A stretch of 60,780 bases of DNA, the filler included. It is 6 parts of 6 records of this genome, joined end to end, with 100 filler letters (N's around TTAATTAATTAA, not from the genome) between each part and the next. Parts side by side here need not be neighbours in the genome. Positions count along the whole stretch, not along the records: positions 54,258 to 60,780 come from SRR31156797_25460; 5 more parts are not named here. One strand, given 5' to 3'. Below are positions 1 through 60,780 of this stretch, in pieces (positions within the stretch are counted from its first letter, which is position 1; every line of letters begins with the position of its first letter). The notes below the pieces were generated by a model that was not told the origin of the DNA, made no database searches, and saw only the letters and a program-made list of their open reading frames with translations. The position numbers were made by a program, and so were the translations under genes.

Positions 1-800
1 GCAAGTGTTCCTTCAAATTCATTAAATGAGCTCATTAAAGTGCTTACCCCTGCTTCAACAGCCGACTTGAAGGGAGGTAAATAAACCTCGTTCATCACCC
101 GGCGCGACATATCAACGTAATTGTATTCTCGTCCGGCTTCAACGGCACCGTATCCGGCAAAGTGTTTGGCACATGCTGCTAAAGAATTTAGTTCAGACAA
201 ATCGTCTCCCTGAAAACCGCGAACTCGTGCTGCCGCTACAAGCGAACCATAATACGAGTCTTCACCGGCACCTTCCATTACGCGCCCCCAGCGAGCATCG
301 CGGGCAACATCCACCATTGGGGCAAAAGTCCAGTTTATACCAGCCGATGTAGCTTCGATTGCCGCAATACGAGCCGAATTTTCAATGGCTTCAAGATCCC
401 AGCTTGCAGCCTCTGCCAATGGAATCGGAAAAACAGTTTTATAGCCATGAATGACATCTAAGCCAAAGAGCAGTGGAATTTTCATACGCGAATTTTCTAC
501 TGCCAGTTTCTGTAGCTCTCGCGTGTTTTCAGCTCCTACAACATTTAACATTGAGCCAACCATTCCGCTTTTGATGTCCTCAAGTTGACGGGGTACTGCT
601 TTTAATGGTCCGGTAATTGCACTGTTGCCTGAGTATTGCACCATTTGGCCAACTTTTTCCTCAATGGTCATCTTTGATAACAACTGGTCAATTTTCTTTT
701 CTATTTCGATGTCTTTATCTGAAGCGGTGTTTTTATTATTCTGACTAAATGCGAGTAAGGGGAGGAGTATAATTGAAGTATAGATTACTATTTTTTTCAT
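1..800 (-). CDS. bglX: GH3 beta-glucosidase (BglX-like), N-terminal part, runs off the window edge
   Basis: Not in the ORF track. Manual translation from ATG at 800 gives MKKIVIY...MTIEEKVGQM...KIPLLFGLDVIHGYKTVFPIPLAEAASWD...WTFAPMVDVARDARWGRVMEGAGED...ACAKHFAGYG, the GH3 N-domain motifs. Confidence 0.93.
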   Translation of the reverse strand, partial: MKKIVIYTSIILLPLLAFSQNNKNTASDKDIEIEKKIDQLLSKMTIEEKVGQMVQYSGNSAITGPLKAVPRQLEDIKSGMVGSMLNVVGAENTRELQKLAVENSRMKIPLLFGLDVIHGYKTVFPIPLAEAASWDLEAIENSARIAAIEATSAGINWTFAPMVDVARDARWGRVMEGAGEDSYYGSLVAAARVRGFQGDDLSELNSLAACAKHFAGYGAVEAGREYNYVDMSRRVMNEVYLPPFKSAVEAGVSTLMSSFNEFEGTL

Positions 801-820
801 ATCTGTTCTGTTAATGATTT

Positions 821-2245
821 TTAATTTATTCGATAGGTTGTAACTGAACGGGGTAGCAGGTTTATTGGAGCATGTTTATTGTTGAGCTTAATGTTTAGGT
901 GGTGTGGTTTCTCCGTTGTATTAACAACAACCAAAACAATTTCTCCCCCCGGATTTATAAAAGCCTTATTTATTATCCCATTGCCCACATCGGTACTTTT
1001 AACCAGATAACTTCCGTTTTTAACAAACCTGGTTAATTGGGCAAAGTTGTAGTATCCGCTGGTTCGAAACCATTGGTTTCCGTCTTCTCTTAGGTTGTAC
1101 AGGGCCGAAAGTTTATTTTCCGGTTTTTTTTCTGTAATTTTTTCGCTGCCACCATTCCATTGGTAAGGTGCTCCAAATTCATCGGAAATGGTTACAAACT
1201 GGCTGTGGTTACGAGCCCCTGCTCCGATAATTTTTAGGACACGTGCCAGCCCGTCAACATTATAAAGCGCACGCTCGGTAAGGTACATTGGTATATCGGG
1301 ATATTTTTCAATCAACCGGGACATTTCTTTTTCACTACCACCGTAGTCGTGCCAGGCAACACCATCAAAAAGATTCCGATTGGCCGGATTGGAAATAAAT
1401 GGCTCCACCCAACCTTTGGCAAACAAAAAGTTATGATCGAATATCCAAAGTTCTGTATTAATGTTATGCGTTTTAAAAGCTTTACGAATGACCTTTGTTA
1501 AATCGCGCATCGATTCCCACCTGATGTATTGAGCCTGAGGAGTGACACGTCCGTCGGTGCAAAGTACCTCGTTCTGCGGGGATATACTTAATATGTCGAT
1601 TCCGCGTTTCTGATAGGCCTGAATGGCTTTCACAAGGTAGAGGGCAAATTCATCGTAATGTTCAGGTAAAATTGTTCCATCAGAGATTAGTTTTCCGTTG
1701 TCTTTCATCCAGGCAGGAGGACCCCATACGGCGGCATATATTTTTAGGTTGGGATTGATTACCAACGCTTCTTTGATAAGTTCAAAATGTCCGCGACGCT
1801 CATCTTCGGCAACTGAAAAATGTGAAAGCTGGTCGTCGTCCTTTTTTCCGGCGGGCATGTCGTTGTAAGTGTAAAAGTTCCAGTCTCTGTCCCAGTCGGT
1901 TGAGCCAAACGAGATACGCATCAGGTTCCAGCCTGCACCATCGTTTGAGTCAAACAATGCTTTAAGGGCTTTGGTGCGTTCTGCTTTTCCCATGCGCATA
2001 AAATTGTACACATCGGCATCGGTAAAGGTTCCGCCAAAACCGAGTATAGGATGTTGCTTTGCCGAAGGTTCAATTTGAATAATCGGTGATCCCGAAATTT
2101 CATGTTTTTTAAATTTTTTCTTGCCTTTGTAGGCAAGCCTTTCAATTCCCTCGGGGGCTGTTACCCACGATTCGATACGCTGCGAACGGGCCTGGTATGC
2201 CAAAAGCAGGAATAGACAAATAACAAGGTATGGTAGTATTTTCAT
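821..2245 (-). CDS. Glycoside hydrolase family 30 (glucosylceramidase-like), secreted
   Basis: Signal peptide; GFGGTFTD, WGPPAWMK, SPQNE (acid/base), YLTE (nucleophile), AFINPGGEIVLVVVN C-terminal beta domain. Confidence 0.85.
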   Translation of the reverse strand: MKILPYLVICLFLLLAYQARSQRIESWVTAPEGIERLAYKGKKKFKKHEISGSPIIQIEPSAKQHPILGFGGTFTDADVYNFMRMGKAERTKALKALFDSNDGAGWNLMRISFGSTDWDRDWNFYTYNDMPAGKKDDDQLSHFSVAEDERRGHFELIKEALVINPNLKIYAAVWGPPAWMKDNGKLISDGTILPEHYDEFALYLVKAIQAYQKRGIDILSISPQNEVLCTDGRVTPQAQYIRWESMRDLTKVIRKAFKTHNINTELWIFDHNFLFAKGWVEPFISNPANRNLFDGVAWHDYGGSEKEMSRLIEKYPDIPMYLTERALYNVDGLARVLKIIGAGARNHSQFVTISDEFGAPYQWNGGSEKITEKKPENKLSALYNLREDGNQWFRTSGYYNFAQLTRFVKNGSYLVKSTDVGNGIINKAFINPGGEIVLVVVNTTEKPHHLNIKLNNKHAPINLLPRSVTTYRIN

Positions 2246-2315
2246 TGAATTAATTGTAAGTTGTGAAGATTTGATGTATGATCTCCGGAAGAGACAGGAA
2301 CTGTATTATGTTTTT

Positions 2316-3131
2316 TTACTGTTTTATTTTTTGTGTTGATATTAACAGGTCGTCGTACCAGATATAGCTAGTTTTTAAAGGAGCCCAATCCGGGCCACTG
2401 CCGCCATGAAAGGTAGAAAAATAGAAACGGTTAACTTTTTCGCCATTTGTTGTAAATTGAAATCCTTTTTCGAGCAACACCTGCTGGCCGTCAATCCAAA
2501 CTTCAACTTCTCCATCGTATTTATCAGCTGCCGAATTTATTTTTACCCGTTCGGTAATTTGATACCATTTACCCGGCTCAAAAACCACTTCATTTCCCGA
2601 CGGGTATACCAATTGAAAGTCGTCGCCCCATTTCCCTCTTCTGTTCATGTGGTACAGGTAAAGTATCGCCCGGCCATTGGGGCGCCACATAAAGCGGGCA
2701 GTAAAACCATTTGTTCCGTCACAGTCCTGTCCGCCGCTGCAAAGTTTTCCGGCAGCCAGCCCGGGAAGTTTGCCTCCCAGCCTAAAATCAAAGTCTGAAT
2801 TAAACATCAGTTTATACGACATGTAATATTGGTCTTTATCAGGCAAAACGAGAGAAACCTGTGCTCCATTTCCTCCGGGGCCGGAGAAATTAACGGGGTA
2901 AGTTACCCGCAATGATCTTTTGCCAGAAGCTGCATGCGTGCAATCCGCAATTGTTCTTGTCTCCAATCCGTTGTTCCAGTTATCGGTTGTAAAACCAGCC
3001 TTTTCCCATTCCGAAATTATAAAGGGATTCGCATCAGAACTGGTTTCAAAGCTTGTGGAAAGTTTTGTTTGCGCAAAAACAAAAAATGGACAAATAAGAA
3101 TTATTAAGGTTAGTTGACAGGTATTTTTCAT
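2316..3131 (-). CDS. Polysaccharide lyase (PL14-like beta-jelly-roll), secreted
   Basis: Signal peptide; FDFRLGGKLPGL, RFMWR and FSTFHGG motifs typical of PL14-like lyases. Confidence 0.78.
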   Translation of the reverse strand: MKNTCQLTLIILICPFFVFAQTKLSTSFETSSDANPFIISEWEKAGFTTDNWNNGLETRTIADCTHAASGKRSLRVTYPVNFSGPGGNGAQVSLVLPDKDQYYMSYKLMFNSDFDFRLGGKLPGLAAGKLCSGGQDCDGTNGFTARFMWRPNGRAILYLYHMNRRGKWGDDFQLVYPSGNEVVFEPGKWYQITERVKINSAADKYDGEVEVWIDGQQVLLEKGFQFTTNGEKVNRFYFSTFHGGSGPDWAPLKTSYIWYDDLLISTQKIKQ

Positions 3132-3210
3132 CTGTAAATAATTGATTTAATACATTGTAATTCAGTATGCAACCATAAACAGGGTGTTAATTGTGTTGTT
3201 AGTTCTTGTG

Positions 3211-4698
3211 CTATTTTAGATTGTATTCTTGTAAGGATGCATACAATTGTGCAAACATTCCCATTCCCATTTGAGCTATCACCCGATAATCACTTCGTTG
3301 AAGGGCTTCACCTCCCCGGTTGTCCTGGGCAACTCCTTGCAAAAAACCATCAGGAGTAATGTATTGCTGAAGGCTTTGGTAACATTTGTCTACTTTCTTT
3401 TTGTATGAATCAGGAAGAATACCAAGGTTAATCCCGGACATAATCGCTGCAGAAATTCCGGCAGATCCGGAAGCATCAGGCAAGCTATTCTTGTCGTCCA
3501 TAAAACAACTCCACGTACCGTTTGTATCCTGCATCGACAACGCAATATCAACTGCTTCTTTGTATTTGTCCACAATCTCCCGATCGATATTCTCTATTCC
3601 TATTTCTTCAATGGTTCGTATGTTGCCCAATAAGAACCAGGCGGCTCCACGTGCCCAGTTTCGATAGGTGTACCTCCCATTTGTATAATAGCGCAGGTAG
3701 AAATTACCGTTGTTTATCAATACAAAACGATGTTTTAACTGTTCCTGAGCTTCTGTTATCATGTTTTCATTCTTTTGGGTATTGCCCAATACAGCCATCG
3801 GATATGAAATGGTATAACACCCCTCGGCAGTTATAGTGGAGTCGTCCATCATAATTCCGTTGTCTTTTTTTAAATGCTGCCATCCGTTAGCTACAGTATT
3901 AAGAATCGAATGTTCGGGTTGTAAGCGCCCCAGGGTAGCAAAAGGAATGGTGGATTCGATACCATCAACCCGGTTATCGTTGGGTCTGCTTCGCGAATTT
4001 TCGAATATTAGATTGTCCTGTTTATCGAAAAATAAATTTAAATGCTGATTGATTGTCTGTAGGGCATTTTTATTTCCTGTTCGGTTATAAAGTTGCCATA
4101 AACCGTCGAGGACTGTACCTTCGCGCCAGCCAAAAGCCTGAACTGAGTTTTCGGAAAGAAAACAATTCATAAAATCCTGCAATTCTCCAGTTTGTTTATC
4201 CGTTGATAATACATGAGGAAGTAAAGCTGTACTTCCGGAAGATGTTTTTGTGAAAAACCAAAAAGGAGACCTGCTTTCGAGAACAAGATTAATTCCATTT
4301 TTTTGAACCAGAGAAGTGTATTGCTCCGGAATTTTAATCTCATACGGCACCAGTACCGATGAATATTTGATATCGAAAGCTCCCAGGTTTATGTCAGTTC
4401 CCGGAATTGAAGCGAGTACCTTTTTTTTATCCCAAATTTCATGCGCAACCGTTAACCTTAGCCAGTTATTTTTGCCTTTTAATTGTTGTTTAAAAGTAAG
4501 CCTAAGAGTATCGCCAGGAAACATGCCAGCAGCTTCCCATCCAAAGGCAATCCTGTGTCTATTAGGTATTCCCCGTATTTCTTTTTGATGAATCCTGGCA
4601 TAAACTATCTGGTTTGTTTCCGTTTTTTTATTGATACAGGAAGTAAAAAGGATCAGAAGAATAAATATCAGGGTAATTCTATCGCTAAAAATATTCAT
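3211..4698 (-). CDS. GH88/GH105 unsaturated glycuronyl hydrolase-like lipoprotein with an extra N-terminal domain
   Basis: Lipobox LFTSC; C-terminal WARGAAW and DASGSA motifs of the GH88/105 (alpha/alpha)6 barrel. Confidence 0.72.
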   Translation of the reverse strand: MNIFSDRITLIFILLILFTSCINKKTETNQIVYARIHQKEIRGIPNRHRIAFGWEAAGMFPGDTLRLTFKQQLKGKNNWLRLTVAHEIWDKKKVLASIPGTDINLGAFDIKYSSVLVPYEIKIPEQYTSLVQKNGINLVLESRSPFWFFTKTSSGSTALLPHVLSTDKQTGELQDFMNCFLSENSVQAFGWREGTVLDGLWQLYNRTGNKNALQTINQHLNLFFDKQDNLIFENSRSRPNDNRVDGIESTIPFATLGRLQPEHSILNTVANGWQHLKKDNGIMMDDSTITAEGCYTISYPMAVLGNTQKNENMITEAQEQLKHRFVLINNGNFYLRYYTNGRYTYRNWARGAAWFLLGNIRTIEEIGIENIDREIVDKYKEAVDIALSMQDTNGTWSCFMDDKNSLPDASGSAGISAAIMSGINLGILPDSYKKKVDKCYQSLQQYITPDGFLQGVAQDNRGGEALQRSDYRVIAQMGMGMFAQLYASLQEYNLK

Positions 4699-4712
4699 GG
4701 TGTTGTTTTTCT

Positions 4713-4757
4713 CCTGAAAGACGCAATGGTTTTAAGGTAGCCCCTGCGTCTTTCAGG
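4713..4757. terminator. Perfect 13-bp intergenic hairpin (terminator or mRNA-stabilising stem)
   Basis: CCTGAAAGACGCA (4713-4725) pairs with TGCGTCTTTCAGG (4745-4757), between the esterase and GH88/105 genes. Confidence 0.55.
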
Positions 4758-4767
4758 TTTGTGAAAA

Positions 4768-5634
4768 TTAGTATTGGTGAAAGGAAATGGTTATAAATTT
4801 TAGTACCTCGGGTAGCGCACTTCTCCAATACGACCAGGTATGTCCACCATCCCGAACACGATATTGATGAGGAATCCCGTTTTTACGCATTGCTATATGC
4901 ACCATGGAGTTCCCTTCATAAAGGAAATCATCGTCACCACAATCAATGTACCAGCGAACATCTTTTTTCTGTTCATCGGGCATATTATTTACCATGTGAT
5001 AAACGCTTCTTTCTTCAAACCTTTTCTGTTTTTCTTCTTGTGAAGGCTCTTTCCCTTTTTCACCTTTTCTTCCTTTAAATGGACCTGGATCATCCATACT
5101 TACCGGGCCACAGCTGGCACTTAACGGACAAGCTGAACAAAACATATCGGGATGATGGATGGCATAAAGGAAAGTGCCTCCGCCACCCATTGATAATCCG
5201 GCTATGGCACGATAACGCTTTTCTGCTTTTATACGGTATTTTTTTTCAATGGCCGGAATAAATTCGTCGAAAATGAAATCTTCGTAGTTCCAATTTTCTT
5301 CCGGACGGTTAAAATAACCTTTGTGTTTCTCACTGGCATCTGGCATTACAATAATCATTGGAGTAGAAGTTCCATTGTTTATTGCTTTATCAGCAATGTG
5401 TAATACTTCCCCAAATTGTATCCACCCGGTATGATCGTCGCCGGCACCATGCAGCAAATACAATACGGGGTAACTGCGTTCGGATGATTCGTAGCCGGGA
5501 GGAAGGTAAATGGCATATTTACGCTCCATTTCTAAAATTTCGCTATGCATAGATAGGTTATCATATACCTTTCCACTTTGAGCCATTATCAACACCGGTA
5601 ACGAAAAGAAAATGGCAAAAATTGTTTGTTTCAT
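4768..5634 (-). CDS. Alpha/beta-hydrolase esterase (CE1-like putative esterase)
   Basis: YPVLYLLHG, nucleophile elbow GLSMGG, DCGDDD, GGHTWSYW. Confidence 0.88.
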   Translation of the reverse strand: MKQTIFAIFFSLPVLIMAQSGKVYDNLSMHSEILEMERKYAIYLPPGYESSERSYPVLYLLHGAGDDHTGWIQFGEVLHIADKAINNGTSTPMIIVMPDASEKHKGYFNRPEENWNYEDFIFDEFIPAIEKKYRIKAEKRYRAIAGLSMGGGGTFLYAIHHPDMFCSACPLSASCGPVSMDDPGPFKGRKGEKGKEPSQEEKQKRFEERSVYHMVNNMPDEQKKDVRWYIDCGDDDFLYEGNSMVHIAMRKNGIPHQYRVRDGGHTWSYWRSALPEVLKFITISFHQY

Positions 5635-5693
5635 TTTAAGTTATTTAATTGGTTTATACTTACGATCATCCTTTAGAAGGATGCTGTTTTTGG

Positions 5694-7433
5694 CTATAAA
5701 AGTGTTTTCCAGTTTTGAGAGAAATAGGCTTTTATCAGTTCTTTTTCTAATTCTTTGTTTTTGGTACTGATGCTTTTTTCAACCAAATCGTTGAAAAGAT
5801 AAAATTGTAGCCAGTAGCCAAATTCATATTGCTGCTGTAAATTTTTAGGATGAAGGAAACGGGAATACCATTTATGGTTGATATTATATTTTTTGGCAAC
5901 CTCAACTGCATGGCCAGCCTGTATCCACATGTTTTGGGCACACCGATCAAATACCTTACAAACTTCTTTATATGACATTTGGGCTGTATTGTATATCTCG
6001 TAATTGCAGGTATCAATGCCATAGTCCAAAAGATTAAAACTATTCTCATAGATGGTGTCGCCATCCATATCGTACTTTATTTGATTAAAAAAGCCATTGT
6101 TGTTTGTGTCTTCATATTTTATTGTTGGATATTTTGAGGGAATACCCTGGTTTCGTTTGTATTTCCCTGCATACAATCCACCCCATCCCTGGTAACTTTG
6201 TGCACCAAAATCGATACGCCAGTAACCATATTCAGCACCAAACAAATGAATGCGATTGTCGAATCCAATATAAAGTTTTCCTTTTCCGGAATTATCATTA
6301 TCCCATTCTCCCCGGTCTCCGGTTGCATCAGCTTGAGGATTGTGGTCTAATCCTCCTTTCTTCATTCCTATTTTGAAGGGATCTTTAGCATCGTAAAATT
6401 CTACACGTTCCCAGCGTTCACAATCATCATCTTCATCGAAAACCAATTGGCATTTCGACCAGTTATTGCAATTAAAAGTAAGCTCCCAAGCCGAATCATG
6501 ATCGGCATAAACCAGTTGGTTAAGTTTGCGCCACCGGCTGTCGTAAAACAGACTGTCGGCTTCGGGCAAACCACGCATATTATTAAATTTATGTTCCTGA
6601 TCTTCGTAAGAAAAACCTTCGCCACTAAAACCGATTGTCATGTCAAAATCAAATTCGTTGGATGGAGAATTGTCGTTGTCCAGGTCAAAACTAAAATGTG
6701 TCCAGCTTACTTTTTTAGTCGGGTAGGTATCTATTTCTTTCCCTTTACGAAACTCACAATCATCTAAAAAACGAACACTCATTTCTGAAAGCCCATCGTC
6801 ATCCATATCGTAAAAAAGAAACGGATTTTCCCAACTGTATTCTAAATTACTAAACCGATAGCTTGGTAAATGAGCCTTCAAAAAGAGTGTCCGTCCATGA
6901 TAATCTTCGTAAAAATCGGATGCTCCGCTGTGTGCCCAACATTTTTGCACCAGTGTTTTCCAATCAATATAATGGAATGTTTCGTCCTGCTCTGTATCGA
7001 TTATCCACATGTAGTTGCTCGACCAGTCCCAATAATTTTTAATATGTGGATTACTGTTTTCAACTACAACCTGCATATCGGCAATACCATCAGAGTTATG
7101 GTCAATCCAGTCAAGGCTTAAGTCGCCGGGGCCGGCAAAAATTCCATCTTTGTTTCGGTCAATAATCAGGCAGTCATTGTCAAGGTCTCCTTCCCGGTCC
7201 AATGTGGTCATGTCATCATCATCATCGATCCAAATTAGCGGAATAGAATCGAATAAGGTTGAATAAAGTAAATCGGGATCTCCGTCTCCATCGATGTCTT
7301 TCATTTTCAATTCGGAGGTATAAGTGGGACGAAACAGGGGAATAAGAGCATGCTTTGGTGCCCCTTGTTGCGCAAAAATAGTAGTAAAAGAGGAACAAAT
7401 AATTAAGAACAAGACTAATCTTTTCATTGGCAT
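5694..7433 (-). CDS. Secreted Asp-rich hypothetical protein with many DxDxDG-type loops
   Basis: Start probably ATG 7433 or 7427 (MKRLVLFLIICSS signal peptide); DIDGDGD, DRNKDG, DHNSDG, DMDDDG, DTNNNG, DMDGDT. Confidence 0.75.
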   Translation of the reverse strand: MPMKRLVLFLIICSSFTTIFAQQGAPKHALIPLFRPTYTSELKMKDIDGDGDPDLLYSTLFDSIPLIWIDDDDDMTTLDREGDLDNDCLIIDRNKDGIFAGPGDLSLDWIDHNSDGIADMQVVVENSNPHIKNYWDWSSNYMWIIDTEQDETFHYIDWKTLVQKCWAHSGASDFYEDYHGRTLFLKAHLPSYRFSNLEYSWENPFLFYDMDDDGLSEMSVRFLDDCEFRKGKEIDTYPTKKVSWTHFSFDLDNDNSPSNEFDFDMTIGFSGEGFSYEDQEHKFNNMRGLPEADSLFYDSRWRKLNQLVYADHDSAWELTFNCNNWSKCQLVFDEDDDCERWERVEFYDAKDPFKIGMKKGGLDHNPQADATGDRGEWDNDNSGKGKLYIGFDNRIHLFGAEYGYWRIDFGAQSYQGWGGLYAGKYKRNQGIPSKYPTIKYEDTNNNGFFNQIKYDMDGDTIYENSFNLLDYGIDTCNYEIYNTAQMSYKEVCKVFDRCAQNMWIQAGHAVEVAKKYNINHKWYSRFLHPKNLQQQYEFGYWLQFYLFNDLVEKSISTKNKELEKELIKAYFSQNWKTLL

Positions 7434-7908
7434 TTTTTTACAAAACTGGTTTATATTATTAATGCTTTTGGGCAAAGCCCGTAAAGCTCATTTTATTTGC
7501 TTTGTTTATAGTTATTACACCTTATATCGGGTTACCCCTTGCGGAAAGGAGAGAAAATTATTGATTCCTGCATCCTTTCAAATTCAAAGGTCTTTTGAGT
7601 TCATAAGGTTTTGGTTTTAATTCATTGTTTAAGAATAATTTGACAGGAGCTGTGAACTAAATGGTTTTTAACTCTATATTCTTTTAAATCATTAATAATG
7701 CGATTATTATAAAAAAACACTACTTCAACTTCGAGCACATTGTCATTTTTAATAAATTTTTACCAGGTATCTGTTCTTCTTGTAAAGGCTTCATATTTAA
7801 CGAAATAGGCATGTCAGTGAAAAATCATTTTAAGTATAAAAACGGGTAATCATTAAATGTGTAATTAGTTATGAAGAGACATTTCGCATTCGACCCAACA
7901 ATTTCGCA

Positions 7909-8196
7909 TCATTTTTCTTTAGGTGAAAAAAATTGGACTTCACTTATCTTCTTCATATTTTTACTGAAACTATAAACGGAGTTCGGAGCTATTTCAAACG
8001 ATTCCGTTTTTTTATTACTGGTTATTTTTACCTTTTTCTTTTCTGTTTCAATACCACACACTTTTATAATTTTCCCTGAAAAATCGGACACCACACGGAT
8101 ACCTTTGGTGAATGAAAAAACTTCAACGCCATTTATTAAACAATGCACCTGTTTGCCCTCTGTTTTTAGACGGTATAAATTGTCTCCTGTTTTTTG
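7909..8196 (-). CDS. C-terminal fragment of an unknown protein, truncated by the contig end
   Basis: Open frame continuing to the N gap at 8197; no recognisable motif. Confidence 0.5.
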   Translation of the reverse strand, partial: QKTGDNLYRLKTEGKQVHCLINGVEVFSFTKGIRVVSDFSGKIIKVCGIETEKKKVKITSNKKTESFEIAPNSVYSFSKNMKKISEVQFFSPKEK

Positions 8197-8296
8197 NNNN
8201 NNNNNNNNNNNNNNNNNNNNNNNNNNNNNNNNNNNNNNNNTTAATTAATTAANNNNNNNNNNNNNNNNNNNNNNNNNNNNNNNNNNNNNNNNNNNN
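8197..8296. other. Artificial contig spacer
   Basis: N run, TTAATTAATTAA (stops in all six frames), N run; 100 nt in total. Confidence 0.98.
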
Positions 8297-8718
8297 GAGA
8301 TAAAGATATTGGAGGGTTTGATATCCCTGTGGATAATATTCCGCCCGTGGATATAGCTCAGAGCCCGGGCGCAGCAGCCCAGAACATAGCGAACCGTGTC
8401 GGGAGTCAGGGGGCCGGTCTCTTCAATGACCCTGTCCAGAGAGGCGCCTTCCACAAACTCCATAACCATGTAATGACGGCTTCCCTCTTTGAAGTGATCG
8501 TAAACCTTGACGATATGATCGTGGTTCAAATCCATCATCAGAGCCGCCTCCTGCAGAAAGCGGTCGTAAAACGACTTTTTCCCTCTCAGGTTCAGCTTCT
8601 TGAGAACGACCTTTCTTTTCAGCGTGGGATGGAGCCCCAGATAGACGATGCTGGTCCCTCCGGAACCCAGGAGAGAGAGAATCTTGTACTTACCGACCTG
8701 TTCGGGGATCTTTGCCAT
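8297..8718 (-). CDS. Hanks-type Ser/Thr protein kinase, N-terminal part (truncated)
   Basis: LGSGGTSIVY glycine loop, VVLKKL, FLQEA, IIHRDIKPSNI catalytic loop. Confidence 0.92.
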
Positions 8719-8733
8719 ACTCTTTTATCGGAC

Positions 8734-8776
8734 AAAAAAAAAGGCCGACTTTACCGTATTAAAGGCAAAGTCAGCC
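8734..8776 (-). terminator. Rho-independent terminator after dnaJ
   Basis: Minus strand GGCTGACTTT...AAAGTCGGCC stem followed by a T9 tract. Confidence 0.75.
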
Positions 8777-8794
8777 ATTATCCGAACACCTGTC

Positions 8795-9916
8795 CTACAG
8801 ATCCTTCAGCCTGATAGGCATGGGCTCCGAGTCCTCACCGTAGAGTTCGGCAAACTTCTTGAGCGCATCCTTCTGCTTGCCGTTCAGCTTCCTGGGAGTC
8901 TGAACCTGGAGCTTCACATAGAGGTCGCCCTTGCGTCCCGATCCATGGAGAACGGGAACGCCTTCGTTTCTGATCCTGAGCATCTTGCCGCTTTGGGTTC
9001 CGGCTGCGACCTTCAGCTTGATCTTTTTATCGTCCAGGGTCCTGACCATCACGTCTCCGCCCAGAGCCGCCTGGGTGACGGAGATGGGAACGACGCAGTA
9101 AAGGTCGTAGCCCTCTCTCTCAAAGTACTCATGATCCCTGATATGGATATAGACATACAGATCTCCAGCGGGACCGCCCTTGGGACCGGCGTCGCCCTGC
9201 CCGTCCAGACGGATCCTCTTACCCGGCGCGATGCCTGCGGGGATAGTCACTTTGAGCTTCTGCCTCTCCTTGACCACTCCCCTTCCGCGGCAGGCGCTGC
9301 AAGGATTCTCGATGATGGTCCCCTCTCCGTGGCAGGTGGAGCAGGGCTGGGCGATGGAAAAGAAGCCCGAACTCCTGCGGACCTGGCCCGAACCGCCGCA
9401 GGTGGGACAGGTCTTGCTGCCCGTCCCCTCGGAGGCTCCCGAGCCATGACAGACGCCGCAGGACTGCTGACGATAATACTCTACCTCAACCTTGTCTCCG
9501 TAGACGGCATCCTTGAAATCCACTTCCATGTCATAGCGAAGGTCGCTGCCCCTGGAAGGGCCCCTGCGTCCGCCGCGGCCTCCGCCTCCGCCTCCCCCGA
9601 AAAAGGAGTCGAATATGCTGGAAAAGTCACCGCCGAAGATATCCTCGAATCCCGAGAAAGCATTGGCGTTGAAACCGGGTCCGCCCATGTTGTCCACACC
9701 GGCGAATCCGTACTGATCGTAGGCCTGCTTTTTCTGTGCATCCGAAAGGACTTCATAGGCCTCTGTGGCTTCCTTGAACTTGTGCTCGGCTTCCTTGCTG
9801 TTCTGGTTCCTGTCGGGATGGTATTTGATGGCGAGTTTTCTATAGGCTTTTTTAATCTCGTCGGGAGATGCGTTTTTCTCGATCTCCAGGACTTCGTAAT
9901 AATCCCTTTTTGACAC
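8795..9916 (-). CDS. dnaJ: Chaperone DnaJ
   Basis: J domain with HPD, G/F-rich region, four CxxCxGxG repeats; probable GTG start at 9916 after an AAGGA SD. Confidence 0.97.
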
Positions 9917-10004
9917 GGGCACGTTCCTTATCACAATAACAGCCCTGAGAACCCCAGGGCTGCCGTTTTACAGCCTTCCGGGCCTGAGCCCGGAAGTCTT
10001 AGTT

Positions 10005-11936
10005 TTATTTATCGTCGTCTACGACTTCGTAGTCCGCATCTTCCGCATCGGTTTCAGCGGGCTTGGGCTCGGAAGCATCGGCTCCGGGGGCGGCTCCGCC
10101 CATGTCGGGACCGGGCTGTCCGCCCTGCTCGGCGGCCTGGGCCTTGTACATCTCTTCGGCCAGTTTGTAGGAAGCCTGTTTCAGCTCCTCGTTCTTGGCC
10201 TTGATGGCTTCCACGTCATCGGTCTTGATAACCTCTTTAAGAGCCTCGAGAGCCGCTTCGATCTTGGCCTTGTCGTCGGCTCCTACCTTGTCTCCGAAAT
10301 CCTTCAGAGACTTTTCGGTAGAGTAGATCAGGTTGTCGGCCTCGTTCATGGCCTCGGCCTTCTCTTTGACGGCCTTGTCGGCTTCGGCGTTCATCTCGGC
10401 GTCCTTGACCATCTTGTCAATCTCATCCTCGCTCAGACCGGAGGAGGACTCGATCCGGATCTTCTGCTCCTTACCGGTTCCCAGATCTTTCGCAGATACG
10501 TGTACGATACCGTTCGCATCAATATCGAAGGTTACCTCGATCTGGGGAACGCCTCTAGGCGCGGGGGGAATTCCGACCAGGTCGAACTTACCGAGGGTTC
10601 TGTTCTGAGAGGCCATCTCGCGCTCTCCCTGAAGGACGTGGATGGAAACGGCGTTCTGGTTGTCCGCCGCCGTGGAGAACACCTGACTCTTCTTGGTGGG
10701 GATGGTCGTGTTCCGCTCGATCAGCTTTGTGGAAACGCCGCCCAGGGTTTCGATACCCAGCGACAGGGGGGTGACGTCCAGGAGGAGGATGTCGTTTACA
10801 TCCCCGCCCAGCACACCGCCCTGGATGGCGGCACCCATGGCAACGACCTCATCGGGGTTAACACCCTTATGGGGATCCTGCTGGAACAGCTCCTTTACGA
10901 TAGTCTGCACGGCGGGGATCCTCGTGGAACCTCCGACCAGGATGACCTCATCGATCTCGGAAGCGCTGTATCCGGCGTCCTTGAGAGCCTTCTGGCAGGG
11001 GATCTTTGTCCGCTCAACCAGATCAGCGGTCATCTGCTCGAACTTGGCCCGGGTCAGGTTGTACTGCAGGTGCTTGGGACCTGTGGCATCGGCTGTTATA
11101 AAGGGCAGGTTGATATCTGTGGTCTGAGTGGAAGACAGCTCCTTCTTGGCCTTTTCAGCGCCCTCTTTCAGTCTCTGCAGAGCCATCTTGTCCTGGGACA
11201 GGTCTATGCCCTGGTCGGACTTGAAGTTCTCTACCAGCCACTCGATGATCTTCTGGTCAAAATTGTCACCGCCCAGGTGGGTATCGCCGTTGGTGGAGCG
11301 CACCTCAAACACGCCTTCGGCCATATCGAGGATGGAGATGTCGAAGGTCCCTCCGCCCAGGTCGTAAACGGCGATCTTCTGCTCCTTGTTCTCCTTACCG
11401 AATCCGTAGGAGAGAGCGGCCGCGGTGGGCTCGTTCACAATACGCTTAACATCCAGGCCGGCGATCTTACCGGCGTCCTTGGTAGCCTGTCTCTGAGCGT
11501 CATTGAAGTAAGCGGGTACGGTAACAACCGCCTCGCTAACGGATTCGCCCAGATAGTCTTCGGCAGTCTTTCTCATCTTCTGAAGGATGGCAGCGGAAAT
11601 CTCGGGGGGAGACTGATGCTTACCCTTCACGTCCACACGGGCGTCGCCGTTGGGCCCCTTCGTAACGTTATAGGGAATCATGTGGAGCTCTTCGCCCACC
11701 TCGCCGAACTGGCGTCCCATAAATCTTTTAATGGAGAAGATCGTGTTCTCCGGGTTGGTAACCATCTGGTTTTTGGCGGGCTGTCCCACCAGCCTTTCGT
11801 CTTTGTCCGTATAGGCTACCATGGAGGGTGTGGTTCTCTGTCCCTCTTCGTTCTGAATGACGACGGGTTCTCCCCCTTCCATAACAGCGACACAAGAGTT
11901 GGTCGTACCAAGGTCAATACCGATAATCCGTCCCAT
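10005..11936 (-). CDS. dnaK: Chaperone DnaK (Hsp70)
   Basis: [40 protein letters not shown]. Confidence 0.99.
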
Positions 11937-11984
11937 AAATGTATCTCCTAAAAACTTAATACTTTGTTTTAATCTTTATTGGAA

Positions 11985-12638
11985 TCAGCCCTGGGCTGCT
12001 TCCCCTTCTTTCTTCTCCGCGGCTTCAGCAGCCTGAGGATCGCTGAGTGCGGAGGGCTTCCCCACCTTAACCTTAGCGGGCCTCAGAACCCGGTCGTGCA
12101 GAGTATAACCGGCCTGAAAGTCCTCGAGCACCGTGGGCACTTCGACCTCAGCGCTCTCTTCCATCATCAGGGCTTCATGAGAGTTGGGATCGTATTCTAC
12201 TCCCGTGCAGGCCATCTTCTTCAGGCCCCACTTGCTCTCCAGCATACCGGTAAACTGCTGCTCGATCATGCTGATTCCGTCTCTGAAGGAGCTGAAGTCC
12301 TGCGAATCCTGAGCCGACTTGATGGCTCTGTCGAAGTTGTCGATCACCTCGATGAGATCCTTCAGCAACTCCTGGTTCCCGTACTTGACGGAATCGGCCT
12401 TTTCACGGGCCATCCTTTTTCTATAGTTCTCAAAATCAGCGTGCTTCCTCAGGTACTGATCCTTGAGCTCGCTGTTCTCCTGCTTCAGAGCGTCCAGATT
12501 CTCTTGAAATTCATCCTGAGCTTCCGCCTCTTCCGCAACCTGCCCGGGGTTCTCACTCTGCTCCTCAGCCGTCTCCTCGACGGGGGAGTTTTCCTCAAGA
12601 ACCTCGTCCTGCAGATCATCATTCTCTTTATTTGCCAC
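11985..12638 (-). CDS. grpE: Nucleotide exchange factor GrpE
   Basis: YLRKHADFENYRKR, YDPNSHEA, GYTLHDRVLRPAKVKV; likely GTG start at 12638 after GGAAGG; directly upstream of dnaK. Confidence 0.96.
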   Translation of the reverse strand: MANKENDDLQDEVLEENSPVEETAEEQSENPGQVAEEAEAQDEFQENLDALKQENSELKDQYLRKHADFENYRKRMAREKADSVKYGNQELLKDLIEVIDNFDRAIKSAQDSQDFSSFRDGISMIEQQFTGMLESKWGLKKMACTGVEYDPNSHEALMMEESAEVEVPTVLEDFQAGYTLHDRVLRPAKVKVGKPSALSDPQAAEAAEKKEGEAAQG

Positions 12639-12849
12639 TACAACCTTCCAGTCTCGCGCTGTGCGTTCGTATTTCCTGCATAAAAAATAATAAAAACGGG
12701 GAAATAAGGTCAAGAAAAACTACAAAGAAATCCGCCATAACTGCAAGCGATATTTAAAATAATGGGGAAAATGAGCTGAGATTCCTATTGTGTTTTTTTC
12801 TTGAGCTTGGAAAAAGTTGATTGTTTTTATGATATAGAACTGCTACGAT

Positions 12850-13164
12850 GTGATCCTGATGATAAGAAATGTATATCTGAACGGAAAGATAAAAACCCTC
12901 TTCGTAATGGAAGAAGAGCCTGGTATTGAATATACACACCCCCTCGTAGAGGCACTCAAGGAGCAGGCCGAAAGGATCGAGCTTCTGGAGAAGCAGAACC
13001 GCGAACTGATGAAGCAGGAGAAGATCCTTCTCAACCTTCTGGAGATGTCCGCGACCTCCGGCGATATCATGGCAAGAAGCCTCAAGGTTCTGCAGAATAT
13101 GGAGGAAGGATCTCTGGAGCCCCTGGCTACAGAATACGCCGAAGACCAGCTTCTAGAGGATTAA
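12850..13164 (+). CDS. Small hypothetical coiled-coil protein (start may be ATG near 12907)
   Basis: Host-like codon usage and heptad-like LKEQAERIELLEKQNRELMKQ; divergent from grpE. Confidence 0.55.
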   Translation: MILMIRNVYLNGKIKTLFVMEEEPGIEYTHPLVEALKEQAERIELLEKQNRELMKQEKILLNLLEMSATSGDIMARSLKVLQNMEEGSLEPLATEYAEDQLLED

Positions 13165-13236
13165 TAATCCTCACACCCAAGTCCGTTATCCTTTTACAGG
13201 TTCCATGTCAGGAAACCCTTCCCCCTCTATCTGGTC

Positions 13237-14046
13237 TCAATGGAAGCTCAGGAAATTCAGGGTCTGCTCGGTCAGGATAAGCGTCCCGGGCTCCCGGTTG
13301 ACCCACCTCCTGTAGGGCATGCCGAAAAAATCTTCAAAGAGCCTGTCCAGACCCGGAATTCCGGCGATACCGCAGCTCCTGGCCAAACCGTCCAATCCCG
13401 ATTCGTCGGGGATGGGGTCCTGCCTGTCCAGGGATTCGAAGAAACGTATCATCCTCAGATGGAGCATCCACGTACCCGGATCAAGTTCGGTCTCCCTCTT
13501 GAAGGATTCCGCCAGCAGATCCCTGTCCTGCTTTAGGGCACGGGCGGCCTCCTCCATACTCAAGTCTTTCAGGGCGTCGTCCCTGACCAGCGAGAAAAGG
13601 GTTTGGGCCGTCTCCAGTCCAGGCCTGGGAAAGGCCCTTTTTGCCGTAAACACATAGACAAAGCTCTCAAACAGCCCCCGTACATCTTCAAGGCTCATAG
13701 GCCGTGCCGCCGACTGCTCCGTTCTGATCCGGGCGGGATTCTCATCCTGAGAGAGTATCGATACGGAAGCCCCTTTCAGGATGTCCTCTTTCAGGATCCT
13801 GCCGGGATGGGAATCGGGATAGATGAAATAGCAGATCTGCCAGTCATCCTCTCCGCTGATAAAATGGTCGACTCCGCTGTCGATAAGGCAGAGCCGAACG
13901 GGCTCCCACTTCCCCTGGAGGCGGATTTTAAAGGGCTTGTTAACACCATAGATAAGCTGCAGGGAGCGATGGGTCCTCACCTTTCCGTCATTCAGAGGGC
14001 CCACCTCGGCCAGCATCTCATGAAAAATGTAACCGTGCCTGAACAA
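13237..14046 (-). CDS. AraC-like transcriptional regulator (divergent)
   Basis: N-terminal cupin-like HRSLQL...IDSGVDH; C-terminal SMEEAARAL...LAESFKRETEL and LARSCG...LDRLFEDFFGMP double-HTH pattern. Confidence 0.6.
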   Translation of the reverse strand: MFRHGYIFHEMLAEVGPLNDGKVRTHRSLQLIYGVNKPFKIRLQGKWEPVRLCLIDSGVDHFISGEDDWQICYFIYPDSHPGRILKEDILKGASVSILSQDENPARIRTEQSAARPMSLEDVRGLFESFVYVFTAKRAFPRPGLETAQTLFSLVRDDALKDLSMEEAARALKQDRDLLAESFKRETELDPGTWMLHLRMIRFFESLDRQDPIPDESGLDGLARSCGIAGIPGLDRLFEDFFGMPYRRWVNREPGTLILTEQTLNFLSFH

Positions 14047-14049
14047 ATG

Positions 14050-17000
14050 CTAGCTCCTGGGAGTGATTTCCAGAATAAGCTCGACCTCGCCCTGGCTCAG
14101 CTTGGTGGTCCTGGCGATGGCCTCCGTATCCCAGCCCTGACGGGCGAGGCGGAGCACCATATTTCGCGTATCCATGTCGGGGGATCCGGCGCTGCGGCTC
14201 CCGCCGCCGTCACGGTTGGCCAGGCGTCCGAGGAGCTTGACCTGATCCTGGGCCTGCTTCGCCATACCGTCCATGCGGGTCTCGGTCTTGGCGATCCACT
14301 CCCTGGCCTTATCCACCTTTTCGGTACGCAGATCGAGGTCTTCCAGAACCTCCTGAAGGGAGGCGATCCGGGCGAAGACATGATCGGCCGTATCCTTGTT
14401 CTCCAACAGGAATTTGTTCCTCTGTTCGATATCGCGCAGCCTGCCGCTCAAGGGCTCCAGCTCTCCCTTCATGTTCTGCAGGAGACCGCCCAGCTGCTCC
14501 ACCTTGGCAGAGAATTCTTCCACCCTGCCGACCGAGCCGTCCACATGAGCCGCCTTTCCTTCGAGGGCGGCGAAACGGGAATCCAGAACATGATGCTGAT
14601 CCTCCATCTCCTTCACGCGGCTCTGATACTGCTGCAGCATATCGTGAAGGGAACTGATCTGATCCAGCTTGAGATCGACCGAGCGGGAAAGGGTAACCAT
14701 GCTGTTGATCCGCTCTTCCAGCTCTTCCACCTTCTGCTTCTCATCCATAAAACGGTTGATCTGATCCAGGATGCCCTGGTACTGATTCTGTATCTGCTCG
14801 AAACCGGACTGGTACTCCTTCAGGCGATCCATATTGGAATCCACCTTCTGAAGATCGCCTTTCAGCTCCAATATATTCCTGGACAGGTTTTCCTTCAGCC
14901 GGTCCGCCTTATCGAATATATGGGTCTGAGCGATGAAATCCTGCTGCTTCTTCTCTATCTCTTCAATGGTTACGGTCAGATGACGGGTATCCTCTTCCAC
15001 CCGCGCCACCAGTTTCTTCTGATAGCTGTCCATCTTTTCACGGGCCTCTCCGATCCCCTGACGCATCTCGCGAATCTTGAGATCAGCATCGTTCTGAGAC
15101 TCCCTCAGCTTCTTCTGGAAATCCAGCATAAAGAGGTTGTAATCGCTGTTGAAGCGTTCCAGGGTCGCGTCGGTCTTATCCTTCAGCTCGCTCTGAAGCT
15201 GATAGACCTTCTCGCCCATGGAGGAAAGCTCCTTCTTCAGATCGGCCCGCTCTTCGTTGCTCGAGAGTATGAGCTCTTCCTTCTGGGACTTGAAATCGTC
15301 TCTCAGCTCGTTGAGGTCCGAGCTGACGGCGCTCTTGAACTCATCGTAACGTTCCCGGATCCCGGCCTCTTCATCCTTTATCTGCTCAAGCATCTTCTGC
15401 TGCCAGGCGCTCATATCGCTCTGAACCGTCTCGCTGCGGGCGCTCAAATCCCTTCTGCTCTGATCCAGATCGCTTACCAGCAGCTCCATCTTCTGGGCCA
15501 GGTCTCTTTCGGACACGCTGACCCGCTCGTTCATACCTGTGGAAAGCCTCTCCAGCTCGCGGTTCATAAAGTCCATGGACTCGTCTCTGAGCGCGCTGAT
15601 GGAGTTCTGAAGGTCCTCACGATAGCTGCGGACCTGATTGCTCCCTTCCTCTACGCGCCCGTCCAGATTCTCCCGGAACTCCTCGACCTGACTGCGGAAC
15701 TTATCAAACTGCTGACTCGTCCTGGTCTGCAGCTCACCCAGGCGCTTGTTCAGATCCGCCGAGTAACTCCTTTCCAGCTCGTCCCTGTCCCGGGACTGCT
15801 GGTCGGTCATCTCCGCGATCTGCCTCTCAAGCTTGTCCTGCCACTCCCTCAGAGAGTTCTGTATACCGTCGTCCCGCTTCTTGAGATCAGCAAAGAAGTC
15901 ATCCTCGAAGACCTGCAGCTGCTCCGAAACATTGTCATAGGCCCGGCTTTTCAGTTCATCCAGACCGCGTTCCAGCTCCTTGACGGCGCTGCGAATCCTT
16001 TCGGCCCGGTCTTCGGTAACCCGCTCTTCCTCCGAACGGAGGGACTGCATCTCATGATCGAACTTTTCGAATTCTCCCAGGACCCTCTCGCTGACCTCTT
16101 TCATACTCATGCGGAGAGACTCTTCCAGGGCGTCCATATCAGACATAAATCCTTCCAGCTTCTGGAAGCGGGGGAAGAAACCGCTTTCGTAGTCCTTGAG
16201 TTTCTTCTCAATGGCCTTGAGGGCTTCGATCTGAAGGGTTTCAGCCGTATCTTCTATCCTGGAGGTGAAACGGGAGGAGAATTCCTCCAGCCGGGAATCG
16301 ATCTCTCCCTTATGGGCCTCCAGACGGCCGGAGAGTCGCTCCAGCTCCTGATTGACCTCATCCTTCTGACGGGTCATACCCGAACGGGTGGAGCTGAAGT
16401 CCTGGAGCATGGTTTCCAGCTCCTCCTTCATGGAGCCGAGGGTCTTCTGCTGCTCTCCCGTGGCTGCGGCCAGATCAGCATTGAAACGGTTCATTTCCTC
16501 TTCGGAGCGGCCCTTCCAGGCCCTGTGGTCTTCATCCAGCCTTTCCATGCCGCCGCTCATCTCTTCGCTGAGATCCTGGAAGCGCCTTTCCAGACGCTGA
16601 GACTCTGCGGTCCATCCTGAGGTGAGGGTTTCGCTATGGGAGGAGAGAAGCTCCTTCAGCTGCAGGAAGGCATCCGATTCAAGGGCGACGCCCTCTGATG
16701 CGACCTTCTCCAGACGGGCCATATAGTTCTCCTCTACAGCCGTCCACTGGGCGGTGAAGGCCTCCAACCTCTCTCTGGCGATCCTGTCCCGGCTCTCCAT
16801 AAGGGATTCCACGTGTTCCCGGAAACCGGCCAGACGCTCGCCCGCCTCTTCGAGAGACTCCACATGACTCCGGTAGACTCCGGACATCTCGGTATTGAAG
16901 GACTCTCTCAGAGCCTGGAGACCCTTCGCGTTTTCATTGCGGAAGGCCTCATGGAGGGAGCCCATACCGCTCTTGAGCTCTTCGGATTTTTTCAGTAATT

Positions 17001-17412
17001 CATTCAGACGAACGCCCACGGAGTCCACATACTCCGATTCCTTACGGATGCGTCCGAGGTTTTCATCCACATTGCGGGTCAGGAGATCCAGCTCCTCAAG
17101 ACGCCCGGTAACCTGATCCAGGCGGGTACGAAAGCCATCCATATCCTCAGATCGGGACAGAGACTCCTCGTTGGCCTGCTGGATCCTCTTCAGGATCTCC
17201 CGGTTGGTCTTCTCCTGAACCTCAATATCAATATTCAGATCGTGAATCTGGGTCTTCTTATCCTGTACAAGCCGGTCCAGCTCTTCCTTCACCTTGTCCG
17301 CATACTTCCGGACCTTCTCCAGGGAGCGGTTGTTTTTATCAAACTGTCTGTTAAGAAAAAGAACGAGTATAACGATGGCAAGGACGATAAGATCGCCGGC
17401 ATTAAAGAGCAT
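14050..17412 (-). CDS. Spirochaete membrane-anchored long coiled-coil protein (SpiroCoCo-like) with C-terminal HTH-like domain
   Basis: N-terminal TM followed by RQFDKNNRSLEKVRKY, about 1000 aa of E/K/R/L heptads, and C-terminal LARQGWDTEAIARTTKLSQGEVELILE. Confidence 0.8.
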   Translation of the reverse strand: MLFNAGDLIVLAIVILVLFLNRQFDKNNRSLEKVRKYADKVKEELDRLVQDKKTQIHDLNIDIEVQEKTNREILKRIQQANEESLSRSEDMDGFRTRLDQVTGRLEELDLLTRNVDENLGRIRKESEYVDSVGVRLNELLKKSEELKSGMGSLHEAFRNENAKGLQALRESFNTEMSGVYRSHVESLEEAGERLAGFREHVESLMESRDRIARERLEAFTAQWTAVEENYMARLEKVASEGVALESDAFLQLKELLSSHSETLTSGWTAESQRLERRFQDLSEEMSGGMERLDEDHRAWKGRSEEEMNRFNADLAAATGEQQKTLGSMKEELETMLQDFSSTRSGMTRQKDEVNQELERLSGRLEAHKGEIDSRLEEFSSRFTSRIEDTAETLQIEALKAIEKKLKDYESGFFPRFQKLEGFMSDMDALEESLRMSMKEVSERVLGEFEKFDHEMQSLRSEEERVTEDRAERIRSAVKELERGLDELKSRAYDNVSEQLQVFEDDFFADLKKRDDGIQNSLREWQDKLERQIAEMTDQQSRDRDELERSYSADLNKRLGELQTRTSQQFDKFRSQVEEFRENLDGRVEEGSNQVRSYREDLQNSISALRDESMDFMNRELERLSTGMNERVSVSERDLAQKMELLVSDLDQSRRDLSARSETVQSDMSAWQQKMLEQIKDEEAGIRERYDEFKSAVSSDLNELRDDFKSQKEELILSSNEERADLKKELSSMGEKVYQLQSELKDKTDATLERFNSDYNLFMLDFQKKLRESQNDADLKIREMRQGIGEAREKMDSYQKKLVARVEEDTRHLTVTIEEIEKKQQDFIAQTHIFDKADRLKENLSRNILELKGDLQKVDSNMDRLKEYQSGFEQIQNQYQGILDQINRFMDEKQKVEELEERINSMVTLSRSVDLKLDQISSLHDMLQQYQSRVKEMEDQHHVLDSRFAALEGKAAHVDGSVGRVEEFSAKVEQLGGLLQNMKGELEPLSGRLRDIEQRNKFLLENKDTADHVFARIASLQEVLEDLDLRTEKVDKAREWIAKTETRMDGMAKQAQDQVKLLGRLANRDGGGSRSAGSPDMDTRNMVLRLARQGWDTEAIARTTKLSQGEVELILEITPRS

Positions 17413-17415
17413 GGA

Positions 17416-17730
17416 CTACCCCTCTCTCAGAAGGAATTCGATTTTCCGCACAAAGTTTTTATAGTTGCTGATGGACAGATCCGCCTCGGGAACTCCTTTG
17501 CTCCGCCTGTGAATATAGACGGTCTTCATCCCCGCCGCAGCGGCGCCTTTCATATCGTACTCATGGCTGTTGCCCACATAAAGGACCTCCTCGGGAGCGC
17601 AACCCAGCTTCTCCGCCAGGGTGAGAAAGGGAGCCTTGTGGGGTTTGAGATATCCCGTGTCCTCGCTGGACATGCTCACGTCCCAGTGACCGTCCACACG
17701 AAAGTAGTTCAGCTTGTTTCCCACGGGAAA
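17416..17730 (-). CDS. HAD-superfamily hydrolase, C-terminal part (truncated)
   Basis: LKPHKAPF (motif III) and YVGNSHEYDMKGAAAAGM (motif IV). Confidence 0.85.
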   Translation of the reverse strand, partial: FPVGNKLNYFRVDGHWDVSMSSEDTGYLKPHKAPFLTLAEKLGCAPEEVLYVGNSHEYDMKGAAAAGMKTVYIHRRSKGVPEADLSISNYKNFVRKIEFLLREG

Positions 17731-17830
17731 NNNNNNNNNNNNNNNNNNNNNNNNNNNNNNNNNNNNNNNNNNNNTTAATTAATTAANNNNNNNNNNNNNN
17801 NNNNNNNNNNNNNNNNNNNNNNNNNNNNNN
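17731..17830. other. Artificial contig spacer
   Basis: N run containing TTAATTAATTAA. Confidence 0.98.
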
Positions 17831-18242
17831 GACGGTCCAGGCCCAGATCCTGGATCTCATCAAGTCCCTGCAAAAGGAGTTGGCCATGGCCGTGATCCTT
17901 ATCACCCACGACCTTGGGGTCATTGCGGAGAACTGCGACCATGCCGTGGTGATGTACGGCGGCCAGGTGGCGGAGACGGCGCCGGTCCGGGAGCTGTTCA
18001 GCACCCCCCGCCATCCTTACACCCAGGGGCTGTTGAGTTCCATCCCCGGGCTTTCGGCAACGCCCAAGAGCGTGCTGCCCACCATCCGGGGCATGGTGCC
18101 TTCCCTGGAGGACATGCCCGACGGGTGCCGGTTCAGCACCCGCTGTCCCGCCGCGTTCGCGCCCTGCAATCTTGCTCCTCCCCAAAAACGCAGGCAGGGT
18201 GCCGGGCATTTTGCCGCCTGTTACGATCTGGAGGAGAAATGA
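17831..18242 (+). CDS. oppD: Oligopeptide/dipeptide ABC transporter ATP-binding subunit (OppD/DppD-like), C-terminal part
   Basis: TVQAQILDL, LITHDLGV, VMYGGQVAE, PRHPYTQGLL, GCRFSTRCP. Confidence 0.88.
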
Positions 18243-19210
18243 TGGAACCCATACTGTCGGTCAATAATTTGAAAAAGTACTTCCCGGTTTACGGCGGTAT
18301 CTTCCTTCGGCGCAGGGGATGGGTCTATGCCGTGGATGATGTGAGCTTTGATGTGTTTCCCGGGGAGACCCTGGGCCTTGTGGGGGAGTCCGGCTGCGGC
18401 AAGACCACCCTTGGCCGGTGCATCATGGGACTTTACGCTTCCACCGCGGGCAACATACGGTTCCAGGGACACAACCTGGACAAGCGGAACCGGGGACAGC
18501 TCAAGGCCATGCGCCTCAAGATGCAGATGATCTTCCAGGATCCCTTTGAATCGTTGAACTCACGGCACACGGTGCGGGAGATCCTGGAGGAGAAGTACCG
18601 GATCCACCGGGTCGGGAACAAGGACCTTGACAAGCAGCTGGCCTCCCTGCTTAAAACCGTGGGCCTGAGTCCCAGGGCCCTGACACGGTTTCCCCACGAG
18701 TTCTCCGGCGGCCAGCGCCAGCGGATCGGCATTGCCCGGGCCATCAGCCTGGAACCCGACCTGATCGTGTGTGACGAGCCGGTGTCGGCCCTGGATGTGT
18801 CGGTCCAGTCCCAGATCCTCAACCTGCTGCTGACCCTCCAGAAGGATATGGGGCTCACCTTTCTCTTCATCTCCCATGACCTTTCCGTGGTGAGGCATGT
18901 GTCCGACCGCATTGCCGTCATGTACCTGGGCAGGATCGTTGAGATGGCCGACCGGGACGATCTCTTTGCCTCTCCGTCCCACCCCTATACCCAGGCGCTT
19001 CTTTCCGCCATTCCCATTGCCGATCCCACTGTTCAAAAGCAGCGGATCATCCTTGAGGGCGAGATTCCCTCGCCTGAAAATCCGCCCCCGGGATGCCGGT
19101 TCCACACCCGCTGTCCCAGCGCCATGGCGGTGTGCCGGCGGGAGGAGCCCGTGTTCAAGCCGATTAACGGTGAGGACGGCACCCATTTAGCCGCCTGTCA
19201 CCTGCTGTGA
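18239..19210 (+). CDS. oppF: Oligopeptide/dipeptide ABC transporter ATP-binding subunit (OppF/DppF-like)
   Basis: GESGCGKTT Walker [10 protein letters not shown] signature, [16 protein letters not shown] overlaps the upstream stop after GGAG. Confidence 0.92.
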
Positions 19211-19375
19211 CGGGCCACGGGCAAATCAAAAAAGGAATTTAAAGTTGCCGGGAATGTTGGTATGGTAGGGGATAACCCGATTATCCATAGACCTTTGCAT
19301 TCGAATGGATCTCTTATCTTCAATAAGAATGGCTCTATTCATTTGCGAGGGGCTATAAAGCCATTGGATGTGCTT

Positions 19376-20197
19376 ATGATTAAAAAAATAATTTCAGGCG
19401 GCCAGACTGGTGCTGACCGGGCAGCCCTTGACACGGCCATCAAATTCAACATCGACCATGGCGGATGGGTGCCCCAGGGCCGCCTGGCCGAGGACGGCGT
19501 GATTCCCGACCGTTATCAGGTGCAGGAGATGCCCACGGACAGCTATCCGAAACGCACGGAACAGAACGTCAAGGGGGCCCACGGCACCCTGATCGTTTCC
19601 CGGGGGCCCCTGACCGGCGGGTCCCTCCTGACCCAGAAGCTTACCGCCCGTTTTAGAAAACCCTGCTGCCATATCGACCTTGTCACCATCGACGAATTCG
19701 AGGCCGCCATTGTTCTCAATTCCTTTATTACGGACTACAATGTCAAGGTCTTGAACGTGGCAGGCCCCCGGGCCAGCAAAGACCCCGGCATCTACCGGGA
19801 TGTAAAGGCGGTCCTGGAGACGGTGATCTATATGCAGCTCATGGAGACCGGGCCGGAAGAGCTCAAGGGGGAGGAGTTCATCCTGCTTGAGCGGAAATCC
19901 TCTTCCGTTGTCAGGACCATGGAGGATGCCGTGGCGTTCCTGGTCAAGGACCTGAATCTTCGGACCCGCTGCCTGATTGCCAATTCACCGGATTCCCGCA
20001 TCGCCTCCCTCTACTTCTCCATGGCGGACTACCTGAAGGTCAAGCTGGGGCTGGATGCCGGCAACACGGAACTTGTCGTGGAATGCTCCAAGTCAGAGGG
20101 CAAGGAGAGTCTTGATGTGGAAGATGCGGCCATGGTCATTCTCAAGCGGTTGAAGAAGCGCCTGGAACAGGACCATGTGCTGAAGGTTGTGAGATGA
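19376..20197 (+). CDS. Putative molybdenum-carrier (SLOG/YpsA-like) protein with a C-terminal extension
   Basis: KIISGGQTGADRAALD, HGGWVP, RTEQNV, LNVAGPRAS. Confidence 0.8.
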   Translation: MIKKIISGGQTGADRAALDTAIKFNIDHGGWVPQGRLAEDGVIPDRYQVQEMPTDSYPKRTEQNVKGAHGTLIVSRGPLTGGSLLTQKLTARFRKPCCHIDLVTIDEFEAAIVLNSFITDYNVKVLNVAGPRASKDPGIYRDVKAVLETVIYMQLMETGPEELKGEEFILLERKSSSVVRTMEDAVAFLVKDLNLRTRCLIANSPDSRIASLYFSMADYLKVKLGLDAGNTELVVECSKSEGKESLDVEDAAMVILKRLKKRLEQDHVLKVVR

Positions 20198-21168
20198 TTC
20201 CCATCCGGGACACAACGCCGTCCAGGACGGTTCCCGTTGTCACCTACGCCATCATGGGCATCAACACCCTTGTCTTCCTGGTGCAGATGGGGCTTGCCCC
20301 TGACGCGGCCAACCTGTTTGTCTACCAATACGGGCTGGTTCCGGCAAAGTACACCGTGCCCGAGGTGTCCGCCTGGTTTCCCCTGTCCAACCGTTTGTTC
20401 TCCGCCGGTTCCTACATGTTCCTCCATGGCGGGTTCTGGCATTTCATCGGCAATATGTGGTTCCTTTATATCTTTGGGGACAATGTGGAGGATCATCTGG
20501 GCTCCCCCCGGTTCCTGGGCTTTTATTTCTTGAGCGGGTTTGCCTCGGCGCTGCTTCATTTCATGATCAATCCCGTGTCAAGCGTTCCGACCATCGGGGC
20601 CAGCGGCGCCATTGCGGGCGTGATGGGGGCCTACTTCATCCTTTACCCAAGATCAAAGATCCTGACCCTGATTCCCATCATTTTCATCCCCTGGTTCATT
20701 GAAATCCCGGCCTTTCTCTTCCTGGGATTTTGGTTCATGATGCAGTTTTTTAACGCCGCCGGCAACGGCAGCTCCGCCATTGCCTGGTGGGCCCATGTGG
20801 GGGGATTCGTGGCCGGCATGGTCATGGTGAAGCTCAGCGGAAGGCTGCCCCGGTCCGGGGCCGGGGAAAAGCTCAAGACGGTGACGGCCCGGAAGCGGAC
20901 CCCGAAACTCCAGGTGATCCAAGCCCGGCCCGTGGGCCACACGCCGGATTTGATGGGCCAGATCGAGATATCCTCCCTGGAGGCCATCACGGGCACCCGG
21001 AAGATCGTCAACATCCCCTGGGGCTTTTACAAGCGCCTCTATCGGGTAAAGGTGCCTTCCGGGGTACGCCATGGCACCCGGCTGCGCCTTGCCGGCATGG
21101 GCAGAGGCCCTTCGGCTGAAAACCGGGGGGACATGTACCTGAGTGTCGTGATCAAAAATGCGATTTAG
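20194..21168 (+). CDS. Rhomboid intramembrane serine protease fused to a DnaJ C-terminal-like domain
   Basis: MIPIRD start, FLHGGFWHFIGNM, GASG catalytic Ser, AHVGGF catalytic His; tail ISSLEAITG...VKVPSGVRHGTRLRLAGMG...GDMYL. Confidence 0.88.
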   Translation: MIPIRDTTPSRTVPVVTYAIMGINTLVFLVQMGLAPDAANLFVYQYGLVPAKYTVPEVSAWFPLSNRLFSAGSYMFLHGGFWHFIGNMWFLYIFGDNVEDHLGSPRFLGFYFLSGFASALLHFMINPVSSVPTIGASGAIAGVMGAYFILYPRSKILTLIPIIFIPWFIEIPAFLFLGFWFMMQFFNAAGNGSSAIAWWAHVGGFVAGMVMVKLSGRLPRSGAGEKLKTVTARKRTPKLQVIQARPVGHTPDLMGQIEISSLEAITGTRKIVNIPWGFYKRLYRVKVPSGVRHGTRLRLAGMGRGPSAENRGDMYLSVVIKNAI

Positions 21169-23716
21169 CCGATTGTTGAAAGGGCTCCTCGCTTTTCTGT
21201 GTGTCGGTGGCCTGGCGGCGGTTCTCCTGTTTTACCTCCTTGTCCCCCCCCTTGCCGAACGGATGGTGGTGGAGCGGGTCAGGCAGATCCCCGGGCTTGA
21301 AGGATTCAATCTTCATATCCGGTCCATCGGGTTTTCCGGTGCCGATATCCAGGGGATCACCACGGGTTCCAGCCTTTCCATCGATTCCGTTCACCTGGAT
21401 TACTCCATTGCTTCCCTTCTGGAAAAGCGCATCGGGCAGGTGGCGGTTACGGGCCTTGATCTCAAGGGGGTGATTACTCCGGCTGGTCCGTGGTTTGCCG
21501 ATTTCTCAATGGCGAAAGAGTCCGGCGGGGCAACACAACCCTCCGCCGGGATACCCAAGGAACTTTTTGCATTGCTGCCGGAAACCATCCGGGTGAGTCA
21601 TTCGGTGGTTTCCATGACCAAGGATACCCACCACGTGCGGCTTCCCCTGGATCTGGCCATTGCCGTCAGCCACAGGGATAACCGGGTGCGCGTGCTGATG
21701 ACGCTTTTCCCCTTTGGCGAAACCGTTGAAATGGCGGTCCGGGCCACCCCTGATACCGGGCTTGAGATCGTCAATCTCAAGGCCGACGGGTTTGCCCTTG
21801 CCCACCTCCAGCCCCTGGCCGATGCCTTTGCCCCCGGGATCCGGCTTGACGGGCCCACCGATCTTCTTGTCTCCAAAACAATGGACAGCGACTGGGCCGT
21901 GAGCCTCTCCCGCCTGGGCGTGGCCACTCCCCTGCCGCTTACGGTCCGTGATATGGCCGTAAGCATACCTTCGCTCTCCCCCCTGTCCGTGGCTGGCTCC
22001 CTTGTCCTGGAAACGCCCATGGTCCGGCCGGTGGCGGTCAATTTCACCGGCGGCCTTGGCCCGGACAGCCAGTGGCACCTGGATCTCAAGGCCGCAAACC
22101 ATGGGCCCAAAGCCTATGAGTTGCTTCATGGAGATAAAGAGCTTATGGTCATGAATCCAAGCCTGGACATGAAAGTGCGGGGAAAGGGCACCCTTGGGAA
22201 CGTGGCGTTCACGGCAAAAGCGGACAAGTGCGGCGGACAGATGGAAAATGCCACCGGTTCGATTTCCGGCCTGAACCTTAAGGGCAGGGGCAGTTTTAAC
22301 CTGGCCGGGGACCATGACCGCCTCGATCTCACCTTTACGGCAGGGTCCGGCCCCGTGAGAATCGTATCCGGGGACCGGTTTGCCAGGGCCCCGGCGGTCA
22401 ATATCCCGGGCAGGCTGGTGCTGGACAGCAAATTTACGCCACGGGGGACCGTCACCCCCACGGTGAAAGGGGCCCGGGCCGGATCGTCTTCCCCCAAGGT
22501 TGCGGCCAGGGACATCTCATTTACCCTCCCGGTCTCCCTTCCTCCGGGGGAGGATGCCCAGACCGGGCGGTTTCGGATCGGACGGCTCATCCACGGCGGG
22601 CAAACGGTCGCCCGGCTGAACGGCACTGTGGACCAGACCGGAGACGGCGCCATTGTCCGGGGCCGGGTGGATCTTTCCCCCATCCTGGGAACCGAACCGG
22701 CCCCGGGCGTTGACTTCAACCTGAGGGCCTGGCTGCCCCCGGATGCCTCCCCAAGGGTCGAGGCGGAGATCGACTTTAAAAAACAGGAGATTTCTTCCGG
22801 CAAGATCCCGGCCCGGTATCTTGCCCAGGCCGCCGACCTGGAGTTTTCATTCTTTGCGGACGCCTTTGCCAAATTCGTGTTTGAGAACAACCGGCCCAGG
22901 TGTACCCTTGACCTGAATCTTACCCATGGCCGGGTGACAAGTGATGAGAAAAATCTCAAAGTCAGCGGCATCAACGCAAGTCTCGGGTTCGATGATCTCC
23001 TTTCCCTCGGGAGTCGGTCCGGCCAGGTGGTGACCGTTGATGACATCAAGATATATGACATCGCCATCTCCGACGCCAGACTCAACTACACCCTGGAATC
23101 CCCGAAATCCTTCCTGGTCGAGCAGGCCGGTTTCAGCTGGTGCGAGGGCCGGGTCACCACGGAGTCCATGCGGATCTTTCCCGACAGGCAGGACTATAGC
23201 CTGAGCCTCTTCTGCGACCGGCTCAGGCTCTCGGAGATCCTGCGCCAGGTGGGTTCCTTCCACGCCGAAGGGGAGGGGACCCTTAACGGCCGCATTCCGG
23301 TGACCTACTCCAACGGCAGCATCTCCTTCAACAACGGCTTCCTGTTTTCCACGCCGGGCAGGGGCGGCAAGATCCGGATCAGCGGAACCGAGATCCTCAC
23401 CGCGGGCATCCCCAAGGACTCCCTCCAGTACACCCAGATCGACCTTGCCCGGGAGGCCTTGAAGGATTACCAGTACAAGTGGGCCAAACTCACATTCAAC
23501 ACCCAGGGGGAGAACTTACTAGTTAAGATGGAGTTTGACGGCGAGCCCGAGAACCGCCTGCCCTTTGTCTACCGAAAGGAGATCGGCGGCTTTGTCCGGG
23601 TGGGTGCCTCCAGCCCGGGATCCAAGTTCCAGGGCATTAAGATCGACGTCAACCTGGAGCTGCCATTTAACCGAGTCATGAAATTCGGCACCCGGCTTAA
23701 AGATATGATGAATTGA
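21158..23716 (+). CDS. YdbH-domain (AsmA-like intermembrane lipid transport) protein
   Basis: N-terminal TM anchor, long beta-rich body, C-terminal GTLNGRIPV...ALKDYQY...IDVNLE typical of YdbH. Confidence 0.75.
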   Translation: MRFSRLLKGLLAFLCVGGLAAVLLFYLLVPPLAERMVVERVRQIPGLEGFNLHIRSIGFSGADIQGITTGSSLSIDSVHLDYSIASLLEKRIGQVAVTGLDLKGVITPAGPWFADFSMAKESGGATQPSAGIPKELFALLPETIRVSHSVVSMTKDTHHVRLPLDLAIAVSHRDNRVRVLMTLFPFGETVEMAVRATPDTGLEIVNLKADGFALAHLQPLADAFAPGIRLDGPTDLLVSKTMDSDWAVSLSRLGVATPLPLTVRDMAVSIPSLSPLSVAGSLVLETPMVRPVAVNFTGGLGPDSQWHLDLKAANHGPKAYELLHGDKELMVMNPSLDMKVRGKGTLGNVAFTAKADKCGGQMENATGSISGLNLKGRGSFNLAGDHDRLDLTFTAGSGPVRIVSGDRFARAPAVNIPGRLVLDSKFTPRGTVTPTVKGARAGSSSPKVAARDISFTLPVSLPPGEDAQTGRFRIGRLIHGGQTVARLNGTVDQTGDGAIVRGRVDLSPILGTEPAPGVDFNLRAWLPPDASPRVEAEIDFKKQEISSGKIPARYLAQAADLEFSFFADAFAKFVFENNRPRCTLDLNLTHGRVTSDEKNLKVSGINASLGFDDLLSLGSRSGQVVTVDDIKIYDIAISDARLNYTLESPKSFLVEQAGFSWCEGRVTTESMRIFPDRQDYSLSLFCDRLRLSEILRQVGSFHAEGEGTLNGRIPVTYSNGSISFNNGFLFSTPGRGGKIRISGTEILTAGIPKDSLQYTQIDLAREALKDYQYKWAKLTFNTQGENLLVKMEFDGEPENRLPFVYRKEIGGFVRVGASSPGSKFQGIKIDVNLELPFNRVMKFGTRLKDMMN

Positions 23717-23756
23717 AACAAGAGTAATACCAACCCATACGAAACAGAGGAAAAAG

Positions 23757-24260
23757 ATGAACCTGGCACAATTCTACATCGAATCACTGAATCTTGAAAA
23801 ACATCCTGAAGGCGGCTACTTCAAAGAAACCTACAGGGACCAGGGACAGATCCCGGAAACAGCCCTGCCCGAAAGGTTTGACGGACCGCGTTCCTTTTCC
23901 ACATCCATCTATTTTCTCCTCCCGGGTGAGGAAATATCCGCCTTCCACAGGATAAAGTCGGACGAGATCTGGCATTACCACACGGGCGCAGCCGTCAGGG
24001 TCCATGTCATCGATCCCGACGGCAATTATTTCACCCTGCTTGTGGGAAAGGATCCTGGCAACAACGAGGCGTTCCAGCAGGTGGTCCCGGCGGGCTGCTG
24101 GTTTGCCGCCGAATGCACCGATCCCCGCTCATTTTCCCTGGTCGGCTGCACCGTGGCCCCGGGATTTGACTTCACCGACTTTGAGCTTGCGGAACAGCAG
24201 GCCCTGGCGGACCTGTTCCCCCAACACGAGGCCCTCATCGAGCGCTTCACTTCCCAATAA
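23757..24260 (+). CDS. Cupin_5 (DUF985) family protein
   Basis: LEKHPEGGYFKETY, STSIYFLL, FHRIKSDEIWHY, LVGCTVAPGFDFTDFEL. Confidence 0.92.
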   Translation: MNLAQFYIESLNLEKHPEGGYFKETYRDQGQIPETALPERFDGPRSFSTSIYFLLPGEEISAFHRIKSDEIWHYHTGAAVRVHVIDPDGNYFTLLVGKDPGNNEAFQQVVPAGCWFAAECTDPRSFSLVGCTVAPGFDFTDFELAEQQALADLFPQHEALIERFTSQ

Positions 24261-24411
24261 CAAGTAATCCCACCGGGACAGAAACGAGATATTGCCGCCG
24301 GTGGGATGCTGCTTTTCAAGTAGAAATATGGGGTCAAATCTTTAATCACTGACAGTGATTGCTAAAACAATACTGATTTGTCAAGTTTAAAGATTTGACT
24401 CCTTCTCCGAA

Positions 24412-27192
24412 TTATTCCATGGACTCAATTTCTTTTGATGCGGCAAAGGCATAGCCGTTTTTGCCTGATTTTTTAATTATATACATGGCGGTATCGGCTT
24501 TTTTTACCAGGTCGTCAATGTCGTCTCCGTCATTGGGGTATATTGATATGCCAATGCTTGCCCCTACGGTCATCTGTTTGCTGTTTTGGATAAAAGGTCT
24601 TGATGTCGCTTCTATAAGCTTCTTGGCAATTTGAGCCACATCGTCGGTAATTAGAATTTCGCTTAGGATAATCAAAAATTCATCTCCGCCGATACGGGCG
24701 ACCGTGTCGGATTTGCGCACGCAGGCGGTATACCGTTTTGCAATCTCCTTGAGAAGATAATCTCCTGCCTCATGCCCATGGGTGTCATTAACTTTTTTGA
24801 AACCATCCAGATCAATAAACAGAAAGGCGGACAGGGTCTTGTTGCGCATGGATTTTTGAATTGCTATGTGGGCTCTGTCTTTAGCCAGTCTATGGGTCGG
24901 AAGGTTTGTCAATCCGTCATGGTTTGCCATGTGACGGATCTTTTCTTCCGCATTTTTACGTTCGGTGATGTCTATATGGGTTCCGGTCATCCTTAACGGC
25001 TTTCGGTCATTATCCCAGCTGACGACTTTGCCCCTATCCAGAATCCAGATCCATTGGCCGTTTTTGTGTTTCATTCTGGCTTCACATTCATAAAAATCGA
25101 GCTCGCCTTCAAAATGACGTTTCAGCAATTGGTCCGACTCAGCCAAATCGTCGGGATGGCAAAGCTTAATCCATGTTTCTATATTGGTCGGTTCGAGTTC
25201 CTCAAGCCTGTATCCTGTGATCTCAGCCCATCTTTCATTGAATACGGTTTCTCCCGTTTGAACATACCAGTCCCATATTCCTGCATCGGTTCCCTGGAGC
25301 GCCAGATCCAGCCTTTGACGGCTTTCCATGAGCATTTTATCCGCCTGGGTTTTTAATCGTATGTTTACCAGTATTTGAGAAAAAAGATTGAGAAGCGTAA
25401 TTTCTTCCTCGGAATAATTGTAATGACCGGTAACCCAGTCAAACCCGACAAAACCCATCAGCTCTTTTTCGTTTCGCATGGGAACTGAAATAAGGGTTTT
25501 AATGTTCTGGTGGGTCAGGATATCCTTGAGAATGCCTTCCGGCAATGCTGAAACATCCGGAATCAGCATGGGCTGACCTTGCTGATGTGCTTTGACCTGG
25601 TCTTCAATCCCTTCCAGGGACAGGTCTTGTAAGTCTGCAATCTGAGGTGCAATCCCTTTGTTGCACCATTCATACAGATTTGAAGTTGTTTTCTTTTCAA
25701 AATTATAATCAAAGATATAGACCCTGTCAGCCTCAACATATTGACCGATTTCGGATAATGCCCGATCAATTTCGCTATCGACTTTGTCCAAAGGAATGTT
25801 GATATATTTTGAAGAGATATCCATCAATATCTGCTGCAATTCCGTCTGGTGCTGCAATGCCTCTTCCGCCAGCTTCAAATCGGATATGTCCCAGTTGACG
25901 CCGATCATACGCTTGGGATTGCCGGCAGTGTCCCTTTCAATCCTGCCTGCGGCCTGAATATATCTGATGCTTCCATCCCCCGGAAGAATACAGAACTGGG
26001 TATCAAAGACCGCTTTTCCTTCAACCGCATCCTTCACAAGGGCAACGGCTTTCTCCCGGTGATCGGGATGGAGAGCGTTCCGCCAGGTGTCAAAAGTCGG
26101 GTGAACGTCCGGCGGGACATCGTAGAGCGCGTACATCAGGTCATCCCAGACCAATTGATCGGTTGAGATATCCCAGCTCCAGATGCCGACCTTTCCCGCT
26201 TTCGTCGCCAGGCCGAGACGGGCGGATGTTTCATGGAGACTGTCTTCGATCTGTTTTCTTTCCTGAATTTCCTTCTCCAGGTCCCTTTTTACAATATTGG
26301 TCTTCCATGTTTCATTGCTGGCCTTTAAAAAAAGAAATATGGAGTAGGATATAAATACGGACATCAAAAAACCGATGGCTAAAGCAAACTCAGGTAGATG
26401 GCTGACATTGTTGTCGATAAAATAGGCTGTCGGACGACAATAAATGGTGAACCGGCGGCCCCGGATCAATAATGACTCAACAGCATCCAAATCCAGTGCC
26501 TTATACTCCTCCCATCCCTCTTGAGTGTAAACAGGCGTATCATCTATCATGACCTTGATTTTGAAGCTGTTAAACTCATCTGAACTTTTACGGGAACTGA
26601 AAACATGATCAAGCCATTCGGTCGTTCTGAAGACTGCCAGTAAAAATCCGTCAAATTCACCCTTTACCGATAGCGGAAAATAGATAAGAAAACCTTTTCC
26701 CCCCTGCACTAAATCAATGGGCGCTGAAAATGTCGGTTCTTTGTTGTTCTTTGCCTTTTGCAGGGCAATACGCCTGTTTTTCTCTAACCCGAGGTCGAGG
26801 CCCCGGGCCTGTTCGTTTCCCGCCAGGGGAATCACCCAGCGGACATGGTAACTCTTATCCACCCATTCGATGGCCTGAAACCCTGGCATGCCTGAGATAT
26901 AATTCTGTGTATCCTTTCTAAATTCCATTCTGGGAATACCTTCATGGGTTTCCCAGCGTGATGCCATACGTTTCAATGCCCGGATACGGTTCGTGAGGTC
27001 GGTTTCTATATATGCAGATAGTTTTTGAGCCTCGACCTCCACCCTTTTGTGGCGATCCAAATGATTTTGATGATGAAGAAACCACCACAACAAAACCGTA
27101 AGAATGAAAAGCGGTACACCTATCAATACGGCAATCCAATAGGTTTTGACCTGTGGTTCCATGATTCCGGCATTCATTTGATCCTCTGACAT
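24412..27192 (-). CDS. Sensor diguanylate cyclase (CHASE-PAS-GAF-PAS-GGDEF)
   Basis: Two TMs flanking a CHASE-like region, PAS (HPDH, HPDD), GAF (GFVGFD), intact GGDEF with RKSD I-site. Confidence 0.92.
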   Translation of the reverse strand: MSEDQMNAGIMEPQVKTYWIAVLIGVPLFILTVLLWWFLHHQNHLDRHKRVEVEAQKLSAYIETDLTNRIRALKRMASRWETHEGIPRMEFRKDTQNYISGMPGFQAIEWVDKSYHVRWVIPLAGNEQARGLDLGLEKNRRIALQKAKNNKEPTFSAPIDLVQGGKGFLIYFPLSVKGEFDGFLLAVFRTTEWLDHVFSSRKSSDEFNSFKIKVMIDDTPVYTQEGWEEYKALDLDAVESLLIRGRRFTIYCRPTAYFIDNNVSHLPEFALAIGFLMSVFISYSIFLFLKASNETWKTNIVKRDLEKEIQERKQIEDSLHETSARLGLATKAGKVGIWSWDISTDQLVWDDLMYALYDVPPDVHPTFDTWRNALHPDHREKAVALVKDAVEGKAVFDTQFCILPGDGSIRYIQAAGRIERDTAGNPKRMIGVNWDISDLKLAEEALQHQTELQQILMDISSKYINIPLDKVDSEIDRALSEIGQYVEADRVYIFDYNFEKKTTSNLYEWCNKGIAPQIADLQDLSLEGIEDQVKAHQQGQPMLIPDVSALPEGILKDILTHQNIKTLISVPMRNEKELMGFVGFDWVTGHYNYSEEEITLLNLFSQILVNIRLKTQADKMLMESRQRLDLALQGTDAGIWDWYVQTGETVFNERWAEITGYRLEELEPTNIETWIKLCHPDDLAESDQLLKRHFEGELDFYECEARMKHKNGQWIWILDRGKVVSWDNDRKPLRMTGTHIDITERKNAEEKIRHMANHDGLTNLPTHRLAKDRAHIAIQKSMRNKTLSAFLFIDLDGFKKVNDTHGHEAGDYLLKEIAKRYTACVRKSDTVARIGGDEFLIILSEILITDDVAQIAKKLIEATSRPFIQNSKQMTVGASIGISIYPNDGDDIDDLVKKADTAMYIIKKSGKNGYAFAASKEIESME

Positions 27193-27906
27193 TCAGACCC
27201 CTTGTAACCGTTTAGTGTGTTCACCGCTCTGGTGGAGCAGAAACCTTGCGGCTTTATTATCCCTCTCCGGGAACTGTCATTGGAGTTTTCCTGTACACGA
27301 CTCAAGTATATTATAAAAGGTTTTCCCATATTTGGGGTGTTTTGTGAAACGAAATAATGTGGTTGTCTGGGATTTGCTGAAGCTTGAATAGAAATTGAAG
27401 GTTCGTCCGGTGTGCAGGTTTTTCGAGTCTTTTTCAAAATCGGACTTCTTTTCTGAATCCATTGAATTTATCGCAGTTTTAATGGATGTCGTAAAATTGT
27501 TTTATTGAAATTGCGCGAAAACCTTTTTTCGTAATTTATATCCCCGGCGTTGCGGGGGGATTCCACGGCGCCCTGGCCCCATCCTTCGCGGTAGCAAAAG
27601 CACAAGAAAAAGACGAATTCTTCCTTGCCCGGCGGCCTTTTGGTTTAATGAATGGAAATCCATAAAATGCATAATGTTCATAGGAAAATAAAATTATCCT
27701 TGACAATTGGGTCTTCATTTTTTTATAAAAAACATTTCTATTTGATCTTTACTAAGTGGTTAAAAATTTTACTATAAAGGGGTGTTACCCCAAATACCCC
27801 AGTTGTTCACTACCGGTGTCACCCTTTTCAAACTTTATCGATGAGGGTAAAGGACACCTGCCGGAACCGGCTGAATCGTTGAATTGAATGGATAAGGTGG
27901 AATGCA

Positions 27907-28761
27907 ATGGGCCCTGTGGATGACCGCATACTCGACAAGGAGATGACCGAATGGCAGAAATGCCTTGGCGGTCGCTGGGACCTTGTTGAATCGCCGGGCA
28001 TCTGCGGAATTTCAGGTCCCTTGTGGGTATCCCGGACGGAAAATGCCCGCCGTTACCTGGTTTCCGCATGCACCTCCACCATGGACGTGGCGGAAAGCCT
28101 GCTGAAACAGGGGGACTTCCCCCGGTGGTCCTGGATCTTGGCAGGCACCCAGACCCAGGGGCGGGGCCAGCTTGGGCGAACCTGGATCTCCCGGTCCGGG
28201 AACCTGTTTGCCACCATAGGGCTTCCCCAAAACGCCGGAACCCTGGGCAAGCTTCTGCCCCTGGCCCTGGGGGTGGTGCTGGTGGAGGTGATGACCGGCC
28301 TGGGCCTGCCGGCAGAGGTCAAGTGGCCCAACGATATCCTGGTGGGACGGACCAAAGTGGGGGGGATTCTCGTGGAAGAACGGAACGGGCATCTCCTTGC
28401 CGGCATTGGCATCAATGTTGATCAGGGCGCGGAGGTCGATTGTTTTTCACAATCATTCAAAATTCCGGCCGGATCGTTTCAGTCGTTTGGGGTTGGCGTA
28501 TCGGTTCCCCGTGTTTGGATGCAGGTGGAACAATGCCTGGCACACCGTCTTCCGGGATATATTTCAGGCCCCGGGCAGGTGGTGGACCAGTTGGAAAGGT
28601 GCCTGGCATTCAGGGATGAACCGGTTGTTGTGACAAATGCGGGGCCCCTGGACGGGCCCGCGACACTGGTGGGTATTTCAACCACGGGTGGACTGATTAT
28701 CAGAACCGCCCGGGGAGAGCAGATTATCGACCGGGGGCAAATCATTCCCCCGGTGATTTAG
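27907..28761 (+). CDS. birA: Biotin-[acetyl-CoA carboxylase] ligase
   Basis: STMD, QTQGRGQLGRTW, KWPNDI, KVGGILVE, GIGINV; adjacent to pyc. Confidence 0.92.
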   Translation: MGPVDDRILDKEMTEWQKCLGGRWDLVESPGICGISGPLWVSRTENARRYLVSACTSTMDVAESLLKQGDFPRWSWILAGTQTQGRGQLGRTWISRSGNLFATIGLPQNAGTLGKLLPLALGVVLVEVMTGLGLPAEVKWPNDILVGRTKVGGILVEERNGHLLAGIGINVDQGAEVDCFSQSFKIPAGSFQSFGVGVSVPRVWMQVEQCLAHRLPGYISGPGQVVDQLERCLAFRDEPVVVTNAGPLDGPATLVGISTTGGLIIRTARGEQIIDRGQIIPPVI

Positions 28762-28781
28762 AACAAAAAAGGAGCAGGAAC

Positions 28782-31700
28782 ATGAAGTCGTTTGAAGAGG
28801 TCGTACAAGAGATTAACGGAAAGAAAATTCTGGTTGCCAACCGTGGCATTACCGCCAGGCGCATCATGCGCTCCATCCGGGAACTCCTTGGGGCTGTTCC
28901 GGTACTGACGGTGACCGATGTGGACAAGACCGCTCCTTTTACCTCCGGTGCCCAGGAGTGTATTTTGTTGGGGGACAATCCGTCCGCCTATCTGGATATC
29001 GACCGTATTTTGAAGCTGGCCAAGGAGCAGGGGATTGCCGCCGTCCATCCCGGATGGGGATTTGCATCGGAAGATTCCAGCTTTCCCAGGAAGTGTAAGG
29101 AGGCCGGTATCCATTTCATCGGTCCCCCCACGGAGCCCATGGAACTTTTGGGAAACAAGGTCCGGGTCAGGGAACTGGCCACACGGATCGGGGTGCCTGT
29201 TGTGCCCGGTTCCACCGGGGCGGTGGAGCTGGATGAGGCCCGGCAGATCGCAACGGAGATGGGACTGCCCGTGATGCTCAAGGCCGAAGGCGGTGGCGGC
29301 GGCCGAGGTATCTACGAGGTGTATGACATGGAGCAGCTGGAATCCGCCTTTGCCAAGGCATCGGTGCTGGCCCAGGCCTCCTTTGGCAACCCCAGGATCT
29401 ATGTGGAAAAACTGCTGACCTCGGTGCGGCATATCGAGATCCAGGTCATTGCCGACCAGTACGGCAACGTGTTCGCCTTTGACGAGCGGGATTGCACGGT
29501 CCAGCGAAACCACCAGAAACTGGTGGAAATCACCCCCTCTCCATGGCCCAAGATGACCGAGGAGCTCCGGGAGACCTTGAAAGGGTATTCCCGGGATCTG
29601 ATTCGGGAAGTGGGGTACTACTCCCTGGCCACGGTGGAGTTCCTGGTGGATGAGGACGGCACCCCCTACCTCATCGAAGTCAACACCCGTCTCCAGGTGG
29701 AGCACGGCATCACCGAAACCCGTTACGGCATCGACCTGGTGGAAGAGCAGATTGCCGTGGCCTTCGGTTCCCGCCTCCGGTTCAACGAAGAGAACACCAA
29801 ACCGGTGACCCACGCCATCCAGGTGCGTATCAACTGTGAGGATCCCAGGAACGGGTTCGCCCCCAATGCCGGCCACATCGACCGTTACATCTCCCCGGGC
29901 GGTCCCGGGGTCCGGGTCGATTCCTGTGTTTCCGGCGGATATACCTTCCCCTCCAACTATGATTCCGCCGCCGCCCTTCTCATTGCCCGGGGCAAGAACT
30001 GGGAAAAGACCCTGGCGGTGATGGAGCGGGCCCTCAAGGAGTATATCATCGGCGGGCTCAAGACCACCATCCCCTTTCACCAGAAGATCATCGCCCATCC
30101 CGTGTTCCAGTCCGGGCTGTATGATACCCGGTTTGTGGAAAACAATCCGGACCTCATTCTCTACCGGGATTCCGAGCCCGAGAGCCTCAGGCTCAGCCGC
30201 CTGGTCGCGGAGATTTCGGCCCTGGGCTACAACCCCCATGTCCAGCTGGGAGAATACCGGGGACGCCAGGACAAGCGCATGGACGTTTTTGAGCCGGTGC
30301 TGCCGGAATTGCCCAGGACCCCGGCCCCTTGCATCTATCCCAGGTGGGACCGGGCCGCCCTCATGGATGTGGTAAGGGACACCCCCCATACGCATATTGG
30401 AGACACGACCCCCAGGGACATCACCCAGTCCAACAGCGGGAACCGGTTCCGCCTGGCCGAGGATATCATCACCGCTCCCTACCTGGACCGCTGCGGGTAT
30501 TTTTCCATTGAAAACGGGGGCGGGGCCCACTTCCATGTGGCCATGATGGCCAACATGACCTATCCGTTCAACGAGGCACGGCTCTGGAACAAGTATGCCC
30601 CGTCCACTCCCAAGCAGATCCTGGTGCGCTCCACCAACCTTCTGGGCTACAAACCCCAGCCCAAGGACCTGATGCACCTCACCGGCGAGATGATTTGCGA
30701 GCAGTACGACATTGTCCGGTGCTTCGATTTCCTGAACCATGTGGAGAACATGCGCCCCTTTGCCGAAGTGGTGCTGGCTTCCAAGCGCAACACCTTCCAG
30801 CCGGCCATCTCCCTCTCCTGGGCCGAGGGCTTTGATGTGAACCATTACCTTGGCGTGGCCCAGCAGATGGTGAACCTTGTGGCCGATGTGGCCGGGGTGT
30901 CTGAAAAGGCCGCCACCCGTCTCTTTATCCTGGGACTCAAGGATATGGCCGGGGTGTGCCCGCCCAGGTTCATCACACAGCTGGTGTCCGAACTGAGGAA
31001 ACGCTATCCGGAACTCATCCTCCATTACCACCGCCACTGCACCGACGGACTGTTCGTCCCTGCCGTGGGCGCGGCTGCCAAGGCCGGGGCGCACATTGTG
31101 GACACCGGCATCGGGGCCGCGGTCCGGTGGTACGGCCAGGGGGATGTGCTTTCCACGGCCGCGTATATGGAAGAGGAACTGGATCTTACGACCCGGATCA
31201 ACAAGGACGAGATCCGGAACTGTAATTTTGTTTTCAAGCAGATCATGCCCTACTATGACCGGTATACGTCACCCTATTTCAAGGGCGTGGACCATGACGT
31301 CGTCCGGCACGGCATGCCCGGCGGAGCCACCTCCTCCTCCCAGGAAGGGGCCATGAAGCAGGGGTATATTCACCTCTTGCCCCAGATGCTGCAGTTCCTG
31401 GCCGGCACCCGCCGGATTGTCCGGTACCATGATGTGACCCCGGGTTCCCAGATTACCTGGAACACGGCATTCCTGGCTGTTTCCTCCGCCTGGAAGCGGG
31501 GCGGGGAAGAGGAGGTGAAACACCTGCTCTGGATCCTGGATACCGTGGTCAACACCCCGGAGGCGGAATTGTCCGATGACCTGAAAACCGACCGGCTCCT
31601 GATTTACAAGGACAGCAACGACGCCTTCAGGGATCTGTTGCTGGGCAGGTTCGGCAAGCTGCCCCTGGGATTTCCGCCGGACTGGGTCTATGCCTCCGCA

Positions 31701-32465
31701 TTCGGCGAGAACTATAAAGAGGCCCTTGAAAGCCGTACCGAGGCTTCGCCCCTGGAATCCCTCGAGCCGGTGGACATCGAGGCGGAAAAAGCCGCACTGG
31801 AACAGCAGATCCAGCGGAAACCCACGGACGAGGAGGTGGTGATGTATCTCAACCACCCGGGAGACGCCCTCAAGACCATCTCTTTCCGGCAGGAGTTCGG
31901 CAATCCCAACTGGCTGCCCCTGGATGTCTGGTTTGAGGGACTGGTTCCGGACCGGGAGCTCTTTTTCAAGGACACCGAAGGAAAACCCCACGCCATGAGG
32001 ATCCTCGGCATCGGGAAACCGGACAGCCAGGGCATGAGCGAGATCCGCTACACCCTGAACGGAGAGCTGATGATGCATTCTGTCAAGGTGGCCGAACCCA
32101 CGGGCACCGGGGCCGGCGCCCTGGAAATGGCGGACAGGAACGATCCCTGCCAGGTGGCCTCCCCCAGTGCCGGTGATCTCTGGATCATGTACGTGAAACC
32201 CGGGGATATCGTCCGCAAGGGCGAAGAGCTGTTCAACATCACCATCATGAAACAGGAAAAGTCAGTGCTCTCTCCCATGGACGGCATGGTCGAGCGGGTG
32301 GTCAAGGTTGCCGATTACAAGCATGACAAAACCATGGTTCCGGTCCTGGAGGGTGAACTCCTGGTCGTGCTGGGTCCCGTTCCCAAACGGTGCGCCTCCT
32401 GCGAGGCCCCCATCAAGGATGAAACCTTCAAGTTCTGTCCCGTATGCGGTAACGCCACTGCCTGA
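28782..32465 (+). CDS. pyc: Pyruvate carboxylase (BC-CT-BCCP) with a C-terminal zinc ribbon
   Basis: ILVANRG, GGGGRG, ERDCTVQR, EVNTRLQVEH, DTTPRD, LKDMAG, HYHRH, VTPGSQ; biotinyl-Lys in IMKQE. Confidence 0.93.
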   Translation: MKSFEEVVQEINGKKILVANRGITARRIMRSIRELLGAVPVLTVTDVDKTAPFTSGAQECILLGDNPSAYLDIDRILKLAKEQGIAAVHPGWGFASEDSSFPRKCKEAGIHFIGPPTEPMELLGNKVRVRELATRIGVPVVPGSTGAVELDEARQIATEMGLPVMLKAEGGGGGRGIYEVYDMEQLESAFAKASVLAQASFGNPRIYVEKLLTSVRHIEIQVIADQYGNVFAFDERDCTVQRNHQKLVEITPSPWPKMTEELRETLKGYSRDLIREVGYYSLATVEFLVDEDGTPYLIEVNTRLQVEHGITETRYGIDLVEEQIAVAFGSRLRFNEENTKPVTHAIQVRINCEDPRNGFAPNAGHIDRYISPGGPGVRVDSCVSGGYTFPSNYDSAAALLIARGKNWEKTLAVMERALKEYIIGGLKTTIPFHQKIIAHPVFQSGLYDTRFVENNPDLILYRDSEPESLRLSRLVAEISALGYNPHVQLGEYRGRQDKRMDVFEPVLPELPRTPAPCIYPRWDRAALMDVVRDTPHTHIGDTTPRDITQSNSGNRFRLAEDIITAPYLDRCGYFSIENGGGAHFHVAMMANMTYPFNEARLWNKYAPSTPKQILVRSTNLLGYKPQPKDLMHLTGEMICEQYDIVRCFDFLNHVENMRPFAEVVLASKRNTFQPAISLSWAEGFDVNHYLGVAQQMVNLVADVAGVSEKAATRLFILGLKDMAGVCPPRFITQLVSELRKRYPELILHYHRHCTDGLFVPAVGAAAKAGAHIVDTGIGAAVRWYGQGDVLSTAAYMEEELDLTTRINKDEIRNCNFVFKQIMPYYDRYTSPYFKGVDHDVVRHGMPGGATSSSQEGAMKQGYIHLLPQMLQFLAGTRRIVRYHDVTPGSQITWNTAFLAVSSAWKRGGEEEVKHLLWILDTVVNTPEAELSDDLKTDRLLIYKDSNDAFRDLLLGRFGKLPLGFPPDWVYASAFGENYKEALESRTEASPLESLEPVDIEAEKAALEQQIQRKPTDEEVVMYLNHPGDALKTISFRQEFGNPNWLPLDVWFEGLVPDRELFFKDTEGKPHAMRILGIGKPDSQGMSEIRYTLNGELMMHSVKVAEPTGTGAGALEMADRNDPCQVASPSAGDLWIMYVKPGDIVRKGEELFNITIMKQEKSVLSPMDGMVERVVKVADYKHDKTMVPVLEGELLVVLGPVPKRCASCEAPIKDETFKFCPVCGNATA

Positions 32466-32489
32466 GGCAGATAAACGGTGCCGGCAGGA

Positions 32490-33135
32490 TCAATCTTTTG
32501 ATCCGCCGGCACTTGTCAGTCGAAAGACAGCCACATCACCGGTGTAAGAACCCGCGGCAATACAGCTCCGGTTCGAAAGTAAGCGAACACTGGTGATGGG
32601 GCTTGAAGCGATCTTGCGCTTTCCCAGGCAGCTTCCATCGGAGGAGTGCCGGATATGTACGTTTCCGCCATCATCGCCGATTGCGATCCACTGCCGCGAT
32701 ACATCCACGGAACGTACCCCAACCTTGAGTTCGACCCTGGCACGTAATGCAAAAGGATTGAACTGGTAGAGGTCAAACCCGGCGTCGGTTACAACCACGA
32801 ACCATTCGCCGGTCGAAGCAACCTCCATGGTCAGCACTCGGCCCGGCATGTTCCATTGCCGCACCGGTTCCCGTGCCGGGACACGCCACAGGTAACCGTG
32901 TCCGTCCCTGCTGTGCAATTTCCCACAAACGCAGTATGTGATGCGTGTTTGCGGCAAGCAGCCGGTTGCCGTCGGCGGAGAGATCAACCCGCGCAATAGA
33001 TTCACCCTCGTAGCGCTGGAGCAATAGTTGCTGCCATTCCCAGGACGGCACCGATGATTCAGGCCGTCCACGGTTACACCCCATAACCAATACGCCAAGG
33101 AAAATAAGAACGCAAAAACGATGGACCACTGGCAT
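32490..33135 (-). pseudogene. Disrupted WD40-like beta-propeller lipoprotein
   Basis: ORF 32773-33135 has a lipobox (VMGC) and VDLSADGNRLLAAN...LRLWEI. Near 32905 the propeller-like sequence continues in another frame (IAIGDDGGNVHI, IAAGSYTGDVAVF). Confidence 0.55.
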
Positions 33136-33251
33136 TGCCGTCCTCCTGTTTGGCCGATACGTAAGTTGTTATCTGCCGGGGGCCTGTAAATGGTGCCATC
33201 TTTCTCATACGCCATATTTCCAAAGGATTCAATATTTGGTATTCATGAACA

Positions 33252-33780
33252 ATGAAGACCATTATCGCAGCCGACATAGGCGGAACAAACGCCCGGTTCA
33301 AGGCCTTTGGAACCGATGGGCAATAACTCTTCCCTGAAGGGGAGGTCCGGTTCCCAACCAAAGGGGCCGCTTCCTTTGAAGAACTCATGGAGCAGCTCAC
33401 TTCAAGTCCGTTCCCGCTCAAACCCGCCAGGGCCGACATGTTTGCCCTCGCACTGGCCGAACCTGTTCAGGGGGGCGGTACTGCCTTCGGAAGGCGGCCA
33501 CGGATTATTTCCGTTTTCCGGGGAAGCGGAGTTCAGGCTTCAGCGTTTTATCATGAACCGCACCGGGGTGAGCCAGGTCGTTTGGGAGCATGTGGTTTCC
33601 GGGCCCGGCCTGTCCCATATCCACGCCTTTTTGACCGGCAAGGAGATGTCGCCTGCCGAGGTTGCCGCCCAACCCGCCAAACACGCCGACACCCATCGAT
33701 GGGCGTCGCGGTTTTATGCCCGGGCCTGTCGGAATTTCCAGATACCCGGATTCCCCGCTCCGGCAATACCGTTCCGGTAA
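33252..33780 (+). pseudogene. glk: Glucokinase pseudogene (in-frame stop, internal deletion/frameshift, truncated)
   Basis: ATG 33252 gives MKTIIAADIGGTNARF; TAA at 33324-33326; the same frame continues to LALAEPVQG; another frame then carries PSEGGH and EHVVSGPGL. Confidence 0.82.
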
Positions 33781-33901
33781 TCAAAAATAACAAAAACCCC
33801 CCAAATGGGTGATGAAAAGCCGTTGTCGGACTGGTACATAAGGTTTGAAAAGATATGGGCCTGTCGAAGATGATGGATGATCAAAATAACAGGAGACTCG
33901 G

Positions 33902-34120
33902 ATGATGCGTTGGGAAGAGATCAACAAGGAACCGGTAACGGAGGTTGCCATTCGATTCCAGGACTGTGATCCGTTCGGGCATTTCGACCTGACCAAAGGG
34001 CAGCTGATTACCCATTCCGAAGACCTGATGGAACTATTTGAGAAAATAGCAAAAACCGGAGTGAATACGGATGATTTCGATGAAAGAATCAAAGAAGTCA
34101 TCCGGTTGCACAAAAATTAA
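33902..34120 (+). pseudogene. Acyl-CoA thioesterase (4HBT/YbgC-like) remnant with internal deletion
   Basis: IRFQDCDPFGH is followed directly by FDLTKGQLITHSEDLMELF, so the hot-dog core after the DxxGH motif is missing. Confidence 0.55.
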
Positions 34121-34608
34121 GAGATGGCATGTTCCTGATCCCGGTTTAATTTTTCTGATGCCGTCCCCGGTTGCCGGCACATCTTACAATGATGGTCATA
34201 CGCTTCCGTTATTACAAATCCAAACCGGTCATACAGACGTTTTGCCGGACTGCCTGTAATGACAAACAGGCTTATCGGTATCTGCAATTTCTCGGAGCGC
34301 ATAATTGTCTCACGGATAAGCCCGGCACCTATCCCCTTTCCTTGGAATTCAGGCAGGATTTGCATTTGATGGAGATGCAGCTCATCCGTCCCGGGAATTA
34401 CTTTTATGATTCCGACGTCTTTCCCGCCGATCATAACGATCCGGGCATTATTCAATTGATCCGCCGCCTTCCCACGTTCTTCCCTGTCGTTCCAACCGTG
34501 GGTGTCTTTAAAAAGCGGTTTCATGGTTTTGATCCGAAGGTGGAATATAAACCCAATGTCGTCATGGGCAGCGGGCCGTAAACTATAATTGATGGTCTCT
34601 TTTTTCAT
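34117..34608 (-). CDS. GNAT family N-acetyltransferase
   Basis: LRPAAHDD, ILPEFQGKGIG (motif A), SPAKRLYDRFGF. Confidence 0.9.
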   Translation of the reverse strand: MKKETINYSLRPAAHDDIGFIFHLRIKTMKPLFKDTHGWNDREERGKAADQLNNARIVMIGGKDVGIIKVIPGTDELHLHQMQILPEFQGKGIGAGLIRETIMRSEKLQIPISLFVITGSPAKRLYDRFGFVITEAYDHHCKMCRQPGTASEKLNRDQEHAIS

Positions 34609-34617
34609 TATCTTTGC

Positions 34618-34902
34618 TTATGGTAAGTGGTTTAAGAATTTCTTAACGACCATTGTGTTAAAATTTTGCGGTTCCTCATAAAATGGAAAGTGAGCGGAAT
34701 TCTCAAACCATATTATCTCTTTTGAGGGTGCGTCCAGCAAATCATGGTATTGCTCAACCAGGGAAGATGGCGTGTCATGATCATGACGCCCTGTAAAAAA
34801 AATACACCGGAACCGCCACTCGATTAACGCTTTTTTGAAAATCGAGATGCCAGATCGAATACAAAGGTCCGCAATCGTATTTTCATATATTTTCTTTTGC
34901 AC
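34618..34902 (-). pseudogene. Alpha/beta hydrolase C-terminal remnant
   Basis: FTGRHDHDTP...WFENSAHFPFYEEP (catalytic Asp/His region); upstream VAVPVY lies in another frame across a homopolymer; N-terminus absent. Confidence 0.65.
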
Positions 34903-34990
34903 GGAACAAGGACCCAGGTGCCGGTCGTTTTGTCTTTAAATTCGGAACCATGATAGCCTGTTATTTTTTATTTGCAAATCTTTGCCGTTC

Positions 34991-35817
34991 TTATTCCCAG
35001 GAAAATTTAATTGAATCATATACCGCAAAAATTCCTCCCTGTATGCCTGCGATTTTGACAGGCTCTTTATCATCAAAAACCAGAAACACCGTTGATATCA
35101 AATTTCCCTTGCCATCGGTGTCGTTTTTCAGGTCCACATCGATGATATCCGAGTATCTATAAGTTCTTTTTTTAAAATAGCTTTTAATGGTAACGGAATT
35201 TTCATCTATTGTAATCCTTTTGACTTCCCATAAATATCCTATGATGGAGAACAGAACGAACCCGGCAAAAATCCACATGGCGTCAAGTTGATTGCCAATA
35301 AAAGCAGCAATTGCTCCTCCTCCAAAGAAGACACCGGAAACAATGAAGATTCCTCTAACAGACCATGAAGATACAAATTCGTTTTTCAGGTTTAGATTAT
35401 CTGAATCGTTTTTTCTTGATAGAATGATCTCGGAAAGGGTATCGAATCCAACCAATTGATAGTCGATCTTCAGCAATGTATCTCCAAACCTGTTTTTTAG
35501 ATCCATACGTTGGGAAAGAGGCCTTTCATGAATTGTATAAATATCATTCCAATCGATTGAGTGCTTCGAGTTATCTTTGCCAATCACATGAATGGCTGAA
35601 TCATCCACCATAATGGTATCCTTCTTTGAAAAAAATCATATCCCATATGTGCAAACATGGACATAAATAAAGATAAGGGGAGGAAAATGAGCACCTTTGA
35701 AATATTCTTGTATTCATAAAAAGCAAAACCTGTTCCAATTATTGCAAGGGAACCGAAAAACAGCACCGCTACTACCGAGAGCCATTTATAAAATGTGGGA
35801 TAATGGAATTGTTTCAT
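34991..35817 (-). pseudogene. Membrane protein (two TM-hairpin + PH-like repeats) split by a 1-nt frameshift
   Basis: ORFs 35584-35817 and 34991-35611 join if the A7 run at 35629-35635 had one more base (DFFSKKDTIMVDD). Confidence 0.6.
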
Positions 35818-35827
35818 AATATTAAAT

Positions 35828-35880
35828 AACGGCTAACCAGCTGCGTGGATTTTTGCTTCAGCACCGGCAGCACGTTACAC
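35828..35880 (-). mobile_element. Degenerate attC-like integron recombination site
   Basis: Minus strand GTGTAAC (contains the upstream gene's stop), imperfect GCTGC/GCAGC stem, GTTAGCC, then the next ATG 13 nt later. Confidence 0.4.
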
Positions 35881-36350
35881 CTTCATTTCATTTATACCGT
35901 CGTAAATATTTTTATATTTTAACTTGGAAAGCAACTCTTCTCGGAATCTCCTGGTATCTCCAAAATATGAAACACGTCCAATATCTATAAAATCTTTTGT
36001 TAATGGGCTTTTTACAGTGAAAACTGTTTGAAACAGTTTCAGATATAAAAACTGCGGAATAGATCATCCACAGCGGCATCCGCCAAGGCCTTGAGACCTT
36101 CCATGTATCGCATGCATAGTCAAGAAATGATTGCAACGTGTCGTTTCCTTCATCACCAATATGGTAAATCCCTTTTGCATTATTGTTGATTATTGCAGCG
36201 GTAACACCCCGACAGAAATCAATCTTGGATATTAAATGGATTTCTGTCTCTTCTTTCCATACTGCGAGTAGTCTTTTTCGTGCGAAACAATATGCAGCAT
36301 CCATCATGAGTATTCCCATACCCCTATGTGGCAGGATAGTTGTCGCCTCA
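35875..36350 (-). pseudogene. NAD-dependent epimerase/dehydratase-like C-terminal part, frameshifted near 36010
   Basis: IHLISKIDF, GIYHIGDE; after the shift PLTKDFIDIGRVSYFGDTRRFREELL...NEMKV, stop at 35875-35877. Confidence 0.55.
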
Positions 36351-36450
36351 NNNNNNNNNNNNNNNNNNNNNNNNNNNNNNNNNNNNNNNNNNNNTTAATT
36401 AATTAANNNNNNNNNNNNNNNNNNNNNNNNNNNNNNNNNNNNNNNNNNNN
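36351..36450. other. Artificial contig spacer
   Basis: N run containing TTAATTAATTAA. Confidence 0.98.
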
Positions 36451-37438
36451 AAATAAACGACCCCGGATCAGATTTAAGAAAGTACAAGCCATGCATGGGT
36501 TCTACGTAACGCTCGTTCTCCTCCTCAAAAAGTGTTTTTATAAACTTGCCGGAGCGTACATCGTATCGGTTTAAAACCAGGTGGTTTTGGCCACGGTTCA
36601 GCAGTCCGATGTAAATGTAATCTCCTTTTGGCCCCCAGGTTACGGATGTCAGGTATTGGTTTTCCGGCCCCGGGGTTCTGATCCAGGTGATTTGGTTTAC
36701 GGCAGGATCGAAAATCCCGAGTTTAACCACCTGGCTTTTTTCGCCGGCCATGGGGTAGGCAATCGGGTCAGGCTTGGCTATCCGGTTAAATATATCCACA
36801 TTTGGATATTTGGCTACTTCAGTCTGGTCGATTTGGTAGAATGCCAGTTTTTTCCCGTTGGGTGACCAGAATGATCCATGGCTGATCCCGAACTCATTTC
36901 TTGATGGAACATGACCATAAAGAATATCCTCGTTTTCTTCATCGCTTACGTTTATTTGCTGCCCGTCAATAGAAACATAAAGGTTATTGCCGATGGTGTA
37001 TGCTACTGAAAATGTGTCCTCATGAATTTCTACATTTTCAGCCTCTTCGGGATATTCATTCACCTGAAGGAGCGTATCTTTCTCAAAACTGAAAACATAT
37101 ATTTTTTGATCATTGCTAAAATAAAGCTGCTGATCATCAACCCAATTGATTCCCGGCATTCGTCGTAAATCGTCAAGGTCTGCGTATTTTGATTTTAATG
37201 CTTCCAGTTTCAGCAGTGTATCAATCAGTTCTGGTTGGAAGGCGTTTTTCTGCAGCAGGGCATTATTTTCGACGTAAGTAAAACTGTCCGTATCTCCCCG
37301 CCATTCCAGATTCTGAATAGACTCCGGATAAAGATCCCAGTTCATGTAGTCGTTGTAGCTAAAGAGTTTGTCCTGTGCATGCGTGCTGATAAAACTTATC
37401 ATGCAAAAAACTGAGAGTATTGTGCTTTTTAGTTTCAT
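36451..37438 (-). CDS. Dipeptidyl-peptidase IV (S9B) N-terminal propeller region, truncated
   Basis: Signal peptide MKLKSTIL; RNEFGI, FWSPNGKKLAFY, YPMAGE, LNRGQN. Confidence 0.88.
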
Positions 37439-37532
37439 TGTAAAATTAGCTTTGCGTTTCTGAATATGATCAATTTTGGTCATCCCTGCCCATTCCTTTT
37501 ACCGGACGTCCGACAGCGGTTTTACGAAACGG

Positions 37533-37540
37533 CAAAAGTA
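37533..37540 (-). promoter_or_regulatory. Bacteroidota -7 promoter element (TAnnTTTG) for the DPP-IV gene
   Basis: Minus strand TACTTTTG about 95 nt upstream of the start. Confidence 0.5.
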
Positions 37541-37606
37541 AGATTTTAGAAACTAATTTTGCTCTTATACTATTGTGAATTGCTCAGAGAGATGGGTACA
37601 AAAAAC

Positions 37607-37638
37607 AAAAACCCGGAAATTTGATGATTCCCGGGTTT
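37607..37638 (-). terminator. Rho-independent terminator
   Basis: AAACCCGG...CCGGGTTT stem with a T tract on the minus strand, downstream of the T9SS gene. Confidence 0.7.
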
Positions 37639-37661
37639 AATTGAAACATGATGTTGCCGTT

Positions 37662-39344
37662 TTATTTTATAATGAGTTTCTGAATGGCTACATCGATTTT
37701 ACTTGTTCCTTCCACAAAGTAGATACCGGCCGGAAAATTGTTTACATCAACTTCAAAAATGTCCTTAACATCATTTTGCTGATAAACCACTTGTCCGGAT
37801 CTGTTGATAATCCGAATGGACTCAAAACCGCTTGCAGAAATGGAAACCTGGTTGGTAGCCGGGTTAGGATATAAGCTAATATTGTTTCCGGCAGGATCCT
37901 GGATGCCCGTTAACACATCTCCGTCAGCTTGTTGAAGGTAAAAAATAAAGGTTTTAACCATGCCGGTCTGGATGGTTACATTCGTGATGTTTTGTTCATC
38001 ATAACCTTCTGCACCACATGTCAGATCATAGGTTCCGGCTGGCAAAAGCAGCGAGAAGTGTCCGCCAAAGGGTGTTGGGCTTGTGATGGTTCCATTATCG
38101 GCATTCGATGCTGCAATCCATGCATCATCAATAGAAACATTCGTATTTGCATCCCTTACAAATCCCTGAATTTTTCCGAGATCGCCATCGATGAAGATCA
38201 TAACCGGGCCTGCCTTGGGAGATTCTCCGTTATCGTAGACTGCCGAAACCCCATAAATATGGTTCCCTGGCGATACGTCTTCATCAAAGTAGCTTGTTTC
38301 AGTGATGGGGTCCGGGGTAATGGAAACATCATCCCTGTAAATATTGTAACCAAGCAATTCGCGCCCTGCCGGGGCACTCCAGTTCAGGGTTACATCATTA
38401 CCTGATAATTCTGCTGTGAGGTCGGTTGGCGGATCAAGCACAGGAGGTGGGCTGAACATAACCAGCTCCAGAAACTGGAATGAACCATCATAAATTACAG
38501 TACTGGTTCCGGAGCCTGTGTTAGCCAGGTTTACACCCTGGTTATTGGTCCATAATATGTTACCATCTCCCAGTTCAAAATTTCCCCGGGCACTACCACC
38601 CGATGTTCCGCCGATGGTAGCCAGGTAATTCCCATCGCTGTCGTACTGGTGCACACCTGATGAATAACCGGTAGTTGAATTGGAAAATGAGGATGCCAGG
38701 TAATCGCCGTTTGACATTTCAGAAATTTGTTGTATAAAATTGATCTCTGCCGGCACATTCCAGGCTGAAAGATAAGTTCCAGCCAGGTCGTATTCGGCGA
38801 TTTGAGAACTAAACCCACCAGAGTTTGAGAAGCTGATCAGTACATGATCTCCATTATATGGCAAAAAACACCAGGGGCTTCCATCTACCAGGAAATTCCC
38901 CACAATGTCCCCGTTGAAGTCAATTTGAATCACCGAATTACCCGGCGCCCCGTTATTTGATCCGGCGTTGCTGAGCCATACCTGACCATTGATGATCTGC
39001 ATTCCGCGAATGTTGTCGAGGCCTCCGGATTCGCCAATAGCCGCAATATAATTTCCTTCCATGTCGAAACGGTACACCTTATCTTTGGTTTGATCACTGA
39101 TCCAAAGTTCATTCTCAACTTTTAAAACGTGTTTTACCGTCCCCACTTCTAGGGATGACAGGTTAATAAATTCGTCGTAGGCTATTGAGCCATCTTCAGG
39201 GTCTAACAAAATAACTTTTTTCTCATCATTGTTCAGCCCCACAGTCGCAATATATTCTCCCTGTGGCTGGGCTATTGCGGCACTGCCATATAAAAATGCC
39301 AGTATACCAATACAAATGAATCTGAGTGTAAATACTTTTTTCAT
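37662..39344 (-). CDS. T9SS type A sorting-domain protein (beta-propeller, FN3, carboxypeptidase-regulatory-like, CTD)
   Basis: Signal peptide MKKVFTL; PPTDLTA...LNWSAP...GYNIYRD (FN3); LYPNPAT...GIYFV...KLIIK (CTD). Confidence 0.85.
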   Translation of the reverse strand: MKKVFTLRFICIGILAFLYGSAAIAQPQGEYIATVGLNNDEKKVILLDPEDGSIAYDEFINLSSLEVGTVKHVLKVENELWISDQTKDKVYRFDMEGNYIAAIGESGGLDNIRGMQIINGQVWLSNAGSNNGAPGNSVIQIDFNGDIVGNFLVDGSPWCFLPYNGDHVLISFSNSGGFSSQIAEYDLAGTYLSAWNVPAEINFIQQISEMSNGDYLASSFSNSTTGYSSGVHQYDSDGNYLATIGGTSGGSARGNFELGDGNILWTNNQGVNLANTGSGTSTVIYDGSFQFLELVMFSPPPVLDPPTDLTAELSGNDVTLNWSAPAGRELLGYNIYRDDVSITPDPITETSYFDEDVSPGNHIYGVSAVYDNGESPKAGPVMIFIDGDLGKIQGFVRDANTNVSIDDAWIAASNADNGTITSPTPFGGHFSLLLPAGTYDLTCGAEGYDEQNITNVTIQTGMVKTFIFYLQQADGDVLTGIQDPAGNNISLYPNPATNQVSISASGFESIRIINRSGQVVYQQNDVKDIFEVDVNNFPAGIYFVEGTSKIDVAIQKLIIK

Positions 39345-39495
39345 AACGATAGGTTTTAATGAATAATTAAAATGTGTCTGCATAAATTGACTGAACATCA
39401 AATATGAAAATTCTTTTTATATATAGAGCAAAGTGGAATATTAAATTTCGTTAATTATTGATTATAAACCGATAATCCAATAATGGTTTAACGGC

Positions 39496-39530
39496 AAAAA
39501 AAAAGCACCATAACCGTTAGATTATGGTGC
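39496..39530 (-). terminator. Rho-independent terminator after the DUF2723 gene
   Basis: GCACCATAA/TTATGGTGC 9-bp stem plus T9 on the minus strand. Confidence 0.8.
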
Positions 39531-39553
39531 CTGAAAATATTTTTCGTTTTGCT

Positions 39554-42500
39554 CTATTCAAAGAAATCGATCAGTCGTTGCAGTTCCTGGTCAATTTTAT
39601 CGGCCTGTTCATTTTCTTTGGCACGGGCTGCAAGCAGCGAAAGCTGTTGCATTACCATGAGAGACTGCTCAATATCCTGCCTGTAATATTGCCTGAATTT
39701 CCGGTCGAGCGAGGCGTAATACTCAAGGTTTTCCACATAGCTTTCGAAAAGAATATCTGAAGCTGCATTGGCTTTATCATTGGCTTCCGCATCGTAATAG
39801 GTTTCCACCATCGGAACCATATATATATCCCACGGAATTTTGCTGTGTGGGAAATACTTTTGAAGTGTGTCCAGGGTATTGATGGCTTTTGCAGGTTCGC
39901 CTTCATCCAGAAGTGCCTGTGCAAGACGCAGATAATTTTGTTTTGGCATTACACTATTCCTGCGGCTTTCGGGATCGATATACACACCGGGCTTATTCAG
40001 GTTGCCCCATTTGGCTTTATTAACCAGCAGGTCATAAGTCTCACCGGTGTCGATGCCTCCCAACCCCTGGATGGTGTGTTTTGCCTTAACCGGTAAAAAG
40101 CGATACACCACACCTTCGAGGTGGCAATAATCATCCACATCAAGCACTTTTTCGATGGCAGCCGGGCTGGTGAAATAGATTGGACGTTCCCAATTATTTG
40201 AAGCAATTAAATCCAAAAGCATCAGGTCGTTTTTGTAAAGGTAGTTTTGTCTGACCCTCCAGTTTAATTCAGGAACAATTCCATCCTGCATATCTTTTGG
40301 AACCAACCCTTTCTCAATGAGTTCATCTTTGTTTATGGTAAGTTTCAGACTTTTGGTCGGGATGTAGTTGAGTTCATCGCTATCGCCAAAGCTCCACTTG
40401 GTGCGCTGGTTATCACTTTTAATGAAATTTATGATGCTGCTGAGTTCCTGCGCTCCTTTAATCTGTTCCAGTTCGATGATGGGTACATAATTGTTGGATC
40501 CCTTTTCGTAGTCATCATAATCAAGCGTGAAAGGAAGTTTTTCCGAATCATATATTTTCCGCATCATCTGGTGGATATACCATTCGCCGGAAGCCAGCAT
40601 GTAATTTACAACCCTTACATCTGTGCGTACGCCTTCCACTTCCTGGATATACCACAAAGGGAAAGTGTCATTATCACCATTGGTAAATAAAATGGCATTG
40701 GGTTCGCAGGATTCAAGGTAATTTCTGGCAAATTCCCGGGCAGCATATTTATCCGAGCGGTCATGGTCGTCCCATCCTTCTGAAGCCATAATTCCCGGTA
40801 CCAGGATTAGAGCTGCAACTGTAACAACGATAGCTGAGACCTTCGCATTCATCACTTTATTAAGGATATTATAAAGTGCAAGCACGCCAAGCCCAATCCA
40901 AATGGCAAAAGCATAGGTGGAACCTGCGTAGGCATAGTCTCTTTCCCGTGGCTGGTAAGGATATTGGTTCAGATAAATAATGATTGCAAAGCCCGTCATT
41001 AAAAACATCAGGCCAACTACTATGCTGTTTTTATAATCGCGGTTAAGGTGGAAGAATAATCCGGCCAGGCCCAAAAGCAATGGTAATAAATAAAACTTGT
41101 TATGTGCTTCGTTTTGCCTGGAGGGTGGTAAATCCACCTGGCTGCCCAAACGGCCAGCATCCACCCCGTCAATACCTGTAATCCAGTTGCCGTTTTCAAT
41201 TTCACCATGGCCCTGGATGTCATTTTGTCGTCCGGAATAATTCCACATGAAATACCTGAAATACATAAAACCAACCTGGTACCTGAAGAAAAACCGGAGG
41301 TTCTCCCCAAAAGTAGGTTTTACGATTGTTTCCACTTCTCCTGAAGGATTGGTATGTCGTTTCGGAACGCCCTCAACTTCGCCCCATTCCTTGTATTCAC
41401 GAACATGAATGCTTTTCTGGTTGCTCCACATACGCGGGAAAATGGTTGTAAAATCAGAATCATACACCGGAATGGTTCCTTTACGATCGTCGGCTACCAC
41501 ATATTCTCCTTTATTATAATCCTTGATATAAACTGGATTACCGTCATCGTAATCATCAATTGGTGAATTATAATACTGGCCGTATAAAAGTGGCCAGGAA
41601 CCGTATTGTTCACGGTTTAGATACGAGAGTAAACTAACCGCATCTTTAGGTGCATTTTCATTGATCGGGGTATTGGTGTTTGAACGAATAACTATAAGTA
41701 GAAAGCTTGAATATCCAATCAAAATAAAAACCAGGCTCAGCACAACAGTATTGAGTTGTGCCTTTCTTTCCCTGGCAAGATAGATGAGGGCAGCTACTGC
41801 AGCTCCCACAATTAACCGGATAAAAAAGCTACCTACTGAAGCACTTTCGGTAAGTATCAACAAGTAAAGCACACCTGCCAGGCCCATGGCAATTTTGTTG
41901 GTCTGGTCATTATCTGCATTGGTAGCTCTGATGGCGAAATAAATGGTTAGGATAAGCAGGAGTGAAAGGAAAATGGTACCCGAATTAAAAGGCAATCCAA
42001 TCGTGTTTACAAAGATCAGCTCGGTATGCGCGTACAAACTCACCACTTCCGGAATGATACCGAACATGATAAATGCCAGGATCACAAACGAAACACCCGC
42101 TGTAATAAGCATTCCTTTGGTGGAAGGTTTAAATTTCTTGAAATAATAAACAAATGTGATAGCAGGAATTGCCAATAAGTTAAGCATGTGAACTCCTACG
42201 GAAAGCCCAACCATGTAAGCGATCAGGATGAGCCATCTGGATGAATGGGGTTCATCTGCAACGGCTTCCCATTTAAGGATTGCCCAAAAGACGAATGCCG
42301 TGAAAAAACTTGACATGGCATAAACTTCACCTTCCACAGCTGAAAACCAAAAGGAGTCGCTTACGGTGTAGGCCAGTGCGCCAACAATACCGCTACCAAA
42401 TATTGCGATCATCCTTGATGAAGTCATCTCACCACCAAGCAGAGCTGCTTTCCTGGCCAGGATGGTAATCGACCAGAAGAGAAACAATACCGTGAAACTG

Positions 42501-42763
42501 CTTGAGAGCGCCGACATAACATTCAGCATCAGTGCAACCTTGGTTACATCACCAAAGGCAAACAGCGAAAAGATTCGTCCGACCAATTGGAAAAATGGTG
42601 CACCCGGCGGGTGACCTACCTGAAGTTTGTATGCTGTAGCAATGTATTCACCACAATCCCACCAGCTTGCAGTGGGTTCGATTGTTAATAAGTAAATTAA
42701 AGTGGCAACCAGCCATACACCCCAGCCAATCAGGGTGTTGTATTTGTTAAAATTTTTCATCAA
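39554..42763 (-). CDS. DUF2723 / TMEM260-like multi-TM GT-C glycosyltransferase
   Basis: WDCGEYIA, HPPGAP, WFSAVEGEVYA, RERDYAY, GDNDTFPLWY. Confidence 0.9.
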   Translation of the reverse strand: MMKNFNKYNTLIGWGVWLVATLIYLLTIEPTASWWDCGEYIATAYKLQVGHPPGAPFFQLVGRIFSLFAFGDVTKVALMLNVMSALSSSFTVLFLFWSITILARKAALLGGEMTSSRMIAIFGSGIVGALAYTVSDSFWFSAVEGEVYAMSSFFTAFVFWAILKWEAVADEPHSSRWLILIAYMVGLSVGVHMLNLLAIPAITFVYYFKKFKPSTKGMLITAGVSFVILAFIMFGIIPEVVSLYAHTELIFVNTIGLPFNSGTIFLSLLLILTIYFAIRATNADNDQTNKIAMGLAGVLYLLILTESASVGSFFIRLIVGAAVAALIYLARERKAQLNTVVLSLVFILIGYSSFLLIVIRSNTNTPINENAPKDAVSLLSYLNREQYGSWPLLYGQYYNSPIDDYDDGNPVYIKDYNKGEYVVADDRKGTIPVYDSDFTTIFPRMWSNQKSIHVREYKEWGEVEGVPKRHTNPSGEVETIVKPTFGENLRFFFRYQVGFMYFRYFMWNYSGRQNDIQGHGEIENGNWITGIDGVDAGRLGSQVDLPPSRQNEAHNKFYLLPLLLGLAGLFFHLNRDYKNSIVVGLMFLMTGFAIIIYLNQYPYQPRERDYAYAGSTYAFAIWIGLGVLALYNILNKVMNAKVSAIVVTVAALILVPGIMASEGWDDHDRSDKYAAREFARNYLESCEPNAILFTNGDNDTFPLWYIQEVEGVRTDVRVVNYMLASGEWYIHQMMRKIYDSEKLPFTLDYDDYEKGSNNYVPIIELEQIKGAQELSSIINFIKSDNQRTKWSFGDSDELNYIPTKSLKLTINKDELIEKGLVPKDMQDGIVPELNWRVRQNYLYKNDLMLLDLIASNNWERPIYFTSPAAIEKVLDVDDYCHLEGVVYRFLPVKAKHTIQGLGGIDTGETYDLLVNKAKWGNLNKPGVYIDPESRRNSVMPKQNYLRLAQALLDEGEPAKAINTLDTLQKYFPHSKIPWDIYMVPMVETYYDAEANDKANAASDILFESYVENLEYYASLDRKFRQYYRQDIEQSLMVMQQLSLLAARAKENEQADKIDQELQRLIDFFE

Positions 42764-42988
42764 CGATAATTTTTGATGCTATTGAAAATTGCGCGGCGAA
42801 AATAATCAATTTAATCTGTTATGCTTATGATTTTCCCAGTTTTCAGTGTCCTTCCATGTTCAATATCTTAAACTTACGTTTTCGCATTTACCCTAACGAA
42901 ATCATTTTTGAATAATTATTTTTCGGATTTTTGATTTTTCAAATCACGATCTTTAATTTGCAATCTGTTTTTAACCAGTAGTTTGTCG

Positions 42989-42996
42989 TATTTTTG
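42989..42996 (+). promoter_or_regulatory. Bacteroidota -7 promoter element for speB
   Basis: TATTTTTG about 30 nt upstream of the speB ATG. Confidence 0.5.
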
Positions 42997-43024
42997 CATA
43001 TTCAATCAATATTGAATTTTAAGC

Positions 43025-43885
43025 ATGACGAAAATAACGCAGTATGGAGGACTTGAAGCGGCTTTAACCGGACCGGAGAAATCGCGGGTTGTGATTTTGC
43101 CAATACCTTACGACGAAACCAGCACTTGGGGAAAGGGTGCGGATAAAGGCCCGGATGCCATCCTTGATGCCTCCGCCAATATGGAGCTTTATGATATCGA
43201 AACGGATTCCGAGTTTTATGAAATCGGCATCTTTACCAGTGAACCGGTGACTGAAAAATCATCACCCGAAAACATGGTGAATGCCGTTGAAGAAGCAACA
43301 GATGGTTTCCTTCAAAAGGGAAAATTTGTGGTAGGGATTGGCGGAGAACATTCTATAACTACCGGGTTTGTAAGGGCTTATGCCAGACATTTTCAAAACC
43401 TGAGCGTACTCCAGTTTGACGCCCACACCGACCTGAGGCCCGAATATGAAGGCACGCCATATAGCCATGCATCAGTCATGTCACGAATCAGTGAAATATG
43501 TCCGTTCGTGCAGGTAGGTATCCGAAGCATGGACAGCATCGAAAAGCCCTTCATTAAAAAGGAAAACCTGTTTCTTGCAGAAGACATTTTTGACAATGAT
43601 GATTGGATGGACAAGGCCGTCAGCAGACTCACCGAAAACGTCTTCATCACAATCGACCTGGATGGATTCGATCCCTCCATCATGCCTTCAACCGGAACTC
43701 CGGAACCTGGCGGACTGGGTTGGTATCAGGTAATAAAATTTATGAAAAAGGTATTCGAAACAAAAAATGTACTGGGTTTCGATGTGGTTGAACTGGCGCC
43801 CATTGAGACGGAAAAGTCCTCTGACTTTTTAGCCGCCAAGCTGATCTACAAACTCTTATCCTATAAATTTTCCAAAAAGATTTAA
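43025..43885 (+). CDS. speB: Agmatinase (ureohydrolase)
   Basis: GGEHSIT, QFDAHTDLR, TIDLDGFDPS, TGTPEPGG. Confidence 0.93.
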   Translation: MTKITQYGGLEAALTGPEKSRVVILPIPYDETSTWGKGADKGPDAILDASANMELYDIETDSEFYEIGIFTSEPVTEKSSPENMVNAVEEATDGFLQKGKFVVGIGGEHSITTGFVRAYARHFQNLSVLQFDAHTDLRPEYEGTPYSHASVMSRISEICPFVQVGIRSMDSIEKPFIKKENLFLAEDIFDNDDWMDKAVSRLTENVFITIDLDGFDPSIMPSTGTPEPGGLGWYQVIKFMKKVFETKNVLGFDVVELAPIETEKSSDFLAAKLIYKLLSYKFSKKI

Positions 43886-43920
43886 TTTTTTATCACGTAA
43901 AACATCTAATAACTATAATT

Positions 43921-44937
43921 ATGAGTAAGAAGGATTTACTAAAAGAAACCATCGAACATATCGATGTAAAATCATTTGATTCTACGCAGATCATCGATTC
44001 CATGCGTAAGATGTCGTTCACATCGCGGGATACAGCCTCAGCTGCCGATATTCTTCAGCGCATGATCAATGACGACGACTGTACCGTATGGCTTACGCTG
44101 GCCGGAAGCACAAGTGCCGGCGGCTGTATGCAGGTGTATGTGGATATGATCAGAAACAACATGATTGATGCCGTGGTGGCAACAGGTGCTGCAATTGTGG
44201 ACATGGACTTTTTTGAGGCACTGGGTTTTAAACACTACCGGGGAACTCCGCAAGTTGACGACAAAGATTTGCGCGCCAATTATATCGACAGGATTTATGA
44301 TACTTTTATTGACGAAGAAGAGTTGCAGGCCTGCGATGAAACCACAAAAGTTATTGCCGACAGCCTGGAACCGAGACCCTATTCTTCCCGTGAATTTATC
44401 AGGGAGATGGGCCGTTACCTCACCAAAAATTCGGTAAAGAAAGATTCCCTTGTTCAGACAGCATTTGAGCACAATGTGCCCATTTTTTGCCCGGCTTTTT
44501 CTGATAGCAGCGCCGGTTTTGGCCTGGTAAAACACCAGTGGGAAAATCCCGACAAACATATGTCCATCGACTCTGTGAAAGATTTCCTGGAACTCACAAA
44601 AATAAAAATGGCTGCAGGAACTTCAGGACTATTCATGATTGGCGGCGGGGTTCCCAAAAACTTTGCCCAGGACACGGTAGTTTGCGCAGAAATATTGGGC
44701 AAGGATGTTCCGATGCACAAATATGCTGTTCAAATTACTGTTGCCGATGTTCGTGATGGTGCCTGCTCAAGTTCAACACTCAAAGAAGCCGCCTCATGGG
44801 GGAAAGTGGATACCGTTTATGAGCAAATGGTTTATGCAGAAGCCACTTCAGTACTTCCATTGATCATTAGCTATGCTTATCACAAAGGTGATTGGAAAAA
44901 ACGAAAGCAACGGGAGTGGGCGAAACTCTTCCAATAA
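43921..44937 (+). CDS. Deoxyhypusine synthase-like protein (probable homospermidine-pathway enzyme)
   Basis: IDRIYDT, PAFSDSSAG, IGGGVPKNF, DGACSSSTLKEAASWGKV with the catalytic Lys. Confidence 0.9.
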   Translation: MSKKDLLKETIEHIDVKSFDSTQIIDSMRKMSFTSRDTASAADILQRMINDDDCTVWLTLAGSTSAGGCMQVYVDMIRNNMIDAVVATGAAIVDMDFFEALGFKHYRGTPQVDDKDLRANYIDRIYDTFIDEEELQACDETTKVIADSLEPRPYSSREFIREMGRYLTKNSVKKDSLVQTAFEHNVPIFCPAFSDSSAGFGLVKHQWENPDKHMSIDSVKDFLELTKIKMAAGTSGLFMIGGGVPKNFAQDTVVCAEILGKDVPMHKYAVQITVADVRDGACSSSTLKEAASWGKVDTVYEQMVYAEATSVLPLIISYAYHKGDWKKRKQREWAKLFQ

Positions 44938-44958
44938 AATAAGTTCAAGTGGCTTTTC

Positions 44959-46071
44959 TTAATGAAGGGCCATTTTTTTTACCATCCGGTCCGTTTCGGT
45001 TTCCATAACCAGCAGGTAAACACCTTTGGGAATGTCCCCCGAATACCACTCCAGCTGATGCCCTCCCGGCTGCATTGCTTCATTCACCAAAACATCAACT
45101 GTTTGCCCAAGATGGTCAATCACCGTGAGCCGAACATGGATAACATCTTCAACTGAAAATTGAATGGCTGTAGAGCCGCTAAATGGGTTGGGAACATTTT
45201 GCTCAAGGTTGAATCCCCTGGAAAGTTGGTTTTCATGCACATCAGATGAAGGCATTTGCGGGCTTCCTGCTTGTGCCCAGGCAGTATAGATCAATGCTGC
45301 CAGCGAATGGGAAGCGTTTTCAAACATGACCGTGGTAAACCCTGAGGAAAACCCCCAAAGTGCCTGCTTGTATGCCGATGAACTTGTGCTGCCACCCGAT
45401 ACGGATTTGGCATAATCATCTGCCAGTAGCACCGAATCCATGTATTGATAATTCTGGTAGATGTAATCAAATATGTACTGCCTCACATCTCCAATTTCTG
45501 AAAAAGGTGAGCCGGTATAGCTGATCTGCGAAATATAGGCATTGATCATGGTGGATTCATACCTGGAATGAATACCTGAATTATTGGTATACTGGCCGTT
45601 GTAGTTGCGGGTGAGATGAAGTGGCATGTGGCCGTCTGCCACATAGTGCCCAAGGTCGGAAGCAAACAGTAAAGCGTCATTCCAGCGGCCTTCTTCAAAA
45701 CAGGTGAGCAGCGAATCATATGTTCTCAGTGTTGCCCATGGCAGCACACCCTGATCATAAACGAAATAATTCCCGTACAGCATGATCACCGAATCGATGG
45801 TTTGGGGAATTCGCCCGGTGTTTACAAAAACATCGTAATTGTCGATGTCGATGTAATGTCTTGGCCCTTCATCAGGATCAATACTTTTGCGGTAGTCAGC
45901 ATCTGAGGCATGATCAGCAAGTAGCTCCGCCCAATCATTAAACTGTTGCATTTGCTGATTAAACGAAAGCGATGATCGGTAGCTGATGTGATAATGGCCT
46001 GTGGAACCCCATGAAGCCAGCAGTAAAACTGCAATTACGAGTACGGGTAGTAAAATATAATTTCTTTTCAA
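44959..46071 (-). CDS. S1/P1 nuclease / Zn-phospholipase C-like protein with T9SS CTD
   Basis: Mature N-terminus WGSTGH; HYID, LGHYVADGHMPLH, GIHSRYE; CTD QNVPNPF...GVYL. Start probably TTG 46071, because 46096-46103 is a TAnnTTTG promoter. Confidence 0.82.
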   Translation of the reverse strand: MKRNYILLPVLVIAVLLLASWGSTGHYHISYRSSLSFNQQMQQFNDWAELLADHASDADYRKSIDPDEGPRHYIDIDNYDVFVNTGRIPQTIDSVIMLYGNYFVYDQGVLPWATLRTYDSLLTCFEEGRWNDALLFASDLGHYVADGHMPLHLTRNYNGQYTNNSGIHSRYESTMINAYISQISYTGSPFSEIGDVRQYIFDYIYQNYQYMDSVLLADDYAKSVSGGSTSSSAYKQALWGFSSGFTTVMFENASHSLAALIYTAWAQAGSPQMPSSDVHENQLSRGFNLEQNVPNPFSGSTAIQFSVEDVIHVRLTVIDHLGQTVDVLVNEAMQPGGHQLEWYSGDIPKGVYLLVMETETDRMVKKMALH

Positions 46072-46225
46072 GAGCGTTTTGTTTTGTTGAATCTGCAAAG
46101 GTATTCAATTTGCCAAAGCTTATCATTGGCCCCTTTAAAGATGTGCTGTCATGTTTGAGTTTAGATTCCTTTCACCCGGAATTCATTAACTTTGATGTTT
46201 TGATTTTACAGGTACCAAAAGGGAT

Positions 46226-48646
46226 TTGATAAACAAAACATCACGAATGCTGAACATGTTTTTAATGAGCCTCCGGAACAAATCAATCTTAGGCTTGCTG
46301 TTGGGTTTGTTTATTTTGATGGGATTGACCCTGTCAGGGCAGAACCAAGCCGTGAAACCTGAGTCTGTTTCCAAACCTGTATTTTTTACCAGGACCTCTC
46401 CCCTGCGTGATTTGCCGGTTATCGAACCTGAAATGCATTCGGTTGAGAATGAGAATGGGGAAGTGGAAAACCCTGTGAGGAGTATTAATAGAGACCATGA
46501 AACACCCGTTTTCGTGGATCCTTTGTTACGTGGTCCGGTCCCGGGGAAGCGCACCTTCGAAATCGTTCAAAACTTCGAAGGACTTGGAAATCTACAGAAC
46601 GTTTTACCACCTGACACGGAGGGAGATGTTGGAAAAGATCATTACATCCAGATGGTAAATATGTCATTTGCCATTTATGATAAGTCAGGGCAAATACTTT
46701 ATGGCCCGGCTTCCAATTTATCTGTATGGCAGGAGGCTCCCGGGCATTGGTCCGAATTCAGTAATGGCGATCCGATAGTTTTGTACGATGAGGTTGCTGA
46801 CCGGTGGCTGCTCAGTGAGCTTGCTTCGCCATATCATCCGCAAAGTCCGCATTTTATCAAGGTTGCGATTTCTGAGACTTCAGACCCGCTTGGTTCATGG
46901 TACCTCTATGCCTTTGAATACGACTATTTTTGTGATTACCCGAAAATTGGTGTTTGGCATGATGGATATTATTTGACTGCCAACAACAATTTCTGGATCA
47001 ACAACCAGTGGGATTTTCATGCTGTTGGATTGTCGGTGCTGGAACGGGATAGTATTTTGGTGGGGTCTCCAAATGCCCGCAGGATATTTTATGATTTCTA
47101 CCCAAATCAACAACCCTGGAGCATGCTTCCCGCTGATTTTGATGGCACTGCTCCTGATCCCGGCACTCCTGCGTATCTGGCCTATCTGAGGGAAGGTTCC
47201 ACCGACAGGATATTTCTGTACAGGGTCAATACAGACTGGCAAAACATCAATAATTCCAGTGTGCAGTGGGAGCATACATTTTTACCGGAACCTTTCAGTG
47301 ATAATTTACCGGCCGGCATCCTACAGCCTGATAATGCGCCATACCTGGCATCTATGACCAACAGGTTGATGTACAGGCTCCAGTTCAGACAATTTGATGA
47401 CTACAACGTGCTTTTGGCCAATCATACGGTTAACCGGGGCGATTTTGTTGCAGGAATTCGCTGGTACGAATTCAGAAACACCGGGCCGGGCTGGGAAATA
47501 TACCAACAGGGTACCTGGTCCCCCGATGACACTCATCGCTGGATGGGCTCTGTAGCCATGGATGGATATGGGAACATAGCTTTGGGTTATTCCGTATCAA
47601 GTGAAAATGTTTACCCTTCCATTTGCGTTGCCGGCCAACAGTTTAATTCATTGCCCGGAATATTTGATGTTGAAGAAAACATACTGGTCGCTGGCTCCGG
47701 ATGCCAAACAAACCCGTATCACCGCTGGGGCGATTATAGTGCCATGATGGTTGATCCGGCTGATCAGGCAACATTTTGGTACACCCAGCAGTATTACGAA
47801 ACCACCGGCGACAGGAACTGGCAGACCAGGATAGCAGCTTTTCGAATTAACGACTTGCTGGAGTTAACGACCATAACAGGGCAAAATACTATTTGTGCCG
47901 GGGATTCCACACAGCTTTTTGCCATAGCACAGGGAGGCTCATCCAATTATTCCTTTTCCTGGGTATCTATTCCACCGGGCTTTACTTCAGGCAATCAAAA
48001 CCCAATAATCTCACCACAGTTTAACACACAATACATCTGTGAGGTTGATGATGGCGTTAACAAGGTTAGTGATTCAATACTTATCTCTGTAAATCCAGCA
48101 CCTTTGGCATGGGCCGGTCCTGACACCATAATTTGTGTAAACCAAAGCCTTAATCTGAATCTGGCAACAGCACAAAACCAGGATGGGATAATCTGGGAGA
48201 CTTCAGGGGATGGGATTTTTGCCAATCCCCAATCCCTTCAAACAACTTATTCCCCGGGGGAGGAGGATATAAACAGTCAATTGGTTTATCTGGTGCTGAC
48301 TGCATTTCCACTTGAAGGATGTGAGGCTGATATTGATTCCCTGGAATTGATGATAGATCCTTGTACGGGAATATCTGAAATGAATACTCCAAAAAAAACA
48401 GTTGACATTTATCCAAATCCCGGAAATGGAATTCTTGTTCTTACTTTTCATACAGATGTGTCAGAAATCGTAAAGTTTGTGGTTTTTGACTTTTATGGGA
48501 ATGAAATCCTGGATAAAAAAATAAACATATCCAACCGGTTAAAATCTGCTCAACTTGATTTGTCTCATATGCCAGACGGTGTTTATTTGCTGCAAATCAA
48601 CTTGGGGGATTTAAAAGAATCGAGCAGGATCATTATTAACCGCTAA
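46226..48646 (+). CDS. Secreted T9SS-CTD protein with an uncharacterised N-terminal domain and PKD/Ig-like repeats
   Basis: PPDTEGDVG...YIQMVN, GDPIVLYD, DYPK, RWGDYS; CTD IYPNPGNG...GVYLL. The true start may be a downstream ATG. Confidence 0.82.
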   Translation: MINKTSRMLNMFLMSLRNKSILGLLLGLFILMGLTLSGQNQAVKPESVSKPVFFTRTSPLRDLPVIEPEMHSVENENGEVENPVRSINRDHETPVFVDPLLRGPVPGKRTFEIVQNFEGLGNLQNVLPPDTEGDVGKDHYIQMVNMSFAIYDKSGQILYGPASNLSVWQEAPGHWSEFSNGDPIVLYDEVADRWLLSELASPYHPQSPHFIKVAISETSDPLGSWYLYAFEYDYFCDYPKIGVWHDGYYLTANNNFWINNQWDFHAVGLSVLERDSILVGSPNARRIFYDFYPNQQPWSMLPADFDGTAPDPGTPAYLAYLREGSTDRIFLYRVNTDWQNINNSSVQWEHTFLPEPFSDNLPAGILQPDNAPYLASMTNRLMYRLQFRQFDDYNVLLANHTVNRGDFVAGIRWYEFRNTGPGWEIYQQGTWSPDDTHRWMGSVAMDGYGNIALGYSVSSENVYPSICVAGQQFNSLPGIFDVEENILVAGSGCQTNPYHRWGDYSAMMVDPADQATFWYTQQYYETTGDRNWQTRIAAFRINDLLELTTITGQNTICAGDSTQLFAIAQGGSSNYSFSWVSIPPGFTSGNQNPIISPQFNTQYICEVDDGVNKVSDSILISVNPAPLAWAGPDTIICVNQSLNLNLATAQNQDGIIWETSGDGIFANPQSLQTTYSPGEEDINSQLVYLVLTAFPLEGCEADIDSLELMIDPCTGISEMNTPKKTVDIYPNPGNGILVLTFHTDVSEIVKFVVFDFYGNEILDKKINISNRLKSAQLDLSHMPDGVYLLQINLGDLKESSRIIINR

Positions 48647-48648
48647 TG

Positions 48649-48683
48649 AAAAAGCCCGAAACAGTGTAACTGAAACGGGCTTT
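48649..48683. terminator. Bidirectional-type terminator between convergent CDS and tRNA
   Basis: AAAGCCCG...CGGGCTTT stem. Confidence 0.65.
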
Positions 48684-48691
48684 GGATATTG

Positions 48692-48729
48692 AGGTATCAG
48701 GCGGATTCGAACCGCCGTACGCGGTTTTG
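48692..48729 (-). tRNA. tRNA-Cys (GCA), 3' half, truncated by the contig end
   Basis: Minus strand CAAAACCGCGTACGGCGGTTCGAATCCGCCTGATACCT: T-loop GGTTCGAATCC, anticodon remnant (G)CA-AA, U discriminator. Confidence 0.8.
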
Positions 48730-48829
48730 NNNNNNNNNNNNNNNNNNNNNNNNNNNNNNNNNNNNNNNNNNNNTTAATTAATTAANNNNNNNNNNNNNNN
48801 NNNNNNNNNNNNNNNNNNNNNNNNNNNNN
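48730..48829. other. Artificial contig spacer
   Basis: N run containing TTAATTAATTAA. Confidence 0.98.
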
Positions 48830-49195
48830 GGAGTAAAAAATTGCATTTGAAATATACATCTCGTGGGAGATGGGTATACGTGCCTGATTCAATTGTTTCT
48901 GGAGATTTTCATAGCTGGATTTTCTCTCTTTAATCTTATCTCCGATTATTGTAAAAGGAATCTTTTTCAGTATATTGATATACAATTGTGCTTTTTTAGC
49001 ATATTGTTCTGTATCAAAACTTTTCCTGCGCTTTTTGCTTTTAGATTTTTTATCCTGGCCTGCATCTTCGGTGCTTGTCACCTGAAGGTCAGGAGTTTCC
49101 GCTGAAACAATCTCTTCATGATCGTCTTCGATCATTTCATCCGGAGTTTCTTTAATATCAGTCACGCTATCACACCGGTGTTCAGACGAATCCAA
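48830..49195 (-). CDS. Archaeal type II secretion/type IV pilus membrane platform protein (FlaJ/TadC-like), N-terminal part
   Basis: LQKQLNQARIPISHEMY pattern; overlaps the ATPase stop. Confidence 0.7.
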
Positions 49196-51248
49196 ATTTC
49201 TTCAGAACCTTTTCAGGAGTTGACTGATAAGCATTGATAATATCAGATATCTCCTGGAAATCATTGATGCCAGTGTTTACCATATGTTCCAGTATCTTCT
49301 GGCGATAGTATAATTCCTGGTCAACCTTGCCCTGGCCCCAACCACGTCTCATCTTAATGTCGAAAAGAGCTTTGGACTCACCTGTGCGGATGAACATGTC
49401 GGACTCTGAATCCCATACGAAGATATCATTTGTCCTGATGTTCCTTGTATTTGGATCAATGTCAACGATCTCTACTAGTTTGATGTTCCTTCTGACACGA
49501 TTACCTTTGGTATAGGTCTGAGACTGGATACTCATAATGTCAAGTGCCTGTATCATTGTACGGGGTACGCTTATAGGTGGGTTTTCAAGTCTGTGAATTG
49601 CAGATGCTACAGAGTCGGCGTGCATGGTTGAAAATGTTGTGTGACCTGTTGACATTGCCTGGAAAAGTGTAAGTGCTTCTTTACCTCTTACTTCACCGAC
49701 AAGCAGGAATTCAGGTCTCTGTCTTAGTGCAGCTTTTAGCAGGTCATACATGTCAACTGCACCCCTTTCATCTGCAGTAAATGAGTCTCTTGTGATACTC
49801 GGGATCCAGTTTGGATGAGGTAGTTTCAATTCCCTTGTATCTTCAAGGGAAATGACCTTGGCTTTTTCAGGAATAAATAGTGAAACAGCATTAAGTGACG
49901 ATGTCTTTCCGGAAGCAGTACCTCCGGCGTATATCAGACTCTTATTGTTTTCAATGCACAGCCACAAATATGCCATTGACTCGGATGAGAAGGTTCCCCA
50001 TTTAATAAGGTCTACAGGCGTGATTGGTGTATCACTGAATTTACGGATGGTAAAAGTACTTCCATGTGCAGTCACACTTGTACCAAGTGTCATCTGTATC
50101 CTTGAGCCGTCCGGCATTGTTGCATCAACCATGGGCTCTGCAACTGAGATGTGTTTTCCACTTCTCTGTGCCATCTGAATAATGAAAGAATTCAGTTCGT
50201 CTTCCTTATAAACAATATTAGTAGCAATGTTATGGTGTGACCGGTGATAAAGGAAAATTGGTACGTCATGTCCATTGCCTGACACATCCTCAATGGAATC
50301 ATCCATCATCAGTGCATCTATCTTTCCAAATCTCACAAAGTCCCTTTTGATGTAGTATGAGATTTTTTCAAGCATAGGTGGGGTAATCTCTATGGTATAA
50401 TCCTGTATAATTGAACGAATCTTTGAATCAAGGACAGCTTCTTTGTCATCGTCTTCCTCATCGATCTCCTCAACGAGTAATACATTTCTTAACCTGTCCT
50501 TTATCTCGAGAAGGAATGTATGTTCAAAGTTGCTAAGTTCCGGTTCAACTATATAATAAAGATGTGAGTTCTTATCGTCATTAAATAATATAGTAATAAA
50601 TGCGTAAGGTTCGTTTACCCAGTAGCGCTCAACTTCCTCATAGCCTTCGATTCCTTTAAACTCAGTTATAGGGCCATGAATTTCCGGATCATAAGGTATG
50701 ATCTCAAGTTCTTTTTGCTTAAAGAGCTCTTTGATCTTTTCAATTGTACCTTCCTTTTCCTTCTTTTTCTCTTTTTGAGCTTCTTCTCCGGTTACTTCAG
50801 AGGCATCAGATAATTTTTCTTCATCAGACAAACTGCTTTTTTCCTCTTTTTCTAAAGCAGGAATCATCTCCTCTTTTTCTTCTTCAATTGAAGTAGCATT
50901 TTCTTCTTTTTCAGGGCTTACTTCGTTTTCAGCAATGGCAGGTTTTTTAGGAGGACCGAAAACAGGCGACTTTGGCAACAGGATTTCAATTTCCTCTTCA
51001 TTTATATCTTCCTGCTGTTGCATAGTGTCTGCATCTTCTTCTTCCTCTGAAGGCATATCTTCTGCATTTTCAAGGATGTGTGCAAAGTCTTTTTCAAACT
51101 TTTCTTCATCTTCCTTTATTTTTGATATTTCTTCAAGGATGCTTTCTGTTTCATCATCAGAAATCTCATTGTCCTCTATTTCATCACTCTGCATACCATC
51201 ATCCTTTTCCCCGTTTTCTTTTAACGAAGACCCTTCACCTTGTAGCAC
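49182..51248 (-). CDS. Archaeal type II/IV secretion ATPase (FlaI/VirB11-like) with an acidic N-terminal extension
   Basis: YWVNEPYAF, FTIRKF, GGTASGKTS Walker A, SLEDTREL, LRQRPEFLLVGEVRG, TGH...STMHA. Confidence 0.93.
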   Translation of the reverse strand: MLQGEGSSLKENGEKDDGMQSDEIEDNEISDDETESILEEISKIKEDEEKFEKDFAHILENAEDMPSEEEEDADTMQQQEDINEEEIEILLPKSPVFGPPKKPAIAENEVSPEKEENATSIEEEKEEMIPALEKEEKSSLSDEEKLSDASEVTGEEAQKEKKKEKEGTIEKIKELFKQKELEIIPYDPEIHGPITEFKGIEGYEEVERYWVNEPYAFITILFNDDKNSHLYYIVEPELSNFEHTFLLEIKDRLRNVLLVEEIDEEDDDKEAVLDSKIRSIIQDYTIEITPPMLEKISYYIKRDFVRFGKIDALMMDDSIEDVSGNGHDVPIFLYHRSHHNIATNIVYKEDELNSFIIQMAQRSGKHISVAEPMVDATMPDGSRIQMTLGTSVTAHGSTFTIRKFSDTPITPVDLIKWGTFSSESMAYLWLCIENNKSLIYAGGTASGKTSSLNAVSLFIPEKAKVISLEDTRELKLPHPNWIPSITRDSFTADERGAVDMYDLLKAALRQRPEFLLVGEVRGKEALTLFQAMSTGHTTFSTMHADSVASAIHRLENPPISVPRTMIQALDIMSIQSQTYTKGNRVRRNIKLVEIVDIDPNTRNIRTNDIFVWDSESDMFIRTGESKALFDIKMRRGWGQGKVDQELYYRQKILEHMVNTGINDFQEISDIINAYQSTPEKVLKKFGFV

Positions 51249-51622
51249 TTTGTTCCCTGCCAGCTTTTTCGTTTATTATTTGTCGCTACTTTCAGAATTA
51301 CTTAATCTGAAGCTTTTTGCATCCGCTATTCTCATATTATTAACTGCCCGATGAATAATGTGGCATTTTGATATTTGATGAAGATTTTTGATCTACATAT
51401 ATATCATATACATATTATAATTATGATAGTTATTAAAGTTGTTGTCATGACACACGTTTTTGTTTTTAACATAATTTTGGATGTCTTGTCTCTCTTGCAT
51501 ATGTATGACTACCTGCTAAACAATGCATGTTCAAGAGTAAATACTCGATGTCCATGAAATCTTTATAAATATACAAATATATTACATCGTATTGACATGT
51601 ATGTTCAAAACTATCAATTTTT

Positions 51623-52531
51623 ATGGGTTCTAATGTACATGCAACAGGTTCCGGGTTTGAATTTAAAAATGATATTGTAAAGCTTCTGGATGCTCTATGG
51701 AAAGAGATCATGTTTGGTGGTCATCTTTTTGCCACAGGTTCAGTTTCTGTGATCATAGCCTGTGCAACTTTATTTATGATAGAGTTGAGCTGGGATATTC
51801 TGTTCATCTCATACATGCTGTTTTATGCAATTTACCTATACGACTATTCAAATGGAGCATCTTCAGATGAACTGACAAATAAAACCCGTGCAAAATATCT
51901 TCAATGCAAGGATAAAAGTACATGCATTGTAGTTGGAGTCTCTGTTTTACTGCTTATATCATTAATTGCTTTTACAAATCTTATTACAACAATCATTGGC
52001 ATTGCAATCCTTGTGCTGGGACTTCTCTATGGCAGCCATTTTAAGAAACTCACAAAAAAGATACCTGCTTTTAAAAATGTTTTCGTATCAATTGTCTGGG
52101 CTTTTATGGCATTGTTCGTTTTTATTTACTACTCAGTTCCTATTACATATGGTGCAATAACCCTTGCTCTTTTTATATTCATCAGAATGATGAACATCCA
52201 GATACTTTTTGATGTAAGGGATATAGAAGGAGATCGTGCAGAGGGTTTACTGACAATTCCTGCGCTGTTTGGGGAAAACAAATATCCTTACATTCTCAGA
52301 CTAATTAACATTTCATCAGTTATTTTCATATCTGCATGTATTATTATGGGCGTTCTTCCACTCTTTACTCTTGGAATGATTCCTGTGTTTTATTATGGTG
52401 CAGGCTACATCAACCGTGTTATCAAATCCAGAAAAGAATTTTCATCTTATATCTTTGCAGCATGTGAACCCATTATGTGGTCGGTACTTATTTTTGCAGG
52501 AAAGCATATCGCTACGTTTAGTGTACTCTAA
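51623..52531 (+). CDS. UbiA-family membrane prenyltransferase
   Basis: Multi-TM; YLYDY...DELTN first acidic region, KKIPAFKNVFVS, FDVRDIEGD...TIP second motif. Confidence 0.8.
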   Translation: MGSNVHATGSGFEFKNDIVKLLDALWKEIMFGGHLFATGSVSVIIACATLFMIELSWDILFISYMLFYAIYLYDYSNGASSDELTNKTRAKYLQCKDKSTCIVVGVSVLLLISLIAFTNLITTIIGIAILVLGLLYGSHFKKLTKKIPAFKNVFVSIVWAFMALFVFIYYSVPITYGAITLALFIFIRMMNIQILFDVRDIEGDRAEGLLTIPALFGENKYPYILRLINISSVIFISACIIMGVLPLFTLGMIPVFYYGAGYINRVIKSRKEFSSYIFAACEPIMWSVLIFAGKHIATFSVL

Positions 52532-52732
52532 GCGATGTTCTTTCTTTTATTTCTCCTGTCTTTCCCTGATAGTCGCATTTAAACAAAAACATTAAATGCA
52601 AAGGTGAATATGTTCTGCTAGATTTGATTTAAGATTCAATTTAAAATTTAGATTTATAGTTTGATTTATAGTTGATTTATATCTTATATTTGCAGCCAGA
52701 ACTAATACAGGGAAAGGAAAGAGGAATACCTG

Positions 52733-54157
52733 ATGCCCATTATAACCTTACCATACGATGACCTCGAAGAATTAACAGGAACAGACAAGGACACTATTAT
52801 TGAACGCGTACCCATGATCGGGGCTGATATCGAGCGTATTGAAGAAGAGTCAATTGATATCGAATTCTTCCCTGACCGCCCGGATCTTTACAGCGTTGAA
52901 GGTGTGGCACGTGCAATGCGGGGTTTCCTTGATATTGAAACCGGTTTCTGCGAGTATGAGGTAAAACCTTACACTGTGGAGATCAGCAAAGATGAAAAAA
53001 TCGATTCTGTACGCCCTGTATTTGGATGTGCCATCGTACGTGGTGTAAATTTTAGTTCCAGTGCTATCAAGACACTCATGGACCTGCAGGAGTCGCTCCA
53101 CTGGGGACTTGGACGTGACCGAAAAAAGGTATCAATAGGTGTCCATGATCTTTCAAAGGTACAGGCTCCTTTCCGCTACATTGCAGCGGACCCTGATTTT
53201 AGTTTTGTTCCTCTTGATTTTACAGAGCCTATGACCATGAGGGAAATACTTGAGAAGCATCCAAAGGGAACACGCTTTGCACATATACTGGATGGTTTTG
53301 ACAGTTATCCCCTTATCCTTGATGCTAATGACAACGTTCTTTCTTTCCCTCCGATTATTAACGGTACACTGACAATGGTCACTGAGGATACCACTGATCT
53401 TCTTGTTGATGTCACGGGCCTTGGTAAAGAAGTGTACACGGCTCTTAATATAGTTACTACTGCCCTTGCTGAGCGTGGAGGGGACATAGAGTACGTTAAG
53501 GTTATTAATGCAGAAGGTACTGAGTCCATTCCTCTTGATCTGAGTGGCAGGGTAAAGGTACTGGAAAGATCAGAGATAGATTGTCTTATTGGTATGGAAC
53601 TTCCAGTTGAGGAAATTGTAAAGCAGCTTAACAGGATGGGCTTTGGTGCAAAAGAACTTGATGACGGTCGTATTGAGGTTATGATACCACGCTATCGTGC
53701 TGATATACTTGACAATTCCGATATAATTGAAGATATAGCAGTGGGTTATGGTTTTGAGAAAATCCCTGCAGTATTCCCAATGAATGCAACTGTAGGTAAA
53801 TCCCATGAAATCTCTGACATAAGTTCGGACATGAGAGAGATTATGACAGGTCTTGGGTATTCCCAGGTTATGCCGTTCACTCTTACAAGTGGCAGGGTGC
53901 ACTTTGACTGGATGTGCAGGGAACAGACAGATGATGTTACTCATGTATTGCACCCCATAAGTGAAGACCAGACAATAGTCAGGACAACAATACTGCCAAA
54001 CCTCCTGGAAATTCTTTCCATGAATCAGCACAGGGAGCTTCCCCAGCGTATATTTGAGGTTGGAGATGTTGTTATTAATGGAAATAACGGTTTGCACATG
54101 GCAGCTGTATCTATCAATGCCCAGGCAAATTTCACTGAAGTAAGGGAGCTTGTTGAA
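52733..54157 (+). CDS. pheT: Phenylalanine-tRNA ligase beta subunit (archaeal type), truncated
   Basis: [36 protein letters not shown]...[18 protein letters not shown]. Confidence 0.96.
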
Positions 54158-54257
54158 NNNNNNNNNNNNNNNNNNNNNNNNNNNNNNNNNNNNNNNNNNN
54201 NTTAATTAATTAANNNNNNNNNNNNNNNNNNNNNNNNNNNNNNNNNNNNNNNNNNNN
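54158..54257. other. Artificial contig spacer
   Basis: N run containing TTAATTAATTAA. Confidence 0.98.
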
Positions 54258-54362
54258 TATCAAAATTCAGATCAATCCGCTGCTGAGATGTGTAAACTCT
54301 TCGGTTTTAGCCGCAGAACTCTTTTCAATTACATAACTGAACAAAAACAACGCTCCACATAA
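54258..54362 (+). CDS. C-terminal HTH of a serine resolvase/invertase (fragment at contig start)
   Basis: Manual translation YQNSDQSAAEMCKLFGFSRRTLFNYITEQKQRST*, resembling the resolvase HTH pattern (A..lG.SR.TlY.Y). Confidence 0.6.
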   Translation, partial: YQNSDQSAAEMCKLFGFSRRTLFNYITEQKQRST

Positions 54363-54481
54363 AATACTGTACCTCAGAGCAGCTACCCTCCCGTTAGGCC
54401 TTATAGTGCTATAATAATTACAACAAGATAAAAGCATTAACCAAAAAGATCTTTCCGATGTATGAAACCTGTTAGCAGATA

Positions 54482-55360
54482 TCATGCTTTTTGACCCAAC
54501 AACATCTGACTTATGGTTAAAATTTTGTTATTTTTTCCATCAAACATGCGAATGTCAGTCATAGCATCATTGGTATATTTTTTTAGTAAATTTTTGGCTT
54601 CATTTATACCAACCAAGGCAGCAAAGTTAAACTTGTCCTTTTGCAACGATTTGCCTACTTCCATCTCGTCGTTGGTAACATCGGAAATATCATCATTAAT
54701 TTGATATGCAAACCCAAGATTTCCGGCAAAGCTTCGAATAGCATTTATTTCATCATTTGATGCACCTGCAATAATGGCAGCACCCTCGCAGCAAGCAACA
54801 AAAAGAGATGCTGTTTTATGGGAATGAATATATTTCAGGGTTTTTACATCTACAGGGTGATTTGGTGCCTTTAGATCAGCGTATTGTCCCCCTGTCATTC
54901 CATTTATCCCTACAGCTTGTGAAAGGGCGAGGGACACTTTTATCTTTTTATCATCAGGGAGTTCTTTATCACTTAAAATCACTTCAAATGCCTTTGCAAG
55001 CAAACCAATGCTCACTAGAGAGGCTGTATCCTGACCATACACTATGTGAGTTGCCAGTTTACCTCTTCTCTTCCTACTATTGTCCATGTAAGGAAAATCG
55101 TCCATAATCAATGATGAAGTATGAATCATTTCCACTGCGCAGGCCAAAGAAGATAATTGATTTCTTGGTATATTGTACATTTCTCCAATCAAAAAGCAAA
55201 ATATCGGCCTTATTAATTTTCCGCCTGAAAATAACGAGTAATAGGTACAATCTTCCATGCCTTTTAGTAAAGAATTACCAAAATACAAATGTTTTTTTAA
55301 ACATTTATATAGGTAGTCTCTTGTTTCCTGAATAAGTTCTTCCAAATCATCTACCCCCAT
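54482..55360 (-). CDS. Polyprenyl diphosphate synthase, probably GGPP synthase
   Basis: GGKLIRP, FARM DDFPYMD...RRGK, GQYAD, KTASL, SARM QINDDISD; small Ser residues at -4/-5 before the FARM. Confidence 0.92.
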   Translation of the reverse strand: MGVDDLEELIQETRDYLYKCLKKHLYFGNSLLKGMEDCTYYSLFSGGKLIRPIFCFLIGEMYNIPRNQLSSLACAVEMIHTSSLIMDDFPYMDNSRKRRGKLATHIVYGQDTASLVSIGLLAKAFEVILSDKELPDDKKIKVSLALSQAVGINGMTGGQYADLKAPNHPVDVKTLKYIHSHKTASLFVACCEGAAIIAGASNDEINAIRSFAGNLGFAYQINDDISDVTNDEMEVGKSLQKDKFNFAALVGINEAKNLLKKYTNDAMTDIRMFDGKNNKILTISQMLLGQKA

Positions 55361-55441
55361 TTAATTCCTCTTCCAGCCTGATGTGTAAACATTTTGAATT
55401 TTATTAGTTTTTTCTCTTAATTCAACAAGTACGAAGAATAT

Positions 55442-56245
55442 TTAACAAGAAGAGCCCCCCCTTTCTCCCACAATTTCATACTCCAAACAAGAAAACATAC
55501 CGAACGGCTCACCTAATAATAGCTCACCCTCCCCCACTCCTTGGTCCAAAATGTCTTTGGAACATTCATATTTTGCCAACAGGAAATTTCTGGAGGATTG
55601 AAAAATCTGCAACCAACTTAGCACGTGTTTCTGGAAGGCATCGCCGGTGATGACGACAGGGATACCCCGCATCCTGACATCAGTGAACCTATCGTTGTGA
55701 AACAAAGTCCAGAGTTGCCGTCCAATAGTCGCAGCACCCAGGTTGCGGCGCACAAGATTAAACAATCGTTCCCAAGCAGGGTATGTTGGGTAAAAAACCC
55801 AGTTATCAAAATCCCCGTCCCGGACGATGACGTGGCCACCTTTGCGTGTCACTCGCATGGCTTCGCTCAGGGCCAAATCGCTATCCACCAGATGCATTAA
55901 TAGATGTCGACAATAAACTATGTCGAATTCCTGATTGCAAAATGGTAAGGCATAGGCATTGCTTTGCAGGAAGCTAACGTTGCTCCCTCCTTGAAAAGGA
56001 GCCGAACAAACCGCCCTCCGAAGAGTGCTGGCGTTGTTGTCGAGGCCGATGACCTCACCGCCGGGATTAATGTGGAGCGCAATCTGTCTCGCTATTGAGC
56101 CGGGGCCGCAACCAATGTCGAGCACTCTGGTGCCGGGGTACAGGTATTGAAAAAGCAATTCCTCTTTTTGGAGGGTCGCCTTTTCCATGATATCGTCATG
56201 AATGTCTCGCCTAATCGTCCGGCCTGGAGTATAGGTATCATCCAT
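55442..56245 (-). CDS. Class I SAM-dependent methyltransferase
   Basis: VLDIGCGPG motif I, IGLDNN, NAYALPF, FDIVYCRHLLMHL, RVTRKGG; ATG 56245 overlaps the upstream stop. Confidence 0.9.
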   Translation of the reverse strand: MDDTYTPGRTIRRDIHDDIMEKATLQKEELLFQYLYPGTRVLDIGCGPGSIARQIALHINPGGEVIGLDNNASTLRRAVCSAPFQGGSNVSFLQSNAYALPFCNQEFDIVYCRHLLMHLVDSDLALSEAMRVTRKGGHVIVRDGDFDNWVFYPTYPAWERLFNLVRRNLGAATIGRQLWTLFHNDRFTDVRMRGIPVVITGDAFQKHVLSWLQIFQSSRNFLLAKYECSKDILDQGVGEGELLLGEPFGMFSCLEYEIVGERGGSSC

Positions 56246-58679
56246 AGGCTTCGACTCTGGAGGCAAAATGTTGCATTGCATCTGGCTCTTCGTCTAAAAG
56301 CTCAAAGAAACGATCAAAAATACCTTTCCAGATCTGGCATTGATAAGTTACTTCAGAGGGCATGTCATCGCGACCGAAGCGGAGCCTGTTTAGGACAGGA
56401 CAACGTCCACACCATGGTCGATAGGCGCAAGGTCCGCACCGTTCTTCCGTAATAAGCGAGGCCTGCCTGAGCGCCCCTGTTTCCGGGTGGTGTAGTATGT
56501 CCTCATACGAATGATGCAATACATTGCCCAGTACGATTTGGCCACTGAGTCTCGCCTCATCACATGGGTAGATGTTTCCCTGTAAATCATAGGCAATCTG
56601 GCCCCGAACACAGCCGCAGGGGCTAGCCAAATCCACGAATCCTGGATCTTGGGCCAACATGATTTTACGGACCAGAATTTCGGAGGCCCTGTCCCAGATA
56701 AGAGAGCCTTGCGCTTGGTGGGCCAAACAGCGACGAAGGACACTCTTCCAAAAATAGCTGTAAGTCGTAGGATCCAGACCCACGGCATTCCAGTTATTTT
56801 CTGCCTCACCCAACGGGGCCACCGGGTTGAGGCCGAAGCGATACAGTGCCAGTTCGGCAAAGTTGTCCACTATCTCTTCGGGCTGGGCCAGCGCGTCCCG
56901 GGTGACAACCATCAGAGTACCTACATTCACATGCCGTCGCCGAAGCTCACGGATCGCTTGCACGACCTTGGCGTATCCCGATCCGTGATTTCCCTGCGTC
57001 CTGTGCTTGTCGTGTATGGCTTGCGTACCATCAAGCGAGGTGGTAACGGTCATTGGCCAGGCGGCAATCTGGTCCGCAATTATAGGGGTAAGCATCGTCA
57101 GGTTACTAACCAAGCGGAAACTGATCTGCTTGCCGCTGTCTATGACGCGTGTCATGATAGCTTCGACGAAATACTTCATGGCTGGGAAGTTGAGTAGCGA
57201 CTCGCCGCCTTGGAACTCTATGCAAACGTCGGCGGACGACGAGGCCAAAATAAAATCTGAAATTTTATCCATGACATCGTGACGCTCTTCGCCATTGATT
57301 GGGGGCAGTGCCCCACGCCGGGCCGAGGCGGCGCAATAAGTGCAGGTTAAATTACATCGGTCGGTCAATTCAATGATGTGCAACGCGGGACGCCTATTGG
57401 CGAAATAGTCGGAAAAGCATGCTTGACCGGTAAGCGGGACGCGGTTCTGCTGTCTAAGTTCGCTCCCCTTCACCAGTTCCCACTGGCCATTTTGATCAGA
57501 GGAAACGTTCAGCGTGCCAATAACTCGCCGATAAGGTAATTCAGTAGAATTGATGGGAAGGACCATTAGGGTAGGGTCCGCACGAAGAGCCTTGACGAGA
57601 GCCTGGAGGCAAAAAGCGGTGGTGACGGCTTTGCTGGCATACGTAAGGTCACCGTCCTTGGTCGCCAGCTTGATAAACGGCGAACCCTCCCAAGATCCGT
57701 TGACCGATTGAGCCGCAGCCAACCATGCGGCCGCCTGCCTCTTTTCCTCGTTGCAGCCTGGGATGGCTACAAGCGAAAGCAATCCCAGGGCTGTGCTGAG
57801 CGGCTCACTTTTCGTTTCGCCCCAACCACCGTTCAGCAAACGGGAACCACATAAAAAACGCTGTGCGCGTTCTATGGACTTAGATGCACCGCCGAAATCC
57901 GCAAGAAAGGTCAGGGCACGGTAGGTCCCGTAGAACTTTCCCCAGTACCACTTGCTGGGCCAGAAACCTTCGTCCGTCTGAGACGAGGTAAGATAGCGGG
58001 CACCGGCAACGATCTGATGCCTGTAGCGCTCCGGGTCGTAAAGGGCCAAACCCCAGAGCAGATTGGCCACCACTTCGGGAGACACTCCACGGCCGCCAAT
58101 GACCTGGATATACTCGCGCATTGCGGCTGCAGCCGGCGATCTATCGGAGGGGTCAACCACCCAGGTCTCGATGGAACCATCAGGGTGCGAACCGTATTTG
58201 AATACAAGGTCGATGGCCTCATTGCAGAGAGAGGCAAGTTGTTTGCCGCCGGTGCGGGCCAGGAGTTGCAAGATCAAGCCGAGGTCATCAGCGTCAGGCG
58301 GTAACTCCCGGAGGAGGGGGATATAGCTCCAACCTCCCACAACGTCAGGGTGCTTGGCCTGCAAAAACGCCACAATTTCTGTTTCCGCTAATTTTTTGGT
58401 GATGCGCTGATCAAAGTCAGCACAATCCAGCAAGCTGTCGAGGATCAACATCCGCGGGAATAGCCATGCCGGATAGGTCTGATAGACAACCTGCTCTGCC
58501 CTCCCCACCGGCAGAGTGAGATAGTGGACTGCCTCGGGATAACCCTTGGCGTTTTCGTTCAGCAGGAAGGACACCCCTTGGCGGAGAATCCGACGCAAAT
58601 CGATGTTCAGACGCATAGGTTTGCTACGAGGCGCGGTGGTTTGAGAAGAACTGAGCGGCTCTATCATGCGGTCAGCCAT
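56238..58679 (-). CDS. Fusion: single-domain class II terpene cyclase (DxDD, QW repeats) + HxsB-like radical SAM/SPASM maturase
   Basis: GGWSY...PDADDL (DADD 58284-58295); QTDEGFW, LNGGWG, QSVNGSW repeats; CNLTCTYC (57333-57356), IEFQGGESLLNF, DLASPCG...YPCDEAR, CxxCx5CxxC SPASM. Start may be ATG 58667 (ATGA overlap). Confidence 0.88.
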   Translation of the reverse strand: MADRMIEPLSSSQTTAPRSKPMRLNIDLRRILRQGVSFLLNENAKGYPEAVHYLTLPVGRAEQVVYQTYPAWLFPRMLILDSLLDCADFDQRITKKLAETEIVAFLQAKHPDVVGGWSYIPLLRELPPDADDLGLILQLLARTGGKQLASLCNEAIDLVFKYGSHPDGSIETWVVDPSDRSPAAAAMREYIQVIGGRGVSPEVVANLLWGLALYDPERYRHQIVAGARYLTSSQTDEGFWPSKWYWGKFYGTYRALTFLADFGGASKSIERAQRFLCGSRLLNGGWGETKSEPLSTALGLLSLVAIPGCNEEKRQAAAWLAAAQSVNGSWEGSPFIKLATKDGDLTYASKAVTTAFCLQALVKALRADPTLMVLPINSTELPYRRVIGTLNVSSDQNGQWELVKGSELRQQNRVPLTGQACFSDYFANRRPALHIIELTDRCNLTCTYCAASARRGALPPINGEERHDVMDKISDFILASSSADVCIEFQGGESLLNFPAMKYFVEAIMTRVIDSGKQISFRLVSNLTMLTPIIADQIAAWPMTVTTSLDGTQAIHDKHRTQGNHGSGYAKVVQAIRELRRRHVNVGTLMVVTRDALAQPEEIVDNFAELALYRFGLNPVAPLGEAENNWNAVGLDPTTYSYFWKSVLRRCLAHQAQGSLIWDRASEILVRKIMLAQDPGFVDLASPCGCVRGQIAYDLQGNIYPCDEARLSGQIVLGNVLHHSYEDILHHPETGALRQASLITEERCGPCAYRPWCGRCPVLNRLRFGRDDMPSEVTYQCQIWKGIFDRFFELLDEEPDAMQHFASRVEAYG

Positions 58680-59782
58680 GAGTAGACGGACATCTTCCCA
58701 AAGCTCAGGACCTCTTCGCGGACGGCAGCGGGCGCGGTTAACGACACGAGGCGATCCTCGAGTTGGCGCAGGAGTCCGCAGAGGTCCTCGGCCGTGCCAA
58801 TGATGCCCTCACGGATACGACCCTCAGGAGGAGTATCCCGGTTCGTGGTCCGCAAGCTGACGTAGCTTGGCGTTCCGACGCGGATGTCTTTGGCGATGTC
58901 TGATAGGTCGTCAGCCAGCCAGAAGATGCGGCCCAGGGTGTCACAGATATCCAGGACAGCCTCCTCTTGTGCTATATGCTCATGAGGGCTGGCAAGATGA
59001 GAAAGCAGGGCGATGGTTGTGGTGGGCCGCGCAGACTTACAGGAAAGAATTTCGAACCAATCGTCGTGCGTCAAAATCGGCGTTTGGCGCGCCGTGGTGG
59101 TCTTCAACTCAGCCTCGTAGAGCTGGTAAAGTAATGTCTGAACCCGCTGCCAAGTCAACCCATCCGCATGCATCCGGTATAGGTCTTTGCAGCTCTCGGT
59201 AAAGGCAACGATGGATCGCAGAAGAAACTCTTCCACGGGTCCAGCACATCTCAACCGATCCGCCAAACCCTCCAACGGAACTCCCTTGGACACATCCAGC
59301 AGCTCCGCCAACCAGTCTGAACTCACGAGTGTGAACAAATCGCTGCCGGTAGGTAGTTCATCGACGACATAATCAAAGAGAGCAATCCCCATGTTGAAGA
59401 TGGCAGCGGCCAGCGCTACTTGATTGGAAATGTTGCCGGCCCCAAGCCGGAGCCCATGGATAAGTCTTCCCTGAGTGTAGCCGAAGGCCAGCATGCCGGG
59501 CAAGCGTTCCCACAAAAAAGGATGATACTGTTGAATCTCGTTCAATAACCCGTCGAGGGGCAAAGCGCAGGCCTCATATGCCCCTGGCAACTCGGCCGCC
59601 AACAAACGGCGGCCGAGGTTACTTTGGGCATCTTGGTGGTCTAAGAAATGTTGGTACGGTACGTAGAATCCACGCTCAAGTACCTCCTTCCAGACAAACT
59701 TCCTCGTTAGGACGTCGTTAACGTACAAAAATTCCTTCATAGCCACCGTTTTCCCTATAGTAATAATTTCCTCTAAGTCCAA
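58664..59782 (-). CDS. Class I isoprenoid-synthase-fold protein (ComQ-like prenyltransferase or terpene synthase)
   Basis: All-helical; first acidic motif LFDYVVDE, SCKSA, second motif WLADDLSDIAKD. Start TTG 59782 or ATG 59740. Confidence 0.7.
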   Translation of the reverse strand: MDLEEIITIGKTVAMKEFLYVNDVLTRKFVWKEVLERGFYVPYQHFLDHQDAQSNLGRRLLAAELPGAYEACALPLDGLLNEIQQYHPFLWERLPGMLAFGYTQGRLIHGLRLGAGNISNQVALAAAIFNMGIALFDYVVDELPTGSDLFTLVSSDWLAELLDVSKGVPLEGLADRLRCAGPVEEFLLRSIVAFTESCKDLYRMHADGLTWQRVQTLLYQLYEAELKTTTARQTPILTHDDWFEILSCKSARPTTTIALLSHLASPHEHIAQEEAVLDICDTLGRIFWLADDLSDIAKDIRVGTPSYVSLRTTNRDTPPEGRIREGIIGTAEDLCGLLRQLEDRLVSLTAPAAVREEVLSFGKMSVYSWLTA

Positions 59783-60024
59783 CCACTGGAATGGCCACTA
59801 CTATGCGGCACATGCTTGGTTAGATAGACAAAGTACTTATAGTAATTATCGGTCGCAATCCATCGGCCATTCCGCCCCGGAGCGCTGACGGTGATGGTCG
59901 CGTTGAGATTGCACCACACCCAGTAGACCCCGTTGCCGAAGTTAGAAAAATTGTGCCCTGGGAAAGTAGCGTTAGTGATAACTACTCCGTCCTCTGATCT
60001 TCGGACTTCAACATAGAGACTCAT
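59773..60024 (-). CDS. 83-aa putative precursor/substrate protein with a His-Ser-Ser repeat and penultimate Trp
   Basis: Strong SD AAGGAGGT (60031-60038), ATGA overlap with the upstream gene, C-terminus KHVPHSSGHSSGWT. Confidence 0.75.
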   Translation of the reverse strand: MSLYVEVRRSEDGVVITNATFPGHNFSNFGNGVYWVWCNLNATITVSAPGRNGRWIATDNYYKYFVYLTKHVPHSSGHSSGWT

Positions 60025-60497
60025 ATATCGACCTCCTTCCCGGAAATAGCTCGCTCGATTTCCTCTCTTTTGTACCCTATGCCTCCGCTGTCAGGCATGG
60101 TGGCAGGTCCTTTGAAAGCGAGAACGGCCTTAGGGATGGGAGGTGCTTCTTCAATGGGGACTTGCGTTCCCATATCAGAAGCTTTGTGCTGAAGCTTCAT
60201 GAGTTCAGCTGCTTTGTCAAAAAAGTCTTCAGAAGTGTTAATGGGGAAATAATAGGCAGGAATTCTGCGTTTTAGAACCGCCATTTCCACTTCTTCGTCT
60301 CTCATGGCAAGCCGTTTTTGGGAGCCTAATTGTTTCTCAAGATCAGCGAAGGACTGAATAGGGAACTTGATCTTGTTAGCCAAGTCCTGTAACTCCATCA
60401 TGTCCGAAAGTGCAGAGATAGTCTTATCGCCTTCCGGGTGATGACTCAGGAGGTTTTTCAACTTTTCTACCTCTCCTGGTTTGAATTCGATAGGCAT
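60021..60497 (-). CDS. Hypothetical protein with two FPI.S/T..D/E repeats (MTH865-like)
   Basis: SD AAGGAG before the ATG; KFPIQSFADLEKQL and YFPINTSEDFFDKA; first gene of the operon. Confidence 0.7.
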   Translation of the reverse strand: MPIEFKPGEVEKLKNLLSHHPEGDKTISALSDMMELQDLANKIKFPIQSFADLEKQLGSQKRLAMRDEEVEMAVLKRRIPAYYFPINTSEDFFDKAAELMKLQHKASDMGTQVPIEEAPPIPKAVLAFKGPATMPDSGGIGYKREEIERAISGKEVDI

Positions 60498-60780
60498 TTA
60501 GTTTCTCCTTTTTTTTGCCTTATGGTTTTTGGTAATACTCGACTATCAAGTTTTTTTCTAATTGTTTGATATTATTAAGTGTTAATCGAATCTTAATAAA
60601 AGATGAGTGTTTTTGTAAATTTTTCTGTCCTACGAGAAGGACATTTCCAAGCCCAATGTTTACAACGGTTTAAAAAAAACTTGATAATTGAGTATTAATG
60701 CAAATCTTTAAAATCTAATGACTAACACTACAGCGTCCCTTGTCTTTTTTGGCTACCGACATAACGCGGGACAGTTTGAC

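Follow-up and report, generated by a model that had tools for sequence, protein, structure and literature searches.

The question raised by this locus is what a protein of only 83 residues, encoded directly before a row of enzymes, is made for, and which part of it those enzymes would act upon. The window, meaning the whole 60,780-nucleotide stretch of DNA that was analyzed, consists of contigs joined by artificial spacers, and the cassette lies on one contig of 6.5 kb whose host is known by binning only. In the initial annotation the protein was read as an unusual radical SAM precursor in which a folded leader presents a doubly modified core, but this reading left out the terpene enzymes, the family's constant partners, which point to the near-terminal Trp as the main site of modification. 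Patterns detected in homologous loci are consistent with the small protein being the substrate of a six-gene, ChrPC-like terpene-RiPP cassette making a terpene-peptide hybrid, an explanation that we consider moderately probable. Features of the cassette are collected in Table 1.

Table 1. Positions of cassette features, counted along the whole window.
Feature	Position	Strand	Basis
MTH865-like protein, 158 aa, with invariant P-x-YYFP motif	60021..60497	minus	Pfam MTH865, alignment A9
Shine-Dalgarno AAGGAGGT of precursor gene	60031..60038	minus	direct reading of DNA
Putative precursor/substrate protein, 83 aa	59773..60024	minus	ORF and translation, 42 homologues, AF2 model, fold matches
Predicted beta-sandwich body, residues 1-70	59815-60024	minus	AF2 model
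Predicted disordered tail, residues 71-83	59776-59814	minus	AF2 model
HSSG-HSSG linker, residues 74-81	59782..59805	minus	clade-specific H-S-x-x repeat
Trp82, family-wide near-C-terminal aromatic	59779..59781	minus	Trp 40/42, Tyr 2/42
Precursor stop codon	59773-59775	minus	
P-like, 372-aa class I isoprenoid-synthase-fold enzyme, putative Trp prenyltransferase	58664..59782	minus	weak polyprenyl_synt match, fold
P-like Asp-rich motifs	DYVVDE 59357-59374; DDLSDIAKD 58886-58912	minus	
Fusion, 813 aa, class II cyclase and HxsB-like radical SAM/SPASM	56238..58679	minus	Pfam SQHop_cyclase_C, Radical_SAM, SPASM
Radical SAM CNLTCTYC, residues 442-449	57333-57356	minus	
SPASM cysteines CGPCAYRPWC, residues 748-757	56409-56438	minus	
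Class I SAM-dependent methyltransferase, 279 aa	55442..56281	minus	Pfam
trans-Polyprenyl diphosphate synthase, 292 aa	54482..55360	minus	Pfam polyprenyl_synt 156.3 bits

The reading frame of the small protein reads as originally described and is a genuine gene, more than a chance ORF because homologues were recovered and 42 sequences could be aligned. Its 83 codons end in ...KHVPHSSGHSSGWT, which places Trp at residue 82, second from the end as had been noted. The Shine-Dalgarno sequence and an overlap with the upstream gene were also confirmed, with the GGAGG of the Shine-Dalgarno sequence 7 nt 5′ of the ATG and the ATG itself (60022-60024) sharing ATGA (60021-60024) with the stop codon of the upstream ORF. 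Codons of the two HSSG units differ (CAT AGT AGT GGC and CAT TCC AGT GGT), so that the repeat is no recent duplicate produced by DNA slippage. A contig from the RNA library of another study, X2, spans positions 59773-60059 and has 15 differences in 287 bases; the 13 differences listed within the ORF give nine amino-acid changes at residues 9-71 and none at residues 72-83, i.e. substitutions have accumulated in the body while the tail is unchanged. X2-X4 leave stretches of the cassette uncovered and these gaps were not taken as absence.

The body is predicted to be a beta-sandwich, in agreement with the initial annotation. The AF2 model had a mean pLDDT of 89.4 and a pTM of 0.74, with six strands in residues 2-68, confident coordinates through residue 70, and a tail at pLDDT 53-67. 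The best structural neighbor was the SusC NTE domain 9hfj (Z 10.9, rmsd 2.0, 74 of 80 aligned; Foldseek E 1e-3, TMq 0.74), and the transthyretin-like domain of carboxypeptidase D was also recovered (5aq0 at Z 8.8, 1qmu at Z 8.6), such that similarity to carboxypeptidase-regulatory/transthyretin-like beta-sandwiches spans the whole domain of the predicted model. Libraries of known families had less to offer: there was no Pfam match for the 83-residue protein, no NCBIfam family at E ≤ 0.1, HxsA included, and no usable match in the ESM Atlas, with a weak Pfam CBM_25 match (E 6e-4) to the homologue at locus L004.

Homologues numbered four in the first search, eight small proteins among ten matches in the next, and 39 by profile search; the 42 aligned sequences (alignment A3) are 78-92 residues long, and the family is rare, with one genome in 401 sampled in each of two phyla. 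There was a near-C-terminal Trp in 40 of the 42 and Tyr in the other two; the residue before it is Gly, Ser or Cys, and in nearly all members zero or one residue comes after it. Tyr replaces Trp in three copies, P0002 and P0004, both among the 42, and the L001 copy, which is outside A3. The linker ahead of this position is of a type that differs between clades, with His/Ser in 13 of 42 members and poly-Pro in most others; a clade ending in GWA accounts for 9 of 42 members and further members end in ...GGW. What is constant across the family is thus the near-C-terminal Trp and not the His-Ser repeat, so that the Trp of the original description is conserved on alignment but HSSG-HSSG is not a conserved core. 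The H-S-S triplets were correctly seen as two four-residue units, but HxS is not invariant even where the repeat occurs, the pattern being a period-4 H-S-x-x whose third position may be Ser, Lys, Gln or Asn. Searching genome contigs with the 83-residue protein alone returned no locus, and loci came by way of closely related alignment sets; the same kind of alignment search for the GWA clade and for a single-Cys “NCWS” clade gave no locus.

Seven loci were examined (the window, L001, L002, L003, L004, L005 and L007), and the MTH865-like gene, the small gene, the P-like gene and the class II cyclase are kept in all seven. A methyltransferase is found in six of seven, adjoining the cassette on the opposite strand in L002, and the contig of L001 ends within the cyclase gene. 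In L004, L005 and L007 a polyprenyl diphosphate synthase lies within the cassette, and P-like enzyme and cyclase form a single protein of 726-736 residues, a Rosetta-stone link from which it follows that the two parts work together. Homologues beside a similar radical SAM-cyclase fusion, as the initial annotation anticipated, occur at three further loci (L001-L003), and in 4/4 loci with that fusion the tail has the form H-S-x-x-H-S (PHSSGHSSGWT in the window, PHSKSHSSGGYT in L001, PHSKSHSNGWT in L002 and EHSKSHSSGGWT in L003). Tails at the three loci with a SagD-type YcaO and a nitroreductase-family dehydrogenase (L004, L005, L007) are instead poly-Pro and end in CWS in 3/3, with His-Ser tails absent from all three. 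These family assignments were scored in L004 only, where the SagD-family YcaO reached 209.7 bits, under the cut-off of 219.25, and the SagB-family dehydrogenase 85.6 bits, over the cut-off of 78.4; L005 and L007 have Pfam-level YcaO and nitroreductase equivalents. Azole-forming enzymes of the SagD/SagB type act on peptide Cys and the MTH865-like protein of L004 contains no Cys, and the small protein is therefore read as the substrate there. What changes together with the tailoring enzymes is the disordered C-terminal tail, and this bears out that much of the original idea of a folded leader with a modified core, though not its HSSG core or its triceptides.

The partner enzymes look active, judging by their motifs and predicted folds. 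The P-like enzyme is homologous to the N-terminal half of the 726-736-residue fusions and its true start is probably Met15, at position 59740; its AF2 model had a pLDDT of 88.9, with residues 1-17 below 50. The fold was matched at Z 19.7 to the GGPP synthase 1wy0 (283 residues aligned) and at Z 19.3 to epi-isozizaene synthase, so near to each other that the search does not tell the two enzyme types, prenyltransferase and class I terpene cyclase, apart; the Trp farnesyltransferase Ord1 was among the matches (TMt 0.62). Asp137, Asp141, Asp291, Asp295 and Asp299 are invariant in 13/13 sequences. A Gln directly before the second Asp-rich motif is described as a hallmark of Trp recognition in ComQ, PalQ, ChrPC-P and Ord1 in a review (PMC13290415). 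This Gln is absent from 6/6 P-like sequences in alignment A6, where the motif is IFW(L/I/R)xDD with Trp at the place of Gln in most and Asn in L003.

In the 813-residue fusion, LPPD[AT]DDLG is retained by the cyclase half in 6/6 sequences, alongside motifs of the QxxxGxW kind; the nearest monodomain cyclases of solved structure were 8pak (E 1.8e-13) and 8paj, and a profile search also matched MstE and 6ij1. The radical SAM half scored 287.1 bits with NCBIfam HxsB, below the cut-off of 370 and with the next family at 114.6, and the L002 and L003 fusions scored 319.5 and 297.5 bits. CxxxCxxC is conserved in 4/4 fusion proteins, and the SPASM cysteines are readable in the window, L002 and L003, with the L001 contig stopping before that region. 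In PADLOC the fusion matched only a generic viperin-type radical SAM, and there was no match for three other cassette proteins. In L003 the corresponding position is occupied by a full-length homologue of the methyltransferase (28% identity over 232 residues). The 292-residue synthase scored 237.3 bits with NCBIfam FPPsyn and 213.6 with CrtE, both under cut-off, and is likely the supplier of an FPP or GGPP donor.

The remaining member, the MTH865-like gene, is directly upstream of the small gene in 7/7 loci, with the Pfam MTH865 score under cut-off in five loci, over it in L005, and no match in L001. Complex prediction with the precursor gave an ipSAE of 0.43 (runs 0.43, 0.48 and 0.43) compared with 0.00 for the best control, a value to be set against a calibration in which 51 of 78 solved complexes attained the mark, as did 2 of 108 mismatched pairs, but at 0.60 or below only five of those 78 did so, while all four mismatches that passed (of 180) scored 0.60 or below. 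Runs shared at least 76% of contacts, with pLDDT of the MTH865-like partner at least 71, weakly suggesting that this protein may bind the small one.

The sequence of events that we infer for a terpene-peptide product, including acceptor residue, donor length and any removal of the body, would be as follows. The beta-sandwich would serve as a “leader” or recognition module, with the MTH865-like protein possibly holding it, and modification would fall on the disordered tail. The adjacent polyprenyl diphosphate synthase would make FPP or GGPP, the P-like enzyme would ionize the diphosphate and alkylate the indole of Trp82, and the DxDD class II cyclase domain would protonate and cyclize the prenyl chain. 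The fused HxsB-like radical SAM/SPASM domain may then modify the His-Ser repeats of the linker, HSSG-HSSG being its presumed target in the window, and the methyltransferase could add a methyl group to the product. Trp82 as prenyl acceptor is suggested by the partner enzymes and by analogy with published prenyltransferases, since according to PMC13290415 all characterised trans-IDS-like peptide prenyltransferases (ComQ, PalQ and the ChrPC P domain) target Trp, the C domain of ChrPC cyclizes the prenyl group, and a Gly before the acceptor Trp favors PalQ. Counting against the terpene-RiPP explanation are the P-like enzymes without the hallmark Gln, the Tyr of some family members, and a radical SAM domain under the HxsB cut-off (287 compared with 370 bits). 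There was no protease or exporter in the cassettes whose genes were scanned, and removal of the leader is thus left without a candidate enzyme.

An alternative explanation could be an HxsA-like substrate of the radical SAM domain, with two His-x-Ser modifications, triceptide cross-links in the body, and a minor role for Trp. This would agree with a domain far nearer HxsB than any other NCBIfam family, with His-Ser repeats in 4/4 loci that have this domain and 0/3 that do not, and with the mapping of HXS modification to the SHRSS motif of HxsA (PMC13128918), but it is very improbable given that His/Ser linkers occur in only 13 of 42 members, with poly-Pro in most others, that the repeat has period 4 and a variable third residue, that no NCBIfam model, HxsA included, matched the precursor, and that the cassette has no equivalent of HxsC or HxsD; it would also leave the constant terpene enzymes unexplained. 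The aromatic-x-Asn triplets on which the cross-links depend are present as reported, at positions 26, 29 and 37, but their number is at chance level (three observed, mean 1.33 in 20,000 shuffles, P(≥3) = 0.125) and two are poorly kept, conservation among 42 sequences being 26/42, 9/42 and 4/42. Even the best-kept triplet is not confined to the His/Ser clade, being present in 13 of the 29 other members, and there was no radical SAM enzyme at the three non-His/Ser loci examined. All three lie within the confidently folded body and not in the disordered tail of the AF2 model, and the triceptide idea is not supported. Transthyretin-like beta-sandwiches can bind ligands, and an ordinary small-molecule terpenoid pathway, with the beta-sandwich as an accessory (a lipid-binding carrier, chaperone or immunity protein) rather than a substrate, would fit the absence of the Gln hallmark, the equal nearness of the P-like fold to class I terpene cyclases and prenyltransferases, and the lack of a protease or exporter in scanned cassettes. 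We consider it improbable, as it would not account for the SagD-type YcaO and SagB-type dehydrogenase exactly where the tail has Cys (3/3 loci), nor for the HxsB-like radical SAM domain where the tail has His-Ser (4/4 loci). A disordered tail with a conserved [G/S/C]-W-x is hard to fit to a binding protein, and precursor genes typically have a strong Shine-Dalgarno sequence and stand just ahead of their enzymes, as this one does.

It may also be that the protein is modified as set out above but never cut, the product being the whole terpenylated protein, i.e. a form of protein lipidation. The absence of a peptidase or peptide exporter from every cassette scanned, a well-packed body followed by a Pro-rich or His/Ser spacer before Trp, as in tethered lipoproteins, and clade-invariant body residues in excess of what a leader needs all favor this. 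The protease may, however, be encoded elsewhere, the contig being only 6.5 kb; no signal peptide was noted and the body has no obvious function, and there is precedent for a large folded leader that is eventually cleaved off, e.g. the NHLP domain of PalX (PMC10853753). We regard the uncut product as unlikely.

Terpene-RiPP hybrids such as steromaze and the ChrPC-type PC maturases were reported in 2024 (Hubrich et al., Chem 2024;10:3224, as cited through PMC13290415 and PMC13647313). ChrPC, compared here by its published description, resembles the present family in pairing an isoprenoid-synthase-fold P module with a class II cyclase C module, fused to each other in ChrPC as in the sister clade of L004, L005 and L007, in having a ribosomal substrate with a conserved Trp (here 40/42, with a presumed role as acceptor), and in having a polyprenyl diphosphate synthase in or beside the cassette. 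Unlike in ChrPC, the P and C parts in the window are separate genes, C having an HxsB-like radical SAM/SPASM domain as its fusion partner; the P-like family has Trp or Asn at the position of the hallmark Gln; and in the substrate, a transthyretin-like beta-sandwich, a single residue follows the Trp, whereas the ChrPC target is an internal Trp (PMC13290415). With PalQ/PalX and ComQ/ComX there is a shared position of Trp at or beside the C-terminus with a favorable preceding Gly (GW, GGW; PMC13290415), an enzyme of the isoprenoid synthase superfamily, and, for PalX, a large folded leader (NHLP; PMC10853753). PalQ, however, becomes inactive if Trp is followed by further residues (PMC13290415), and in most members of the present family one residue does follow. 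The P-like enzymes lack the Gln hallmark, and the available parts of PMC13290415 and PMC10853753 name no cyclase, radical SAM or YcaO partner of PalQ or ComQ.

Likeness to the HXS antiphage system (HxsA, HxsB, HxsC and HxsD; PMC13128918) is limited to a radical SAM/SPASM domain nearest to HxsB and a tail with repeated His and Ser, several clade members having S-H-S-S, which resembles SHRSS. There is one radical SAM domain here, and the six cassette proteins include neither a further radical SAM enzyme nor a match to HxsD; the precursor has no HxsA match among NCBIfam models; there are two or three period-4 repeats compared with five period-3 HxS repeats in HxsA (PMC13128918); and the domain, which scores under the curated HxsB cut-off, has a terpene cyclase as its fusion partner. 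Monodomain class II cyclases (8pak, 8paj, the “prenylcyclase” 6ij1, and MstE, 6sbb) are built like the present domain as one alpha-alpha toroid of ~350 residues, with QW-type motifs and with an Asp-rich motif that aligns with the one found here, but the domain here is fused to radical SAM, or to the P-like enzyme in the sister clade, is encoded beside a ribosomal substrate, and has D[AT]DD where 8pak has DADS. TOMM-type azole enzymes are represented in L004, by the SagD-family YcaO and SagB-family dehydrogenase beside a protein ending ...CWS, and are absent from the clade of the window, which has the radical SAM domain in their place. No account of this precursor family or of the cyclase-radical SAM fusion was found in the literature searched, and the supplements of the primary ChrPC paper, outside that search, may list such clusters.

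Ribosomal peptides decorated with terpenes are a discovery of 2024 with few characterised examples so far, and the present loci would add a new substrate family, consisting of a 70-residue beta-sandwich, a spacer and then [G/S/C]-W-x, and a new enzyme layout in which a cyclase and an HxsB-like radical SAM domain share one protein. They also amount to a natural experiment, with the same scaffold and terpene enzymes combined with three types of tail: a His-Ser tail beside radical SAM, a Cys tail beside azole enzymes, and a Gly-Trp-Ala tail. The pairing of His-Ser with HxsB offers a short, soluble substrate for HxsB chemistry, a question left by the 2026 HXS defence paper, and the cultured strain Acidipila rosea DSM 103428, in which the sister cassette of L004 was found, makes the prediction directly testable. 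A complete folded transthyretin-like protein with a cyclized C15 or C20 terpene on Trp and, in the clade of the window, also a His-Ser modification made by the fused HxsB-type domain is a possible although doubtful product; if it exists, such protein terpenylation would parallel, in bacteria, the prenylation of protein C-termini in eukaryotes, with Trp as the site and a polycyclic lipid as the group attached, and would provide a second, simpler substrate for the enigmatic chemistry of HxsB.

As to the source of the DNA, the bin looks bacterial, with the cassette contig tied to the others by artificial spacers only. An archaeal host, suggested by a FlaI-like ATPase and the form of PheRS, was rejected, as other contigs carry T9SS sorting domains, SpiroCoCo and GGDEF proteins. 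A contrast in GC (0.50-0.59 compared with 0.33-0.44) may reflect binning, and was rejected as evidence of transfer into this genome. A contrast persists inside the 6.5-kb contig, where GC is 0.363 in the gene of the 292-residue synthase and 0.49-0.55 in its neighbors. Rfam RNA families were absent both from the window (at gathering score) and from the cassette contig (at E ≤ 1). Around the start of the cassette (59600-60780) a terminator scan found none, and a promoter scan found three promoter-like sites where 1.5 ± 1.4 were expected.

The key comparative result, drawn from the sequences of seven loci, is that the chemistry suggested by the tail of the small protein follows that of the enzymes encoded beside it. 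The order MTH865-like gene, small gene, gene of ~370 aa and ~800-aa cyclase-radical SAM fusion is found again in a Melioribacteraceae MAG (L003) and on two metagenome contigs, L002 and L001, the latter stopping within the fusion gene, so that the homologues beside similar fusion enzymes anticipated by the initial annotation were indeed found; the methyltransferase gene comes after the fusion in L003 and, in L002, is found upstream of it on the other strand. Four further loci, from Acidipila rosea DSM 103428 (L004), an Acidobacteriaceae MAG (L005), a Gemmatimonadaceae MAG (L006, too short to contribute gene content) and a Deltaproteobacteria MAG (L007), encode small proteins ending in Cys-Trp-Ser. 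L004, L005 and L007 share genes for DUF6065, MTH865-like and small proteins, a 726-736-aa protein, a bona fide polyprenyl synthase (176-183 bits), a nitroreductase-family dehydrogenase, a methyltransferase and a YcaO cyclodehydratase. In L004 the dehydrogenase belongs to the SagB family (85.6 bits, above the cut-off of 78.4) and the YcaO protein scores 209.7 bits against SagD, below the cut-off of 219.25. All four loci with an HxsB-like domain carry H-S-x-x-H-S tails (PHSSGHSSGWT in the window, PHSKSHSSGGYT in L001, PHSKSHSNGWT in L002, EHSKSHSSGGWT in L003), and all three azole-type loci, with YcaO and dehydrogenase, carry a poly-Pro tail and a CWS end. Azole-forming enzymes of the YcaO plus dehydrogenase type act on peptide Cys, and the MTH865-like protein of L004 contains no Cys, which argues that the small protein is the substrate in L004 and, by homology, in the window. 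The DUF6065 protein (~296 bits) occurs in 3/3 Cys-Trp-Ser cassettes and is absent from the His/Ser cassettes; a literature search on DUF6065 found no account of it. No protease or exporter was found in the cassettes scanned. An Amidohydro_2 family gene directly follows the cassette in both Acidobacteria loci and is possibly a processing enzyme, or unrelated. The sister cassette can be approached experimentally through Acidipila rosea DSM 103428, a cultured, deposited strain, whose version combines a P-C fusion and enzymes of the SagB/SagD type with a polyprenyl synthase and a small protein that closes with ...NCSCWS.

Positions of features in the window (counted along the whole stretch) and in related loci
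Feature	Locus	Position	Strand	Remark
MTH865-like protein, 158 aa	window	60021-60497	-	
Shine-Dalgarno AAGGAGGT	window	60031-60038		precedes small gene
83-aa small gene	window	59773-60024	-	
372-aa P-like protein	window	58664-59782	-	weak polyprenyl_synt match
813-aa fusion	window	56238-58679	-	SQHop_cyclase_C, Radical_SAM, SPASM
class I methyltransferase	window	55442-56281	-	
polyprenyl diphosphate synthase	window	54482-55360	-	
inverted repeat, 34 nt	window	60533-60566 / 60664-60697		82% complementary, 97 nt between arms
promoter-like site	window	60619-60590	-	upstream of MTH865-like gene
artificial spacers	window	8197-8296, 17731-17830, 36351-36450, 48730-48829, 54158-54257		N44-TTAATTAATTAA-N44
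PheRS beta ORF	window	52733-54205		cut by spacer
FlaI/archaellum-type ATPase	window	49182-51248	-	403.8 bits (cut-off 550)
cassette	L004	within NZ_SMGK01000001.1, 21226-37465		
DUF6065 protein	L004	6645-7508		
DUF6065 protein	L005	6605-7426		
DUF6065 protein	L007	14508-15518		
Amidohydro_2 family gene	L004	14648-15892	-	opposite strand to cassette
Amidohydro_2 family gene	L005	14680-15702	-	opposite strand to cassette

Judged by its homologues, the small gene is real. Its 83-residue product begins MSLYVEVRR and finishes KHVPHSSGHSSGWT, its start codon shares the sequence ATGA with the stop codon of the ORF before it, and the features initially listed as seen in it (HSSG-HSSG, penultimate Trp, Shine-Dalgarno sequence, start/stop overlap and aromatic-x-Asn triplets) are all present. 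The two HSSG units (residues 74-81, followed by Trp as residue 82 of 83) differ in codons, so it is the protein sequence of the repeat that is kept, and recent duplication by slippage does not explain it. The protein matched no family in Pfam or NCBIfam, and its own family is rare. A word-indexed search gave four close homologues of 84-87 aa, exhaustive phmmer 10 matches, among which 8 were small (78-88 aa), and a profile search 39; the combined alignment, A3, holds 42 sequences, 78-92 aa long, in which F21, Y34 and A48 never vary and ten more columns, Trp82 included, are conserved in at least 90%. Among 401 genomes sampled from the phylum to which L003 belongs, and another 401 from that of Acidipila, the index genome alone held a true match, each set giving one further, weak match within a protein longer than 1,100 aa.

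Over the last 22 residues of all 42 family sequences, 13 had a His/Ser linker ending in G-[W/Y]-T or GGW (at least two H-[S/T] pairs in 11 of these), 9 a poly-Pro linker with a (G/S)(G/S)-W-A end and 18 a Cys-Trp-Ser end, preceded by a poly-Pro run in 13 and in several taking the form C-x-C-W-S; two tails were odd, VGGW and RRRWV. A near-terminal Trp is present in 40/42, with Tyr in the members P0002 and P0004, and Tyr replaces Trp in three members in all when the L001 copy is counted. The constant element is therefore a small residue then Trp, at or beside the C-terminus, and the HSSG repeat is one of three clade-specific linkers. The His/Ser unit itself is H-S-x-x with a period of 4; Ser, Lys, Gln or Asn occupies its third position, and "HxS" is therefore not invariant. 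Of the HxS/Trp tail whose conservation was in question, the family as a whole kept the Trp and not the HxS. Terpene modules and Trp are common to the His/Ser and Cys-Trp-Ser clades, and the His-Ser repeat, confined to its clade, is an addition to the core.

The beta-sandwich body, guessed from sequence alone, agrees with the predicted structure and its neighbours. The AlphaFold2 model from A3 (mean pLDDT 89.4, pTM 0.74) has six strands across residues 2-68, and its final 13 residues have pLDDT 53-67. A structural search, all against representatives, placed the SusC N-terminal extension domain 9hfj on top (Z 10.9, rmsd 2.0, 74 aligned), followed by transthyretin-like domains of carboxypeptidase D (5aq0, Z 8.8; 1qmu, Z 8.6); Foldseek concurs on 9hfj (E 1e-3, TMq 0.74). 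A further reading of the body, with triceptide-type cross-links on aromatic-x-Asn triplets, is unsupported: the window protein has three triplets where 20,000 shuffles average 1.33 (P = 0.125), and all three fall within the confidently folded body of the model. F26-x-N28 is kept in 26/42 sequences (13/13 in the His/Ser clade, 13/29 elsewhere), the other two in 9/42 and 4/42. Of the initial interpretation, then, the folded body stands, the HSSG core does not, and the cross-links are unsupported.

The 372-aa protein (P-like, with a class I isoprenoid-synthase fold) aligns full-length with the N-terminal half of the 726-736-aa proteins, whose C-terminal half is 43-50% identical to the cyclase part of the window's 813-aa fusion; that one clade joins the two modules in a single protein and the other encodes them apart argues for joint action. 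The P-like family is small (7 further proteins, none with a name), with invariant motifs D137-x-x-x-D141(-E) and D291-D-x-x-D295-x-x-x-D299. Its listed TTG start (59782) overlaps the last codons of the precursor; Met15 (ATG 59738-59740), which leaves a 32-nt gap after the precursor's stop, is the likelier start because residues 1-17 have pLDDT below 50 and homologues are 360-373 aa long. The all-alpha AlphaFold2 model (pLDDT 88.9, pTM 0.88) is as close to trans-polyprenyl synthases (1wy0, Z 19.7) as to class I terpene cyclases from bacteria (epi-isozizaene synthase, Z 19.3), and this predicted likeness cannot separate transferase from cyclase; Foldseek matches include the free-Trp farnesyltransferase Ord1 (TMt 0.62). 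The cyclase module keeps LPPD[AT]DDLG in 6/6 sequences and has two QxxxGxW motifs; its nearest solved structures are the monodomain cyclases 8pak (E 1.8e-13) and 8paj, and its profile also matches squalene-hopene cyclase (2e-20), the "prenylcyclase" 6ij1 and MstE. The radical SAM part has CNLTCTYC and the full SPASM cysteine set, and reaches 287.1 bits against HxsB (cut-off 370; next family 114.6), the L002 and L003 copies reaching 319.5 and 297.5. For the window's polyprenyl synthase the top-scoring models are those of bacterial FPP synthase and CrtE, with neither cut-off reached.

These modules suggest a pathway in which the synthase would make FPP or GGPP, the P-like enzyme would alkylate Trp82, the DxDD cyclase domain would cyclise the prenyl chain, the fused HxsB-like domain would modify the His-Ser repeats and the methyltransferase would add a methyl group, with the beta-sandwich body possibly serving as recognition module. 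According to a 2026 review (PMC13290415), the trans-IDS-like peptide prenyltransferases characterised so far (ComQ, PalQ and the P domain of the prenyltransferase-cyclase ChrPC) all target Trp, PalQ preferring a C-terminal Trp preceded by Gly, and the ChrPC C domain cyclises the attached prenyl group. That review also gives Gln right before the second Asp-rich motif as common to all three, whereas the P-like family here has Trp or Asn at that position. This substitution speaks against the proposed pathway or qualifies it, as do the fold shared by transferases and cyclases, the three Tyr members and the failure to find a protease or exporter in the scanned cassettes. PMC13647313 is the source of the product name steromaze and of the phrase "terpene-RiPP hybrids" (primary paper Hubrich et al., Chem 2024;10:3224). 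In the HXS system, as described in PMC13128918, HxsA is matured by HxsB, HxsC and HxsD, and a +8 Da change maps to its SHRSS motif. By analogy the system would be best placed with the terpene-RiPP (PC-type) kind, its likeness to ChrPC being taken from descriptions; new here are the folded precursor family and the cyclase-radical SAM fusion. Complex prediction weakly supports binding of the small protein by the MTH865-like protein, with a score of 0.43 (best control 0.00) on a scale whose mark was reached by 51/78 solved complexes and 2/108 mismatched pairs, and at 0.60 or below by only 5 of the 78 solved complexes; of 180 mismatches 4 passed, and all of these fell in that lower range. At least 76% of contacts recur between runs, with partner pLDDT of at least 71.

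The window does not represent a single molecule: five six-frame-stop spacers connect its separate contigs, so that genes across a spacer are linked, and the host assigned, by binning only. The GC contrast between the cassette and the rest of the window was rejected as evidence of transfer, the parts being separate contigs linked by binning; within the cassette contig (54258-60780) GC is 0.363 in the polyprenyl synthase gene and 0.465-0.549 in the five remaining genes. This contig is covered whole by a 6,522-base contig of sequencing run X1, its probable source, and partly, at 90-99% likeness, by contigs of two further studies, X2 (an RNA library labelled marine sediment) and X3 and X4 (DNA runs labelled marine). 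The X2 contig over 59773-60059 has 15 differences in 287 bases; 13 listed differences inside the small ORF give 9 amino-acid changes, all in residues 9-71, leaving residues 72-83 unchanged. Since the X2 matches are contigs, they indicate presence in the RNA library, not transcription, level or transcript ends.

At the cassette contig ends (54300-54516 and 60593-60780) summed depth is far above the interior in all four runs, many loose ends fall at 54401-54410 and 60745-60750, and a 590-base X1 contig links 54410-54469 to 60745-60777 with 85 other letters between, through short matches (33 on one side) that are ~90% alike. The depth and the linking contig give only a hint of a repeat family at both ends, or of a cassette-free version of the site; no Rfam family matched there. 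The inverted repeat lies in an AT-rich stretch upstream of the MTH865-like gene. On other contigs of the window, the FlaI-type ATPase has a very acidic N-terminal extension of 200 residues, and T9SS sorting domains, a SpiroCoCo coiled-coil protein and a GGDEF protein are also encoded.
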